Shown piece by piece: positions 1 through 64,000 of a stretch of DNA of 64,000 bases. Position 1 is the first letter of the stretch; every line of letters begins with the position of its first letter. The position numbers and the translations under genes are program-made. Location: contig CP166615.1 in assembly GCA_041937175.2 (NCBI GenBank), forward strand, positions 768,001 to 832,000. The letters are read 5' to 3'. The stretch is from Limnothrix sp. BL-A-16 (lineage in GTDB: Bacteria; Cyanobacteriota; Cyanobacteriia; CACIAM-69d). The notes below the pieces were generated by a model. It worked only from the letters and a program-made list of their open reading frames with translations. It was not told where the DNA came from and did not search any database.

Positions 1-29
1 TCAAGCAATTGGGGTAAAGTAACAACCGC

Positions 30-101
30 GCGGGTGTAGTTCAGTGGTAGAACGTCAGCTTCCCAAGCTGAATGTCGTGGGTTCGAGTCCCATCACCCGC
101 T
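30..101 (+). tRNA. tRNA-Gly(CCC)
   Basis: Acceptor stem GCGGGTG/CACCCGC, anticodon arm TCAGC-TTCCCAA-GCTGA, T-loop GTTCGAGTC; CCA not encoded. Confidence 0.97.
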
Positions 102-275
102 TAGTTTCTGCGACACTGCGATTTCAGGTAACCAACAAATCGCTCAGATTGCTTGAGCGAGTTTCCTGATCACTGCAATGGCATCATTGCGATTAATTAG
201 CCCTGGCTAGGCACTGCCTCGGCCTTCAGCAAAAATTCGATAACGTTTTGTCAGCAAAACTATTTTGGGCAACAC

Positions 276-977
276 ATGGTGAAGTGGGATGACGATATCC
301 ATAACACCCCAGCGTATTCGGTGACGGACGCTGCGCGGTATTTGCGTATCCCAGTTGTGACGCTGCGCTCTTGGCTTAACGGGCGTTCCTATGCCACCCA
401 GATTGGTCAACAAGCGTTTGAGCCACTGATTCAGCGGCCCGATTTAGCTCTGCCCCAGCTCTCGTTCACAAACCTGGTAGAGGCTCATGTTTTGCGAATT
501 ATTCGTGAAACCCATCAGGTCAAGCTTGATAAAGTTCGCCATGCCCTAGATTATATGAGCCAGCAGTTTGACACGGCTCACCCATTGGTGATGAGACGGT
601 TTCAAACCGATGGGGTTGATTTGTTTGTAGACCAAGTAGATCGGCTGGTCAATGTTTCCCGATCGGGCCAGCTTGCCATGCGCGAAACCTTGAAACACCT
701 GCTGACCCGCATTGAGTGGAACGCAGAGGGGATCGCCAACCGATTTTTTCCCATCATTGAGTGGGTTCCTGAGCCAGGAACTGACAAAATCATTTTCCTC
801 GACCCATCCATTCGGTTTGGTAAGCCGGTCATTGCAGGCCAGGGAGTGCCTACTGCTGCCATTGTTAGCCTGATTGATGCGGGTGATTCGATCGACGATG
901 TGGCAGAGGAGTTTGACTGCTCTCCTGAACAAATTAAGGCCGCTATTCAGTTTGAAGCTCAAAATCGTGCCGCGTGA
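276..977 (+). CDS. HTH + DUF433 antitoxin (VapB45-like)
   Basis: N-terminal HTH (YSVTDAARYLRIP..TLRSW), LSFTNLVEAHV, C-terminal DUF433 (DPSIRFGKPVIAGQGVPT..GDSIDDVAEEF). Confidence 0.85.
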   Translation: MVKWDDDIHNTPAYSVTDAARYLRIPVVTLRSWLNGRSYATQIGQQAFEPLIQRPDLALPQLSFTNLVEAHVLRIIRETHQVKLDKVRHALDYMSQQFDTAHPLVMRRFQTDGVDLFVDQVDRLVNVSRSGQLAMRETLKHLLTRIEWNAEGIANRFFPIIEWVPEPGTDKIIFLDPSIRFGKPVIAGQGVPTAAIVSLIDAGDSIDDVAEEFDCSPEQIKAAIQFEAQNRAA

Positions 978-1417
978 CTCCAGCCGATCGCCCCATTTTT
1001 TTCATCGATTGGTGCCTCGGAAAGTCGGTGGCCAAGGCTCTCAGGGAAGTGGGTGCTCAAGTTGAGCATCATGGCGATTGCTTTGCCCAAAATACCCCTG
1101 ATCCAGAGTGGTTGACGGTGGTGGGCGATCGGGGTTGGGTTGTGCTGACCAAAGATGAGGCAATTGGAACCAATAAGCTGGAATTGGGGGCGATCGCCCG
1201 TGCCGAGGCAAGGGTATTTATTTTGGTGTCAGGCAACTTGGGCCGTCAGCAGATGGCGGCCCTATTTGTTGAGGTGTTACCTAAATTGGAACGGTTCAGC
1301 CAGGGCAACCAAGCGCCCTTCATTGCCAAAATCTACAGAGATGGCAGAGTTGAACTCTGGAAAAATCGTACCCAGTTGCTCAAGCTATTGAAGGGGAGAG
1401 ACTTGCTGGATCTTTGA
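974..1417 (+). CDS. PIN-like toxin (VapC45/DUF5615-like)
   Basis: FFIDWCLG, DPEWL..VGDRGWVVLTKD acidic PIN motifs; GTGA overlap with antitoxin stop. Confidence 0.8.
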   Translation: MTPADRPIFFIDWCLGKSVAKALREVGAQVEHHGDCFAQNTPDPEWLTVVGDRGWVVLTKDEAIGTNKLELGAIARAEARVFILVSGNLGRQQMAALFVEVLPKLERFSQGNQAPFIAKIYRDGRVELWKNRTQLLKLLKGRDLLDL

Positions 1418-1440
1418 GAAAATTCCTCGAACATAGAGGT

Positions 1441-2250
1441 TTAATTGACCCAATGAGCGAGGATAGCTGCCACTAGTTCGCAGAAACCTTCTCCTTCAGC
1501 GCTGGGAGTGATGTGCGCCGGTTGATGAATCAGCTCGCTGAGGTAGGGACGCACGTTGGCAACACCGACGGAGCGGGGAAAAAGAGCCGGGTCAAACAGA
1601 CTTTCATCATTGGGGCTGTCCCCGATCGTCAGGATTTGATCGAGGGCATAACCGGGCCACAACAGCTCGATCGCCCGTTGGAGTCCTGCGGCCTTGTTTT
1701 GTGCCGGGAGTTTGATGTGGGCTTGCACGGCACTGTAGGTGAATCCCCAGCCCAAGGCCGCCAGCGATTCCCCCATGGCCAAGAGGGTTTGGCGATCGAT
1801 GCCCGGTAAATCCGCTAGATCAAAAGTCCAATCGGTGATTCGGAAGCGGTTATCGGGGGCCGGGTGCAGGTGGGGAAAATGGTGATGGAATTCCGTTTGG
1901 AGGATGCCAAAAACATCGGCCAAGGCATCGCGATGGGCGATCGGGTCGGTTACATCCACTAGCCATTGGCCCTCGGGTCGATCGCGCCGATAGAGCAGAC
2001 CGCCGTTTTCCGCGATCGCCCCTGCGATCGGCAGGTATTCCACCAGGGCGCTCACCCAACCGGCCGATCGCCCGGTGATGATCAGAACGGGGATGCCAGC
2101 CTGTTGCAAGCGTTCCAAGGCCAGAAACAGGTGGCTGGAAAAGCGACCCGATCGGGTCAAGGTACCGTCCATATCGGTGGCGATCGCCCGAAGGCCGGGA
2201 GCCAGAGCAGCGGCCATCGCCGCCAGTGAGGACTGAGGAGACAAGGGCAT
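1441..2250 (-). CDS. HAD-superfamily (IIB-like) hydrolase
   Basis: DMDGTL motif I, ITGRS motif II, NKAAGL, GDSPND motif IV; start at ATG 2250 inferred. Confidence 0.85.
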   Translation of the reverse strand: MPLSPQSSLAAMAAALAPGLRAIATDMDGTLTRSGRFSSHLFLALERLQQAGIPVLIITGRSAGWVSALVEYLPIAGAIAENGGLLYRRDRPEGQWLVDVTDPIAHRDALADVFGILQTEFHHHFPHLHPAPDNRFRITDWTFDLADLPGIDRQTLLAMGESLAALGWGFTYSAVQAHIKLPAQNKAAGLQRAIELLWPGYALDQILTIGDSPNDESLFDPALFPRSVGVANVRPYLSELIHQPAHITPSAEGEGFCELVAAILAHWVN

Positions 2251-2412
2251 AGCGATCGACCCGTTTGCAAATACCGCAATGTACAGTGGGGAATGTTTTT
2301 GCCGCAAGTGGCGCGATCTCCACATTGCCTGAACACACTCTGATCAGGCCTGCAACGCTACCTTCAAGGCTGTCTCAACCCTGTAAACGTATTTAACGGA
2401 TTGGCTGTACCC

Positions 2413-4557
2413 ATGGCTACCACCGCACTTGATCGGGACGCGCATCTGTTCCACCTGGCTGCCCAGCGAGCGGGAATTCATATGCCCATCTTGCCCGCAC
2501 TCCAGGAAGCCCATGATCAGCCAACCCCAGAAGGGGAACGGGGGTTGGGCTTAACCAGCGCGGATCAAGAACAGGTGGACAGCCTACCGGATCAGTTGAT
2601 GGAAGCGGCCCTGTTAGTGCGACGGTTAACGGATTCTTTAATCCAATCCGGTTGGAAGGCCGATCGAATCTGGCAGGTGAGTGCTGGACAATATAGCCCT
2701 GAAGTGTTGGCCGTGTTGGCTCGGGGCTTTGAAGACAAAACCGCTGGCGGGCCGATTCTGGCCGGTTGCTCGCTCGATCGGCTGACGGCCGCCTATCGCC
2801 AATTTTGTACCTTGGAGCGATCGACCCAGATTGCCCCCGCCAGTACCACCCTCACCGGCAGCACCTTCACCATCGATCGGGCACTGCTCGACACGATTGA
2901 GCGCCTGCCTCAGTTTTATCAAGGCTATGTGCATCAGCGGGAAGCCCTGCTTGAGGCGACCCGTATTTGGCGCGGCCTGGCCACCCGGGAGGACACCTTG
3001 GTTTCCCTGGGGTTGCCAGCCTTGAACTACACCGATACCGCTCTTGACACGGCCTTAGTCACCTTCATCCAACGTCTGTCGCCCAACTATTCCGGCTTTC
3101 CTCACCAGCGCGAGGCCCTGCTGCGGTTGGTGCAAATTTGGCGGCAACTGGATTCACGCCAATCGGCGATCGCCTCCCTCAGCGACAGTAATTTGAGTCT
3201 GTTGCCCCGTAATTACGATCCGGCCCTGCTGGCCTTTGTGCTGCGGGTTCCGGAGTTCTACGCCGGTAGCGGCACTCAGCGCAATGCGGCCACCGAAACC
3301 GTCCGTATGTGGCGAGATTTGGAGAATCGCAACGCGGCCCTCACCAGCTTGGGGGTGAATCCGATTGTGTTCGCGAATCCGGCGGCCCCCGAAGCCAGCA
3401 CCGCCGCTGCCCAGCTCGATCGGGAATTGCTCTCTTTTCTGCGACGGTTGCCAGCCGCCTACCGAGCCACACCCAATCAACAGGGGGCTTTAACTCGGTT
3501 GGTGCAACTGTGGCGTGGCTTGGAAACCCAGCAGGCCGCGATCGGCTCCCTGGAAACGGATCTGCGCACCATGCAATGGCAGGTAATGATCCTGAAACAG
3601 AACACCGTCCTCAAAAGTCAGCCGGTTCAGGCTAGCGCCCTGCCGCGAAACGAAGTGGCCGCCATGCCCGCTGGGGAACTGTCGCTGATTGACTCGATCG
3701 AGCAAGGAACCCACTATCGAATCCTGACCGTGGAGCCAATCCGCGATCGGCGGGAATGGTTTGTTTACCGGGGTCATGCGGACTTCTTGGAACCGGCCAC
3801 CATGTTGGTGAAAGTCAGTACCTTCCTCAAGACCCGTCCCCTACAGTCCAGCAGCTTGGGAAATGCGGAAAAGGTGGCCCTTTCCCCCGGAGAGTTCCAA
3901 ATTCGCAGCTACGAGGATGTGGGCGATCACCTGCGAATTCGGCTGGTGAAACCCATTAATAACCGGCTGGAATGGTTCATTTTTGAAGGCCACATCACCC
4001 TGCTGAATGTGGATGACTATCCCTCGCCTCGGGATCCCCAGCCTGCGCCCGCCCCTGCCCCTGTGCCTGCCCCCGTGCCCGCGCCTGTCCCCAGGCCCAC
4101 CCCGGTTCCCACCCCGGCCCCTGTGCCCGATCGGGGACGACGGATTCAAGTGCCCGGGCTGGGGACGGTCTGGACGCGTGACCCGATTATTGCGGGCGGT
4201 AACTTTAATTGGGGTGAAGCCACCAAAGATGGCACGCGGATTCCCGAAAATTCCACCATCACCCAAAACATCATCGCCATGGCCCGGCGAATGCAGGAAG
4301 TGCGGGCCCGGCTGGGCAATCGCACCATCACCATCACGAGCTGGTATCGGCCCCCGGCTGTGAATCGGGCCGTGGGTGGGGCCCGCAACTCAACCCATAT
4401 TCGGGGTTATGGGGTGGACTTTGTGGTGGCGGGGTTGTCGCCGCGTGCGGCCCAACGGATTTTGGATCCCTGGTGGCCCGGTGGCTTAGGCTATGGCTCC
4501 TCCTTCACCCATTTGGATAATCGGGGATATCGGGCCCGGTGGAATTACACCAATTAA
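2413..4557 (+). CDS. Peptidase M15A (D-Ala-D-Ala carboxypeptidase-like) with N-terminal helical repeats and Pro/Ala linker
   Basis: C-terminal TSWYRPPAVNRAVGGARNSTH..D..FTHLD zinc motifs; four approx 60-aa repeats (RLPQFYQG..QREALL..WRGL). Confidence 0.85.
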   Translation: MATTALDRDAHLFHLAAQRAGIHMPILPALQEAHDQPTPEGERGLGLTSADQEQVDSLPDQLMEAALLVRRLTDSLIQSGWKADRIWQVSAGQYSPEVLAVLARGFEDKTAGGPILAGCSLDRLTAAYRQFCTLERSTQIAPASTTLTGSTFTIDRALLDTIERLPQFYQGYVHQREALLEATRIWRGLATREDTLVSLGLPALNYTDTALDTALVTFIQRLSPNYSGFPHQREALLRLVQIWRQLDSRQSAIASLSDSNLSLLPRNYDPALLAFVLRVPEFYAGSGTQRNAATETVRMWRDLENRNAALTSLGVNPIVFANPAAPEASTAAAQLDRELLSFLRRLPAAYRATPNQQGALTRLVQLWRGLETQQAAIGSLETDLRTMQWQVMILKQNTVLKSQPVQASALPRNEVAAMPAGELSLIDSIEQGTHYRILTVEPIRDRREWFVYRGHADFLEPATMLVKVSTFLKTRPLQSSSLGNAEKVALSPGEFQIRSYEDVGDHLRIRLVKPINNRLEWFIFEGHITLLNVDDYPSPRDPQPAPAPAPVPAPVPAPVPRPTPVPTPAPVPDRGRRIQVPGLGTVWTRDPIIAGGNFNWGEATKDGTRIPENSTITQNIIAMARRMQEVRARLGNRTITITSWYRPPAVNRAVGGARNSTHIRGYGVDFVVAGLSPRAAQRILDPWWPGGLGYGSSFTHLDNRGYRARWNYTN

Positions 4558-4613
4558 TGAGTTGCCCAACCGATGGGGATGGCGGGGGAGGTCTATCGGG
4601 TTCAGTCAAGGGA

Positions 4614-5834
4614 TCATCCAACGGCTCCGCCAAGAAGCAACACTTGAATTTCGCTGTGGGCCGCGATTTCGCTGGTTCCTTGGGGAACTTGGGCCAGGGC
4701 GGTGGTTCCCGCTAGGTTGATCAGGTTGCCAGAACTGTGGCTGCCTTTGGCCAGGCTAAAGACCAGTTGCCCTTCGATGATTTGCAAAGAACCCCAAAGG
4801 TAAGTTTCTCGCCGCCCGGCCCCTTGCAGATCCTGCGCCGATCGCGCCGTTAGCCATTGCACCCCGTGGGGGCCCGATCGCCCCGACAGCTTCCGCAACA
4901 GGGGAGCCACAAACCGCCAACAACCCACCAGGGCCGAAACGGGATTTCCCGGCAAGCCCACATAGACCTTGGGGCCAAAGGTGGCCAGGGTCAGGGGCTT
5001 ACCCGGCCGCACGGCCACGGATTTGACGTGAATTTCGCCGCCCAACTCCGCCAAGACCGCATCCACATAGTCATAGTCCCCCACGGACACGCCCCCCGTG
5101 GACAGCACCAAATCCGCTTGGTCGATCGCCTGTTCAACGGCAGCTTTCAAAGCGGCGCGATCGTCCCGCACCACCCCCAGGGCGATCGGCTCCACGCCCA
5201 TTTGTTGCAAAAAAGCGATCAGGGCATATTGATTGGAATCGACAATTTGCCCCGGTTGCAGGGGTTGATCGATCGTGCCCAGTTCATCACCCGTGGAAAA
5301 CACCGCCACCCGCGGCCGTCGCACCACCGTGACCCGATCGCACTGGGCCGCCGCCAACACCGCCAATTCAGCGGGGCCGATCGCCAACCCGGCGGGCAAA
5401 ATCTGATCACCCGATCGGCAAAACATGCCCTTGGCCCGCACAAATTCCCCAGCGGCCGGCTGGCTCAACACCTTTACTCGATCGGGCCCGGCCGGTTCCG
5501 TGTCCTCTTGAATGGCGATCGCATCGGCCCCCGGCGGCATCATCGCCCCGGTGAAAATCCGTGCCGCCTGGCCGGAGCCAACGGTTTGTTGAGGAGCCAC
5601 CCCCGCCGGAATCGTTTCAATCACCTGCAATTCCGCTGGCCCCTGGGCCAGGTCAGCTTGGCGCACGGCATAACCGTCCATGGCGGAGTTGTCCCAGTGG
5701 GGAAAGTCCAAGCGCGATCGCACCGGTTCCGCCAACACCCGCCCCAGGGCCGCCACGCTGGCGATCGATTCGGTGTCGATGATTGGCGGCGTGATCCGTA
5801 GGGCGATCGCTTCGGCTTCTTGGGCGGAAATCAT
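4614..5834 (-). CDS. moeA: Molybdopterin molybdotransferase MoeA
   Basis: DNSAMDGYA, IFTGA, STGDEL, STGGVSVGDYD, RPGKP, LPGNPVS motifs. Confidence 0.95.
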   Translation of the reverse strand: MISAQEAEAIALRITPPIIDTESIASVAALGRVLAEPVRSRLDFPHWDNSAMDGYAVRQADLAQGPAELQVIETIPAGVAPQQTVGSGQAARIFTGAMMPPGADAIAIQEDTEPAGPDRVKVLSQPAAGEFVRAKGMFCRSGDQILPAGLAIGPAELAVLAAAQCDRVTVVRRPRVAVFSTGDELGTIDQPLQPGQIVDSNQYALIAFLQQMGVEPIALGVVRDDRAALKAAVEQAIDQADLVLSTGGVSVGDYDYVDAVLAELGGEIHVKSVAVRPGKPLTLATFGPKVYVGLPGNPVSALVGCWRFVAPLLRKLSGRSGPHGVQWLTARSAQDLQGAGRRETYLWGSLQIIEGQLVFSLAKGSHSSGNLINLAGTTALAQVPQGTSEIAAHSEIQVLLLGGAVG

Positions 5835-5964
5835 GGGTGACTTGGGCGAGGGAGCGATCGTCAGTTTAAAACCCCCGGCCCGTTGCCACAATTCCCACAA
5901 TGGGTGATCGCCATTCGCCCGTCTCCACCCTGACCGCCTCAGCAGAATGCGATATCGTTGGGGG

Positions 5965-5984
5965 CAAGGGGTTGAAACCCCTTG
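5965..5984. repeat. REP-like palindrome CAAGGGGTTGAAACCCCTTG
   Basis: Variant of the CAAGGGGCTTAAGCCCCTTG palindrome at 34361 and 49757. Confidence 0.6.
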
Positions 5985-6028
5985 TCTAGGACTGCGATCT
6001 GTTACCTGCTAGCTATTGCTTTTTGATC

Positions 6029-6274
6029 ATGCCCCGAGCCAAAGCCCAACCGAGTTCTCCTGAAACCGCCCCCGATTGGCACTACGAAACGGCCATGGCC
6101 GAGGTGGAAATGATCGTGCGGCAACTGGAAACGGGCGACTTGGATTTGGATCAAGCTTTTGATCAATTCACCGCTGCGGTCGATCGCCTGCAACAGTGCG
6201 ATCGATTCCTGCGCGATCGACAGGCTCAGGTGAGCTTAGCGATCGAAACCTTGGATAATCTCGATCTGGAATAA
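6029..6274 (+). CDS. xseB: Exodeoxyribonuclease VII small subunit
   Basis: WHYETAMAEVEMIVRQLETGDLDLDQAFDQF..LQQC..L pattern, about 80 aa. Confidence 0.9.
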   Translation: MPRAKAQPSSPETAPDWHYETAMAEVEMIVRQLETGDLDLDQAFDQFTAAVDRLQQCDRFLRDRQAQVSLAIETLDNLDLE

Positions 6275-6320
6275 GCCAGGCATTCCTGATCGCAAAATCA
6301 GTAATTTAAGTAATCCATCC

Positions 6321-6347
6321 GTAGGGGCACAACGCCTTGCGCCCTTC
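6321..6347 (+). repeat. GTAG-type REP element
   Basis: GTAG followed by GGGCACAA-cgcc-TTGCGCCC hairpin, between convergent genes. Confidence 0.55.
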
Positions 6348-6376
6348 CCTGTCTGTGCCTTTGTTGAAACCTGTCC

Positions 6377-7120
6377 TTAAGCCTGCCATTGTTGGAGTAA
6401 CCAAGCGCTGACTTGGCCATGGTCGGCCTCGCGCGATCGCCGCAGGGCCTCTTCCAAAATATCCAAACTCAGACCCGGTAACACCGCCGATTCTTGGATC
6501 CGCCGACTGCCGCGCTCAATGATTTCAAACCCGAGGATCAGCGCCTCCGGCACATTCACCACCCAATATTCCCGCACGCCCAAATCTTCATAGAGCAAGC
6601 GTTTGCGCCCACAATCATCGGGCCAGGTGCTGTCAGAAATTTCGATCGCCAAGTCCGGCGGCGGTAACTGATCCAAGTCCACAATTTTAGTTTCCCAGTC
6701 CAGCGATCCCACGCGATCGCCTACATACAAGGAAACATCGGGCTGCGCTTCTCGCAAGCCAGTTTTGCGATAGGTGCAGTTGTCGTGAACATCGACGCGC
6801 AAGTCTCGAAGGGCTGCAAACAGCAACGTCGCGTAGATCACGATCGAATGGTCGCGGGAGTGGGGGTTACCGACGGGAGACATTTCGAGCCTCATCATTC
6901 CGTCGTGATAATAACCTTTTGTTTTCTCACTGGCTTGGGCGATCGCTTGCTGATAAGTCTCCCAATCTGCCTTTTGCCAATCGTCAGGATCCGTCTCTGT
7001 CGCCTCATCAAACTCGCAAAGGGTCGGGTCAGCCTCCGCCACGGGGCTAAACCGTTGCGGCTGGGGCGCTGAAGCAGTCACAGCGGCGTTAGGGGAGCGA
7101 CCGGGCTGGGTGGCAACCAT
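6377..7120 (-). CDS. Uma2 family (PD-(D/E)XK-like) endonuclease
   Basis: EMSPVGNPH, EAQPDVSLY, PPDLAIEIS, KRLLYEDLGVREYWVVN. Confidence 0.9.
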   Translation of the reverse strand: MVATQPGRSPNAAVTASAPQPQRFSPVAEADPTLCEFDEATETDPDDWQKADWETYQQAIAQASEKTKGYYHDGMMRLEMSPVGNPHSRDHSIVIYATLLFAALRDLRVDVHDNCTYRKTGLREAQPDVSLYVGDRVGSLDWETKIVDLDQLPPPDLAIEISDSTWPDDCGRKRLLYEDLGVREYWVVNVPEALILGFEIIERGSRRIQESAVLPGLSLDILEEALRRSREADHGQVSAWLLQQWQA

Positions 7121-7421
7121 GGCGGGGGAAGAGTGGGCGATCGACTGCTTGGATTCTAGCAATCTCTGCTGGGAGCAGGGCGCTGCTGCGGGTTGCATCA
7201 AGGCTAATCCGTGGTAGATCACCTCACTCGCACATTTCCCACAGCAGTCGAGTTGCTGGGCCGCCGCGCACGGTGGGGTTGCGTGGCGATTCAAGGTTCA
7301 GAATGTCCAGCGATCAATTCTTGCCGATCACCCGAGGTGATCCCCTTGGGCGATCGATTGCAGACATGAACTTAACTTTTTGAAACAAATCGTAATCATC
7401 AGAAAAAACGATTGGTCACTG

Positions 7422-7439
7422 TATGTAAAGTTTATTAAA
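7422..7439 (-). promoter_or_regulatory. Putative RpaB HLR1 site upstream of ndhD
   Basis: Reverse strand TTTAATAA-ac-TTTACATA resembles the (G/T)TTACA(T/A)(T/A)-N2 direct repeat. Confidence 0.4.
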
Positions 7440-7515
7440 CTAAAACCAGGTGAGTAATTATCCCTACCTCTCCCTCATCGAGTTCATACCCGACCTTTGC
7501 AGCCGGGTGGAGTCA

Positions 7516-9120
7516 ATGGACGCAACATTTCCCTGGTTAAGTTTGATTACGCTGCTGCCTTTGGTGGCGGCACTGCCGATTCCCTTCCTGCCCGATCGCG
7601 ACGGCAAAACGATCCGTTGGTATGCGCTGGCGGTGGGCATTGTGGAATTGGCCCTGATTTCCTACACCTGCTTTGGGCAGTTTGATTTCACCAACACTGA
7701 ATTTCAACTGGCGGAAACCTACGCTTGGCTGCCGCAAATTGGACTGAACTGGTCTTTGGCGATCGATGGCATCTCCATGCCGCTGGTGGCTTTGACCGGT
7801 TTGGTCACCACCCTGGCGATCGGGGCTTCCTGGAACGTCACCAAGAAACCTCGCTTGTTCTACACCCTGCTGCTGGCCATGTACAGCGCCCAAATCGGGG
7901 TGTTTGTATCGAAGGATCTGTTGCTGTTCTTCCTGATGTGGGAGCTGGAGTTAGTACCGGTTTACCTGCTGATCTCCATTTGGGGTGGTGCGAAGCGCCG
8001 CTACGCTGCCACCAAGTTCATTCTTTACACGGCCCTCGCTTCCCTGTTCATCCTGGTGGCGGCGCTGGCCATGGCCTTCTCGGGCGGCCCGGTCACCTTT
8101 GATATGGATGCCTTGGGGCTGAAGAATTACTCCCTGACGGCGGAACTCCTGCTCTATGCGGCCTTCTCGATCGCCTTCTTGGTGAAGCTGCCCGCTTTCC
8201 CGGGCCACACCTGGTTGCCCGATGCCCACGGTGAAGCGCCCACGCCTGTTTCGATGCTGTTGGCTGGCGTGCTGCTGAAGATGGCGGGCTATGGCTTGAT
8301 TCGGATGAACATGGAGATGCTGCCGAATGCGCACATCTACTTCGCGCCGGTCTTGGCGATCCTGGGCGTGGTGAACATCATCTACGGGGCGCTGAATGCC
8401 TTTGCCCAACGGAACCTGAAGCGACGGATTGCCTATTCGTCAATGTCTCACATGGGCTTTGTGTTGCTGGGGATTGCGTCTTTCACCGATGTGGGACTGA
8501 GCGGCGCGGTGCTGCAAATGGTTTCCCACGGGTTGATTGCAGCGGCGATGTTCTTCCTGACGGGCGTAACCTACGAGCGCACCCACACCCTCTCGATCGA
8601 CGACATGGGCGGCATTGGTCAAAAGATGCCCCGCACCTTCGCCCTGTTTGTGGCGACGACCATGGCTTCCTTGGCTCTGCCCGGCATGAGCGGGTTTGTG
8701 GGTGAGCTGACGGTGTTCCTCGGCTTGACCACCAGCGAAGTCTACAGCGCTCCGTTCCGGGCCACGGTGGTGGTGTTGGCGGCGGTGGGTGTGATTCTCT
8801 CGGCGGTTTACTTGCTGTCGATGCTGCGGGAAATTTTCTACGGCAAGGAAAACGCGGCTCTGACTGAGGTGAACTGGTCGGATCTGAAGCTGCGGGAACT
8901 GGCGATCGCCCTGGTGTTGTTGGCCCCGATCGTGGGTGTGGGCATCTATCCCAAGCTGGCAACCCAAACCTATGAAATGAAGTCTACGGAAGTGGCTAGC
9001 CGGGTGCGGAGCAGCTTCGCGATCGTGGCAAAGACCCAGGATTCCCGATTCTACTCAGCGGTGCTGAATGCTCCGAAGCTAGCGGATACGGAGTTGGCGG
9101 CATCGGTACGCACCAACTAA
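7516..9120 (+). CDS. ndhD: NAD(P)H-quinone oxidoreductase subunit 4 (NdhD1/D2 type)
   Basis: [50 protein letters not shown]-terminal extension suggests D2. Confidence 0.95.
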
Positions 9121-9205
9121 GGATCGCTAGCTAAGGGTCTGGCTCTCAATGTTCCCCCTGAGGGGGTGACGAATCCCTGACAAATCTCGATGAGATGATT
9201 CCATA

Positions 9206-9240
9206 ATCCCGATTTTTCCCTGGTGGAGAATCGGGATTTT
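9206..9240 (+). terminator. Intrinsic terminator after ndhD
   Basis: AATCCCGATT..AATCGGGATT hairpin followed by T run. Confidence 0.65.
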
Positions 9241-9420
9241 GTTTTGATTGCCCATCAGCAGCCGCGCGGTTCTGATTTGATGGAATTCCACGGCGATAAT
9301 TTTATGGATACTTACAGATACCGTTGACTCACCTCTTGATTCATACCTTATTCATACCTTGACTAATCCTTGGGTTTTCCCGGTAATGGTTTTCTTTGGC
9401 AACCCGGCGACTTTGGTGCA

Positions 9421-9924
9421 ATGACTCTGGAATTCTTTTTGGCAGATGCAACTGCAACTCAAACCCTGGGCCGGGCGATCGGGCAGATCTTGCGGCCCGG
9501 TGCGGTGATCCTGCTGGATGGAGAGTTGGGAGCTGGCAAAACAACGCTGGTGCAAGGTTTGGCGGCGGAGTTGGGCATTGCGGAGCCGGTGGTGAGTCCC
9601 ACCTTTGTGCTGGTGAATGAATATTTGGAGGGTTCGATTCCGCTGTATCACTTTGATCTCTATCGGTTGAGTCCGGAAGAGGTGGAGCCGTTGGCCCTGG
9701 AGCAATATTGGGAAGGGGGCGAGGTGACTGCGGGAATTGTGGCGATCGAGTGGTCGGAGCGGTTGCCGGAACTGCCGATCGCTTATCTCCAAGTGGCCTT
9801 GCGATCGGGCATTACGGGCCGTCAAGTGCGGATTGAGGTGGTGGGTGAAGTGCCTGGCTGGAACCCTCAACATCTTGAAGATCTTTGCGCAAATTTGGGC
9901 GGACTCACGCTGAATCAGGAATGA
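9421..9924 (+). CDS. tsaE: tRNA threonylcarbamoyladenosine biosynthesis ATPase TsaE
   Basis: GELGAGKTT, SPTFVLVNEY, HFDLYRL, IEWSE. Confidence 0.95.
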   Translation: MTLEFFLADATATQTLGRAIGQILRPGAVILLDGELGAGKTTLVQGLAAELGIAEPVVSPTFVLVNEYLEGSIPLYHFDLYRLSPEEVEPLALEQYWEGGEVTAGIVAIEWSERLPELPIAYLQVALRSGITGRQVRIEVVGEVPGWNPQHLEDLCANLGGLTLNQE

Positions 9925-10046
9925 TGGAGGGTGGGCGCTGGTCTGTGGCTAGGTGAACTTTGAGTGAATGCGATTTCCTCATCTCCGATACTCCCATGGC
10001 GTTCCCGTCCTGGATAACTTGATCAACTCAGTGGGTAAGCCAACCG

Positions 10047-11387
10047 GTGACGCGCTTCTCTAGTCCGCCAATCAACTGGAATCGATCGCTGCCAACCAAA
10101 GTCGGTGCGGCAGTGTTTTTAAGTGTTTTGGGGGGCTGGTTTCTGTGGGCGAGTTGGGAGCCATTTCCCTTGGCCAAGGTGGCGAGCTGGGCCTTGGCGG
10201 TCAGTCTGTTAACGGGGATGACTGCGGCTTGGGTTTGTAGTCGGGCCTTAGACTCCATCCGCCTGGCTTGGGTGCTGTTGACCTGCTTGGATCAGGAGTC
10301 TTCTTTTACGGGTGGCTTGGCGGCGAAGGTCAGTGCCCTGACGCAATTGGACGATCAGGATGACTGTGCGCAGTTTGTGCGGCTCACCAGTCGCTTGCTG
10401 GTGCGGTATGGCGATCGATTGCAGTTTTTGGAGCGCCAACGATTAGCCCTGGAAAGTTGGCTTCATGAACATCGCGATCGACTGATTTTGATGGAAGCGG
10501 AACAGGAAAAATTGCAAGTGGCCCTTGCCCAGGCCCAAGACCGCATTCGACAGTTGGAAGGCGTTGACCTGGAAACGGGCTTGGCGAATCATTACCGTTT
10601 CTATGAAGCGCTGCAGCACACTTGGCAACAGGCACTGCGATCGAACCAGGTGGTGTCAGTTGTGGCCTGCGAAGTGGATCACTTGGCGGATTGGGTGAAT
10701 CTCCAAGGCGAGGCCTTTGGTCAACAAACAATTCACAACCTGGCAACGGTCTTAAGACAACAGGTGCAACGCAGTTCCGATGTGGTTGGCCGCGATCGGG
10801 GCGATCGATTCCTGATTTTGCTGCCCAATACTGATTCGATCGGTGCTTTGGCCGTCGCGGAATCGATTCGCCATCAGTTCAATCGCTGCGCGACTCAGCA
10901 GCCCATGACTCCCACGGCTCACCATTGGCCAAGCCACTACGATGACGCTCCGGCTTCTCCTTGGGCCGCCGGTTCGTCTTTGCATCTTGGTATGGATTGC
11001 CCCCCAACGCGCGATCGGCTACGAAGCGACTCCACCGCCACCAGTGACCGGGTTAAGGCTGAGCAAGAGGCATCCAGGCCGATCAATGTCAACATCGATG
11101 CCAGCGCAGATTTCGCCGATGCGTTCTTAGTCACTGGTTCTGAGGCTGCAATGGCTGCTGAAGTAGCCCCTGAAAGCGCTCCCGAAATGCCAATAGATCA
11201 CTCTCCATCCGCCCAGGAGCCGATCCCAACCGCTGGCACAGAGGTGACCCTATCCTTAGGCATTGGCACGTTGGTGCCTGATCTCCAGCAACTGCCCGAT
11301 ACGGCCGTGCGATCGGCTTTGCGGGCCCTTGAGCGGGCCCGTCGGCATGGGGGGAATTGTGTTGAGATGGACGGGCTGGAATATTAA
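10047..11387 (+). CDS. Membrane-anchored degenerate GGDEF-domain protein
   Basis: Two TM helices, coiled coil, DLETGLAN, RSSD I-site, RDRGDRF in place of RYGGEEF, distal VTLSLGI..ARRHGGNCV. Confidence 0.8.
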   Translation: MTRFSSPPINWNRSLPTKVGAAVFLSVLGGWFLWASWEPFPLAKVASWALAVSLLTGMTAAWVCSRALDSIRLAWVLLTCLDQESSFTGGLAAKVSALTQLDDQDDCAQFVRLTSRLLVRYGDRLQFLERQRLALESWLHEHRDRLILMEAEQEKLQVALAQAQDRIRQLEGVDLETGLANHYRFYEALQHTWQQALRSNQVVSVVACEVDHLADWVNLQGEAFGQQTIHNLATVLRQQVQRSSDVVGRDRGDRFLILLPNTDSIGALAVAESIRHQFNRCATQQPMTPTAHHWPSHYDDAPASPWAAGSSLHLGMDCPPTRDRLRSDSTATSDRVKAEQEASRPINVNIDASADFADAFLVTGSEAAMAAEVAPESAPEMPIDHSPSAQEPIPTAGTEVTLSLGIGTLVPDLQQLPDTAVRSALRALERARRHGGNCVEMDGLEY

Positions 11388-11537
11388 CCCGGTTGTTGGT
11401 TTTGTGGGCTGGTTGTACTGGCTGGTTGTATTGACTAGTTTTGTTCGTTGATTCTGTCTGCTGGTTTTTTCTGCTGGTTTGGTTGGTCTCGGTCTGGCTC
11501 TGTTGATTCCTGGGTATAGATTGGGGTAATCCATGGA

Positions 11538-12776
11538 TTGGGGGAATCAGCCGTTAAGTTATGGCTACGATCGCATAGTTCAGATGGTGTGTTAGCAGTG
11601 AATCGCAATTGGTGGATCGCAGGCACGGTCGCGTTTAGCTTAGGCCTTGGCATTGGGGTTGTGACCGATCGCCAATGGCAAAAGGCCCTCGGTCTCGGAG
11701 CCATTGCCCTGTCCGGTGCAGCGGCGATCACCGCCTTAACGCCCGATCGCTCCCGATCGCAGCCCGAACCCTGGGATCCTCGCCTCAGGGAAACCATCTC
11801 CCCCGAATATGCCAACTGGTTACCCAGCGATCATCGTCCACCAACCATCAACCCACCTCTCAGCAGCGACCTCGCCAGCGCCTTGCGCGTGGAGGTCGAT
11901 CGCCTTGAACGAGAACTAGAACAATCCCTCACCCGTAAGCAGCAACTCGAAGCGGTGATTGGTGTTCTGCGTAAGGAAAAAGAAGCAATTCAGTCCCAAA
12001 TTGATGAAGGCAGCGGCCGAACGCAGAAGATTTATCGTGTTTTGGCTGATTTGGAAACCCAGCGCCAGCAACTCGAAGACAAAATTGCCCAGCATCAAAC
12101 TCAACTAGCCGATCTTGACAGTCGCAAGGCCAGCATGGAGCGCGACCTAACTCAGGTCGATCGACTGCGCGCCGAAACCATCGCCCTAGAACAAGAGGCC
12201 CAAGAACGCCAAGCCAACCTCAGCAACCTCCGCCAGCGAGAACAAACCCTCCTCAACAACTGCACCAGCCTTGAGGCCCAAGCGGCCGAACTCAGCGAGC
12301 GCACGGCCACCCTCACGCGATCGCTCGCTGACACCATGCGAGAACAGCAGAGCGTAGAAATGACCCTGCAACAACAGCAAACGGCCCTCGAACAAATTCG
12401 CACCCAAGCCGATGCCCATCACCGACGGCGCTACGAACTTCGCCAACAGATCGAAACCCTGCAACAGCAATACGACGGATTGCCCTCCACCGTCGCTAAA
12501 CTGCAGGCAGAGCACGATCGACTCGTGGCCCTCTGCCGCGATCGGCAAGTGGAATTAAACCAAATTCACGAAAACATGGCCCAAGCTCGTGCTCAGCAGC
12601 AAGCAATCCAAGCCGAGTTACAGCGCGATCGCCAAGCACTCCTGCGGGTCAACCACAAAAAACAGCAGGAAACCAACTCCTTACGGCTGTGGCTCAGCTT
12701 TCTTCTCAAAGACCTGTCCGCCAACGAGCCACCATCACCCAAGCACCGCCGCGCCCCCCGCAAACCCAACGCCTAG
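11538..12776 (+). CDS. Membrane-anchored long coiled-coil protein
   Basis: Two N-terminal hydrophobic segments, then about 280 aa of Q/E/L heptad-rich sequence; start uncertain. Confidence 0.7.
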   Translation: MGESAVKLWLRSHSSDGVLAVNRNWWIAGTVAFSLGLGIGVVTDRQWQKALGLGAIALSGAAAITALTPDRSRSQPEPWDPRLRETISPEYANWLPSDHRPPTINPPLSSDLASALRVEVDRLERELEQSLTRKQQLEAVIGVLRKEKEAIQSQIDEGSGRTQKIYRVLADLETQRQQLEDKIAQHQTQLADLDSRKASMERDLTQVDRLRAETIALEQEAQERQANLSNLRQREQTLLNNCTSLEAQAAELSERTATLTRSLADTMREQQSVEMTLQQQQTALEQIRTQADAHHRRRYELRQQIETLQQQYDGLPSTVAKLQAEHDRLVALCRDRQVELNQIHENMAQARAQQQAIQAELQRDRQALLRVNHKKQQETNSLRLWLSFLLKDLSANEPPSPKHRRAPRKPNA

Positions 12777-13012
12777 TGGCAAGTCAGGTAAACTCGCTGA
12801 AGAATTGGACTGTAACTGCTGAACTCACAGCTCAAACCGGCGAACTCATGAACCAAACTTGAGCTTGGCATTAAATTAATGTTGTTAATATTGATCTAGC
12901 ATTGATCTTGAATTTTTTTATTTTGAGTTCGTTTTGAATTTATTTTGATGGTTTACGAATATTGCTCTGGATTCGCTGCCAACCCCCCTGACTAGTATCT
13001 GATCAAAAAGAA

Positions 13013-14425
13013 ATGAGCATTTTTTTGATTACAAAGGAAGCAACAGCAAAACTCAAAGAGGTTTATAACCGCAATCCTCTCTTTCTCTTAGAACACATTT
13101 TCGTTGTTTTCTTTCTCATTCGCTACTCTCTTGGCATTCTAGAGGTTATTTTAACCAACGGAGCCAGTGAAGGTGATGGGCAAGATATCTTATCTTTTAA
13201 TTATAAACCGAGCGTAGCGCTCTATTTTTTAAACTATATCGTCACTAATATTTTATTAATTATGCGATGGAAAAAAGTCATTGTGATGCTAATGGCAGCT
13301 CCCACAGTTGTTTTTCTCATTGCCATGTTTCCCGTTTCATTTCTTTGGTCGATCGAGCCTTCCAAGACCCTCAATGCCTCGATCGCCATGATTGGTACCT
13401 TTCAATTTGGTCTTTATCTCGCCACTCGCTATTCCCTTAGGGATCAAGTTCGCATCTTGGGAGTGATGTTTGGTATTTCCCAGGTGCTCTGTTTCGTCTT
13501 TGGTGTTGCCCTGCGTAAATATGGCGTGATGAGCGCAGTCCATGCTGGCAAATGGCGCGGCATCTATTCCCACAAAAATCAACTAGGCAAAATGATGGCC
13601 CTCGCTTCCGGGGTCTTCGTGCTGCTTGGTATTTCTGAAACCTATCGACGATATCGCTACTTAGCTTGGTTTGGCCTCATCACTGCCTTTGTTCTCATTC
13701 AGCTCTCTGGCTCCAAAAGTCCTTTTATTAATATTGGATTGCTGATTGCCATGAGTGCATTTGGTCAGATTTTTCGTCTACCACATAAATGGATGGTTCG
13801 CGCCCTAATTTGGTCAGCCGTCATTGGAATTAATCTGTTTTTCTATTGGGATGACATCGTAATCAATATCCTAGGCGCGTTAGGTAAAGATGCTAGCTTA
13901 ACAGGCAGAACAGATGTTTGGGAATTTGTGATTGATCGGATCAAAGATCGACCAATCTTAGGTTATGGCTTTGGCACATTTTGGAATGGCTTAGATGGGA
14001 AGTCAGCCTATGTTGTTCGTGCAGTTCGGTGGCCTGTTCCTGATGCGCATAATGGATTTTTGGAAATATGTATTGATTTAGGTCTTGTGGGCTTAGCAGT
14101 TTACGTTTGGGTTGTTTTTCAAACAATTATCAAAGCCATAGCGCTCATTCGCGCCACCAGAAGCAATGAATACATCTGGGTTCTAATGTTCTTTACCTAT
14201 AGCACAGTTGCTAATCTTTCAGAAAGCTCCCTGCTGTTTCGTAACTCCTTACCCAGTGTTATTTTTGCTGCCGTCTCCTTCACAGTGGCAGCAAACTATT
14301 ACCAGCAATTTAAAGTCAACCCTTCCAATTTTTCCACTCAAATTTCGGAACAACCTTTGCCCGAGGCCTCTGAGTTACTATCGGATGAGCCAAGCGTTGG
14401 AATTGAATATAAATCCAATCCTTGA
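13013..14425 (+). CDS. O-antigen ligase/Wzy-like polymerase
   Basis: Multi-TM; WRGIYSHKNQLG, LTGRTDVW, RPILGYG, AHNGFLE. Confidence 0.9.
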   Translation: MSIFLITKEATAKLKEVYNRNPLFLLEHIFVVFFLIRYSLGILEVILTNGASEGDGQDILSFNYKPSVALYFLNYIVTNILLIMRWKKVIVMLMAAPTVVFLIAMFPVSFLWSIEPSKTLNASIAMIGTFQFGLYLATRYSLRDQVRILGVMFGISQVLCFVFGVALRKYGVMSAVHAGKWRGIYSHKNQLGKMMALASGVFVLLGISETYRRYRYLAWFGLITAFVLIQLSGSKSPFINIGLLIAMSAFGQIFRLPHKWMVRALIWSAVIGINLFFYWDDIVINILGALGKDASLTGRTDVWEFVIDRIKDRPILGYGFGTFWNGLDGKSAYVVRAVRWPVPDAHNGFLEICIDLGLVGLAVYVWVVFQTIIKAIALIRATRSNEYIWVLMFFTYSTVANLSESSLLFRNSLPSVIFAAVSFTVAANYYQQFKVNPSNFSTQISEQPLPEASELLSDEPSVGIEYKSNP

Positions 14426-14885
14426 TCACGAGAAAAATTGAAAGCACTTTAAAAAATTCAAAATGTTTATTTGTCATCAAATTCTTTAAGAAAAATTCAC
14501 TTTCTGAGATTTACAATTCCTTCTTGGTCAAAAATAAAAAATTCTCAAAAATTCTCAAAAAAATTCTATAAAGCTAAATACAAATCAATTTCGACAATGC
14601 AGTATAATGATAATAGGAATCTTCGATTTATAGTGAATGTCTAAAGCATAATTTGAGATTTCGCTTAAACATTGCTTCAAGCTTACAAAGCTTCAAGCCT
14701 ATAAATAGAATAGTTCATTTCATGATTGAGAAACTTTTTCCTGATTCAAATAAAATCAATAAGAATAATCGTCCAGTGCTTTGTTTTTAACTGTCTTGTT
14801 TTTACAAGAACCCTTTGAGTAAGAATTTTGCTTGAAGACACTCAAAAAATCGATAACCTACTCTGCTTTCAACACCAATCATCCC

Positions 14886-15767
14886 ATGCAAATCGATAAT
14901 TCTCAAAACCTATCCTCCTTTGCCATCATTACACCAAGCTATGATCAAGACTTCCAGCGCTGCCAACTTCTCTGCAAAAGTATCTCGCGCTTTGTTCAGC
15001 CACCTTTCAAGCATTATATTGTTGTAGAAAAGCGTGACCTGAAACTGTTTTCAAAACTCAAAAATCAACATACAGAAATTATTATTGTTCAAGATTTGCT
15101 TCCTTTTTGGCTTTTTAGGCTACCCAAAATCCGAAAAACTTGGTTCAGCCTAAAGGGAGTTCCGGTGCGTAGCTGGATTATGCAGCAAATTTCCAAAATC
15201 GCACTTGCGAGAGCAATTGATGAAGAGATTTCAGTATTTTTGGATTCGGATGAGATGTTTATCCGAGACTTTGGGATTTCGAACCTGATCAAAAACAACC
15301 AAGTTCGATTCTATGCTGAGCCAGAGGGCAACCCGATCGGAATGGATACGCCGCATCAACATTGGCATCAATCGGCTAGTCGATTATTGGGTTTAGCGGC
15401 AACACCCATGCCAGCCCCCGACTACATTGCTGACGTGATCACGTGGAAACGAGAAAATGTAACAGCAATGTGTCGTCACATTGAACGCATTTATCATCAA
15501 TCATGGTTCGAGGCAGTTTCAAAAACATGGCATTTTTCTGAATACACGCTCTATGGAACCTATATTGATCGGGTGCTTCAAGACCGGAGCGGCCATTACT
15601 GGGATCCAACCAAAATTCTCAATTCCTATTACGATCCCAATGTGATGACTGAAGAAGAGTTGCGCAACTTTGTTAACTCAACTCGACCTGAGCATGTTGC
15701 CATCATGATTTCTGCTAAGGCTAAAATAGCAGTTGACCGATACGCGAGCTTGTTAGAGCTTGAATAG
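14886..15767 (+). CDS. DUF6492-like putative glycosyltransferase
   Basis: ITPSY..DFQRC.LLC.SI, WIMQQISK, DSD motif, FSEYTLYG. Confidence 0.7.
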   Translation: MQIDNSQNLSSFAIITPSYDQDFQRCQLLCKSISRFVQPPFKHYIVVEKRDLKLFSKLKNQHTEIIIVQDLLPFWLFRLPKIRKTWFSLKGVPVRSWIMQQISKIALARAIDEEISVFLDSDEMFIRDFGISNLIKNNQVRFYAEPEGNPIGMDTPHQHWHQSASRLLGLAATPMPAPDYIADVITWKRENVTAMCRHIERIYHQSWFEAVSKTWHFSEYTLYGTYIDRVLQDRSGHYWDPTKILNSYYDPNVMTEEELRNFVNSTRPEHVAIMISAKAKIAVDRYASLLELE

Positions 15768-16060
15768 GCTGGTTGCTAACGGTGTGTAATCGATCGCTCT
15801 TCATGATGGGTGGAGGGTAACTGTTGAGCGAGTCGAAGAAGCCAGCATCCGATCAAAAACCCTCGGGCTACCTTCAATGATCCGGTTACTGACCCTAAAT
15901 CTCGGTAAAGGATGAAAATTTGGCAAGGTTGGTGGGGGCCTGCTGCCAAAGAAGTTGGTCAGTAGTGATGTTCTTGATCCTGAGGCTGCCAAAACTAGCT
16001 GACTATTTGGGGGCATCCCCCTTGTTCTGTTTTTGATCAATATAGACGGGCAATAGTTCC

Positions 16061-17188
16061 ATGAATGTTGCATTGATCGGCTGTGGATTTGTTGCTGATT
16101 ATTATGTGCGAACTTTAGAAAATCATCCTTCATTAAAAATTCTGGGCGTGATGGATCGAGATTCAGCACGCACAGAGTATTTTTCTCAATTTCATAAACT
16201 TCCTAAGTACCCCAGTTTGGAAGCGGTACTAGCAGATGAGCGTGTGCAAATTGTCATTAACCTAACCAATCCTCGCAGTCACTATGAAGTTTCCAAAGCA
16301 GCTTTGCTAGCGGGCAAACATGTTTACTCAGAAAAACCGCTGGGGATGACTTTTGAAGAGGCCAAAGAACTGGTTGAACTAGCGGAATCTAAGCAACTGG
16401 AAATTTCCGGTGCGCCCTGCAGCCTTTTGGGCGAAACGGCACAAACGATTTGGAAAGCCTTGCGCGAGCAAGCAGTTGGCCAAGTCAGCGTGGTTTATGC
16501 AGAAATGGACGATGGGTTTGTGCCTGCGATGGCTTACCAAACCTGGCTGAGTGAATCGGGAATACCGTGGCCCTACAAAGATGAATTTGAAGTGGGTTGC
16601 ACGTTGGAACATGCGGGCTATTACTTAACTTGGTTGCCTGCTTTCTTTGGGTCGGCTGTTAGCGTCACTGCCTTTGCGGATTGTACGATTCCCAATAAGG
16701 GTATTGATCATCTAGATCCACCCAATACGCCGGATTTTTCAGTTGCCTGTATTAAGTTTGCCTCGGGAGTTGTGGCTCGCTTGACCTGTAGTATCGTGGC
16801 TTCCCACGATCATGAATTACGAATTTTTGGAGATCAGGGGGTGATGTATACGGAAGATTGTTGGTTTTATCGATCGCCCGTTTATATTAAGCGCCGTCTA
16901 CGAATTCGTCGCAAAACGATCGAGGGGCCTCTCGCGCAACGTTACCCATTGGTGGGGCCAGTCACCAAACGCCAAAAGTACCGAGGTGCTCAACAAATGG
17001 ATTTTGCGCGGGGAATTGCTGACTTGGCGGAGGCAATTGAGAATAAGCGATCACCCAGATTGTCGGGACGCTATTCATTGCATGTGAATGAAATGGTCTT
17101 GGCAATTCACTACGCAACAGCTCAAGGATGTACCTATCAAATGAAAACCGATTGCCCGGTGGTGGAACCGCTGCCTTGGGCACTCTGA
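16061..17188 (+). CDS. Gfo/Idh/MocA family oxidoreductase
   Basis: IGCGFVA, NLTNPRSHY, GKHVYSEKP. Confidence 0.92.
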   Translation: MNVALIGCGFVADYYVRTLENHPSLKILGVMDRDSARTEYFSQFHKLPKYPSLEAVLADERVQIVINLTNPRSHYEVSKAALLAGKHVYSEKPLGMTFEEAKELVELAESKQLEISGAPCSLLGETAQTIWKALREQAVGQVSVVYAEMDDGFVPAMAYQTWLSESGIPWPYKDEFEVGCTLEHAGYYLTWLPAFFGSAVSVTAFADCTIPNKGIDHLDPPNTPDFSVACIKFASGVVARLTCSIVASHDHELRIFGDQGVMYTEDCWFYRSPVYIKRRLRIRRKTIEGPLAQRYPLVGPVTKRQKYRGAQQMDFARGIADLAEAIENKRSPRLSGRYSLHVNEMVLAIHYATAQGCTYQMKTDCPVVEPLPWAL

Positions 17189-17308
17189 TTATGCTGCCCT
17201 AACTCAACTAGTCATCATCGCAAAATGAAGGATCATGGACGATTTAGGTGCGATCGGTGAGTGCGACTGATTGAGTGTGACTCATTGAAGGTGATCAATT
17301 AAATTTTC

Positions 17309-18220
17309 ATGAAAGTTTCCATCTGCGTTGCCACCTATAAACGACAAGATTTACTGCATCAACTGATCTTGAGCTTGCAGGCACTCAAGTTTGAGCAAAT
17401 TGCAACTCCTGAAATTGAAATCATTGTGGTTGACAATGATGCAAATGGGTCGGCGCGCGAAACCGTGTCCACTTGGCAAGAAAGCTCTTGTTGGCCCATT
17501 CGCTACGATATTGAAATGCGATCGGGTGTGACCTATGCCAGAAATCGCACCATTCAAAATGCGGCTGAAGATAGTAACTTCATCGCCATCATTGATGATG
17601 ATGAACAAGCTTGCCCATCTTGGCTGGAAGCACTTTTGACTGCGCAAGAGCAATTTCAAGCCGATATTGTGGGCGGGCCAATCTTGCCAGTTTTTCAATC
17701 CAATCAAGTACCCAACTGGATTCATCAGGGACAATTTTTTGCGCCTCCTGCCTATAAAACGGGTCAGAGCTTACATGTGGCTTTCACGAATAATGTGTTG
17801 CTCCCTGCACCTTACCTGAAGCAAATGTCCTGTGTTTTTGATGAGCGATTTGCGGTGGGAGGTGGAGAAGATACGCACCTATTTATGCGGCTCCATCAAG
17901 CGGGCTTAAAAATTGTTTGGTCAGCAGAGGCGATCGCCTATGAATCGATTCCAGCCAGTCGAACCACGTTCCAATGGTTGTTACGGCGTAACTATTGGGG
18001 TTGGAGCATCTACAGCTTGGTTGAAAAAGAACTCTATCCACAGCCCAAGATATTTCTAGTTCGGCTTTGTAAAGGGCTTGCGTTAATGATTTTGGGAATT
18101 TTGGCGCTGATTCCTGGATTGCTGCGAGGAAAGCATCATTTATATCGAGCTTGTATCCGAACGGCGCAGGGGGCGGGCACAATTATGGGATTACTGGGAC
18201 GCAGAACTACTTGGGTTTAG
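17309..18220 (+). CDS. GT2 glycosyltransferase (ExoM-like)
   Basis: CVATYKR, VVDND, ARN, IDDDE, GGEDT. Confidence 0.9.
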   Translation: MKVSICVATYKRQDLLHQLILSLQALKFEQIATPEIEIIVVDNDANGSARETVSTWQESSCWPIRYDIEMRSGVTYARNRTIQNAAEDSNFIAIIDDDEQACPSWLEALLTAQEQFQADIVGGPILPVFQSNQVPNWIHQGQFFAPPAYKTGQSLHVAFTNNVLLPAPYLKQMSCVFDERFAVGGGEDTHLFMRLHQAGLKIVWSAEAIAYESIPASRTTFQWLLRRNYWGWSIYSLVEKELYPQPKIFLVRLCKGLALMILGILALIPGLLRGKHHLYRACIRTAQGAGTIMGLLGRRTTWV

Positions 18221-18408
18221 CGATAATCTAAGCTCAGTTGAATAAAATTTAGTGAAAAATTTTTGATATTACTAGAACCTGAGAACTAGCTCAAGATTTC
18301 AATCGAAATTGAGTGTGTAAATATCCTCAAAGATTGAATGCATGTTTGATAAATATTGATAAGCTTAGGTGAACGAAATCAGATGAATAAAAAATTTCTG
18401 AGGTTCCA

Positions 18409-18993
18409 GTGTCTTGGGAATTTGCAGAGCGTACTGAAGCATCAGCCCAAAATTTGTTGAAAATTGGAGAGGTGCGATCGCGCAGTGGTTGCTCCATTCA
18501 AACGATTCGCTACTACGAAAGTTTGGGACTGATCCAAGCGGTCGATCGAACGGCTGGCGGGTTTCGGTTGTTTGCACCGTCCACGCTCGATCGCTTGGCC
18601 TTTGTGAAGCAGGCTCAATCCTTGGGCATGAGTTTGCAAGACATCAGTGAGCTGCTGACGGTTTATGACAGTGGCAATGCTCCCTGTTCAACGGTGAAGC
18701 ATAAGCTGCGAGACAAGTTGGCAGATTTAGATCGTCGCATTCAATCGCTCCAGCGCTTGCGAGATGAGTTGCAATCCCTGTTGGCGGTGGCGGATGATTT
18801 GGAACAATCCCCGGGCAATATTTGTCCGATTGTGGAGCGAGCGAGTCGGCTGCATCAGGTGACGGAGGGTGTTGCTTTCGAGGCAGAGACTGTGGCTACT
18901 CAGGACTCATCAATCGCCCAGGCAATTCCGCCGCTGTCTGCCGCTGCTGGTTGCGGTGCGAATCGGGCGCTGAACTCCAGCACTGAACCCTAA
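18409..18993 (+). CDS. MerR-family metal-responsive regulator
   Basis: LKIGEV..SGCSIQTIRYYESLGLI..RTAGGFRLF; Cys in APC and ICPI. Confidence 0.88.
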   Translation: MSWEFAERTEASAQNLLKIGEVRSRSGCSIQTIRYYESLGLIQAVDRTAGGFRLFAPSTLDRLAFVKQAQSLGMSLQDISELLTVYDSGNAPCSTVKHKLRDKLADLDRRIQSLQRLRDELQSLLAVADDLEQSPGNICPIVERASRLHQVTEGVAFEAETVATQDSSIAQAIPPLSAAAGCGANRALNSSTEP

Positions 18994-19075
18994 AGCCGAT
19001 CGCGCCCTCTAAAATCTTCAAAATTGCCCGTTAAAATTGCCCGTTGCAAGCTGCCGCCAGGATGGCGCAAACGTC

Positions 19076-19750
19076 ATGCCCAGTCTTACTCGTGTTGCTA
19101 ACCGTGCTGCTATTGGTTGGGCCGTTGGTTTAGGGTTGGGGCTTGGCTTGCCGCTGGCAATTGTGCCCCGGGCGATCGCCCGGGAAGGGCCGCCCAAGAC
19201 CGAGCCGGTGCAGATGGCCGTGTCGCCGGAAGTGGAAACTTCGGCTTCGGAAGCGGCGGCGGCGGCCGTCACCAGCGGCAGCGATGCGCTGTCCGATCAA
19301 CCCTTGGGGGATCCGGTGGCTGTGGAACTGGAGCCAACCCGAATTTTTCGGCGAACGGGCTGCTTTGGCGATCAGCCCATGGCGACCGACAAGGAAATTC
19401 GTCAACAGGGCCTGACTCCGCCTAGCCTGTGGCTCACTCGGGATTTGCTGGGGGGAAAAATTGTCGATCGCTGGACAATCCACCGGGGTGATGAGCAGTT
19501 ACCGCCTTGGGTGGAAGTGACGTTTAATTTGCAACCTTGGAATAATTTGGAATACCCGCGCCAATATGCCTACCTGAATGAATTTGGGCGAGTGGCCAGG
19601 GAATATGGCTTTAATGTGCGGGTTTGCAATAGCTCGGGCGATGCGTTGGCGGCGCAGTTCTGTGACTGGTCGCAAATGCGGGCGGGGGTCACTTGTCCGA
19701 TTTATCTGCCGGGGGGATTTTCGGCGCGGGCACGATCGCGACTGTTTTAG
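19076..19750 (+). CDS. Hypothetical exported/membrane protein
   Basis: Hydrophobic N-terminus; LTPPSLW..W..LEY..QYAYLNEFG..AREYGFN pattern recalled from cyanobacterial hypotheticals. Confidence 0.65.
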   Translation: MPSLTRVANRAAIGWAVGLGLGLGLPLAIVPRAIAREGPPKTEPVQMAVSPEVETSASEAAAAAVTSGSDALSDQPLGDPVAVELEPTRIFRRTGCFGDQPMATDKEIRQQGLTPPSLWLTRDLLGGKIVDRWTIHRGDEQLPPWVEVTFNLQPWNNLEYPRQYAYLNEFGRVAREYGFNVRVCNSSGDALAAQFCDWSQMRAGVTCPIYLPGGFSARARSRLF

Positions 19751-21176
19751 CGGGGTCGGTGGGCTTGGGATCCAGGCCGCCCAGGCCAATGCGCGATCGC
19801 CACTCGTCTCGCAGTTGGTGCAAAACGGTTCCCGGCTCCACAAAATCTAGCAAGTCCTTGGCGAGGGTGTCGGGGCCGTCCTCCCCCCAAGTGCAGCCCG
19901 CTTCCAGGGAGCTGCGGGTGGTTTTGGCGATCGCTAGGCTGCCAAAGGCCGCCGCCGCCGCCTGCACCAGGGCCGCCCCCAGATAGCCGCTGAAACCGTC
20001 GCTGCCCGCCTGGAGCGATCGCCCGTCATTTCCGCCCAAGAAACCGCCCCCCACTTCTCCGAGCAGCATGGCTCCCAAGCTGACCAAGCCTGTTTTCCAA
20101 AACGATTGCCAAGCCGATCGCACCAGGGGCAAACCATAGAGCCGCGACAGCGATCGCACCAAAAACCAATCCACCAACACCGCCGCGATCGCATCCAACA
20201 GCACAAAGGGACTGAGGGCCACGATTACGGCCTTCACTTGAATGAATCGCCAGGTTTGGGCCTCTGCGTCGTCGCGCAGGTGGGTAAGGGTTTTTTGGGC
20301 GATGGTTTGTTGGGCAGTGCGAGCCTGCATCAGGGCATTCAGGGCCAGCAGGGCTTCTCCTTCCCGATCGATGGTGGCCAAAATGGCCGATCGCAAGGCC
20401 TCAATCTCCGGTGGGGGCGACTCCCAACCGTAGGTCACTCGCCCATCGGGCCATTCTTCTCGCACTTGAATTGGGGCCGGTTCCGCCGCCGCCAGCACAA
20501 TTTCATCCACGGGCAAGAACGGATCCCAGCGACGTTCGGTGGGATGGTTGGGCGGGTGGGTCGGTGGGCGCTGGCCGGCCGCTTCCAACTGCATGAGCGA
20601 TCGCAGCCGCTCCACAATTGCCGGCCGCTCCGCTTCGGGAAACAAATCAATTTTGTTGAAGACCAAAATCAGGGGCTTATGGGCTTGGCGCAAGGTTCGC
20701 AAGGCCGCATATTCCACCTGGGTTAAGTCGCCAGCGGTGATGAATAGGATCAAGTCCGATCGCTCGGCCACTTCCCGCGAGAGTTCCGCGCGGCTTTCTC
20801 CGTCAATTTCATCCAGTCCCGGTGTGTCAATGAATTCCACCTCGATCGGTCGATCGCGCCCGGGAGGATGCCACCGCACCGATCGGGGCAATCGCGTCAA
20901 ACCATTCAGGGGCCCCGTTTCCAGCAGGCGTTCCCCCAACAGGGCGTTCAAAACGGCGGATTTGCCCCGGCTAACCAAGCCAAAGGCCGCAATTCGCACC
21001 ACGAATCGATCGAGCTTGTCGAGGGCCCCCGCCAACCGATCCAAATCCGGTTGAATCAGAGCATTCCACCGTTGTGAATCGCGAGTACCCAACTGCTCGA
21101 TCGCCCGTCGCAGGCTCGATCGGACGCGCTCAAATTGTTCCGACTGGGGCGCGTTCAAGGCTGTGAACTCATCCAA
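19689..21176 (-). CDS. Era-like GTPase with C-terminal DUF697
   Basis: GLVSRGKS, DTPG, NKID; hydrophobic C-terminal domain. Confidence 0.88.
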   Translation of the reverse strand: MDEFTALNAPQSEQFERVRSSLRRAIEQLGTRDSQRWNALIQPDLDRLAGALDKLDRFVVRIAAFGLVSRGKSAVLNALLGERLLETGPLNGLTRLPRSVRWHPPGRDRPIEVEFIDTPGLDEIDGESRAELSREVAERSDLILFITAGDLTQVEYAALRTLRQAHKPLILVFNKIDLFPEAERPAIVERLRSLMQLEAAGQRPPTHPPNHPTERRWDPFLPVDEIVLAAAEPAPIQVREEWPDGRVTYGWESPPPEIEALRSAILATIDREGEALLALNALMQARTAQQTIAQKTLTHLRDDAEAQTWRFIQVKAVIVALSPFVLLDAIAAVLVDWFLVRSLSRLYGLPLVRSAWQSFWKTGLVSLGAMLLGEVGGGFLGGNDGRSLQAGSDGFSGYLGAALVQAAAAAFGSLAIAKTTRSSLEAGCTWGEDGPDTLAKDLLDFVEPGTVLHQLRDEWRSRIGLGGLDPKPTDPAKTVAIVPAPKIPPADKSDK

Positions 21177-21403
21177 ATCAAACTAGTCGCCCCCATTGTA
21201 GAAGCGAGGCGATCGTCTCGTTGCATTGGCTCCCGAAAATTCAGCCCGCCCGCTCAGGCCAGAGCATCACCACCGTGAACAGTGCGGCCATGAGACCACT
21301 CCTGAAAAAACCATGAATTTTTAAAGATCATTTAGAAATCATCTAAAAATCATGAGGTTTGAACGACTCAGCGAACAATTCAGCGGCGGATTCCCTAACA
21401 CAA

Positions 21404-22390
21404 CTAATTCAACTGGGAAACGAACGGGAGCAGTAGGGTCGTGAAGTAATACACCAGGGGAGCCGTGAAAATGTAGCTGTCGGCGCGATCGAGAATGCCA
21501 CCATGGCCCGGAATTAAATTTCCGGAATCTTTGACCCCCGCATCTCGCTTCATCAGGGACTCAATCAAATCCCCGAGCAGACTGGAAACACCCACCAGCA
21601 GCCCCAGCAAGGGCCCCGTAATGAACCACAAGGGCCAATGGCAATAGGCCGCGCCCAGGGTTCCCACCAGCGCACTGCCCAACGTGCCGGCCAAAGAGCC
21701 TTCCACGGTTTTCTTGGGGCTGATGTCTGAGAGGCGGGTTTTGCCCACCCATTTGCCCATGATGTAGGCCCCAATATCGGCCGCCCAGATGCAGCAAAAG
21801 GCCAAAATCGTCACCATCAGGGCTTCGGGCCAGGCGGCCGAGTTCCAAGATTCGGGCCAGAACCCATTCAGCGGCAACCGGGCCACGGCTCCATCGTCCA
21901 AAGCCAACCCCGCCCCGACCCGCAGCCGCACCCAATAGCTGGGTAAATAGCCACAGTAAAACAGGCCCATCACCGAGCTGGATAGGTCGGCGATCGAGGC
22001 CATCTTGGGCATAAACAGCAAATAGAAACAAACCAGGGTGCTGGCGATCGGGACGATCGCATCGGCCACGGACGGCATCCAAGCCGAGGCGGCCACAATT
22101 GCCAAACAAGCAACGGTGACGGTTTTCACGGCGGGAACTGCCCCCTTGGCCTTCACTAGGGCGAAATATTCACCCAAACCCAGATAGACCAACAGGCCAA
22201 ACCCCGCCGTGAAATACCAGCCACCCAACACCAGCATGGTCAGGGCGATCGAGATTCCCACCACGGCACTGAAAATTCGCCGCCAGGGCCACCCGGCTAA
22301 TCGATCGCCCCAACTGCGGCCGGCATTGCCCTGGGCCGCTTTTGGCAAAGCAGACTTGATTGCAGCGGAACTTGATTCACTCAAAGACAT
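21404..22390 (-). CDS. cdsA: Phosphatidate cytidylyltransferase
   Basis: ISPKKTVEG, GDLIESLMKRDAGVKDSG..IPGHGGILDR. Confidence 0.96.
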   Translation of the reverse strand: MSLSESSSAAIKSALPKAAQGNAGRSWGDRLAGWPWRRIFSAVVGISIALTMLVLGGWYFTAGFGLLVYLGLGEYFALVKAKGAVPAVKTVTVACLAIVAASAWMPSVADAIVPIASTLVCFYLLFMPKMASIADLSSSVMGLFYCGYLPSYWVRLRVGAGLALDDGAVARLPLNGFWPESWNSAAWPEALMVTILAFCCIWAADIGAYIMGKWVGKTRLSDISPKKTVEGSLAGTLGSALVGTLGAAYCHWPLWFITGPLLGLLVGVSSLLGDLIESLMKRDAGVKDSGNLIPGHGGILDRADSYIFTAPLVYYFTTLLLPFVSQLN

Positions 22391-22588
22391 GGGACGCAAC
22401 CAGCACAAGGACAGCAAGGGCGATCGCAGCGACCAAGAACTGCGACACAGGGTTAAGGAAACGGGGAACCGAGGTTAAGTTGGCCTTAATTAAGGATAAG
22501 GCAGTGCGCCTCGGTGTTGTGTGCCGTAGCCAACCAGGGCGATCGCCCTGAAACCGTCCTGATTCTGGGTTTGGACGCGATGGCCGGC

Positions 22589-23536
22589 TTAATTTCGGCT
22601 GACATGGCCATAGTCAATGCGGGCCCCGGCCCAAAGCAATTTCTCGCGTAGGGTGCGGTAGTAGGAATAGTTTTCCCGCAGAATCACAAACTTGGCCACA
22701 CAATCCGCCATCCGCACATCAATCCGCTGGCCAGGCCAAAGGGAAGCCCCAAAAACACCATCCATCCAAACTTTGGTGGCTAGCTCGTAATCCCCCAAGG
22801 GCCAAATGCTGACCACACAGCGGGGGGGCAACACAATCGGGCGGCTAGACAAACTGAGGGGGCAAATGGGGGTGACGGTGATGGCATCCAGGCCAGAATG
22901 GAGAATCGGCCCATTGGCGGAAACGGTATAGCAGGTGGAACCGGTGGGGGTGGCCACAATTAGCCCGTCACCGTGGTAGCGATCGACGATTTCGCCATCG
23001 ATTTCCACTTCCAGCATGGTGGTCATCAGGCGATCGTTGGAAATGGGCTTCACGCAAATTTCGTTCAGGGCCAGGAAGGTTTCCCCCACCGGTTCCGTAC
23101 CCTTGTAGCTGTTATCTTCCAAAGCGGCGAGGGTCTTCCCTTCAAAGACCTGCCCTTGCAACATCATCCGTTGTTGAACGGCGAAGCGATCGCTCTGGAG
23201 CCGTTCCCACACCGCTTGGGAGTTTTCAAATAGCTCAAAGGGTTCCGTTAAAAACCCCAAGTGCCCTCCCACGTTCACGGCCAAAATGGGCACTTGCTCC
23301 GGGGCCAGGTGGCGAGCCGCGGCCAACACCGTGCCATCCCCCCCCAAGACAATGGCCAGGTCGATCGGCTGGGTGACCGAAGCCAAAAACACCGGGTAGG
23401 GATTGTCTTTGGGGCCGCTGGGGCCCACGAGCGATCGCGCGCCTAGGGCATCCAGTTCCCGTGAGCAACGTTCTGCCCAGCCTTGGCTGCGAGAGTCTCC
23501 GGCTTTATAGATGATGATGACTTGTTTCAGATTCAT
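22589..23536 (-). CDS. nadK: NAD kinase
   Basis: GGDGT, GHLGFL, LNE, DGLIVATPTGST. Confidence 0.95.
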   Translation of the reverse strand: MNLKQVIIIYKAGDSRSQGWAERCSRELDALGARSLVGPSGPKDNPYPVFLASVTQPIDLAIVLGGDGTVLAAARHLAPEQVPILAVNVGGHLGFLTEPFELFENSQAVWERLQSDRFAVQQRMMLQGQVFEGKTLAALEDNSYKGTEPVGETFLALNEICVKPISNDRLMTTMLEVEIDGEIVDRYHGDGLIVATPTGSTCYTVSANGPILHSGLDAITVTPICPLSLSSRPIVLPPRCVVSIWPLGDYELATKVWMDGVFGASLWPGQRIDVRMADCVAKFVILRENYSYYRTLREKLLWAGARIDYGHVSRN

Positions 23537-23817
23537 GGCAAAGGGGGAGTGATTCGGTGCAGGTCAGGGCGATCGGCCAAGAGAACGCAGAACAAGACGA
23601 GAACTTGGCCCTTGCACCATGTCTCTCTTGCACCATTTCTTTTTGTAGCGCTTCTGGCCAATGCGGAATGCTCGAATCGCACCACCATGCCACCGCAATT
23701 CAACCGTTGCGATCGGCCCTCATGATTTGGCTGCTGGCTGAGCTAGCTGCTGGATTCAGCCATCGGGTGATTAACCTGATTAACCCTTGATCAGTCTCTG
23801 ATTCGCCCCGATCGGGA

Positions 23818-25296
23818 TCAAGCCTGCTGAATCCACACCGACACCGATCCCCCGGCACAGCGGAACTCACCCCAGCCCCACTCGTTGGTGTAAACCAGTT
23901 CCTTCACGTGATCCGTTAGGTCATAGAACGTGGCGTTCGATCGCCCCGTTTCCATCCAAAGGCTGCTGGGGCCACCGTTGCTCAACACCACCGCCATGCT
24001 CAGGGGATGGGTGGCATCGCCTAACCGAGTCCAGCCGATCGTGTTGCTGCCGGAGAAGTAGTCATACTGAGGCCCCCAACCAAAGCGCCGACGGGCATAA
24101 AGAAACTTATCCAACAGCCAATTGTGTTTGGACAGGGAAACAGTGTGTTGATGGCCATCCCGTCCCCGATCGGTATATTCCGCGCCGTAATAGTCCCCAT
24201 AGAACACACAGGGATAGCCCTCCCGCCGCAGCAAAATGATCGCATAGGCAAGGGGTTTAAACCAAGCCTCCACAGGCGATTCCAGGGCTTGCAGCGGTTG
24301 GCTGTCGTGGTTGTCCACAAAGGTGACGGCCAAGGTGGGCTGCTGTTGCATCAGGGTGCGATCGAGAATGGTGCGTAGGTCATAGGCACTGCCCGATCGA
24401 CTGGCTTGGTGGAAGTGGTAGTGCAACGGCACGTCAAACAGCGACATCCGCCCCTCCGTGGCCGCCAAATATCGATGCAGGGCCTCCACGTCGTTTTCCC
24501 AATATTCCCCCACCGCGAACAGCTTTCGATGGGGACAGTGATGGCGCACCGCATCGAGCCACTCATTGAAAAAGCTCGATCGAATGTGTTTCACCGCATC
24601 CAACCGAAACCCATCCGTGCCCAGGGTGTCTTGGATCCATTGGCCCCAATGCACCAACTCCTGGCGCACCTCCGGGTGATGGGTATCCAAATCGCAAGCC
24701 ATCAAAAAGTCGTAGTTGCCATGGTGATGGCTCACTTCCGACTCAAAGACTTTGGGGCTGAGGCGATAAATGGCGCGATCGTTCGGATCATCGGCATTGT
24801 GGTTCACCGAGTCAAAACAGCGGGCATCCCACTTCATGGCCGAGTAGCGATCGCCCCGACCGGGAAAGGTGAACTTCGACCAAATGCTAATTTCCCGGGC
24901 CGCTCCCAACTCCCAATTGCGGTTATCGCTGGCGACGGGCGTGGCCCACACCGTTTCCGTGGCATCGCCCCCGTTTTTGTGATTAAACACCGTGTCCAAA
25001 TAAACCTGCAAACCCGCTGCCCGCGAGGCTTTCACCGCCGCGATCAGCTCTTCTTTTGTGCCATATTTGGTGCGAATGGTGCCTTTTTGGTCAAACTCGC
25101 CTAAATCAAACAGGTCATAGGTGCTGTAGCCCACATCAGAACTGCTGGTGCCCTTATAAACCGGCGGTAACCAAAGGGCTGTGATCCCCTTTGCGGCCAA
25201 CTCCCGAGCTTGATCCTGCACCTGACCCCAAAGGGAGCCATCGGCGGGGCAGTACCACTCGAAGTACTGCATGATGACACCGTTTGTTTCTACCAT
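23818..25296 (-). CDS. amyA: Alpha-amylase (GH13)
   Basis: NGVIMQYFEWY, DGFRLDAVKHI, VGEYW, FVDNHDSQ. Confidence 0.93.
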   Translation of the reverse strand: MVETNGVIMQYFEWYCPADGSLWGQVQDQARELAAKGITALWLPPVYKGTSSSDVGYSTYDLFDLGEFDQKGTIRTKYGTKEELIAAVKASRAAGLQVYLDTVFNHKNGGDATETVWATPVASDNRNWELGAAREISIWSKFTFPGRGDRYSAMKWDARCFDSVNHNADDPNDRAIYRLSPKVFESEVSHHHGNYDFLMACDLDTHHPEVRQELVHWGQWIQDTLGTDGFRLDAVKHIRSSFFNEWLDAVRHHCPHRKLFAVGEYWENDVEALHRYLAATEGRMSLFDVPLHYHFHQASRSGSAYDLRTILDRTLMQQQPTLAVTFVDNHDSQPLQALESPVEAWFKPLAYAIILLRREGYPCVFYGDYYGAEYTDRGRDGHQHTVSLSKHNWLLDKFLYARRRFGWGPQYDYFSGSNTIGWTRLGDATHPLSMAVVLSNGGPSSLWMETGRSNATFYDLTDHVKELVYTNEWGWGEFRCAGGSVSVWIQQA

Positions 25297-25485
25297 GACC
25301 GTTCTCTCCGCTTCCTGGGCTGGCCCTTATCCATGACTGTAGGCCGATCGCCCAGAACTCAGCCCGGTAGTTTGCACAAACTTAAACTCTTTCAGAAAGG
25401 GGGCTATTGAACGGATTGGTCGCGATGGCTTTGAGGGTGGTGGTAGCGGTTAGGGTGTTAGCCCACAGTTCCAGGACTGCGGCAG

Positions 25486-25633
25486 TAAAAATGCCATTGA
25501 GGACTTCTCGAAAATCAACTTCTATCGAATGTCCAAAGCCTTTAGGAGCGGGCAGCAGTAGTAATGGCTAGAGAAGTGCCCACTCATCATCGCTCAAGTC
25601 ACTGGGATCAGCTTTGCGGGTGGGATTGGCCAT
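25486..25633 (-). pseudogene. IS5-family transposase N-terminal remnant (not in ORF track)
   Basis: Manual translation MANPTRKADPSDLSDDEWALL*PLLLLPAPKGFGHSIEVDFREVLNGIF matches the IS5 N-terminal pattern (YPSDL.D.EW..L.PLLP..VD.RE.LN.IF); stop at codon 22. Confidence 0.8.
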
Positions 25634-25788
25634 GACCGGGAGACGACTCATGAGCCGGGTGATGCTTCAGATAGGGCTAGCCTAAAACCGAATTTAGAGC
25701 TACCCAGTCGATTTTAGCTTCTCTTAATCAATAGCAATTAGCTCTTATGGCTAGTGTCGGTAATAGTTTCCTTGCTTTCAAAAAAAGT

Positions 25789-27069
25789 CTATGACTTAAT
25801 CGGCAGTTGAATCCGAAATTCAGCGCCTTGTCCTGGCTCCGATTCAACGGTCAAACTGCCACCATGTTTATCAACTACGATTTGTTGGGCGATCGCGAGA
25901 CCTAATCCAGTCCCTTTGCCCACAGATTTTGTAGTGAATAAGTGATCAAAAATTCTCGACTTTACCTCTGCACTCATCCCTTTACCATTATCTTGAATAG
26001 CAATTTGTACCTGATCGCTCACCAAAGTCGTGCTGATCGTAATCCGTTGAGGATTAACTTCTAATTCCTTGAACGATCGCCCCTGGGCCAGCTCGTCAAA
26101 CATATCGATCGCATTAGCCAGGATATTCATAAACACTTGGTTGAGTTGCCCCGGAAAGCAATCGATCGGCGGTATTTCACCATAGTCAGTGATTACCTCG
26201 ATCTCCGGTCGGTTCGCATTCGCCTTGAGCCGATATTTTAAGATTAATAGAGTGCTATCAATCCCTTCATGCAAGTTTGCACTGACCTTATATTCCGTAT
26301 CCGCCCGGGAAAAAGTACGCAAGCTGGTACTAATCGATTTGATGCGATCGGTTGCCCCTTGCATGGAATTGAGTAATTGGGGCAAATCTTCGCAAATATA
26401 TTCTAGGTCGATATCATTCGTGTGATCTTGAATTGGAGAAACTGGACTAGGATAATACTGCTGATAAAGGGCTAAATGGTTGAGCAAGTCTTGCACATAG
26501 TCTCTACCATTATTAATGCTGCCATTTAAAAAACTAATCGGATTATTAATTTCATGGGCAACCCCAGCTACTAACTGTCCTAGGGCAGACATTTTTTCGC
26601 TTTGGATTAATTGCATCTGGGAGGCTTTGAGTTCAGTAGTTTTTTGAGCTACCTGTTGCTCTAGAGTTTGGGCCAAATACCGAAGCTGGAGATGGGTTTT
26701 TACCCGAGCTAAAACTTCCTGCTCCTGGAAGGGTTTAGTAATGTAATCTACGGCTCCTAGATCAAGGGCCCGAACTTTGCTATTGAGATCAGAAAGAGCA
26801 GTCATGAAAATTACAGGAACATCAGCCGTTCGAGAATTTGCTTTCAGACGGCGACAGGTTTCAAAACCATCAATACCCGGCATCATCACATCTAGTAAAA
26901 TTAAGTCTGGTAGCTTTCGTTCTACTTGCTGCAAGGCCCGTTCGCCGCTAGTAGCGATCGCTACATCAAATCCCATATCACTTAAAGTGTCAGACATTAC
27001 ATCTAAATTACTGGGAATGTCATCTACAATTAAGATTAAGCCCGTCACCACATTTGCTGCCATATTCAT
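25789..27069 (-). CDS. Receiver-histidine kinase hybrid
   Basis: REC (IVDD, LDVMMP, KP) followed by HEINNP H-box, NQVFMN, DNGKG, GTGLGL. Confidence 0.93.
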   Translation of the reverse strand: MNMAANVVTGLILIVDDIPSNLDVMSDTLSDMGFDVAIATSGERALQQVERKLPDLILLDVMMPGIDGFETCRRLKANSRTADVPVIFMTALSDLNSKVRALDLGAVDYITKPFQEQEVLARVKTHLQLRYLAQTLEQQVAQKTTELKASQMQLIQSEKMSALGQLVAGVAHEINNPISFLNGSINNGRDYVQDLLNHLALYQQYYPSPVSPIQDHTNDIDLEYICEDLPQLLNSMQGATDRIKSISTSLRTFSRADTEYKVSANLHEGIDSTLLILKYRLKANANRPEIEVITDYGEIPPIDCFPGQLNQVFMNILANAIDMFDELAQGRSFKELEVNPQRITISTTLVSDQVQIAIQDNGKGMSAEVKSRIFDHLFTTKSVGKGTGLGLAIAQQIVVDKHGGSLTVESEPGQGAEFRIQLPIKS

Positions 27070-27136
27070 GGCGCTTTCCTCCTTTTTAGCTTTGCTAATA
27101 CTTTTCTAGGCTTTTAGAAAAATCCTATTAAAACTC

Positions 27137-29950
27137 TTAGGAGCTATCTTTGGAGTTGAGAGACTGATGAATTAGTTGTTGAATAAATACTTCTATCTTC
27201 TCTGATTGAAATTGTTTAGCTAAATGATTAATATGGTTAACAAATGGTTGATATCGCTGCTCTTGCTCAGCAATTTTGGTTGTCAATTGAGTTAATTTTT
27301 TGAAACGTCCTTCTTGAACTAACTCTAAAAGTAATTGTAAATCCTTAATATCTGGAGTCTCAAAGAAAGGAAGCTTAGAAGATGTTGGGCTAGATTCTTT
27401 AGCGGCCGCTTCTTCCTTTTGACTATTATTCCAAGTTAATTCTAGATATTTGGTGAGAATATCAAATAACTCTTGACTATGCACAGGTTTCGCTAAAAAG
27501 TCATCCCCGCCTGCATCAATACTCATTTGCTGATCTGCTTGGGAGACGGAAGCTGAGGATACGATAAGTTTCAAGTGTTTCAAGTCTTCCGCTTGTCGTA
27601 CTTGCTTTAGCATGGCAAAGCCATCCATCACGGGCATCGCTAGATCAGTAATTACAAGGTCTGGATATAGCTGTCGCATCTTTTCTAAGCCATCTTGACC
27701 ATGCTCCGCTTCAGCAACAATAAATCCCAGAGGCTCCAAAAGATTAACAATTACCGACCGATTTTCCCAACAGTCATCTACGATCAGAATACGCTTCCTA
27801 TCTCCTTCATAGCCAGTAATATTTTCCCCCCTGCTCTGAAATCGTATCCAATCATCATGTAAGGGTAGGGCTACTTCAAAGAAAAATTCACTGCCAACTC
27901 CTAGCTGACTATTTACCTGAATTTCTCCTCCCATAAGTTGAACAATTTGCTGACTAATAGCAAGCCCTAGCCCCGTACCTTCCGACTGTCGGCTTTTATC
28001 TCCCACCTGCTCAAAAGCTCGGAAGAGTTTTTGCACATCCGCTGTCGCAATACCTACCCCTGTATCAATGACAGCAAAGCGTAAATGAGCAAGTTCTTTA
28101 GTCGTTAGCTGATAATTAACTCGAAAAGTGATCCCACCTCGATCGGTAAATTTAATGGCATTACTCAATAAATTAATTAATACTTGACGAAGACGCTTTT
28201 CATCAACAATTACCCCGTTGGGTAAGTTGACATCAGGTTCGTAGTGAAAGCTAATATTTTTCTGTTGCGCCCGAATTTGAGAAATTTCTACCACCCCTTG
28301 AAGAAGAGCAGGTAAATGCACAGCTTTGGGAGCAAGTTCCAATTTACGAGCTTCAATTTTAGAGATATCCAAAATGTCATTAATTAGGGTGAGTAAATGA
28401 GAGCCACACTGATGAATAATATTAACTCCGTGGCGCTCCTTTTCAGGAATAGCCTTGGAGCGACCTAAAATTTGAGCATAGCCGAGAATACCATTAAGGG
28501 GAGTCCGCAGCTCATGACTCATGTTGGCAAGAAATTCACTTTTAGCCTGATTGGCGTTATCAGCTAATTGTTTAGCTACTTGTAATTCTTTAGTTCGTTC
28601 TGCCACTCGCTGTTCGAGTTCTGCGTTCGCATTTTCCAGAGAGCTAAAAGCCGATTGAAGTTGATGACTCATGGCATTGAAAGTTTGCCCCAATTTGTTA
28701 AGTTCTTGAATATTCTCCAGTTGAATTCGTTGATGAAGGTTGCCTTTGCTAATTTCTTGAGAAGCTTGGTTTAAGCGATCAATGGGACGAAGAATCCAAC
28801 GGGATGTGTAAATACCAGAGGTGACAGCGATTGCCAGAGCCAGAAGACATAGGAAGATGGTGATACGGGTATTTTCATTAATCTGCCCCATAAAATCTGC
28901 TTCGGGGACAATAACGACAATTAACCAATCTAGCCCTCGTCCATCTTGAAAAGGGGTGACTTGAATAAATTGTTGCTCTTTATTAAAAGAAAAATTGGAC
29001 TCTTGGATCGTAGAAATTTCCTGAAATGAAGAGAAGGAACTATTTAAATACTTAGCTGTAGCTTGAATTAGAGGTATTTGACTGTTAGTCGCTTTTAATC
29101 TTTTTGGTTTTTTGTTTTTGTCAAATAAGAAAGGTCTTTCTTTGGTAGAACTAGCAACTATTAAGCCACTACGTTCCATAATAAAAACCTGCCCCGAAGG
29201 ACTGATTTTTAACTCCTGAAGAAACTGGCTGAGGCGCAGAAGGCTAACATCAACCCGCAGCGCGCCAATAAACTTATTTCGATCATCATAGATTGGTTGC
29301 ACCGCAGGAAGGGCAATGTCATGGGGAGGCAACTGCCACACGAAAATATCTGCCCAAGCCAGTTTATTTTCCTTTAGTGCTGTTTTATACCAAGGTCGAG
29401 TTCGAGCATCAAAATTTGGAGTTATCGAAACTAGCTTTTGACGATTTCCTTGAGCATCAATTTCATAGGTAGAATTTCCTCTTGCTACATTATCTACGCT
29501 ACCGACTAAAACATTGGAAGTTCCATTTAAGGAGAACTGTTTGCCCGCCCATACATACTTACCTTCTTGATTTCCGTAGGCAATGATTGTTGCACTATCA
29601 AAGCGTTGAGCTTGTTGCCAAAAATGACGCTCTAAAGATAATAAATCTTGAAAATTAATTTGTTCAAGCCGAGCACTATCAACGTTAATCTGATTGATCA
29701 AAATAGGAGTAGCAATAAAAGATCGAAGATGATCTTGGATTCGATTTGTTACTTCATTTCGTAGCTTGCTTGCAACATCATTAACAGCTTTTTGACCATT
29801 CTGGATTGAGAGATAACTAGTCAAACCTACAGCAGTAAAGATTTGGATGACGAAGGGAGCAACAAGGATCAACCTCAAAGGGATAGATCGACGATGTTGA
29901 ACTCTGGCTGTTTTAGGAACTTCCACTTTTGAAGATTGGTTGGTTAACAT
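27137..29950 (-). CDS. Cache-HAMP hybrid sensor histidine kinase with receiver
   Basis: Two [11 protein letters not shown] Cache, [27 protein letters not shown] (DLAMP). Confidence 0.93.
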
Positions 29951-30537
29951 AGGAAAATACTTTGCAAGTTTCAAGTAAATGATGTTGTGTAATAATGAAA
30001 TGAATTTTAATTATAATAGTCCGTCATCTTTAATCTGATGCTCAGAGCGTTATCAAGAGTGCTTCTGTCAAAGGCTATTAACAATTTCGGCGTAAGAATT
30101 ATAACTATCAGTATATAAACTTTTTTAAAGAATGAGGGTAAACCCATGAAAAGCGAATATCACCTTGTGAATTTTGCCGAGCGGTAAAAATTTGGCTTGA
30201 TCATAGCCTTGTTTTCTGAGCTTATGGCAAACTGCACAATTGATCTGCTAAATAACTAGTGCTTAACATGACTACCTTAAGACTTCCCAGTGTCTTTACG
30301 ATCGATTCGTTACTGGTGGAGATCATGCAAGACTGTGGCTAATTTCAGAGTAACTCTGAGTTCCTCTGTCTAGTTTAGTGCTTGTTTCTGGAGATATTGA
30401 TTGAGAGACAATCCCTTTTTGTCTTCCATTGCAGGCACATGGCTATTATAAAGCTCTCTCTCGATGATGTAGCAACTCTAAAGCGCTTAATATAGTGCTA
30501 GGTACAGATTTAACCTTGCTTTAACTTATATGCTTTA

Positions 30538-30871
30538 GAGCTGATCTATAGAGCAACTACTCATCATCTAAAGCAGCCAATCTTCTCGCCATCAAATGCA
30601 TTAAGCAGCTATAGATTATTCCTTCACTCGTCTCCGAATACAGCGCATAGTCCTTGCTCAATCGCCGAAATCGGTTCAGCCAGCCCAACGTCCGCTCGAC
30701 AATCCACCGTTTGGGCAGCGTCTCAAACGCTTTACCGATTCGGCTGATGACCTCCATGCGCACAGTCTCACCACACACAAGCTTCGCGGCATCCGCAAAC
30801 TTTTGCCCGGCATACCAAAGTAGTGATAGACCGTGCTGCAAGGCGGTAAATCGTGAGGCAGTATTTCCCAC
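30538..30871 (-). mobile_element. IS5-family transposase C-terminal remnant with probable right end
   Basis: LPKRWIVERTLGWLNRFRRLSKDY motif; possible TIR GAGCTGATCTATA at 30538 next to TTA. Confidence 0.85.
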
Positions 30872-30883
30872 TGGCAGTTAGCT

Positions 30884-33370
30884 CTAACTCACGGCGGCCA
30901 CAGTTTGCGAGAGGGCTTGGCTGGGAATGTCTTGATGAATCGGAATTTCGATATGAAACGCGGTACCACGCCCCACTTGCGAATCAAACCAGAGCCGACC
31001 TCGATGGGTTTGATGAATGACTTGGTGACTAATTGAAAGCCCCAAACCTGTACCCTTGCCCACGGGTTTTGAAGTCACAAAAGAATTGAAGACCTGCCCC
31101 TGCAAATGTTCAGGAATGCCACTGCCGTTATCAGCGATCGTGATCCGAATCAGTCGTCCTTCACAGAGGCGTGTTTGAATCCGAATAATGCCAGGGTTTT
31201 CCCGAATTTCATCAAACGTCCAACCCAATTGAGATTCTTCGATCGCGTCGATCGCATTGCTCAAAAGGTTCATGAACACCTGATTCAGGGGGCCTAAGCA
31301 GCATTCCACCAAGGGCAAATCCGCATATTCTCGCAACACCTGAATTTCAGGGCGCTCACTCGATGCTTTAATTCGATGGTTCAAAATAATTAGGGTGCTG
31401 TCGAGTCCTTCATGGATATTGGTGACCTGAAAATCGTTGTCATTGGCTCGCGAGAAGGATCGGAGCGATCGCACGATATCTCGTACACGCTCGGATCCCA
31501 ACCGCATCGATCGCACCATTTGGGTCAAATCATCTAACAGAAAATCAGGATCAACTTCCTCTAAAACCTCTTGCAACTCTTCTGGCACTTCGGGAAAGTA
31601 ATGTTGATAGCTGCGAATAATGCGGCCCAAATCCTGAACATAGTGGCCCAGGTGTTCCACATTGCCGGAAATAAAGCTAATGGGATTATTAATTTCGTGG
31701 GCTACCCCTGCCAACATTTGCCCAACCGCCGCCATTTTTTCGCTTTGAATCACCTGAAGTTGGGTATCTTTCAGTTGATTCAGGGTATTTTGCAAAGAGC
31801 TAAGCGAGGTTTCCAATTGCCGATACATGGCTTGGAACGCATCTTGCAAAAGATCAATCTCATCGAGTCCCAGGGTGGGATCAATCGCAATGGCAGACTT
31901 GGTTGCTAAGGCTGCGGAAGGTTCGATCGCCCCCACCGCGCCCGCTCCAGCGCCGGGAAAGGGCGGGGCTGCGCTGGCTAAGGGAACCATAGGGGCGATC
32001 GGCTCGGGCGATCGCGCCGACTCCGGCCCCTTGGGGTTGCTGGGGATTCCCCTTGCCGGGGGCGATGTTTCCTCTTCATTGGTAATTCCGCTGGAGAGCA
32101 GCGCCATTTGGCTGCTGTGAACCAGTTCCCGACAGCCATCAATCATTGGCTTCAAGCGCTGATTTAACCGATGTACAAAAAACCAAATGCTGCCCAACAG
32201 CACCAGACTGGCCACCAAGCTGGTTCCCAAGGCTGTTTGGAAAATGGGGGTAAACAGTCGGCGGCGCGGCACCACCGCCACCATCATCCAGTCCGTTCCC
32301 GCGATCGGGCGATAGGCCAAAAACTCAGCAGGAGTTGTCCGAAAGCCCAGCCGAGATTGGCGAATTTTGGGCCAAATCCGTTCCAAGGAGGGAATTTTCT
32401 GGTAGCTCGATAGGCCCGTGGCCTGCTGCGGATCCGGTGGATAGGCCAGCAGTTCCCCCTCATAACTCAGCAGCACGAAATAGCCGTCCTGTCCCAACAC
32501 CGGCCGCGCCAAACGTTCACTGAGGTTGGTGATGTCAATATCCACCACCGTGGATCCCACCTTATGGCGATCGCGACTGCGCACCGGACTCAGCAGCGTC
32601 ACCAGCACCTGTTGATTCCAGCGGTAAGGCTTGAGCCACCGTGGCTCCGCCGCACTGGCCTCCTTGGGAGACACCAGGCGGGCTTCCGAAGGGGTGAGCC
32701 GTTCCGTCAAGGACTCAGCGCGATCGAGTTGGGCCAAGCGATCGGGAGTTGAAGGCGTGGCCGTGGGCGATGGCGTTGAAGGGGGAATACCATCGCGGAT
32801 CAACACATAGGGCGGAGCCAATCGCTTATGAATCATGCTTGGCTCCGAAAAAGCGGTTTTCGGTTCCGACACCGTGGATCGGGGGCTAGTGGGCGTGGGC
32901 TGCGATCGTCCCAGCTCCGAAACCCGGTTTACCAACCGCTGCGGCACGATCGAATAATACGGATCGAACTGCTCCCGGCTCTTGAGCAGGGCAAACGGTT
33001 CCTGTTGCAACCCCAAACCCGCCACCAGAGGCGGCCGGTTTTTCAGAAATTCCAAAATGATTTGTTCACAACTTTGGGCGATCGCCGCCTCATCCTGGCC
33101 CAGTCGGCTGACCTCATAGACAGCAACCCCGAATCCATCCGCAAACTCTTCCACCTGCTTCAGGTCGCTTTCGAGGCCTTGCACCTCAATCCTCAGGGTT
33201 TTTTGAATCTCATCAACCGTCTGATCCTTCAGCAGGTTGTAAGTAATCCCGGTCATGATGCCCAGCGTTGACAAAATGCCCAGCATCGTCCACAAGAGCA
33301 TCTGAGCACCAATGGAAGAAAGCCTCGTGGCCTTCAGAATCAGTAGCAGTTCAAAGACGCGATGTCTCAT
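30884..33370 (-). CDS. Cache-domain sensor histidine kinase with low-complexity insertions
   Basis: TM, Cache (WLKPY, DGYFVLL, WMMVAVVP), split HAMP, HEINNP, NQVFMN, GTGLGL. Confidence 0.9.
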   Translation of the reverse strand: MRHRVFELLLILKATRLSSIGAQMLLWTMLGILSTLGIMTGITYNLLKDQTVDEIQKTLRIEVQGLESDLKQVEEFADGFGVAVYEVSRLGQDEAAIAQSCEQIILEFLKNRPPLVAGLGLQQEPFALLKSREQFDPYYSIVPQRLVNRVSELGRSQPTPTSPRSTVSEPKTAFSEPSMIHKRLAPPYVLIRDGIPPSTPSPTATPSTPDRLAQLDRAESLTERLTPSEARLVSPKEASAAEPRWLKPYRWNQQVLVTLLSPVRSRDRHKVGSTVVDIDITNLSERLARPVLGQDGYFVLLSYEGELLAYPPDPQQATGLSSYQKIPSLERIWPKIRQSRLGFRTTPAEFLAYRPIAGTDWMMVAVVPRRRLFTPIFQTALGTSLVASLVLLGSIWFFVHRLNQRLKPMIDGCRELVHSSQMALLSSGITNEEETSPPARGIPSNPKGPESARSPEPIAPMVPLASAAPPFPGAGAGAVGAIEPSAALATKSAIAIDPTLGLDEIDLLQDAFQAMYRQLETSLSSLQNTLNQLKDTQLQVIQSEKMAAVGQMLAGVAHEINNPISFISGNVEHLGHYVQDLGRIIRSYQHYFPEVPEELQEVLEEVDPDFLLDDLTQMVRSMRLGSERVRDIVRSLRSFSRANDNDFQVTNIHEGLDSTLIILNHRIKASSERPEIQVLREYADLPLVECCLGPLNQVFMNLLSNAIDAIEESQLGWTFDEIRENPGIIRIQTRLCEGRLIRITIADNGSGIPEHLQGQVFNSFVTSKPVGKGTGLGLSISHQVIHQTHRGRLWFDSQVGRGTAFHIEIPIHQDIPSQALSQTVAAVS

Positions 33371-34304
33371 GTGGTCAAGAGGGGGTGAAGACGCGATGCT
33401 GATTGGTCAATGGCATGACCATCACTGCAAAACTAGGTAATCTCGGGGTGCGACGGCATTACGATGCCTCAGCTCTCTCGACAACTACATATTTCCTATA
33501 TCTCAATCGAACTTTGCAGATTCGGGAAACTTCAGAACTTTCTGGCCCATTTCATCCTAATGACCTCATCCTGATGACGGACTTTTGATGAAATTTCGGC
33601 TAAATCTGCCCCGAAAAATGCATCTTTGGCGACAAAATGGGCCATGGACAACTGAATGACAAACCCAACGATTTAGGTTTTCTCTCGATTGCCATTATGA
33701 AAGGTGACGCAATGATGGCCAGTACAGAAATCGCCTAATGCTAATTCGCTAGGCCGTTCTGAAAATCGACTAAAACCAAAAAAGATTAGTGAGAAATGAT
33801 TGCATTTTTGAATCATCTCTTAAATTAATCATTTTTGAAGTTAGTCATTTTTGAAATTATTGGTTCACTCTGAATTTACTCCTAAATTTACTCCTCATCA
33901 AACTTCCTCAAGATTGACAAATTGATCCTGAGAATTGGTGCAATTGACTGTTGCCTGAAAACTACCGAGTTAGGGCATTAGCTAAACGGTCTGGAATGCA
34001 CCCATGGGGAGTAGAAAGGCCAATTTGATTTATCCAAAATTCCCCTTAGCTTAGGAGATCACCTGGCCTGATCTTGTATTCAAGACTACCGTATCCCGAT
34101 GATGATGCTCGGGATTCGCGCCCCAGGCTTCACAAGGCCTTGCGCGAAGGATGGCTGAGAAGCCAGAGCTGACGGCGAGACAACGGGCTACCTTTGCTGA
34201 TTCAACTTCGCTGATTTAACATTGACGATTTGGTTTTGCAGTCCCGATCGACCGCCCGATCGACCGCCTCAACATTTCCCTCTGAGCGCCCTCGGTCATT
34301 CTGA

Positions 34305-34436
34305 GAGGGTGTCTGAAAAGCCAAAATTGCTACTCTGTACGCCCCAGGGATCGATGTAGACAAGGGGCTTAAGCCCCTTGCCCCGACGGTTACTAGCCCC
34401 TTAGCAAGTACCCCAAGTTACTGCTCAGACATCCCC
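34305..34436. mobile_element. MITE type 1 (132 bp, empty copy) with central palindrome
   Basis: Imperfect TIRs GAGGGTGTCTGA/TCAGACATCCCC; perfect palindrome CAAGGGGCTTAAGCCCCTTG at 34361-34380; related inverted copy at 49634-49908. Confidence 0.7.
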
Positions 34437-34446
34437 TTAGAGCACC

Positions 34447-35169
34447 CTATTGAGCCGGTGGTGCAGCATCGGGAGGATTAAATCGATAACCAACCCCGCG
34501 CACCGTTTGGATAATTTGGGTTTTTGCGCCTGCACTTTCCATCTTTTTGCGAATTTGACCAATGTGGACATCAACAACCCGTTGGTCGCCCACATAGTCG
34601 TAATCCCAAACTCTTTGCAAAAGTTCTTGGCGATTCCAGACCCGTCCTGGATGATTGGCCAAAAAATGCAAAATATTGAACTCTAAGGCCGTTAGGGTAA
34701 TTAATTGATCGTCAAGGGTGACTTCGTGGCGTTCCGGATCGATGATTAAGCTGCCAAAATTAAGGGAAGGTTGCGGTAAATCACGTGGAGAATTGCCCCG
34801 ACCCCGCTTCAGAATGGCACTAACACGCACCCCTAATTCCATCAAGCTAAAGGGCTTGGTCAGGTAATCATCTGCCCCTTGGCGAAACCCCTTAATTTTA
34901 TCGGCTTCATCGGAACGACTGGTGAGCATCAAAACGTAGACACCCGTTTTGGCTTGCATTTCCCGACACAGTTCGTACCCCGTTGCATCCGGTAGATTGA
35001 CATCCAAAATCACCAGATCGGGTTGAAACTTTTCAAAGAGCGCTAAGGCCGTCTTCCCGTCAGGAGCCGACTCCATTTGATATTGCTGCTTGCTTAAGAA
35101 GCGATGGATCAACTTTCGGATCGCTGGATCGTCATCCACAACCAGCAGCTTTGGAGGCGTGTCAGTCAT
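34447..35169 (-). CDS. OmpR/PhoB-family response regulator
   Basis: VVDDD, LDVNLP, GADDYLTKPF, LTALEF, RVVDVHIGQIRKK, TVRGVGY. Confidence 0.95.
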   Translation of the reverse strand: MTDTPPKLLVVDDDPAIRKLIHRFLSKQQYQMESAPDGKTALALFEKFQPDLVILDVNLPDATGYELCREMQAKTGVYVLMLTSRSDEADKIKGFRQGADDYLTKPFSLMELGVRVSAILKRGRGNSPRDLPQPSLNFGSLIIDPERHEVTLDDQLITLTALEFNILHFLANHPGRVWNRQELLQRVWDYDYVGDQRVVDVHIGQIRKKMESAGAKTQIIQTVRGVGYRFNPPDAAPPAQ

Positions 35170-35981
35170 CGCTTTGAAGCCAAGATAATCGGCAGAGAAA
35201 TATTATGGGGCCATTGGGGGTGCGACGGTCATCGCGGTGTGGAGATTTGGGTAGCTGTGATGAACCCAAATAAATAGGGGCTGCTCAATTGTGCCCCTTT
35301 CACTCAATCAGGTGCAAATCGTTGTCCAACGATCCAACTAAAATTTGTCCAAGTTTGTCCAAATAGGATGATTGTCCAAATCATTTGTAGGGCTAATTGA
35401 GGTTGCACGCCAGTTTATTGACCCTTTCTACGGGGATCAGGGATCAACCGGATGTGACCAAACGCATTTCTAGCGCATTTGGGCGCTTGATTGCTTGCGG
35501 GGGAGTGTTTAGGAAAGTTTTGGACAGTGGGCTGCATGTTATTGCGCGTATTCTATCAAACCGGCACTATTTCACTAACGGTTGTGGCGATTCGCTTTTG
35601 GCCAACTGATGATGGGCAATTGACGGGCGATCATCCCAAACCCTTGGGGGCTGACTGGTGCAGGGTTTTGGCGCAAGGATCCGGCTTGTCTGGCACAATG
35701 GGCCGATCCTTATAGATCCGGATAGATCTGGTAGATTTGGCTGATCTGGCGCAAGGCTTGGGGGGCAGGGGCTGGCTCAATGATGAGGACTTGTTGCCAA
35801 TCCGAAATGCTCAGGTGTCGGTTGCTTAGAATTTAGACTAGATTTAAATAGTGTTTTCACGGTATTAGGGCGATCGCCAAGTGCCGCGATCATGCAGTGA
35901 TCACTCAAACAGTACTGAACAGATAGCGTCGAAGGCGCTGTTTCACTCGATCGCCGCCAAGAGACTAGCCCCACCCAACGC

Positions 35982-36602
35982 ATGAGCAACCCGAACCCCT
36001 ACGAACAGCTTGGCGTGACCGAGGATGCGTCTTTTGATGAGATTCAATCGGCGCGCAATCGGCTCCTCAAGGAACATGAAACAGACCGCCAACGGATGGA
36101 AGCGGTTGAGATGGCCTATGACGCAGTGCTGATGGATCGGCTGCGGCTGCGGCAGGAGGGACGAATTAAAGTCCCCGATCGAATCCGGTTTGCGGAACAG
36201 GACGATCGCCCCGCGCCGGCCGCTCCCCAACCCAGTCAACCGCCGCAACTGCCCAATTGGTTAGCGGGGTCGATCGATCGGCCCACCCGTACCGATTGGA
36301 TCCAGGCCGGCGGCACGTTTTCGGTGCTGTTGGTGCTGGGGTTGTTGAATCCTGGTGGTGATGGGGCACTGCTGCAATTGGTACTGGCGATCGGGGCAGG
36401 GGCCAGCTTGTTTTTCCTCAATCGCAAGGAGCGGCGTTTTGGCCGAGCGGTGTTGTTGACGCTGCTGGGACTGATTGGCGGTCTGATTGTGGGTTCGTTG
36501 ATCACGGGTCTGATTCCGCCTGTGGTGGGCCTGCGCACGGAACAGTTGGTGGCGGTGGTGACGCTGATTACCCTTTGGCTCACCAGTTGCTTGCTGCGAT
36601 AA
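35982..36602 (+). CDS. CPP1-like (DUF3353) J-like domain protein
   Basis: NPYEQLGVTEDASFDEIQ..AYDAVLMDRLRLRQEG.IKVP..IRF, C-terminal TMs. Confidence 0.88.
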   Translation: MSNPNPYEQLGVTEDASFDEIQSARNRLLKEHETDRQRMEAVEMAYDAVLMDRLRLRQEGRIKVPDRIRFAEQDDRPAPAAPQPSQPPQLPNWLAGSIDRPTRTDWIQAGGTFSVLLVLGLLNPGGDGALLQLVLAIGAGASLFFLNRKERRFGRAVLLTLLGLIGGLIVGSLITGLIPPVVGLRTEQLVAVVTLITLWLTSCLLR

Positions 36603-36701
36603 GCAGGGCGATCGACCTTGCCAGCAAAGTTCAAGACTTAAGGTTAAAGACTCAAAATTCAAGGGCAAACGGCAAAACGCGAAAGCCAAAACTTGAAAGT
36701 C

Positions 36702-36746
36702 AAAAATGCCCAGTGATCAACAGTTGTGCTTGATCGCTGGGCATTT
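36702..36746. terminator. Hairpin terminator between convergent genes
   Basis: AAATGCCCAGTGATCAA..TTGATCGCTGGGCATTT. Confidence 0.6.
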
Positions 36747-36791
36747 CGCTGTTCAGAAGGGCTGGTTGCTGGTTAATTCACGGAAGATTCC

Positions 36792-38366
36792 CTAGTTGCT
36801 AACCTCGCGCACCGTGAGCTGATAGCGTCCTCGTCCTTGGGGATCGTAGGCATTGACGATGATCCGGTAAGTGCCAGTGCTGGGCAGTTGCACCACGAGG
36901 GCCGCGTTGGTGTTGGTGTCGCTGATGTCGTCGGCATCGGCCAGTTTTTCATCCTGGGGATCCGCCACCATCAGGTAGGGATCAAAGTCATTGCTCTCCA
37001 GCAGGATTTCAATTCGTTGACCGGCCCGCCCATTGAATCGATATTCCTGGTAGGGGCTGTTGTCGGATTGCAGACGGGGCGAACTGGCGGTCAGGCTACC
37101 GGCATCTTGCAGGATGAGCGAGCCGGCCTGTGTACCAGGTTGTGTGCCGGGCTGCGTACCGGGGTTGGTGGCGGCGGGGCCACCCGATCGCGCCCGTAGG
37201 GTATAGCGTCCTTGTTGGTTGGTGGCGGCGGTGTTCACAAACACGGTGTACAGGCCGCTGCTGGGCAGGGTGGCGGTGATGCGAGCGTTGGTTTGGCCGC
37301 CGCTGTCGTCGTCCTGGGCTAGCTCTTCTCCGTCGGGATTGAGCACGATCAGGTAAGCATCGAAGTCGCCGCTGGCCAGGTCGATCGTGACTTGGTTGCC
37401 CGCTTCGCCCGTGAAGGTGTAGATGTCGTAAAGGGTTTGGTCTTGGCTCAAAACCCGATCGCCCTCGGCCAATTCGCCGGCCAGGGGCTGATTATTCAGA
37501 GCCAGGGTGGTGACGGGGATGGAGGGGCGCAAATCTCCCGATCGTGCCTTGGCCAGGAAGTCCAACACGCGATCGGTGGAGATGGCGAAGCCAATGCCGA
37601 TGTTGCCACCGCCGTCGCGATCGACATAGATCGAAGTGTTGACCCCAATCAGTTGCCCTTTGCTGTTCAGGAGTGGGCCGCCGGAGTTGCCGGGGTTGAT
37701 GGCCGCGTCGGTTTGAATTAGCCCTTCAGTGTTGTCCAGGCGGCTGACAATGCCCACGGTGAAGGTGTTTTGGAACTTGCCAAAGGGATTCCCGATCGCG
37801 AAGGCCCGTTGCCCCACTTCCACGGAACCGGGCGGCGCAATGGGCACCACCGGCAACCCACTCGCCCCCCGCAGTTTCAGCATGGCGAGGTCTAGGCTGC
37901 CTTCCGCAAATCCCAGAATATCCGCCTCAAATTTTTGACCATCGGCCAACACCACAGTCACGGGGCTGGCGGCATCATCCACCACATGGGCGTTGGTCAG
38001 AATCAGGCCATCGGCGCTGACGATGCTGCCGCTGCCGGTGCTGCTGCTGGTTTCGATCGAGACAACGGCAGGGCTAGCAGTCCGATAAACCCGCACGTTT
38101 ACCTCTTCATCACTGTTGCCTTGGGCCCGGTGGTCGGGAACTGTTGGGCGCAACGGCTCGATCGACTCGTTCGCCGGGCCTAATCGTCCTGCATCGGGGG
38201 GCATTTGCCGTGCTGCGCCAGGACTGGCCGCCCAGCCAATGGAGCCGATCGAGAGGAGGATCATTCCTCCCAGGCCCCATAGGGAATGGGAAAGCCGACG
38301 TAGCGGCATAGGCTGCGATCGCTGATTGATACTCATGGCCCCAAACCCTTCTGCAACGATGGTCAC
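36792..38366 (-). CDS. Trypsin-like (HtrA-type) serine protease with two PPC domains
   Basis: LTNAHVV, DLA, QTDAAINPGNSGGPL; two DFDAYL..DDDS..TNA repeats; start uncertain. Confidence 0.9.
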   Translation of the reverse strand: MTIVAEGFGAMSINQRSQPMPLRRLSHSLWGLGGMILLSIGSIGWAASPGAARQMPPDAGRLGPANESIEPLRPTVPDHRAQGNSDEEVNVRVYRTASPAVVSIETSSSTGSGSIVSADGLILTNAHVVDDAASPVTVVLADGQKFEADILGFAEGSLDLAMLKLRGASGLPVVPIAPPGSVEVGQRAFAIGNPFGKFQNTFTVGIVSRLDNTEGLIQTDAAINPGNSGGPLLNSKGQLIGVNTSIYVDRDGGGNIGIGFAISTDRVLDFLAKARSGDLRPSIPVTTLALNNQPLAGELAEGDRVLSQDQTLYDIYTFTGEAGNQVTIDLASGDFDAYLIVLNPDGEELAQDDDSGGQTNARITATLPSSGLYTVFVNTAATNQQGRYTLRARSGGPAATNPGTQPGTQPGTQAGSLILQDAGSLTASSPRLQSDNSPYQEYRFNGRAGQRIEILLESNDFDPYLMVADPQDEKLADADDISDTNTNAALVVQLPSTGTYRIIVNAYDPQGRGRYQLTVREVSN

Positions 38367-38585
38367 AATATGGTCACAACAAAACTGGTCACAACAAAAC
38401 CGCCAGCGCCGGGCCCCGCTGGTGGGTGCGCTGGCGTTGGCATTGTACTTTTCTTGAACTTAGCAGACCGATCGGGAGATACCGATCGGATCGCAGACAA
38501 ATCCTGTCTTGGTTCCTGTCTTAGCGCCTAGCGGGCTTGCCGGTTGGGGGCTGGAGGACGTGAGTTTAATCACCAGGAAATTCAC

Positions 38586-40433
38586 TCAGGAACGGGGCCC
38601 AAAGGGGGCTAGTCCCGATTGCCATTGGTCGATCGCCTGAGCCAGGGCAGGGCGCACCTGCTGCCAAACACTGGCCCAATCCCGAGGCTGGGGCTGACGA
38701 AACAACCGAGCCGTGGGATACCAAGGGCAATCGGTGCGATCGAGCATCCAGCGCCAATTGGGCATTCGGGGCAACAGGATCCAAGTGGGCAAGCCCAAAC
38801 CGCCCGCCAGGTGAGTGACAGAGGTGTCAACACAAATCACCAAATCCAGTTGGGCTGCGAGGGCGGCGGTGTCGGCAAAATCCCGGAGTCGATCGTGCCA
38901 GGCTTGGACTTGCGGAAACTGGGCGATCGCCCCGGCATCAGGCCCCACTTGCAAACCATGCAGTTGCACCTCAGGGCAATTCAGATGCTCCACAAATTGG
39001 GCTAGGGGAATCGATCGATTGTGATAGTCCCGGCGGCCGTCGCGATTGGCTTGGTAGCCGCTGGCCCAGGCAATGCCCACATGGAGTCGATCGCGCCGAA
39101 AGGTAAATTCCTGATCCGGTCGCCAGTCCGTGGCCTGGGCTGACAGGTAAGGAATCGATCGGGGAATGGCCGCCAAGCTGGGCGTGAACGCCTTGGGCAG
39201 GCTCAGGAAGGAGATTTGCCAGTCGAAGGCCGGCAGGGCTGCCCCTTGAACCACCACGTGATCCACCCCTGGCAGGGCCGCCAAAATTCGAGCGGTGGGT
39301 TTTGGTGACTCCACCACCACCCTCGCGCCCCGTGCCGCCAACAGGGGCAAATATCGCGCAAAGTGCAAAATATCGCCCAAACCACACTGGGCATAGACCA
39401 AGATCGTTTGCCCTGCGATCGGCTCCCCATTCCAGGCCGGTTGCTGGAAGGGCCGCCGGGGCAAAACATTGGGCCAGCGCCATTCAAATTCCGCGAAGCC
39501 CCGCTCATAGTCGCCTTGGTGTAACCAAAGGTTGGCCCGCCCCCAGTGCACATCTGCTTCATCGGGTTGATGGCGGAGGGCGGCTTCGTAACAGTCGGCG
39601 GCGGCGGCCAATTCCGCTAGCTCAAAATGGCAATTCCCGATCGCCCCCAGGGCCCGCGCCTGCACACCGGGATCCGGCGGAGCCAGGGCCAACCCCCGTT
39701 GGTGGGCGGCGATCGCCGCCCGAAATTCTTGGCGATAAAAACAAACCCGTCCCAACTGGAACCAAGCACCGGGATAGTGGGGATCCAAGGCCAACGATCG
39801 CTGAACCGCCGCATAGGCCAGCTCGGGATCGTCCCCAGCTTCGCGATCGAGCGCAATCCAACTTTGCAGCAGGTGGGCCAGGGCGCGATCGGGGTTGCGT
39901 TGCAAGGCCTGCTCGATCGCCGCCGCCGCTTCCGGCCACCGACATTGCTGGCAAAGACTTTGGGCTAGGTAAAGATGCAAGTCCGGTAGCTCAGGATTGG
40001 CCTGAATCGCTTGCTGATAGTGTGTGGTGGCCGTTGCCCAATTCTGTTGTTGCAGGGCAATTGCGCCCCGATTGGCCCAAACTTCTGCCCAATCGGGCCG
40101 ATAGTGCAAGGCCCAGCCATAGGCGCGATCGGCCGCGTCCCACTGACCTTGCCCCTGTAAACCATTGCCCAACCAGCGGTAAGGTTCTGGCCGATCGGGA
40201 ACCAGCCGAATGGCCCGTCGGGCTTGCTCGATCGCCCCTTGGGCCTGGCCCTGTCGCCAAGCCGCCTCGGCCGCCGCCAAAGCCTGGTCAAACGCCGTCG
40301 CCAGCATTTCCAAGGCGATCGGGGGTGCAGGTTTGGGGGTGATTGCTGCGATCGTTTCTTCCTGTTCGAGGGCTGTGGTTTCGCCTGTTTGCATGGATCT
40401 CCTCGCATCTGCCCGCATCTGGCTGCTGACCAT
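38586..40433 (-). CDS. TPR-repeat protein with GT9-like glycosyltransferase domain
   Basis: TPRs followed by GLGDILHFARY, GIAWASG, LDLVICVDTSVTHLAGGLG, WRW..PWYP. Confidence 0.88.
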   Translation of the reverse strand: MVSSQMRADARRSMQTGETTALEQEETIAAITPKPAPPIALEMLATAFDQALAAAEAAWRQGQAQGAIEQARRAIRLVPDRPEPYRWLGNGLQGQGQWDAADRAYGWALHYRPDWAEVWANRGAIALQQQNWATATTHYQQAIQANPELPDLHLYLAQSLCQQCRWPEAAAAIEQALQRNPDRALAHLLQSWIALDREAGDDPELAYAAVQRSLALDPHYPGAWFQLGRVCFYRQEFRAAIAAHQRGLALAPPDPGVQARALGAIGNCHFELAELAAAADCYEAALRHQPDEADVHWGRANLWLHQGDYERGFAEFEWRWPNVLPRRPFQQPAWNGEPIAGQTILVYAQCGLGDILHFARYLPLLAARGARVVVESPKPTARILAALPGVDHVVVQGAALPAFDWQISFLSLPKAFTPSLAAIPRSIPYLSAQATDWRPDQEFTFRRDRLHVGIAWASGYQANRDGRRDYHNRSIPLAQFVEHLNCPEVQLHGLQVGPDAGAIAQFPQVQAWHDRLRDFADTAALAAQLDLVICVDTSVTHLAGGLGLPTWILLPRMPNWRWMLDRTDCPWYPTARLFRQPQPRDWASVWQQVRPALAQAIDQWQSGLAPFGPRS

Positions 40434-40694
40434 CTGGCTGCTTAAATCTAGTGGGTTAAATCTGGCTGACCGAACTTGATCGCCTGGATTTGATTAATGG
40501 AATCTGAATCAATGGAATTTGGCTGATGACAATTGCTCCAGGTCGCGGTTTAGGGCCTGGGTTTCCGGATCCCGCTGCAATCTTGGCCGCCGGAACTCGC
40601 GATCGGGTCAGCTATCCGGTGTTTAATTGAACCCGGTTTGGATAACCCGATCCCCCTCAGATCAATCTTTCAAAACTTCCTAGGAGTTTGACCC

Positions 40695-41405
40695 ATGAGC
40701 CAGCTCGATCCCGCAACCATCATGAAACAACAAGTGGCCCGGGCCGCCGTGGCCCGCGTCAAGTCGGGAACCGTCGTGGGGTTGGGCAGCGGCTCAACGG
40801 CGGCCTTTGCGATCGAATATTTGGGCGATCGGCTCAAGTCCGGTGAACTCACCGATATCATCGGCGTGCCCACGTCGTTCCAGTCGGAAGTGTTGGCCAA
40901 ACAGTTTGGCATTCCCTTGGCCACGCCCAACGATGTGGATCGCATTGATGTGGCGATCGACGGGGCCGACGAAGTGGATCCGCAAAAGAACCTGATCAAG
41001 GGCGGCGGCGCGGCCCACACCCGGGAAAAGATTGTGGACTGCTTGGCAGCGGAATTTATTGTGGTGGTGGATGCCAGCAAATTGGTCGATCGCCTGGGAA
41101 CCACCTTCCTGTTGCCCGTGGAAGTGTTGCCTATGGCTTTGGAACCGGTGAAGCGGGCGATCGCAGCCCTGGGTGGTGAGCCGCAATTGCGGATGGCCGT
41201 CAAAAAAGCCGGCCCCGTGGTTACAGATCAGGGCAACTTGGTTCTGGATGTGAAATTCCCTAACGGCATTGACGATCCCGCCACCTTGGAAAAAGCCCTC
41301 AATAATATTCCCGGAGTCCTGGAAAACGGCCTGTTTGTGGGAACCACAGACTGCGTGCTGATTGGGGAAATTGTGAACGGGGAACCGCAAGTCCGCCAAA
41401 TGTAG
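40695..41405 (+). CDS. rpiA: Ribose-5-phosphate isomerase A
   Basis: [26 protein letters not shown]. Confidence 0.97.
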
Positions 41406-41811
41406 GTTGAATGCCATTGGAGCTAGATCGGGGTGGGCAATGCCCGCCCGACTAGCGAGTCAAGGTCTAACTGAATGTCTGACTCAGAAACTGACTCAAT
41501 CCCCGACCGATACCCAACCAATTCATAGAAATTTATCAGCCGTTGAACAACACTCGAACGATTGAAGGGCCCGCGATCGCCATCATGGTCGATTCTGTCG
41601 GTCAAAATCTTTGCCGATTGCAGGATAGAAAGATGATTAAATATCTGTGCGATCGCTAATTACTCCTAAGTTGGGTCTTACGCGCGATCCTTGCCCGAAT
41701 GTCTACCTGTTTCGGTCATTCGGCAGAATGACAATCCAGTCAAAATTGAGCGCAGAGTGAAGCGCAGGGTTGAGTGCCAATGCCATCTGCAACCACTCAA
41801 CGCAAGAGATC

Positions 41812-42711
41812 ATGGCTCCTCAATTTTGCTCTCCCCCTCGCACGTTTAAGCCCATGGTGCAAGCTCACACGCGAATGTTGGATCGTTCAGTTCCCCAAGC
41901 CGTAAAAGCCGCAGTCATGGTCATCGGCGGCGCAGAAGACAAGATTCACGGTCGTGAAATTCTGCACGCCTTCTTTCAGCGATCGGGCGGAACCGGTGCC
42001 AGAATCGCCATCATTCCGAGTGCTTCGCGGGAGCCATCGGTGATTGGCAGCAAGTACCGCATGATTTTCGAGAGCATGGGAGCCGAGTCGATCGAAATTC
42101 TCGATGTGCGCGATCGCGACCAAGGTTCCAACGAAAGCTATTTGGAATATGTCTACAGTTGCACGGGCGTGTTCATGACCGGCGGCGATCAGTTGCGGCT
42201 GTGTGGCCTGCTGGCGGAAACGCGGCTGATGGAAAGCATTCTGGAGCGGGTGCGGCGGCGGGAAATTTCCCTGGCCGGAACCAGTGCCGGGGCCGCAGTG
42301 ATGGGTCACCACATGATCGCGGGCGGTGGCTCGGGTGAGTCCCCCAATCGATCGCTGGTGGATATGGCCACGGGGTTTGGTGTGCTGCCCCATGTGATTG
42401 TGGATCAGCACTTCCACAACCGAAATCGGATGGCGCGGCTTTTGAGCGCTGTGTCCCTGCATCCCGATCGCCTGGGCATTGGCATTGATGAAGACACCTG
42501 CGCCTGTTTTGAGGATGATGGCTCGATCGAAGTGCTCGGCAAAGGCACGGTCACGATCATTGACCCGGGCGACATCACCTACACCAATCAATCCTTGGTG
42601 GGGGCCAACGATCCCGTCAGTCTGCATCACCTCCGCCTGCATGTGCTCAGCTACGGCGATCGATACTCAATTCCGACGCGGCGTGTGGTCAGCACCGGGC
42701 AACCGCGCTAG
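41812..42711 (+). CDS. cphB: Cyanophycinase
   Basis: IGGAEDK, TGGDQLRL, GTSAG (catalytic Ser), DQHFHNRNR, GIDEDT; start uncertain. Confidence 0.95.
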   Translation: MAPQFCSPPRTFKPMVQAHTRMLDRSVPQAVKAAVMVIGGAEDKIHGREILHAFFQRSGGTGARIAIIPSASREPSVIGSKYRMIFESMGAESIEILDVRDRDQGSNESYLEYVYSCTGVFMTGGDQLRLCGLLAETRLMESILERVRRREISLAGTSAGAAVMGHHMIAGGGSGESPNRSLVDMATGFGVLPHVIVDQHFHNRNRMARLLSAVSLHPDRLGIGIDEDTCACFEDDGSIEVLGKGTVTIIDPGDITYTNQSLVGANDPVSLHHLRLHVLSYGDRYSIPTRRVVSTGQPR

Positions 42712-42969
42712 TCGTTAAACCATTTCCGTGATCTTCCGTGATCTAACGACTCTCGCGCTCCTGGGCTAATCCAACCGAAAGAGCACGGTTCAAAACCACG
42801 GAACCCAGCCTCAGTGATGAACCGGGGCTGGGTTTTGCGTTTGAGCTTTGAAATTTTGACCCGATCGCGCGAACCACCGTTGAACCGGCAATGGATCGAG
42901 AATCGAGGATTGAGCCGATCAACGTTGGGCTAGCCACCGATGAAATCGGCAAAAGTTGTTCCAAATTGC

Positions 42970-43074
42970 CTACTTATCGGCCCCTTGCAACCGCAGCAAT
43001 AGGAAACCACCGCCCAGGCCAATCAAAATCAAGGTGAATGCCAAAAAAGCCGTGCTAAAAATTTCGCCGCTCAT
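42970..43074 (-). CDS. petM: Cytochrome b6f subunit PetM (below ORF-track cutoff)
   Basis: Manual translation [34 protein letters not shown], 34 aa. Confidence 0.93.
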
Positions 43075-43252
43075 GGTGCTATTTCAGTTTTGGTAACGTG
43101 CCCCGCCATTGTATCAACGCGCGTAGGGCTGGGACTCGAATTGCGGCTTGAATTGCGGCTCAAATTGAGACCCGGATTCAACCCCTTGATGGCTTCCCTG
43201 GCGAGCTGACTGGCGGACTGGCGGACTGGCTGGCCGCCCAACTCAGACGAAC

Positions 43253-43996
43253 TTACGGTGCGCTGTGAATCAGCAGGGCGGTGCTTTCTTTTTGGGTTGC
43301 CAAAATAGTGCCCTGCAAGCGAGCGTTCTCCAGGCGGGCATTTGCCACATTTGCCCCATGCAACTTGGCAAACCGCAAATCGGCATTGGTCAAGTTGGCC
43401 CCGGCCAAGTCAGCCCCTTCCAAGCTGGCGCGACTGAGGGAAGCGTTGTGTAAATTCGCATCCCGCAAATTAATTCCCGCCACATCCATCGGCACATCCA
43501 TATTGCCGTGGCTGGCCTGTTGCCACCGCAGCAACCCGGCCATGGTCTGGCGAGCATTGTTCAGGTTGGCCCCAGCTAACTGGGCCCCTTCCAAGTTGGC
43601 TCCCAACAGGTTGGCATCCTGGAGATTAGCCGATCGCAAATCTGCCAGAACCAATCCCACCAGGGTCAAATCCGCCTGTTGCAAATTGGCTTGGGCAAGC
43701 TTAGCCGCGTGCATTCGTGCCTCGATCGCGCTGGCTCGGCTCAAATTTGCGGCCGTCAGATCCGTGCGCCACAGTTTGGCTCCATTCAAATTCGCCCCTT
43801 GCAGGTTGGCCCCGGCCAGATCAAGATCAGACAGGTCAGCACCACTCAGGTCACAATTCGCGCAACTTTTGGTTTCCAGCAGTTGGCGCACATGGGCAGG
43901 GTTTTCCGCAACGCTCGGGAGCGCCGTCACTGCCAATGTGCTGGCGAAGAATGCAACGCCCGCCACTACTTTCGTCAACACTTGAACTGAATTCAT
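43253..43996 (-). CDS. Exported pentapeptide-repeat protein
   Basis: Signal peptide, AENPAHVRQLLETKSC..CDL, A(N/D)Lxx repeats. Confidence 0.92.
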   Translation of the reverse strand: MNSVQVLTKVVAGVAFFASTLAVTALPSVAENPAHVRQLLETKSCANCDLSGADLSDLDLAGANLQGANLNGAKLWRTDLTAANLSRASAIEARMHAAKLAQANLQQADLTLVGLVLADLRSANLQDANLLGANLEGAQLAGANLNNARQTMAGLLRWQQASHGNMDVPMDVAGINLRDANLHNASLSRASLEGADLAGANLTNADLRFAKLHGANVANARLENARLQGTILATQKESTALLIHSAP

Positions 43997-44846
43997 TGCG
44001 CCTTCCCCTCGTTCAACCTGCCTCTAATATCTAGGATAAATTGGGTGGGGGCGGTGACCGCTTGCTGTTGCGGAATGCGATCGTTACGCTTTAATACGCC
44101 GGCCGCCATTACAGAGCAATGGTGATCTCGATCGCACATCCCATCAAATACCCTTGGTTTCCATTGACTCGCGAAATTGTGCGGCAAAAAATCGCGATGT
44201 GACAGTTTCTGAACCAGATAAATCAACGGTTCCAGGTTTTAGTTCGGAAATCCGTCCCCACAACCGAAAATTGATTCAGCAGTCGATCGCGCCGATCATC
44301 ACCGCCTCGCTCGATCAAGGCAACTCAACGCTTACGGGGATCGATTTTGTTAGGATCTGCTGAGAAAAATGATTCCTCTCCAGTAAGAACCCTATTGATT
44401 TATCCTGCATTTCAAATTCAGATTTACAGAATGTAAAGAATCGATTGTTATTTTCACGCAACTATGATCGATTGGGTTAAACGTTGCTGCTGACTTTCAA
44501 CTATTGATCTGAGTATCGATTTAAGTATCGATTTGAGTATTGATGACGATCGCGGATCAAGTGCCGACTTAGCGATCGACCCAATATCCACCCGATATTC
44601 ACATCCCAGCGATCGGGCCTGGGTCAAAGTATCGCTTGAAGGTCAATGCTTGAAGGTCAATTGGAATATTGGCTAGAGTCTGAATTTGAGAAACATCAAG
44701 TTTCGATGAAGATTCTTGACAGTTGCGCAAAATAGCCGGCCACCTCGACCGATTGTTCTTCGACCCACGGTTCTGTTGCGGTCTGCCCCAAGGGCGGTAG
44801 GCTAAATGCGGGCGATCGCCCCTAGCGTCTTCCTGGCGACTGAACC

Positions 44847-45869
44847 GTGACTAAGCTGATTATTCAGATTCCCTGCTTCAACGAAGAAGAAACCCTGGGC
44901 ATTACGCTCCAGGCCTTGCCCCGCACCGTGCCCGGCTGCGATGTGGTGGAGTGGTTGGTGATTGATGATGGCAGCGTCGATCGCACCGCTGAGGTGGCTT
45001 TGGCCCATGGGGTAGACCACGTTGTGCGACTGTCCACCAATCAGGGACTGGCAAAGGCGTTCATGGCCGGTTTGGATGCTTGCTTAAAGGCCGGGGCAGA
45101 CATCATCGTGAATACCGACGCGGACAATCAATATTGTGCCGATGACATTCCGGCGCTGGTGTTTCCAATCCTGGCCCATCAAGCAGAGATGGTGATTGGG
45201 GCCCGCCCGATCGCGGAAATTGAGCATTTCTCGCCCGTCAAGAAGGCCCTGCAACAATTTGGCAGTTGGGTGGTGCGCTTGGCCAGTGACACGGACATTC
45301 CCGATGCGCCCAGCGGGTTTCGGGCCCTGAGTCGGGAGGCGGCCCTGCGGGTCAATGTATTCAATGGCTATACCTACACTCTGGAAACCATCATCCAAGC
45401 GGGTCAACAGGGAATCGCAATTGTTTCCGTGCCGATTCGCACCAATGGCTACCTGCGCCCCTCGCGCCTGGTCAAGAGCATCCGCAGCTACATCCAGCGA
45501 TCGATCTTCACGATTCTGCGGATTTTCATGACCTACAAACCCCTGCGATCGTTTCTGATTCTGGGGACAGTTCCTTTCTCGATCGGGGTCTTGTTGGGAA
45601 TTCGCTGGCTGCTGCTTTACTTCGGCGGCTCACCCCGGGCCCACGTGCCTAGTTTGATCCTGGCCGCGATCGGGATCTTGGTGGGGGTGCAGCTCTGGAT
45701 TTTGGGATTAGTGGCGGATTTGCTGGCCGTGAACCGCAAAATGCTCGAAGACATCCAACTGCGGGCCCGCCGGGCAGAAATTGAAGCCGCCCGCCAAGGA
45801 AGCGATCCCTCGGTCAGCGGCCCCCTGGCTTCGCTATATCCCATGCATGAAAACCGTTCCAGCCGCTAA
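44847..45869 (+). CDS. GT2 glycosyltransferase (polyprenol-phosphate sugar transferase-like)
   Basis: IPCFNEE, IDDGSVD, NTDADNQY, DAPSGFRA, two C-terminal TMs. Confidence 0.9.
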   Translation: MTKLIIQIPCFNEEETLGITLQALPRTVPGCDVVEWLVIDDGSVDRTAEVALAHGVDHVVRLSTNQGLAKAFMAGLDACLKAGADIIVNTDADNQYCADDIPALVFPILAHQAEMVIGARPIAEIEHFSPVKKALQQFGSWVVRLASDTDIPDAPSGFRALSREAALRVNVFNGYTYTLETIIQAGQQGIAIVSVPIRTNGYLRPSRLVKSIRSYIQRSIFTILRIFMTYKPLRSFLILGTVPFSIGVLLGIRWLLLYFGGSPRAHVPSLILAAIGILVGVQLWILGLVADLLAVNRKMLEDIQLRARRAEIEAARQGSDPSVSGPLASLYPMHENRSSR

Positions 45870-45950
45870 AGTGACCTTGCATCACGTCGCATCATGTCAA
45901 AGTTTGATCAACTGGCGGATCAATTTTGCGCAATGATTTGCAACGATTAG

Positions 45951-45979
45951 TTGACGAGCTTCAAAAAGTCTGCTAGATT
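45951..45979 (+). promoter_or_regulatory. Sigma70-type promoter of tRNA-Lys
   Basis: TTGACG-N17-TAGATT. Confidence 0.6.
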
Positions 45980-46074
45980 AATCACCCGTGTTCGGAATTT
46001 CACTGCAACACCCAACCAGCCCGGTTTTTCTTGCAGTTCCCAACACTGCCTCATAGCCCCCAACAAGGCGATGA

Positions 46075-46146
46075 GGGTCGCTAACTCAACGGTAGAGTAC
46101 TCGGCTTTTAACCGATTAGTTCTGGGTTCGAATCCCAGGCGACCCA
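46075..46146 (+). tRNA. tRNA-Lys(TTT)
   Basis: GGGTCGC/GCGACCC acceptor, TCGG-CTTTTAA-CCGA anticodon arm, GTTCGAATC. Confidence 0.97.
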
Positions 46147-46574
46147 TTTTTTAGAATCCGCAGTTTTCAGAAATAGTCTTCAGAGATAGTCTTCAGATCC
46201 TGTCTTTTGGATCCTGCTCTGGATTGAACTGACTGGATCTCCCCACACTCTGCTGTGCCTGCGCAACACCCCAAGGGCTGGTTTTGGGCGATCGAGTCGA
46301 TCGGGAGATCAAGTCACTTTCCAAAACTCCCTGCCACTCAGGATTTTCCATGGGTCAAAATCGCCCAAATCCTTTCGAGATCAGGTTTCTAGGTTTGGTC
46401 GATCGGGCGATTGGTCAATTCAAGATCTCCAAAACCGCCAAATCGCCGAAATTTTAATTCTTACTTCCAGAAAAACAGAGGGGCTGGCAACAATTGTTTT
46501 AAGATTAGTGCCAAGCACTCGACCGGCCGAGAGTTATCGAGGCATCGATATAAATCTATCTTAGGAGGATTCCT

Positions 46575-47648
46575 ATGGCGCTCGTACCCATGCGGCTTCT
46601 GCTCGACCACGCGGCAGAAAATGGCTACGGCATTCCTGCCTTCAACGTCAACAACATGGAGCAGATCCAAGCGATCATGCGGGCAGCCGATGAAACCGAT
46701 AGCCCCGTGATCCTGCAAGCGTCGCGTGGTGCTCGTAACTACGCTGGCGAAAACTTCCTGCGTCACCTGATCTTGGCAGCGGTGGAAACCTATCCCCACA
46801 TCCCCATCAGCATGCACCAAGACCACGGTAACGAGCCGGCCACCTGCTACTCGGCCATCAAAAACGGCTTCACCAGCGTGATGATGGATGGCTCGCTGGA
46901 AGCTGATGCGAAGACCCCCGCGAGCTACGAGTACAACGTGAACGTGACCCGCGAAGTGGTGAAAGTTGCCCACTCGCTGGGTGTGAGCGTGGAAGGCGAA
47001 CTGGGTTGCTTGGGTTCGCTGGAAACCGGCATGGGCGAAGCAGAAGATGGTCACGGCTTTGAAGGCAAGCTGGATCACTCCCAACTGCTGACCGACCCCG
47101 ATGAAGCAGCCGACTTCGTGGAAAAAACCCAAGTCGATGCTCTGGCAGTGGCGATCGGGACGAGCCACGGTGCTTACAAGTTCACCCGTAAGCCGACCGG
47201 CGAAATTCTGGCCATCAGCCGCATTGAAGAAATCCACAACCGTCTCCCCAACACTCACTTGGTGATGCATGGTTCGTCGTCGGTTCCCGAAGATCTGCTG
47301 GCGCTGATCAACCAATACGGCGGCACGATCCCCGAAACCTACGGCGTGCCCGTGGAAGAAATCCAAAAGGGTATCAAGTGCGGCGTGCGGAAGGTGAACA
47401 TCGACACCGACAACCGCTTGGCGATCACCGCTGCGGTGCGCGAAGCGCTGGCTGCTAACACCAAGGAATTTGACCCCCGTCACTTCCTGAAGCCGTCGAT
47501 CAAGTACATGCAAAAGGTGTGTGCCGATCGCTATAGCGAGTTCTGGACCGCTGGCAACGCTAGCAAGATCAAGCAAGTCTCGGTGGATGAGTTTGCTCGC
47601 AAGTATGCCAAGGGCGAATTGGTGGCTAAGGCTGCTGCTAAGGTCTAA
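46575..47648 (+). CDS. fbaA: Class II fructose-bisphosphate aldolase
   Basis: [56 protein letters not shown]. Confidence 0.98.
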
Positions 47649-47898
47649 AAAGTTCGATCGGGAAGTTGGGTGATGGATGATTCAAAATGAATCGGGCGAT
47701 CGCCCAACTCTGTCCCCGATTGAGCACTGATTAATCACTGGTTAATCACTAAATGTTTGACCCAAAAATGATAATAGCGGTGAAGCCAAGTGCCTCGCCG
47801 CTATTTTTTGCGTTTAGTTTTTTTGCTGCTGAGTTCGTTGTTTTTGGGGTCGCTGTTTTTGGGTCGATTGTTGATGCTAACTAGCGGCAGCAACCCGC

Positions 47899-48294
47899 TT
47901 AATGAACCGGGACAACCCAATCGCCGTGGCTTGTTAGGTTGCCCCCTTGGATCTGGTATTGCATGGTGTCAGCAATGGCGTTGTTTTCATCACAAAAAAC
48001 AACGGGAGCTGTGAAGGGTCGATCGCTCAAGCGATAGGCGATCGCTAAACATTTGTCGCCCACTTCTCCCAACCGTGCAGAACCACCATTGAGCGTAAAT
48101 TCGCCCGGCCCGGCGGGAATGGCGTAGGTGACCCAACGTTCACCATTGCGCAGGTTAACCAAATGCACTTGCTCATAGGCTTCAATGCCAGCACGCTCCA
48201 TCAACGCCGCATCAATGCCGACGCTGCCGTTGTAATCCACACTTTTGTCGGTGACGCGGATACCGTGAATTTTCCCGGAAACAAAGGTCTTCAT
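47899..48294 (-). CDS. panD: Aspartate 1-decarboxylase
   Basis: KIH..VT....Y.GS (G-S cleavage site), NGERWVTYAI, NGGSARL. Confidence 0.88.
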   Translation of the reverse strand: MKTFVSGKIHGIRVTDKSVDYNGSVGIDAALMERAGIEAYEQVHLVNLRNGERWVTYAIPAGPGEFTLNGGSARLGEVGDKCLAIAYRLSDRPFTAPVVFCDENNAIADTMQYQIQGGNLTSHGDWVVPVH

Positions 48295-48390
48295 CAAAGA
48301 AGCGATAAGAGAAGGATTGCCGATGATTATTTCAGAGTCTTTCCTGTTTCAGGGCCTTTTAGGTAACAGGTTCTGAGGAGTCGATCGGGG

Positions 48391-49476
48391 CTAGACCAAA
48401 ATGGGTTCGTTGATTGGCTCGTTTGGTTGTTCCAATTCTGGGCCGATCGCGCCGAATTCGGCTTCGTGGCGTTCAATTTGGGCAATGGTGCGATCGATTA
48501 GGGCCACCCCTTCGGCGGCCGTTTCAATCCGGCAGAGTTGGCCGCGCAATTCCGCCGCCCCATAGAACCCCTTGGCATACCAGGTCATGTGCTTCCGGGC
48601 TTGGCGAACACCCCGATCGCCCTTGTAAGCCGCCAACATGGTCAGGTGTTCTTGGGCACAACGCAACCGCTCGATCGGGCTGGGCTGGGGGCGCAACTCG
48701 CCGGTTTTCAAGAAATGATCAATTTCGCCCACCAAAAACGGATAGCCCATGGTGCCCCGCGAGCACATCACCCCATCCGCGCCGGTTTCCGCCAAACACC
48801 GCACCGCAGCCTCCACGGAGAAAATATCCCCGTTGGCAATGACCGGCACGGAAACCGCTTCCTTCACCCGTTGGATCCAAATCCATTTGGCGGGGCCGTT
48901 ATAGCCCTGGGCCCTGGTGCGACCGTGAACGGTCAGCATGGCTGCGCCGGCCGCTTCCATCCGCCGGGCAAAATCCACGATGTTAATTTCGCTTTCGTTC
49001 CAGCCAATCCGTGATTTCACGGTCACCGGCACGTTCACCGCCGCCACCACGGCCCGCACGATCGCCTCGGCCGTTTCGGGATCGCGCAACAGGGAGGAAC
49101 CGCCACCATTCTTGGTGATTTTGTTCACCGGGCAGCCCATGTTGATGTCCACGGTGTCAGCCCCTTCTTCAACGGCCATTTGGGCCGCCTCAGCCAAAAA
49201 TTGCGGGCGACAGTCAAACAGTTGAATGCTGATGGGGCGCTCTTCGGCGGAAACCTCCATGATTTGCGGAAGTTGCCGCGCGTAGTGCAACCCGGTGGCG
49301 TTCACCATTTCGGTGTACATCATCGAGGCGGGTGCATAGCGCCGCACCAAACGCCGAAAGACCAAATCCGTGACACCGGACAGGGGCGCTTGCAACACAC
49401 GGCTCTGAAGGGTGACGGAGCCAATTTGCAGCGGTGCGGCCAAACGGGTTTTGAGTTCAGGGGATAGGGTCAACAT
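48391..49476 (-). CDS. dusB: tRNA-dihydrouridine synthase B
   Basis: APLSGVTD, DINMGCP, VHGRTR, IANGDI. Confidence 0.93.
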   Translation of the reverse strand: MLTLSPELKTRLAAPLQIGSVTLQSRVLQAPLSGVTDLVFRRLVRRYAPASMMYTEMVNATGLHYARQLPQIMEVSAEERPISIQLFDCRPQFLAEAAQMAVEEGADTVDINMGCPVNKITKNGGGSSLLRDPETAEAIVRAVVAAVNVPVTVKSRIGWNESEINIVDFARRMEAAGAAMLTVHGRTRAQGYNGPAKWIWIQRVKEAVSVPVIANGDIFSVEAAVRCLAETGADGVMCSRGTMGYPFLVGEIDHFLKTGELRPQPSPIERLRCAQEHLTMLAAYKGDRGVRQARKHMTWYAKGFYGAAELRGQLCRIETAAEGVALIDRTIAQIERHEAEFGAIGPELEQPNEPINEPILV

Positions 49477-49633
49477 GGGCGATCGAAAGGGGCGATCGAG
49501 GCATTGGCCGCCGGCTGAAGCCATGGGCCATGCGATCGGGACAGGAAACCGTAACTCAGGGATGGGGAATTTCCCCTAAAAGTTGGCTTTTGAATATCGC
49601 CTAAGAAATATTGCCTAAGAAATATTGCCTCAA

Positions 49634-49908
49634 GAGGATGTCTGGAAAGTGCTTTTTGACAGGGGCCAAGCATCAACAGTTGTGGGGGCAAGGGGCTGAG
49701 GGCCTGTCGTCGAATTGCCTGAAACCCTGATTCCACCGTTGGCAGATCGTGGGGGACAAGGGGCTTAAGCCCCTTGTTACGACGATTGGGGCATGGAAAA
49801 TCAACCGTTGTTGTCTGATCTCAGGAAATGACGACAGGCCCCAAGTCCCTTGTTGACGTTGATTGATCAGGCCCGCAAGGTGGCAATTTCGACTTTTCAG
49901 ACATTCCC
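49634..49908. mobile_element. MITE type 1 copy carrying a nested MITE type 2
   Basis: TIRs GAGGATGTCTGGAAAGT/ACTTTTCAGACATTCCC; right end matches the 34305 end in reverse; 275 bp = 133 + 142. Confidence 0.7.
49700..49841. mobile_element. MITE type 2 (142 bp)
   Basis: Perfect 12-bp TIRs GGGCCTGTCGTC/GACGACAGGCCC; internal palindrome 49756-49777; free copies near 51.4-51.7 kb. Confidence 0.75.
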
Positions 49909-50017
49909 TAAGAATCTTGGTTTAAATCTTTCTTTAAGAATACATGGGAATTTGATCGCCCTTTCTGGAAATCGAGCGGCGGCGACAGGGCCTTAGGTTG
50001 GCACTGCCGCCGAGGGT

Positions 50018-50710
50018 TCAGCGCTTCGTGGGGATCCCAGCGGGCGGCAGCTCTCCGCTGATGACGGTCGATCGCTCAAAGAGCAATTGTCGAGCGCGGG
50101 CGGCTCCCAATTCCCCATAAACCCGCAAGGTGTAGGAACCGGGCGGCAAGGGGCCGATCGTGCCGGTAATTTGGTAATCGCATAGACAGCGACAAGATTC
50201 GCCCTCGTTGCGTTCCACGACGGTGATGATCGATTGGCTGCCTTCGCGATCGATGGAGCGATCGAGCACAAAAGCCGCACAGCAGGTGTAGGTCAAAGCA
50301 TGGCCAAAGACCAGCGTTCTGCCTTCGGTGCTGATGGCGATGTTGCTGACCAATTCTCGCCCCAAGGCCAAGGGGGAACGGGTCAACCCCTCGGATGCCC
50401 CACTTTTGCAGGTTAGAGCCCGAGCCGCCGCCCAAAGAGGCGCAACCGCAGGCGATATCGAGGCATCTTCGCAACCGGAAACCGAATAGTCAAACTTCAG
50501 CTCACGATCCAAGCCGGGCGCAGTTACCCGGGGCGTAGGCTGAGGTTGCCCAACCCTGTCGATCGCCCCCGGGAGCGCCTGGGCCACTGTCGATCGCCCT
50601 TGATCGATCGCCAGCATGGCCAAGTACCCCAGCACCACAGCCCAGCGCAGGGGCAATCGGGAGGGCGATCGCTGGCCCGATTGGTTACGCGATCGATGAA
50701 TTTGTTGCAT
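50018..50710 (-). CDS. Hypothetical exported Cys-containing protein
   Basis: Signal-like N-terminus; YTCCA and CRCLCDY motifs, PPGSYTLRV beta-rich C-terminus. Confidence 0.6.
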   Translation of the reverse strand: MQQIHRSRNQSGQRSPSRLPLRWAVVLGYLAMLAIDQGRSTVAQALPGAIDRVGQPQPTPRVTAPGLDRELKFDYSVSGCEDASISPAVAPLWAAARALTCKSGASEGLTRSPLALGRELVSNIAISTEGRTLVFGHALTYTCCAAFVLDRSIDREGSQSIITVVERNEGESCRCLCDYQITGTIGPLPPGSYTLRVYGELGAARARQLLFERSTVISGELPPAGIPTKR

Positions 50711-51004
50711 TTCCCCAATCCTCCCTTGCGCCTCGTGCAATTTACCAGTTCCCGATCGCCCCAATGCCCTACCTATTCATAACCACCCGTCAGTATTCCG
50801 TCATGGTGGTTAATAGACTGCGCTCGATCGCCCCAGGGTTTCCGAAGATCACGAGCACCCCCGAGCCGGAGTCATCCATCAACACAATTGCCACCGCGGC
50901 CTGAACCGGCGCATCGTGCGGGTTGATGAATTGACCGTTGGCTGACCTGGGCGATCGGGACGCTGAGATCAATTATTAACGATTGTTAAGAATTAATTGG
51001 GTGC

Positions 51005-51033
51005 TTGACACTTCTAGAGGAGTTCGCTAATTT
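51005..51033 (+). promoter_or_regulatory. Sigma70-type promoter of tRNA-Glu
   Basis: TTGACA-N17-TAATTT. Confidence 0.7.
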
Positions 51034-51156
51034 AGATATCGCGAAAGGCGCGGACGGCGAGCAAAACGCGAGCGAAACGCCCACAGCAAAAGAACTCAAG
51101 CGATGGTAAAGTAAGTTTACCGAGTCTGAGCGCTCTAAGCGAAAGCTTAATGATAC

Positions 51157-51229
51157 GCCCCCATCGTCTAGAGGCCTAGGACACCTCCCTTTCACGGAGG
51201 CGACGGGGATTCGAATTCCCCTGGGGGTA
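51157..51229 (+). tRNA. tRNA-Glu(TTC)
   Basis: GCCCCCA/TGGGGGT acceptor, CCTCC-CTTTCAC-GGAGG anticodon arm, TTCGAATTC. Confidence 0.97.
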
Positions 51230-51289
51230 TCAAAAAATAAAGTCTGCTAACGATCTGATTAATCCCAGAAGTTAGAGGATCTATAAAAT

Positions 51290-51326
51290 CGAGAGCTGAT
51301 CGTAATTACGATCAGCTCTCGGTTTG
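51290..51326 (+). terminator. Terminator after tRNA-Glu
   Basis: CGAGAGCTGATCGTA-AT-TACGATCAGCTCTCG hairpin followed by T-rich tail. Confidence 0.7.
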
Positions 51327-51419
51327 TTTAAGGAGTTAGAGTCAGGCACTGGAGCGATCGACAGCGGCGATCTGGGTGTGGGTGCAGAAGCAGTGCAAAA
51401 CCGCTCGATCGCCCGCCAT

Positions 51420-51681
51420 GCCCCGGTTCCACCGTTGGCGGCCCGTGGGGGACAAGATGCTCAGGCCCCTTGTCTGGGGCGGTTGGGGCATGAAAATAGC
51501 TGTTTCAGGGTGATCTGAGGAAATGGCGATCGGCCCCAGGGCTTGTCGTCATTATTTCGAGGTGATGCTGAAACAGTTGATCTTCCATGCCCTAGTCGTC
51601 GCAACAAGATGCTCAAGCCCCTTGTCCCCCACGATCCGCTAACAGCAGATCTAGGGTTTCGTGCTCAACGACGACAGGCCC
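51420..51681. mobile_element. Two inverted MITE type 2 copies (degenerate approx 51420-51537; full 51539-51681)
   Basis: 51539-51681 has TIRs GGGCTTGTCGTC/GACGACAGGCCC and aligns in reverse to 49700-49841; left copy shares TTCCACCGTTGGC..GTGGGGGACAAG..GGGGCATG..GGAAATG. Confidence 0.7.
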
Positions 51682-51689
51682 TAATGCCC

Positions 51690-52130
51690 TTACAGAGCCG
51701 TGCCGAGTTGTCGCTCCAGTTTCCGAATTAGGCCCGCGCGACTGACCACGGTGGCCCTTTGCCGATCGACCCGCACAAACACCCGTCCCGAAAACCACCT
51801 GCGCCAGGATGCGCGTTCATACACCTGGATATCAGTGCGATCGCCCAACACCGTTGTGGGATCCACCGTCGCAAATTCCCAGCTCGTGAGCAGTTGCTCC
51901 AGTTGCGCTTGCAGATCATTGCCCGATCGCACCGTCAGCTCCAGCGAAGCCGTGCGGTTGAAATAAGCCCCCAACAGCCCCAACACCAGCCCGATCGGCA
52001 AGGCCGTCTCGATCGCCTCCAGGCCCAACCGCCCACCAAACAGCAACGGCGCACTCGAGAAAGTGGCCACCACTGTCGCCATCACGGTGTAGTAGACAAA
52101 TGTGAACAAAAATCCTGGCCCCTGTGGCAT
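51690..52130 (-). CDS. Hypothetical membrane protein
   Basis: Two TM helices (FLFTFVYY.., GLVLGLLGAYFNRT) then soluble domain; start at ATG 52130 inferred. Confidence 0.7.
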   Translation of the reverse strand: MPQGPGFLFTFVYYTVMATVVATFSSAPLLFGGRLGLEAIETALPIGLVLGLLGAYFNRTASLELTVRSGNDLQAQLEQLLTSWEFATVDPTTVLGDRTDIQVYERASWRRWFSGRVFVRVDRQRATVVSRAGLIRKLERQLGTAL

Positions 52131-52332
52131 GGTCTGGCGACTCCGTACAACGTTTCCAACACAATTTCCCACCCAATTTAGACGCGATCGCCCGCCAATC
52201 AAACCCCGATCGCGATTCGGCGGCTTTCCCCAATTGATCCTTTCCCCGGTCGATCCCCGCCCGGTTTTCCAGCCAATGGCAGCCAAAGCAAAATGGTAGG
52301 ATGAAACCTCAGCGCCAGCTCCATCACTGGCC

Positions 52333-53827
<1,495 letters not shown>

Positions 53828-53910
53828 GGGTCAATCACTGGACTGATGGGTGGTTCGATCGAACCTTACGGGGCGATCGAACCGCCTAACTCGCAAGGGG
53901 TGGGATTTTC

Positions 53911-55318
53911 CTACCCCAGTTGATAGCACTTTTGATCCAGCCATATTGTCTGTTCTTGTAGTTGAGCGATCGACTCCGGCAACTCCCTCAGTTGGTTGTC
54001 TTGGAGATCAAGACTTGTCAGATTTTTCAGTTGAAGGATGACTGCTGGTAGCTCAGTTAGTTGGTTGCCACTGAGGTAAAGCTTGGTCAAATTTTGCAGT
54101 TGCCCAAGCTCTGCTGGTAGCTCAGTTAGTTGGTTGCCATCAAGGTGAAGCTCAGTCAGATTTTGCAGTTGTCCAAGCTCTGCCGGTAGCTCAGTTAGTT
54201 GGTTGCCATCAAGGTGAAGCTCAGTCAGATTTTGCAGTTGTCCAAGCTCTGCTGGTAGCTTGCTTAGTTGGTTTCTATCGAGGTCAAGCTTGGTCAGATT
54301 TTGCAGTTGACCGATCGCTGCCGGTAGCTCCCTCAGCGGGTTATAGCTGAGGTCAAGTTTAGTCAGATTTTGCAGTCGTGTGATTGCCGCTGGTAGCTCC
54401 CTCAGTTGATTGAAGTTGAGAAACAGCGCGATCAAGTTTTCCAATTGCCCAAACTCCGCCGGTAGCTTGCTCAGTTGGTTGTAGCCGAGACACAGCTCTT
54501 TCAAATTTTCCAGTTGCCCAAACTCCACCGGTAGCTCGCTCAGTTGGTTGCCACTGAGGTAAAGCTCGCTCAGATTTTGCAGTTGCCCAAACTCCGCCGG
54601 TAGCTTACTCAGTCGGTTTCTATCGAGGTCAAGCTTGGTCAGATTTCGCAGTTGCCCAAACTCCGCCGGTAGCTTGCTCAGTTGGTTGTTCGAGAGGTCA
54701 AGCTTGGTCAGATTTCGCAATTGCCCAAACTCCGCCGGTAGCTTGCTCAGTCGGTTGTAGCGGAGGTCAAGCTTGGTCAGATTTCGCAGTTGCCCAAACT
54801 CCGCCGGTAACTTACTCAGTCGGTTGTAGCTGAGAGACAGCTCTTCCAAATTTCGCAGTTGCCCAAACTCAGTCGGTAGCTCGCTCAGTTGGCTGTAGCT
54901 GAGCAACAGCTCGATCAAATTTTCCAGTTGCCCAAACTCTGCCGGTAGCTCGCTCAGGTGGCGGTTGCTGCTGAGAAACAGCTCTTCCAAATTTCGCAAT
55001 TGCCCAAACTCTGCTGGTAACTTTCTCAGTTGGTTGGAAGCGAGATTAAGCAGTCTCAGATTTTGTAGTTGGCCAATTTCTGCTGGTAGCTCTCCTAATT
55101 GGTTGTCGCTGAGCACCAGCTCGATCAGATTTCTCAGTTGACCAATTTCTGCTGGTAGCTCTCTCAAAGACCACCCGACGTGTAGCTCAGTCAGATTTTG
55201 CAGTTGACCAATTTCTGCTGGTAATTGCTCTAGGCGGCCCCCGCCCCCAAATAGCCAACTGTGTCTGGCCCTTCGCTTTGGCACGCTCCAGTAGCGCCAA
55301 CAACTTCGCCCGTTCCAT
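53911..55318 (-). CDS. LRR-only protein B2 (18 LRRs); apparent 2-nt frameshift near 55233
   Basis: 23-aa LxxLPxExGQLxNLxxLxLxxN repeats; paralogous ATG at 55318 is out of frame because two bases are missing relative to B1; in-frame GTG at 55323. Confidence 0.85.
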
Positions 55319-55463
55319 GCCACCGCCCCCTCACATCACCGCTCCAATTGTAAGAGCCTGTCCCCTACAGAATGTTGGCGACATGGGAGCAACGCCGCAG
55401 AGAAACTAGTAAGGGGTGGGATTTTCCTGCCCCTTTTTTGTGTTTTTTAGGAAGCGTTATGGC

Positions 55464-55613
55464 TCAAAAGCTGGGTTCACCGAAGGGGTTGTCTTCCCCG
55501 GGGGGCAGGGCTTCGCGGGCTTCGAGGCTGCCGCGCACCCCTTCGACAATGACGTTAAAGGCGGCGGCGGCGATCGCTCCGGGTAAACCAGCGCTGGCCA
55601 GGGCGATCGACAC
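55464..55613 (-). pseudogene. Collapsed paralog of LRR gene A (last 47 codons only; possible 49-aa sORF)
   Basis: IALASAGLPGAIAAAAFNVIVEGVRGSLEAREALPPGEDNPFGEPSF* matches the gene A C-terminus; preceded by a copy of the gene A upstream region. Confidence 0.75.
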
Positions 55614-55700
55614 AGCTCCAATTGTAGAAGCCTATCCCCAACATCCCGTAGGGGACATGAGAGCAATGCCGCCAAGAAGCTAGAAATGGGTGGGATTTTC

Positions 55701-57110
55701 CTAGCCCAGTTTCCAGCAATGGTGATCCAGCAATATCGTCTGTTCTTGCAGTTGAGCGATCGACTCCGGCAACTCAGTCAGTTGGTTGTCTTGGAGATCA
55801 AGACTTGTCAGATTTTTCAGTTGAAGGATGACCGCCGGTAGCTCAGTCAGTTGGTTGCGGCTGAGGTAAAGCTTGGTCAGATTTTTCAGTTGCCCAAGCT
55901 CTGCCGGTAGATCAGTTAGTTGGTTGCCATCAAGGTGAAGCTCAGTCAGATTTTGCAGTTGCCAAAACTCAGCCGGTAGCTCAGTTAGTTGGTTGCGGCG
56001 GAGGTCAAGCTTGGTCAGATTTTTCAGTTGAAGGATGACTGCCGGTAGCTCAGTCAGTCGGTTGCGGTGGAGGTCAAGCTTGGTCAGATTTTTCAGTTGC
56101 CCAAACTCCACTGGTAGCTCACTTAATTGGTTGCCGCCGAGGTAAAGCTTGGTCAGATTTTGCAGTTGCCCAAACTCCACCGGTAACTCACTCAGTTGGC
56201 TATATTCGAGAAACAGCTCTTCTAAATTTCGCAACCGACCAAACTCCGCCGGTAGCTTACTCAGTCGGTTGTAGCGGAGGGAAAGCGATGTCAGATTTTG
56301 CAGTTGCCCAAACTCCGCCGGTAGCTCGCTCAATCGGTTCTTCCAGAGGTCAAGCTCGCTCAGATTTTGCAGTTGCCCAAACTCCACCGGCAACTCACTC
56401 AGTTGGTTGTCCGCGAGGTCAAGCTTGGTCAGATTTCGCAGTTGCCCAAACTCCGCCGGTAGCTCAGTCAGGCGGTTGCTGCTGAGGTCAAGCTTGGTCA
56501 GATTTTGCAGTTGCCCAAACTCCGCCGGTAGCTCAGTCAGGCGGTTGCTGCTGAGGTCAAGCTTGGTCAGATTTTGCAGTTGCCCAAACTCCGCCGGTAA
56601 CTTACTCAGTCGGTTGTAGCTGAGAGACAGCTCTTCCAAATTTCGCAGTTGCCCAAACTCAGTCGGTAGCTCGCTCAGTTGGCTGTAGCTGAGCAACAGC
56701 TCGATCAAATTTTCCAGTTGACCAAACTCTGCCGGTAGCTCGCTCAGGTGGCGGTTGCCGCCGAGAAACAGCTCTTCCAAATTTCGCAATTGCCCAAACT
56801 CTGCTGGTAACTTTCTCAGTTGGTTGGAAGCGAGATTAAGCAGTCTCAGATTTTGTAGTTGGCCAATTTCTGCTGGTAGCTCTCCTAATTGGTTGTCGCT
56901 GAGCACCAGCTCGATCAGATTTCTCAGTTGACCAATTTCTGCTGGTAGCTCTCTCAAAGACCACCCGACGTGTAGCTCAGTCAGATTTTGCAGTTGACCA
57001 ATTTCTGCTGGTAATTGTTCTAGGGCCGGCCCCCGCCCCCAAATAGCCAACTGTGTCTGGCCCTCCGCTTTGGCACGCTCCAGCAGCGCCAACAACTTCG
57101 CCCGTTCCAT
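55701..57110 (-). CDS. LRR-only protein B1 (18 LRRs)
   Basis: MERAKLLALLERAKAEG N-cap, 18 LRRs, short C-cap. Confidence 0.92.
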   Translation of the reverse strand: MERAKLLALLERAKAEGQTQLAIWGRGPALEQLPAEIGQLQNLTELHVGWSLRELPAEIGQLRNLIELVLSDNQLGELPAEIGQLQNLRLLNLASNQLRKLPAEFGQLRNLEELFLGGNRHLSELPAEFGQLENLIELLLSYSQLSELPTEFGQLRNLEELSLSYNRLSKLPAEFGQLQNLTKLDLSSNRLTELPAEFGQLQNLTKLDLSSNRLTELPAEFGQLRNLTKLDLADNQLSELPVEFGQLQNLSELDLWKNRLSELPAEFGQLQNLTSLSLRYNRLSKLPAEFGRLRNLEELFLEYSQLSELPVEFGQLQNLTKLYLGGNQLSELPVEFGQLKNLTKLDLHRNRLTELPAVILQLKNLTKLDLRRNQLTELPAEFWQLQNLTELHLDGNQLTDLPAELGQLKNLTKLYLSRNQLTELPAVILQLKNLTSLDLQDNQLTELPESIAQLQEQTILLDHHCWKLG

Positions 57111-57255
57111 GCCACCGCCCCTTCACATCACCGCTCCAATTGTAAGAGCCTGTCCCCTACAGAATGTTGGCGACATGGGAGCAATGCCGCAGAGAAACTC
57201 GCAAGGGGTGGGATTTTCCTGCCCCTTTTTTGTGTTTTTTAGGAAGCGTTGTGGC

Positions 57256-58587
57256 TCAAAAGCTGGGTTCGCCAAAGGGGTTTTCGTCGTCGCCGGGGGG
57301 CAGTGCGCCACGGTTTTCCAGGCCCCCACGCACCCCTTCGACTACCACGTTAAAGGCGGCGGCGGCGATCGCTCCGGGTAAACCAGCGCTGGCCAGGGCG
57401 ATGCCAACGGCGCTTTTGGCGAGTTCGGGGCCGGCGTTTTTGAAGGCGGCCCAGAGGGTTTGTTGCCATTCCAAATCTTTGAACGTGACTTGGGTTTGCA
57501 GTTTGGCGGTGGTGGTTTGTTCGTCGATTTTCAGTTGTTTCAGCAGCTCCTGAATTATCTGTTGAGCGGCTTCGGGGGTTTGGGGGGCTTGGTAGTTGTT
57601 AACGGTTTTGTCGCCTGCTACGTTGTCGCCGCTGCCGTGGTGGTTTTGGGTGATGTTGGTGGTCATATTCAGTGTTTGATTTCGATTAACAAATTTATCG
57701 ATCTTGACTACTATTTTATGAAAAAGAGAAGAATGATCATCTGCAAAAAAGCTGCTATTTCCTAAGGATTCTTGTGATTTGCTAAAAGAAATGGCTTTAA
57801 GATTTTGATCGCTGAAGTAAAGATCTAGAATTGTTCTTAAATCACCTGGCTCTTCCAAACCTAAAATTTCCGATGAAATAGGAATTGGATTACCGCGTAA
57901 GTCTAGCCTCTCAAGATTGATCAATTCTCGAATAAATGTTGGTATATGGTTCAATTGGTTATAAGCGAGATGTAATTCTGCTAGATTTTGCAAACACGTT
58001 ATATCAATTGGCAGAAAATCTAGTTTGTTGTTGTTAAGATGAAGCCCTACTAAATTTTTAAGTTGAAAGATCTCGATTGGTATTTGAATCAGGTTTGCAT
58101 TTGTAAGAGAAAGCCAATTTAGTCTTTTTAGGTTCACGATTTCTGGTGGTAATTTTGTTATTTGCTTACCTCCAAGGATTAGTGTTTTCAGATTTTGTAA
58201 TTGGATGATTTCCAGTGGAAACGAATTCAGTGAATTGTGACAAAGTTCAAGTGTGCTGAGATTTTGTAGTTGGCTAATTTCTGCTGGCAGTGAACTCAGT
58301 GGGTTACTCCAGAGTTCAAGTGTGACTAGACTTTTCAGTTGACCTATTTCTGCTGGTAGTTGACTTAGCTGATTGAAGTCGAGGGCAAGTGTTTTCAAAT
58401 TGTGCAGTTGACCAATTTCTACTGGTAATTGACTCAACTGGTTGCCGCCGAGGTTCAACGATCTCAGATTGTGCAGTTGACCAATTTCTACTGGTAATTC
58501 TTCCAATCCCTTCCATGAAAGATCCAGCTCCGTCCAGCCTTCCGCCTTTGCCCGTCCCAACAGCGCCAACAACTCCGCCCGTTCCAT
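57256..58587 (-). CDS. LRR protein A (Roco-like N-terminus, no Roc-COR) with C-terminal helical tail
   Basis: AKAEGWTELDLS N-cap, about 9 LRRs, LDLRGNPIPI..EILG..PGD...ILD.YF, no P-loop, then QNHHGSGDNVAGDK tail. Confidence 0.85.
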   Translation of the reverse strand: MERAELLALLGRAKAEGWTELDLSWKGLEELPVEIGQLHNLRSLNLGGNQLSQLPVEIGQLHNLKTLALDFNQLSQLPAEIGQLKSLVTLELWSNPLSSLPAEISQLQNLSTLELCHNSLNSFPLEIIQLQNLKTLILGGKQITKLPPEIVNLKRLNWLSLTNANLIQIPIEIFQLKNLVGLHLNNNKLDFLPIDITCLQNLAELHLAYNQLNHIPTFIRELINLERLDLRGNPIPISSEILGLEEPGDLRTILDLYFSDQNLKAISFSKSQESLGNSSFFADDHSSLFHKIVVKIDKFVNRNQTLNMTTNITQNHHGSGDNVAGDKTVNNYQAPQTPEAAQQIIQELLKQLKIDEQTTTAKLQTQVTFKDLEWQQTLWAAFKNAGPELAKSAVGIALASAGLPGAIAAAAFNVVVEGVRGGLENRGALPPGDDENPFGEPSF

Positions 58588-58640
58588 GCCACCGCCCCCT
58601 CACATCACCGCTCCAATTGTAGAAGTCTATCCCCCACATC

Positions 58641-58858
58641 CCGTAGGGTGCATGGGAGCAAACCCCAATGGTCACGAAATGATTAATTTGTTTTCCCATG
58701 CACCGTGGATTGAACGCCGCCCAACCGATCAATGTTGTTGAATGTGTGATGGGTTGCGGTGTGTGGAAATGATTGTTGAATGCGTGACGGGTTGCGGTGC
58801 ATGGGAGAAGAATGATGATGGTCGTTTGTTTCCGAGCGTGCTCCCATGCACCCTACGG
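58641..58858. repeat. REPIN-like element (two inverted GTAG REP hairpins)
   Basis: Perfect 20-bp IR CCGTAGGGTGCATGGGAGCA at 58641-58660 and 58839-58858; each end forms a GGTGCATGGGA..TCCCATGCACC hairpin; spacer has a duplicated TTGTTGAATG.GTGA.GGGTTGCGGTG. Confidence 0.75.
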
Positions 58859-58929
58859 TTTTGGTGATTAGCGCCGATCGCCCATTACAACAAACCCACC
58901 CCAAAAATGCCAGACTAATTGCCCGGTTT

Positions 58930-59987
58930 CTAGCGTCCCCAAATCCAATGCAAGAGCAGAATCAACAAATACACCACCGCCAAAATGGCCAAACCATAGA
59001 ACAGAATCGATCGCTCGTCCTTGGGGCTGGGGAGCGAGGGATCCGCCTCCACTGGACAAAACCGCACCAAACTGCGATTCACAAAGGCCTCGCCTAACAC
59101 AGGATTGCTGAAATAGGCCAACAGTTGCTTACCCAACGTGGTTTCAATGCCCAGCCCATCACGGGACACACCCACGCGGGAAATGCCCCCATAGGAAAAC
59201 GCAGCCAGCTCTCGCACCGGTTGCTGGCTCCAAAAAGAGGGCAGGGCGATCGCGCAGAGTCGGGTACTGGTCACCAGCAACACCGCCGGCCCGTCATCGA
59301 TGCGCACGGAAACCACGTCAATGAGCTGTTCTTCCGGTGCGTTCAGGAAATACACCAAAAATTCTGCCAGCTTGGGAATCGCGCCCTGCATCGGAAAACC
59401 CAGTTGGCCCGTTTCCGCCAGCCAATCTTCATAGACCTTTTCCGGCTGAATCAGGTCGATCGCCTCTTCGGGGTTGGGATAGGTCGGCTCAGGATAAATC
59501 GGCGGGAGTTGGGGCGCGGGGGCTGGGCTGGGCGCGGGGCCGGCGCAACAAACCCGGTATTCCCCGGATCGTAGGTGGCGCTGATCTCCGAGGGGGCGGG
59601 GGAAACGCTGGGGGCGATCGTGTAGCTGGGCGAACCGGTCAGGCCCAGAGCGCTCAACGGGGGCGTGGCCAAGGACATGCCAGAGCCGTCATTGGCCAGG
59701 TAGAGGGCATCAGTCCAGGTGGGTGCGCCGGCCCCGGCCGCCCAACCGGAGACCCGCACCACGCCCACGGGTTCCACCTTCAGGATGTTCATGCCCTTGC
59801 GAACAAAGGTCATCAGCGCCGGGCGATCGGGGGCGCGATCGGCCCCCAACAGATTCAAAATCAAGCAATTGCCATCAAGGCTGACTTCCACCGCAATCCC
59901 CGCCGCTTGTAACTTGCGGTTCATGAGGGTGGCGATCGCCTCTACATTGCCCTGCCGGGCGAGCAGTAACAATTCCGTCTGAGACAT
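58930..59987 (-). CDS. Hypothetical protein split by a 1-nt frameshift (ORFs 59451-59987 and 58930-59391)
   Basis: ARQGNVEAIATLMNRKL N-terminus; one extra C near 59537 gives APAPAPSPAPAPQLPPIYPEP.. reading through into the downstream ORF with its C-terminal TM. Confidence 0.7.
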
Positions 59988-60156
59988 AGATCGGTGGTGT
60001 CAATTGCCTGAAAGCCTGGAGGCTGCTCAACGAGTCAACATGGCCCGGGGGCTGCTGTTGGCCGGGAGCGCCATTTCTCGCAATCATACACCTGGTTTTC
60101 GGTGGCTCGCCCATGGTGTCTTGCCGTTGGGGTGCGGCATCCTCAGGTACAACCCC

Positions 60157-60861
60157 TCAGGCGCGGCCATAGTGGGCCAGGGGCTGACCGGTGCGATCGG
60201 CCCACAGTTGATCGCCCCAGGAAAAGTGCCACCACTCTTGGGCATGTTGGGCAAACCCGCCCGCGGCCATGGCCCGTTGCAATAGTTGGCGCTGGGCGTG
60301 GAACTGCTGGTGTTGGGGATCGGTGGCTGGGGCAAAGTGGTTGGGAAATGAACGATCGGAACATTCATCGATCGGGGATCCCATGTCCAGCACCCGCCCG
60401 GCCGCGTCAAGCAGGGTCAGATCCAGGGCGGCTCCGGTGCTGTGGGGTGGCGGGGTGGCGGGGTGGTCGCTGGGGCTGGCCCAAAACTGGCTAACGCGTG
60501 ATCGCAAGGCTTGGGTTTGGGGATGATTGGGATCTTGTGCCAGGGGGACGGGATCCAACCCTTCCATGAGGGCCAATTCTGCAAAGGTGTAGTCCACCAT
60601 GAATTGCTGAACGGCCAAGGGGCGATAGGCATCAAAGATGGCCAGTTGCCAGCCCGGTTGTTGTTGGGCTAGCCAGTGGGCGGCCTGAAGCAGTCGATCG
60701 AGCACGCCCGATCGCACCCAAAAGGGCGATTGATCACCATAGGGCGCACCCAAAACCGCGTAAGGATGGGGATTCCAGAGATGGAACCGATCGGGCGGAA
60801 TGGGCACTAGGGGTTCGCCACAGTCCGCGATCGGGATTTTTTGATAGGGCTTGAGGGCCAT
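60157..60861 (-). CDS. D-alanyl-D-alanine dipeptidase (VanX/M15D)
   Basis: FDAYRP, PPHSTGAALD, EWWHFS. Confidence 0.92.
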   Translation of the reverse strand: MALKPYQKIPIADCGEPLVPIPPDRFHLWNPHPYAVLGAPYGDQSPFWVRSGVLDRLLQAAHWLAQQQPGWQLAIFDAYRPLAVQQFMVDYTFAELALMEGLDPVPLAQDPNHPQTQALRSRVSQFWASPSDHPATPPPHSTGAALDLTLLDAAGRVLDMGSPIDECSDRSFPNHFAPATDPQHQQFHAQRQLLQRAMAAGGFAQHAQEWWHFSWGDQLWADRTGQPLAHYGRA

Positions 60862-60940
60862 GGGGTTGATGGGTGCGGCGGTTGCGGAGCCTGAGGGCAG
60901 AGCTTGAGGGTAAAGCTTGAGGATTCATCAACGGCAATCC

Positions 60941-61774
60941 CTAGGCGCGGCCCAATTCCTGCGATCGTTGCCAGGCTGCGCGTACCGCTTCGATGGTGGC
61001 GGAACGGAATCCGGCCTGCTCCAGGGCGGCCACTCCGGCGATCGTTGTGCCGCCGGGACTGGTCACCCGATCTTTCAGGATCGCCGGGTGCAGTTGGCTG
61101 TCTTGCAACAGTTGGGCGGTTCCCAAAACCGTTTGCAGGGCCAAGGTGCTGGCGGTGGCGCGGGGCAACCCGGCCGCCACGCCCCCATCGGTGAGCGCTT
61201 CCACAAACAAGGCCACAAAGGCCGGCCCCGACCCAGACAACCCGGTGACCGCATCCATCAAAGATTCCGGCACTTCCACCACTTGCCCGATCGCCCCAAA
61301 AATCTGGCGAGCCTGTTCCATGGCCGCCTGCTCGGCCAAAGAACCGGGGGCGATCGCCGTGACCCCTGCGCCCACGGTGGCCGGTGTGTTGGGCATTGCT
61401 CGCACCACCGGACAGCCGCCGAAGGCCGCTTCCAGTTTGGCCAAGGTTGTGCCGGCCAAGATTGACAGGATCAGGGGCGATCGCGCGGGATCCCAAGCAC
61501 CGGCCACCTGGGCCGCTACCGTAGCGAAGACCTGGGGCTTGATGGCCAAAAGAACGATTTGGGATTGGGCCAGGAGCGATCGATTGTCATCGGTGACCTG
61601 TACCCCATAGCGCTCGGCCAAGGTCGCTCGGCGCTCGGCCATGGGTTCACTGACGCAAATTTGCGCTCCAGGAATCACATCCCGATCGCACAACCGGGCC
61701 AAAATTGCCTCGGCCATCACGCCCCCGCCAATTACGCCCAACTGCCAAACCGCACCGGCCCCGGAATCCGTCAT
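60941..61774 (-). CDS. proC: Pyrroline-5-carboxylate reductase
   Basis: IGGGVMA, AIKPQ, RAMPNTP, GLSGSGPA, VTSPGGTT. Confidence 0.96.
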   Translation of the reverse strand: MTDSGAGAVWQLGVIGGGVMAEAILARLCDRDVIPGAQICVSEPMAERRATLAERYGVQVTDDNRSLLAQSQIVLLAIKPQVFATVAAQVAGAWDPARSPLILSILAGTTLAKLEAAFGGCPVVRAMPNTPATVGAGVTAIAPGSLAEQAAMEQARQIFGAIGQVVEVPESLMDAVTGLSGSGPAFVALFVEALTDGGVAAGLPRATASTLALQTVLGTAQLLQDSQLHPAILKDRVTSPGGTTIAGVAALEQAGFRSATIEAVRAAWQRSQELGRA

Positions 61775-61936
61775 AAACCTTGTCTCACGCTGAATTTTTC
61801 GATCCAATCGATGCGGATTGGATGGGTCTAGGGCAAAAATATAGGGCAATAGATGTACTACTGCCCTACAGTTTGGCCCGGTGTTCAAGGGCCCCTCGAT
61901 CGTGATTGATCGTTGAAGATTGAACCGTGATTAAAC

Positions 61937-62638
61937 CTACTGAGCTGCCGCCTGTTGGAAGCGATCGGTTGCCCAAACGGGGGCTTGGCCAGGACGAGCG
62001 GCGGCCTGAGCAGCAGCCTGAGCCTGGAACACTTCGCGCACCAAACCGCTGTGGGTGCTGACCTGCACACAACTGGGCGTGAACAGGAAAATGCTTTCGC
62101 CAATCCGCTCTTGGTGACCATCCAGGGCGTAGGTTCCGCCAGCGATGAAGTCCACGGAGCGCTGGGCCTGGTCGGGATCCATCATCGTCAGGTTCAACAC
62201 CACCGATTTCCGTTCCCGCAGGGCCTGAATCGCTTGGGGCATTTCCTCAAACGATCGCGGCTCCATCACCACCACTTCGGAAATTCCGTTGACCGCACCC
62301 GGCATACCAATCACGTTGCTCATAGAAGAAGTTGTTGGGGTTCCAGTTGTTGCGCGGGGGCTGGGCGGCACAATCGGCTCGGGCGATCGGGCCGCGGCCG
62401 GTGCCGGGAACCCACCGGCCAACGAAGCGGATGCATCAGCAACGGCGGCATAGCGACGGCTCCGGCGGGCGCTGGCCTCATCCGTGGGAGCCGCAGCGGG
62501 CTGGGACTCCGCCGCCGGCTGCTGATACGAACCACGGTAGCCGTTGTTATTGCTATCGTTTTCGTCGTAGTCGTAATCGTATTCCACTGGATCGCCCAGA
62601 CCCACAAAATCCCGAAGTTTCGTAAAAATAGCGTTCAC
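61937..62638 (-). CDS. sepF: Cell division protein SepF
   Basis: [44 protein letters not shown]. Confidence 0.96.
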
Positions 62639-63295
62639 CTCGTCCTCTCCACTTACTAACCACGTTGGGGGCTGGAGTACCGACGAGTTTCTAGGGGCTG
62701 TTGAACGCCGCCAAAACTCCGTCGGCTTGGTTGCCTAACATCCACTCCTCGACGAACCACCATTAACCACCATTTAAACCGCCATTGACCCCAAGAGTTG
62801 CATCATTGCTTCCGGTGGGATTGATCGTCACCTTCAGCGTTTTTGGCGCTTGTGGTCTTGAAAATGGGGTTCCAGCGCAGGGCTGTTCAATGATTGTTGA
62901 ATGGGTTGGGGTATAGGTCGCCCCGATTTTATCAGACTGGGCTAAAAGCCACCTGCTGAAAGGTCTGAATCCAGACCCAATTCCCCAATCTGCACCCCAA
63001 TGAGCTATTCAAAAGGAGCCGTAATTGATTGGCTGCCCATTTTTTGGTCAACAGTCTACTCCAATTTTTTTGATTCCACCACGATCGGATTGGTCGCTGA
63101 AGGATGGATGGTTGCCAAGGGCGATCGAGTGGCTGAGGGGGAGCGATCGGGGTTGGCGGTTGCCTATGGTCACCATTCGCGAAGATCAGCACTCGATCGG
63201 GTCAAAATTGGCTACTTTCAGGCAAATTTTGATAGGTCTTGCTGAATGGTGGGTGAATTTTTGGTGCAATCTCCTCAATTCAACGGGTTAGGAAT

Positions 63296-63994
63296 CTAGA
63301 CCCGATCGCCAAATAGGGTTCGTCCTAGGCGAATCATGGTGGTTCCCGCTTCTAGGGCGATCGGCCAATCGTTAGACATACCCATCGATCGCTCCGTCAT
63401 GGCCAAGCGTTGCCAAGGTTGGGTTTGGATGTGATCCGCCAGCGATCGGGCTTCGGCAAAAAAGTCCGCTAGTTCCGCCTCGTTTAAGGCCAGGGGGGGA
63501 ATGGCCATCAGTCCTCGAATTTGCAGATGGGGCAACTGATCCAACTCGGGCAAGGCCGCTTGCAGTTCACTCGGCGACCAGCCGGCCTTGTTGGGGTCAG
63601 GCCGCAACTTCACTTGCAGACAAATTTGGGGCGGGCGATCGCGCTCGGCGGCCAGGCGATCGAGCCGTTGGGCCAAGTCGAGTCGATCGACGGAATGAAT
63701 CCAATCAAACAGTTCCAGCGCTTTTTTGGCCTTGTTACTTTGCAGTGGCCCAATTAAGTGCCAGCGAATATCCGTCAGGTCACCGAGGGCGGCGCGTTTT
63801 TCGGCCGCTTCCTGCACACGATTTTCCCCAAAGTCCCGAATCCCGCATTCATAGGCTTCCCGCACGCGATCGGGGCCAAAGGTTTTGGAAACGGCAATTA
63901 ATCGCACCGAGTCCGGCAGGCGATCGCGCAGAAATTCGACCCGCTGGGACAAACGGGGCAGCATAGCCAAAGCCTGCACCCAATCCTGGGACAT
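63296..63994 (-). CDS. pipY: PLP homeostasis protein YggS/PipY
   Basis: LIAVSK, FGENRVQEA, WHLIGPLQSNK, SMGMSND, RLGRTLFG; upstream of sepF-proC. Confidence 0.95.
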   Translation of the reverse strand: MSQDWVQALAMLPRLSQRVEFLRDRLPDSVRLIAVSKTFGPDRVREAYECGIRDFGENRVQEAAEKRAALGDLTDIRWHLIGPLQSNKAKKALELFDWIHSVDRLDLAQRLDRLAAERDRPPQICLQVKLRPDPNKAGWSPSELQAALPELDQLPHLQIRGLMAIPPLALNEAELADFFAEARSLADHIQTQPWQRLAMTERSMGMSNDWPIALEAGTTMIRLGRTLFGDRV

Positions 63995-64000
63995 AGACGG

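Follow-up and report, generated by a model that had tools for sequence, protein, structure and literature searches.

Twin leucine-rich repeat genes beside thiC in Limnothrix sp. BL-A-16: probable concerted evolution and module turnover in a SHOC2-like, Roco-derived binding protein

The locus described here lies in a 64,000-nt stretch of contig CP166615.1 of the freshwater cyanobacterium Limnothrix sp. BL-A-16 (hereafter the window) and comprises three genes for leucine-rich repeat (LRR) proteins, B1, B2 and B3, which converge on thiC and are otherwise neighboured by housekeeping genes (Table 1). When split at the LP anchors, B1 and B2 each consist of an N-cap, 18 LRR modules and a 21-residue C-cap, with module lengths that are identical in the two genes (22, 23, 23, 24 and then 14 times 23 codons). 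Tandem Repeats Finder reported period-69 arrays of 16.2 and 16.3 copies (scores 862 and 934), and Pfam LRR_8 was matched with E-values of 5e-65 (B1) and 3e-92 (B2). LRR families alone exceeded the Pfam cut-offs in B1, B2 and B3; Pfam detected no Roc or COR domain in any of the three, nor an NTPase of the NACHT or NB-ARC kind attached to the repeats. The module split and the Pfam results thus confirm the first-pass annotation, made from the DNA letters and their open reading frames, in its description of 18 LRRs per gene and no effector domain. Matches to Xop, internalin and other effector models of NCBIfam stayed far under their cut-offs (382 versus 450 bits for XopAC) and reflect common LRRs only.

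Table 1. Positions of the genes, relic, upstream elements and sequence blocks of the LRR locus in the window
Feature	Position	Strand	Evidence or remark
thiC, convergent flank	52436..53827	+	Pfam ThiC_Rad_SAM, E 1.6e-194
B2, twin LRR-only reading frame	53911..55323	-	ORF call, alignment
B2 variable central modules 7-15	54184..54804	-	module split
Spacer between relic and B2, upstream element copy c	55319..55463	-	hairpin 55411-55435
B3' relic between B1 and B2, 55 codons	55467..55631	-	translation
Upstream (promoter-like) element copy b, directly after B1 stop	55611..55707	-	blastn, 80% over 97 nt
B1, intact LRR-only gene, 469 aa	55701..57110	-	ORF call
B1 variable central modules 7-15	55974..56594	-	module split
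Recent conversion-like block, B1 side	56589..57256	-	partner in B2, 54799-55464
Spacer between B3 and B1, upstream element copy a	57111..57255	-	hairpin 57203-57227
B3, third LRR gene, 443 aa	57256..58587	-	ORF call, Pfam LRR only
Upstream element of B3	58588..58661	-	81% identity to copy a over 74 nt

Modules 1-6 of B1 and B2 are nearly identical, as had been noticed before, although the count is now three substitutions in 414 nt instead of four in about 440. Two of the three make up the difference between GGC GGC (B1) and AGC AGC (B2) in module 4, and the third is synonymous. The two codons before the conserved Asn of each module, which lie on the concave face, are referred to here as xx. 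For modules 7-15 the residues they encode had been listed exactly, as SS, SS, AD, WK, RY, EY, GG, HR and RR in B1 and as RY, SN, DR, SG, GY, NF, SY, DR and DG in B2. The adjacent module duplicates reported earlier were likewise recovered, B1.7 and B1.8 differing at 0 nt and B2.15 and B2.16 at 1 nt. The last repeats, however, are not near-identical as had been stated, but agree at 243 of 267 nt (91.0%).

The start of B2 is broken. A two-column gap in the B1/B2 alignment places a 2-nt deletion just after position 55234, because of which the conserved ATG frame (55316-55318) stops after 43 codons; the long frame is open only from a GTG located 5 nt upstream of that ATG. A 47-aa open frame of B2 matches B1 residues 1-29. 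The extra GC behind 55234 is present in contigs of related isolates (sequencing runs X12 and X16), and the frame is intact in both of these and in the congener G002, so the lesion is strain-specific. We consider B2 to be a probable fresh pseudogene, or else a form with an altered N-cap. This deletion had been missed in the first-pass annotation, as had B3 and its relic, the recent 5' block and the family-wide pattern described below.

B3 carries about nine LRRs followed by a Roco-type LRR-to-Roc linker and a rare tail domain of roughly 145 aa, which contains a Gly/Ala-rich hydrophobic stretch and gave 21 matches at E ≤ 1e-3 among 1.84 billion representative proteins. An Atlas search with the tail returned scores of 0.84-0.86, all under the lead level of 0.9. 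A GapS6a identity for B3 was rejected at 19 bits versus a cut-off of 90, the match being due to chance or low complexity. As can be seen in Table 1, a relic of B3 separates B1 from B2. It is without a start of its own, and the last 51 of its 55 codons align with the end of B3, with 83% amino acid identity to the B3 tail and 87.9% nucleotide identity over 141 aligned bases. Upstream-element copy c is 96.6% identical to copy a, whereas copy b is the variant that precedes B3 and also precedes the single gene of the congener. The relic and the upstream-element copies are confined to this locus, and the presence of a B3 relic between the twins indicates that a two-gene unit was duplicated. In the congener, too, thiC neighbours the ortholog (locus L026), which fixes the synteny. 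A promoter scan found three sites versus 3.3 in shuffled sequences and a terminator scan six versus 7.3, and the duplicated hairpins do not surpass shuffles in folding (z -1.2 to -1.6).

Divergence between the two units is mosaic, with four successive segments that show 87.9%, 98.3%, 79.9% (the centre, aligned by index) and 91.0% identity. The second of these is a recent conversion-like block. It begins at the B3 stop, takes in the spacer and ends with module 6, and 655 of its 666 aligned bases are the same. Between B1 and B2, dS is 0.01 in modules 1-6 and 0.21 in modules 16-19 at the 3' end; for comparison, thiC has a dS of 0.16 between Limnothrix sp. BL-A-16 and the congener. What the twins have in common in this block is conserved modules and spacer, without the variable centre. 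The conserved ends named in the earlier reading are not a matter of design: the 5' identity belongs to a recent block that continues through a non-coding spacer.

Module order is not fixed in close strains; it differs among three close lineages. Within the window, modules of B1 and their nearest counterparts in B2 do not follow the same order (B1.11, for example, pairs with B2.7 and B1.9 with B2.8). The congener has one syntenic gene of 16 modules, compared with 18 in B1 and B2, and its modules 9-11 match modules 12-14 of B2. A 207-nt junction that goes back by three modules is absent from the window and was found in contigs of three (X2, X12 and X16) of the four sequencing runs compared, whose contigs cover the B1-B3 locus in part. 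The non-colinear matches, the 16-module ortholog and the 207-nt junction bear out the earlier proposal of module exchange by duplication, loss and reordering. Out-of-register exact matches between the 69-nt modules come in runs of 30-93 nt. In the genomes G001 and G003 the gene is not found beside thiC; since it is missing there and one copy is broken here, a B1/B2-type gene may be dispensable. Among four loci obtained by a genome contig search, that of Limnothrix redekei is the sole ortholog. A metagenome search yielded 260 relatives and no further ortholog; in the 78 loci that were retained, segment identity reached 63% at most. With B1 as query, a word-indexed search of proteins brought up only LRR proteins that are longer and more distantly related, and no close ortholog.

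Variation is concentrated at the concave-face xx positions, as the first-pass annotation had proposed. Over all module pairs, pN at xx was 0.61 versus a scaffold pS of 0.34, the xx codons being saturated; in 14 non-overlapping nearest module pairs the values were 0.44 for xx and 0.25 for the scaffold (Fisher P = 0.003). Two of the three substitutions in modules 1-6 of the recent block fall in xx codons (binomial P = 0.021), and in matched orthologous modules the xx rate is four times that of other non-synonymous sites (P = 0.0007). The further claim of diversifying selection found no support in those matched modules, for which omega at xx was 1.33 between species and not significantly above 1 (P = 0.32), and in the 3' modules of B1 and B2 omega at xx was 0.38. 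Inside the xx codons pS equals pN (both 0.61), so that the contrast is one of hexamer versus scaffold, rather than of non-synonymous versus synonymous change. No gradient of synonymous divergence was found beside xx (0.354 versus 0.333, bootstrap interval -0.08 to 0.12), and such a gradient is what simple linked retention of old alleles predicts. Twelve xx hexamers recur in at least two modules, some of them across genes or species, which points more to old module types being used again than to fresh mutation. Scaffold non-synonymous sites are constrained (omega 0.28), indicating that the fold is maintained, while whole-gene omega is 0.42 as against 0.01 in the flanking genes. Of 31 arrays of this LRR class with high self-similarity, at loci picked by one sequence pattern, 30 showed the same contrast between xx and scaffold. 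We conclude that reshuffled middle repeats with variable ligand-facing residues are a common habit of this LRR class and no special receptor system.

AlphaFold2 modelled B1 with a pLDDT of 93 and a pTM of 0.88. In the model each module contains a strand and a short helix, the N-cap is helical, and residues 1-15 form the cap helix. The predicted structure has the features of a curved LRR solenoid, in which every repeat contributes one beta strand to the concave side. SHOC2, a eukaryotic, slowly evolving, single-copy scaffold, is like B1 an LRR-only solenoid, with about 20 repeats; B1 and B2, in contrast, are bacterial twins. Foldseek superposed the B1 model on SHOC2 at a TM of 0.92-0.93 and an rmsd of 2.0 Å, with 36% identity, and the titles of the PDB entries concerned (7tvf, 7tvg) present SHOC2 as a scaffold that binds MRAS and PP1C. 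Judging from the model, B1 and B2 are probably SHOC2-like binding scaffolds without a catalytic domain. By sequence, the closest solved proteins are LIC11098, LIC12759 and LIC10831 of Leptospira interrogans (PDB 4u08, 4u09, 4u06; E 1.6e-112, 44-46% identity, 46% for LIC11098), on which the B1 model also superposes. Like B1 and B2, they are bacterial and LRR-only, with very regular 23-residue repeats. These proteins come from a pathogen and are presumably exported; B1 and B2, in contrast, show no hydrophobic N-terminal signal.

The defining feature of Roco proteins is a Roc GTPase domain with COR behind it. LRR-Roc-COR proteins are among the top database relatives of B1 (55-59% identity), and the LRR type of bacterial Roco proteins, represented by the LRR domain of Chlorobium tepidum Roco (PDB 5il7), is the same as that of B1 and B2, although the TM of the B1 model to 5il7 is only 0.63. 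Linker and tail of B3 recur behind COR-B in the Roco proteins P0124 (LRR-Roc-COR-A-COR-B) and P0127, the tails of which align with that of B3. B1, B2 and B3 are themselves not Roco proteins, being without Roc and COR, and no COR-A match was found anywhere in the genome. The alignments support common descent of the B3 linker and tail with these Roco parts, and not membership of the family.

Taken together, the probable explanation is a SHOC2-like binding protein, derived from Roco proteins, that undergoes concerted evolution with turnover of its modules, and not a repertoire resembling the variable lymphocyte receptors (VLRs) of lampreys. B1 and B2 would be cytoplasmic solenoids of the 23-residue LRR type that bacterial Roco proteins use, with a protein partner sitting on the concave face, which is made up of the beta strand and the residue pair ahead of Asn. 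A two-gene unit, B3 plus an LRR-only gene, was duplicated next to thiC, and the greater part of the second B3 was lost afterwards. Through the out-of-register matches, central modules could be duplicated, removed and put in a new order by ordinary homologous recombination, while the same process would keep the module scaffolds alike and may recently have copied about 670 nt (the spacer and modules 1-6) between the twins. The xx codons appear to escape homogenisation; if they are either unconstrained or favoured to differ, specificity would drift quickly. In Limnothrix sp. BL-A-16, B2 lost its normal start frame only recently.

In VLR systems the expressed gene is incomplete and has a bank of donor LRR cassettes on its flanks; assembly is somatic and involves a dedicated AID/APOBEC-like deaminase. 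A dedicated programme of receptor diversification, of the VLR kind or like antigenic variation of pilins, with the frameshifted B2 as silent donor for the expressed B1, could draw on the silent-looking copy next to an intact one, the recent 670-nt conversion-like block between them, the module order that varies between close lineages and the hypervariable concave positions. We nevertheless judge it very unlikely. A search of the whole genome (4.56 Mb) found B1, B2 and B3 as the only genes of this type, plus one weak match (E 5.9e-4). There is thus no cassette bank, and with just three genes, one twin of which is frameshifted, the diversifying repertoire proposed initially is not borne out. The block that the twins share holds the conserved modules and spacer, not the variable centre, and the B2 lesion is specific to one strain. 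None of the 45 window ORFs scanned matched a deaminase, reverse transcriptase, transposase or integrase family, and it is the missing cassettes that speak against the suggested analogy to VLRs. A diversity-generating retroelement, in which a reverse transcriptase works from a template repeat that is almost the same as the variable region, was also considered and rejected: the scanned window ORFs include no reverse transcriptase, the genome has no further copy of the modules that could be the template and, by eye, the variable codons show no adenine-specific pattern. PADLOC defence-protein models gave no match better than E 0.0067.

Neutral instability of near-identical repeats in a dispensable gene, with xx as unconstrained surface and neither selection for diversity nor a recognition function that benefits, fits the omega at xx, which does not differ from 1 in matched orthologous modules, and the pS equal to pN inside the xx codons. 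It is also consistent with the relaxed constraint suggested by the whole-gene omega, with the gene missing beside thiC in G001 and G003 and with the frameshift in B2. The low scaffold omega argues that the fold is still maintained, however, and both long frames stay open over 1.4 kb. Divergence has a sharp boundary at the xx hexamer, without a flanking gradient, and the recurrence of the contrast between xx and scaffold in 30 of the 31 self-similar arrays suggests a maintained property; on these grounds we hold the neutral account to be unlikely. An assembly error over near-identical repeats, producing the twin layout or the 2-nt deletion, has the smallest probability of all. No independent contig bridges the B1/relic/B2 junction, and in the near-identical run X1 none covers position 55234. 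A gene close by (58930-59987) is likewise split when compared with the congener, possibly a sign of indel errors. Yet the genome is in two contigs and 100% complete, the X1 contigs show 0 differences at the B1-specific modules, the relic and the B3-B1 spacer (X1 may be the source sample), and since B1 and B2 differ by 20% in the central part and by 9% at the 3' end, neither is a collapsed or doubled copy of the other.

Repeat exchange of a comparable kind is documented for NLR proteins. According to Paoletti, Saupe and Clave (2007, PMC1805685), the WD repeat domains of the fungal het-d/het-e NLRs show high internal conservation. The preprint by Dyrka et al. (2020) describes WD and TPR repeats of bacterial NLRs as likewise highly conserved internally and states that prokaryotic NLRs carry no LRRs. 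B1 and B2 share with the fungal NLR repeats near-identical tandem units that are exchanged within and between paralogs and vary in number, a binding surface with a few hypervariable positions, and a pseudogene among the paralogs. They differ in having LRRs instead of WD, TPR or ANK repeats, in being without NACHT, NB-ARC or an effector domain, and in that positive selection was not significant in the ortholog comparisons above. For the LRR-ROCO genes of Ectocarpus, Zambounis et al. (2012, PMC3341825) report shuffled LRR units, signs of diversifying selection on the LRRs and high gene birth and death. These resemble B1 and B2 as Roco-type LRR arrays with shuffled units, but belong to a eukaryote in which, according to that text, each LRR is an exon, shuffling is exon shuffling and Roc-COR is kept; in the bacterium Limnothrix the 69-nt modules are contiguous and Roc-COR is missing from genes and genome alike. 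The literature searched describes recognition surfaces of this recombining kind for WD and TPR repeats of bacterial NLRs; no such account for bacterial LRRs was found in it.

It is possible, though rather doubtful, that 23-residue 'PAEIGQL'-type LRR arrays, of filamentous bacteria and others, are a prokaryotic counterpart of the highly self-similar fungal NLR repeats and the shuffled LRR exons of brown-algal ROCO genes, that is, recombinogenic recognition surfaces. In that event, concerted evolution would keep the arrays recombinogenic so that specificity can change quickly, and the mode known from fungal NLRs and algal ROCO genes (repeats are shuffled and scaffolds homogenised, and a few surface residues are left free) would extend to bacterial LRR proteins. 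As it stands, the B1-B3 locus reveals no new immune mechanism and no ligand. If the counterpart reading were true, the process could be followed down to single strains at the thiC locus, where each of three close lineages has its own module order and where a conversion block and a probable pseudogene are both of recent date. With three genes beside thiC and differences from strain to strain, it is a small and tractable locus for rate measurement.

The three LRR genes of the source genome (4.56 Mb, two contigs) are arranged head to tail on the minus strand, and Tandem Repeats Finder reported two period-69 arrays of 16.2 and 16.3 copies (scores 862 and 934). When the twins B1 and B2 were split at their LP anchors, both showed an identical layout of an N-cap, 18 modules and a 21-residue C-cap, with module lengths of 22, 23, 23 and 24 codons followed by fourteen modules of 23. 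The first-pass annotation had described its sequence observation correctly, and the residues it gave for modules 7–15 at xx, the two codons before the conserved Asn, match this split exactly. LRR families were the only Pfam families above cut-off in the LRR genes, and every NCBIfam effector or internalin family fell far under its own.

Features of the LRR locus and other regions of the window
Feature	Position (nt)	Strand	Remark
B3	57256-58587	-	LRR gene
B1	55701-57110	-	LRR gene
B2	53911-55323	-	LRR gene
thiC	52436-53827	+	convergent with the LRR genes
Upstream element, copy b	55611-55707	-	between B1 and B2
B3 relic	55467-55631	-	55-codon open stretch between B1 and B2
Hairpins	55411-55435 and 57203-57227		identical, 11 pairs; ~30 nt past the stops of the relic and of B3
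Split ORF	58930-59987	-	two ORFs, 153 + 178 aa
Low-G+C regions	12001-16000 and 26001-30000		G+C 0.40-0.47 vs ~0.55 elsewhere in the window

Hot positions on the concave face, as had been claimed, are real. In comparisons of every pair among modules 7–17 of B1 and B2, pN was 0.60 and 0.63 at the two xx codons, 0.37 and 0.30 at the positions ranking next and 0 where Leu, Asn and Pro are invariant; pooled, pN(xx) was 0.61, compared with a pS of 0.34 and a pN of 0.14 for the scaffold. For 14 non-overlapping nearest pairs, picked by total distance from a set without B2 modules 1–6, which are converted copies, and without any module of 22 or 24 codons, pN(xx) was 0.44 versus a scaffold pS of 0.25 (one-sided Fisher P = 0.003). 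Certain near-identical modules are distinguished by little else: between modules 7 and 9 of B2, 6 nt differ within the xx codons and 1 nt outside them. Within modules 1–6 of the recent block described below, the xx codons (36/414 nt) take two of the three substitutions (binomial P = 0.021). Where modules could be matched between species, xx sites changed at four times the rate of other non-synonymous sites (P = 0.0007), with a scaffold omega of 0.28.

Diversifying selection, also proposed earlier, is unproven: omega(xx) was 1.33, not above 1 (P = 0.32), for eight matched modules of B2 and the gene of the congener Limnothrix redekei, and 0.38 in the 3' modules of B1 versus B2. Since pS inside the xx codons is also 0.61, the contrast is one of hexamer versus scaffold. 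Twelve xx hexamers recur in at least two modules, some between genes or species, and synonymous divergence was not raised in the three codons either side of xx (0.354 versus 0.333). These results agree with a scaffold under concerted evolution from which the xx hexamer escapes; they are compatible both with an unconstrained hexamer and with one selected to differ, and cannot separate the two.

Divergence between the twins is mosaic. Identity is 98.3% (655/666) across the stretch that begins at the B3 stop, takes in the spacer and ends with module 6, 79.9% in modules 7–15 (index-aligned), 91.0% in modules 16–19 and 87.9% between the two units in the B3 relic segment. The dS of B1 versus B2 is 0.01 in modules 1–6 and 0.21 in modules 16–19, the latter being about the divergence of the source genome from L. 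redekei at thiC (0.16) and at another neighbour (0.22). Judged by these identities, the near-identical 5' end, which the first-pass annotation took as conserved, is a recent conversion-like block; because non-coding spacer DNA is included in it, it does not mark a functional division of the protein.

The relic between B1 and B2 is a remnant of a second B3, and its last 51 codons align to the B3 end with 83% amino-acid identity. Copy b of the upstream element, directly after the B1 stop, is the variant that precedes B3 and the L. redekei gene; beyond it and the relic, the B3-to-B1 spacer occurs a second time, with 96.6% identity between the two copies. No further copy of the element was found elsewhere in the source genome by blastn. 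In the simplest history, a pair made up of B3 and an LRR-only gene was duplicated, after which the second B3 was largely deleted. In sequencing run X1, a single contig agrees with the relic as far as 55607 and continues for 109 more letters, 30 of which translate as B3-like coding sequence on the gene strand, suggesting that some strains keep the second B3. Within the relic, an in-frame GTG stands just behind the GGAG of promoter-like copy b, from which a putative 49-residue hydrophobic mini-protein could be made. Both hairpins have a T-run after them on the plus strand (terminator-like) and an A-run before them on the gene strand; their folding energy was not better than that of shuffles.

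In the alignment B2 is 2 nt short relative to B1. Translation from the conserved ATG (55318) ends at a stop after 43 codons, and the long frame is open solely from a GTG 5 nt upstream (55316–55323, minus strand), a start that swaps the helical cap for ~30 out-of-frame residues; this stretch of ~30 codons is free of stops by chance. One twin is broken. Since two isolate runs (X12 and X16) have contigs with an additional GC where the deletion lies, and the L. redekei gene is intact from its own ATG, the lesion is either unique to the source genome or an error of assembly. The split ORF corresponds to a single 394-aa ORF in L. redekei (L026:9359-10543), with the frame change in a Pro-rich linker, and represents another fresh lesion or else an assembly indel error.

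Matches across the whole source genome were limited to B1, B2 and B3, plus one weak match at E 5.9e-4. Some match was present in 19 of the 41 genomes searched (source genome included), among which only L. redekei had an ortholog whose ends are of high identity (88% and 87%). This syntenic gene, adjoining thiC, is single and encodes 421 aa with 16 modules; neither B3 nor a twin is present at that locus, and the thiC loci of another genome of the genus and one of the same family have no LRR gene or remnant. A 270-aa gene of unassigned family (L026:8535-9347, plus strand) sits in L. redekei at the position of B3 and B1 in the source genome, so the interval from thiC to the next conserved gene varies in content between species.

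B2 modules 12–14 (xx residues NF, SY, DR) correspond to L. redekei modules 9–11 (NF, SH, RR) and are missing from B1, and nearest modules of the twins are non-colinear (B1.11–B2.7, B1.9–B2.8 and B1.10–B2.10). Contigs from three of four runs (X2, X12, X16) jump from 54648 back to 54442, giving a junction of 207 nt, or three modules, that is missing from the window. Given these differences, three close lineages have three central arrangements, which bears out the module exchange proposed earlier. Exact out-of-register matches span 30–93 nt inside each gene and 30–50 nt between B1 and B2; matches of 30–93 nt are long enough for bacterial homologous recombination, for which these should be sufficient substrate.

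An AlphaFold2 model of B1 (3-row alignment; pLDDT 93, pTM 0.88) has a cap helix at residues 2–15 and then, per module, a three-residue strand (module positions 11–13) and a short helix, with xx right after the strand and directly before the Asn. Foldseek matched it to SHOC2 (TM 0.92–0.93, rmsd 2.0 Å, 36% identity), Leptospira LIC11098 (46% identity) and the LRR domain of Chlorobium Roco (TM 0.63); by sequence, the best solved chain was 4u08 (E 1.6e-112). Many database relatives of B1 are LRR-Roc-COR proteins. B3 comprises ~9 LRRs and a rare C-terminal tail of ~145 aa (21 matches at E<=1e-3 among 1.84 billion representatives), which matched no Pfam family and contains a conserved GSGDNVAGDK stretch, helices, a Gly/Ala-rich hydrophobic segment and an NPF-like end. 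Elsewhere the tail occurs alone or behind COR-B in the Roco proteins P0124 and P0127, and the stretch past the last B3 LRR is similar to the LRR-to-Roc linker of P0124. The source genome gave no COR-A match. By inference, all three genes go back to a Roco-type LRR which lost Roc-COR. B1 and B2 are putative binding scaffolds.

Within this LRR class, hot xx codons are typical. Seven of the 14 relative loci with at least five 23-codon modules (drawn from 17) had pN(xx) above scaffold pS, as did 38 of the 63 metagenome loci with at least six such modules (78 were fetched by the patterns PAEIGQLQ and ELPAEIGQ). The contrast was present in 30/31 arrays with a mean module identity of at least 0.70, the loci being picked by one motif and non-independent. 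A VLR-like repertoire is unsupported: the genome has three genes of this type only. Fungal WD repeats evolve in concert, with positive selection acting on four positions of their surface (Paoletti et al. 2007, PMC1805685), and LRR exons are shuffled in brown-algal ROCO genes (Zambounis et al. 2012, PMC3341825). In passages of Kaur et al. 2020 (PMC7159879), the term LRR appears once, 'hypervariable' four times (none on LRRs) and Roco or COR a few times. Our literature search did not find this behaviour described for bacterial LRR arrays, which is no proof of absence.

The neighbouring genes have housekeeping roles: thiC, Dus, aldolase, SepF, P5C reductase and a D-Ala-D-Ala dipeptidase. A scan of 45 window ORFs detected no family of reverse transcriptases, transposases, integrases or deaminases, and PADLOC defence models returned nothing. 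Of the two low-G+C regions, one (12001–16000) holds an O-antigen ligase-like gene, a DUF6492 gene and further sugar-related genes and the other hybrid histidine kinases; both may be acquired DNA.
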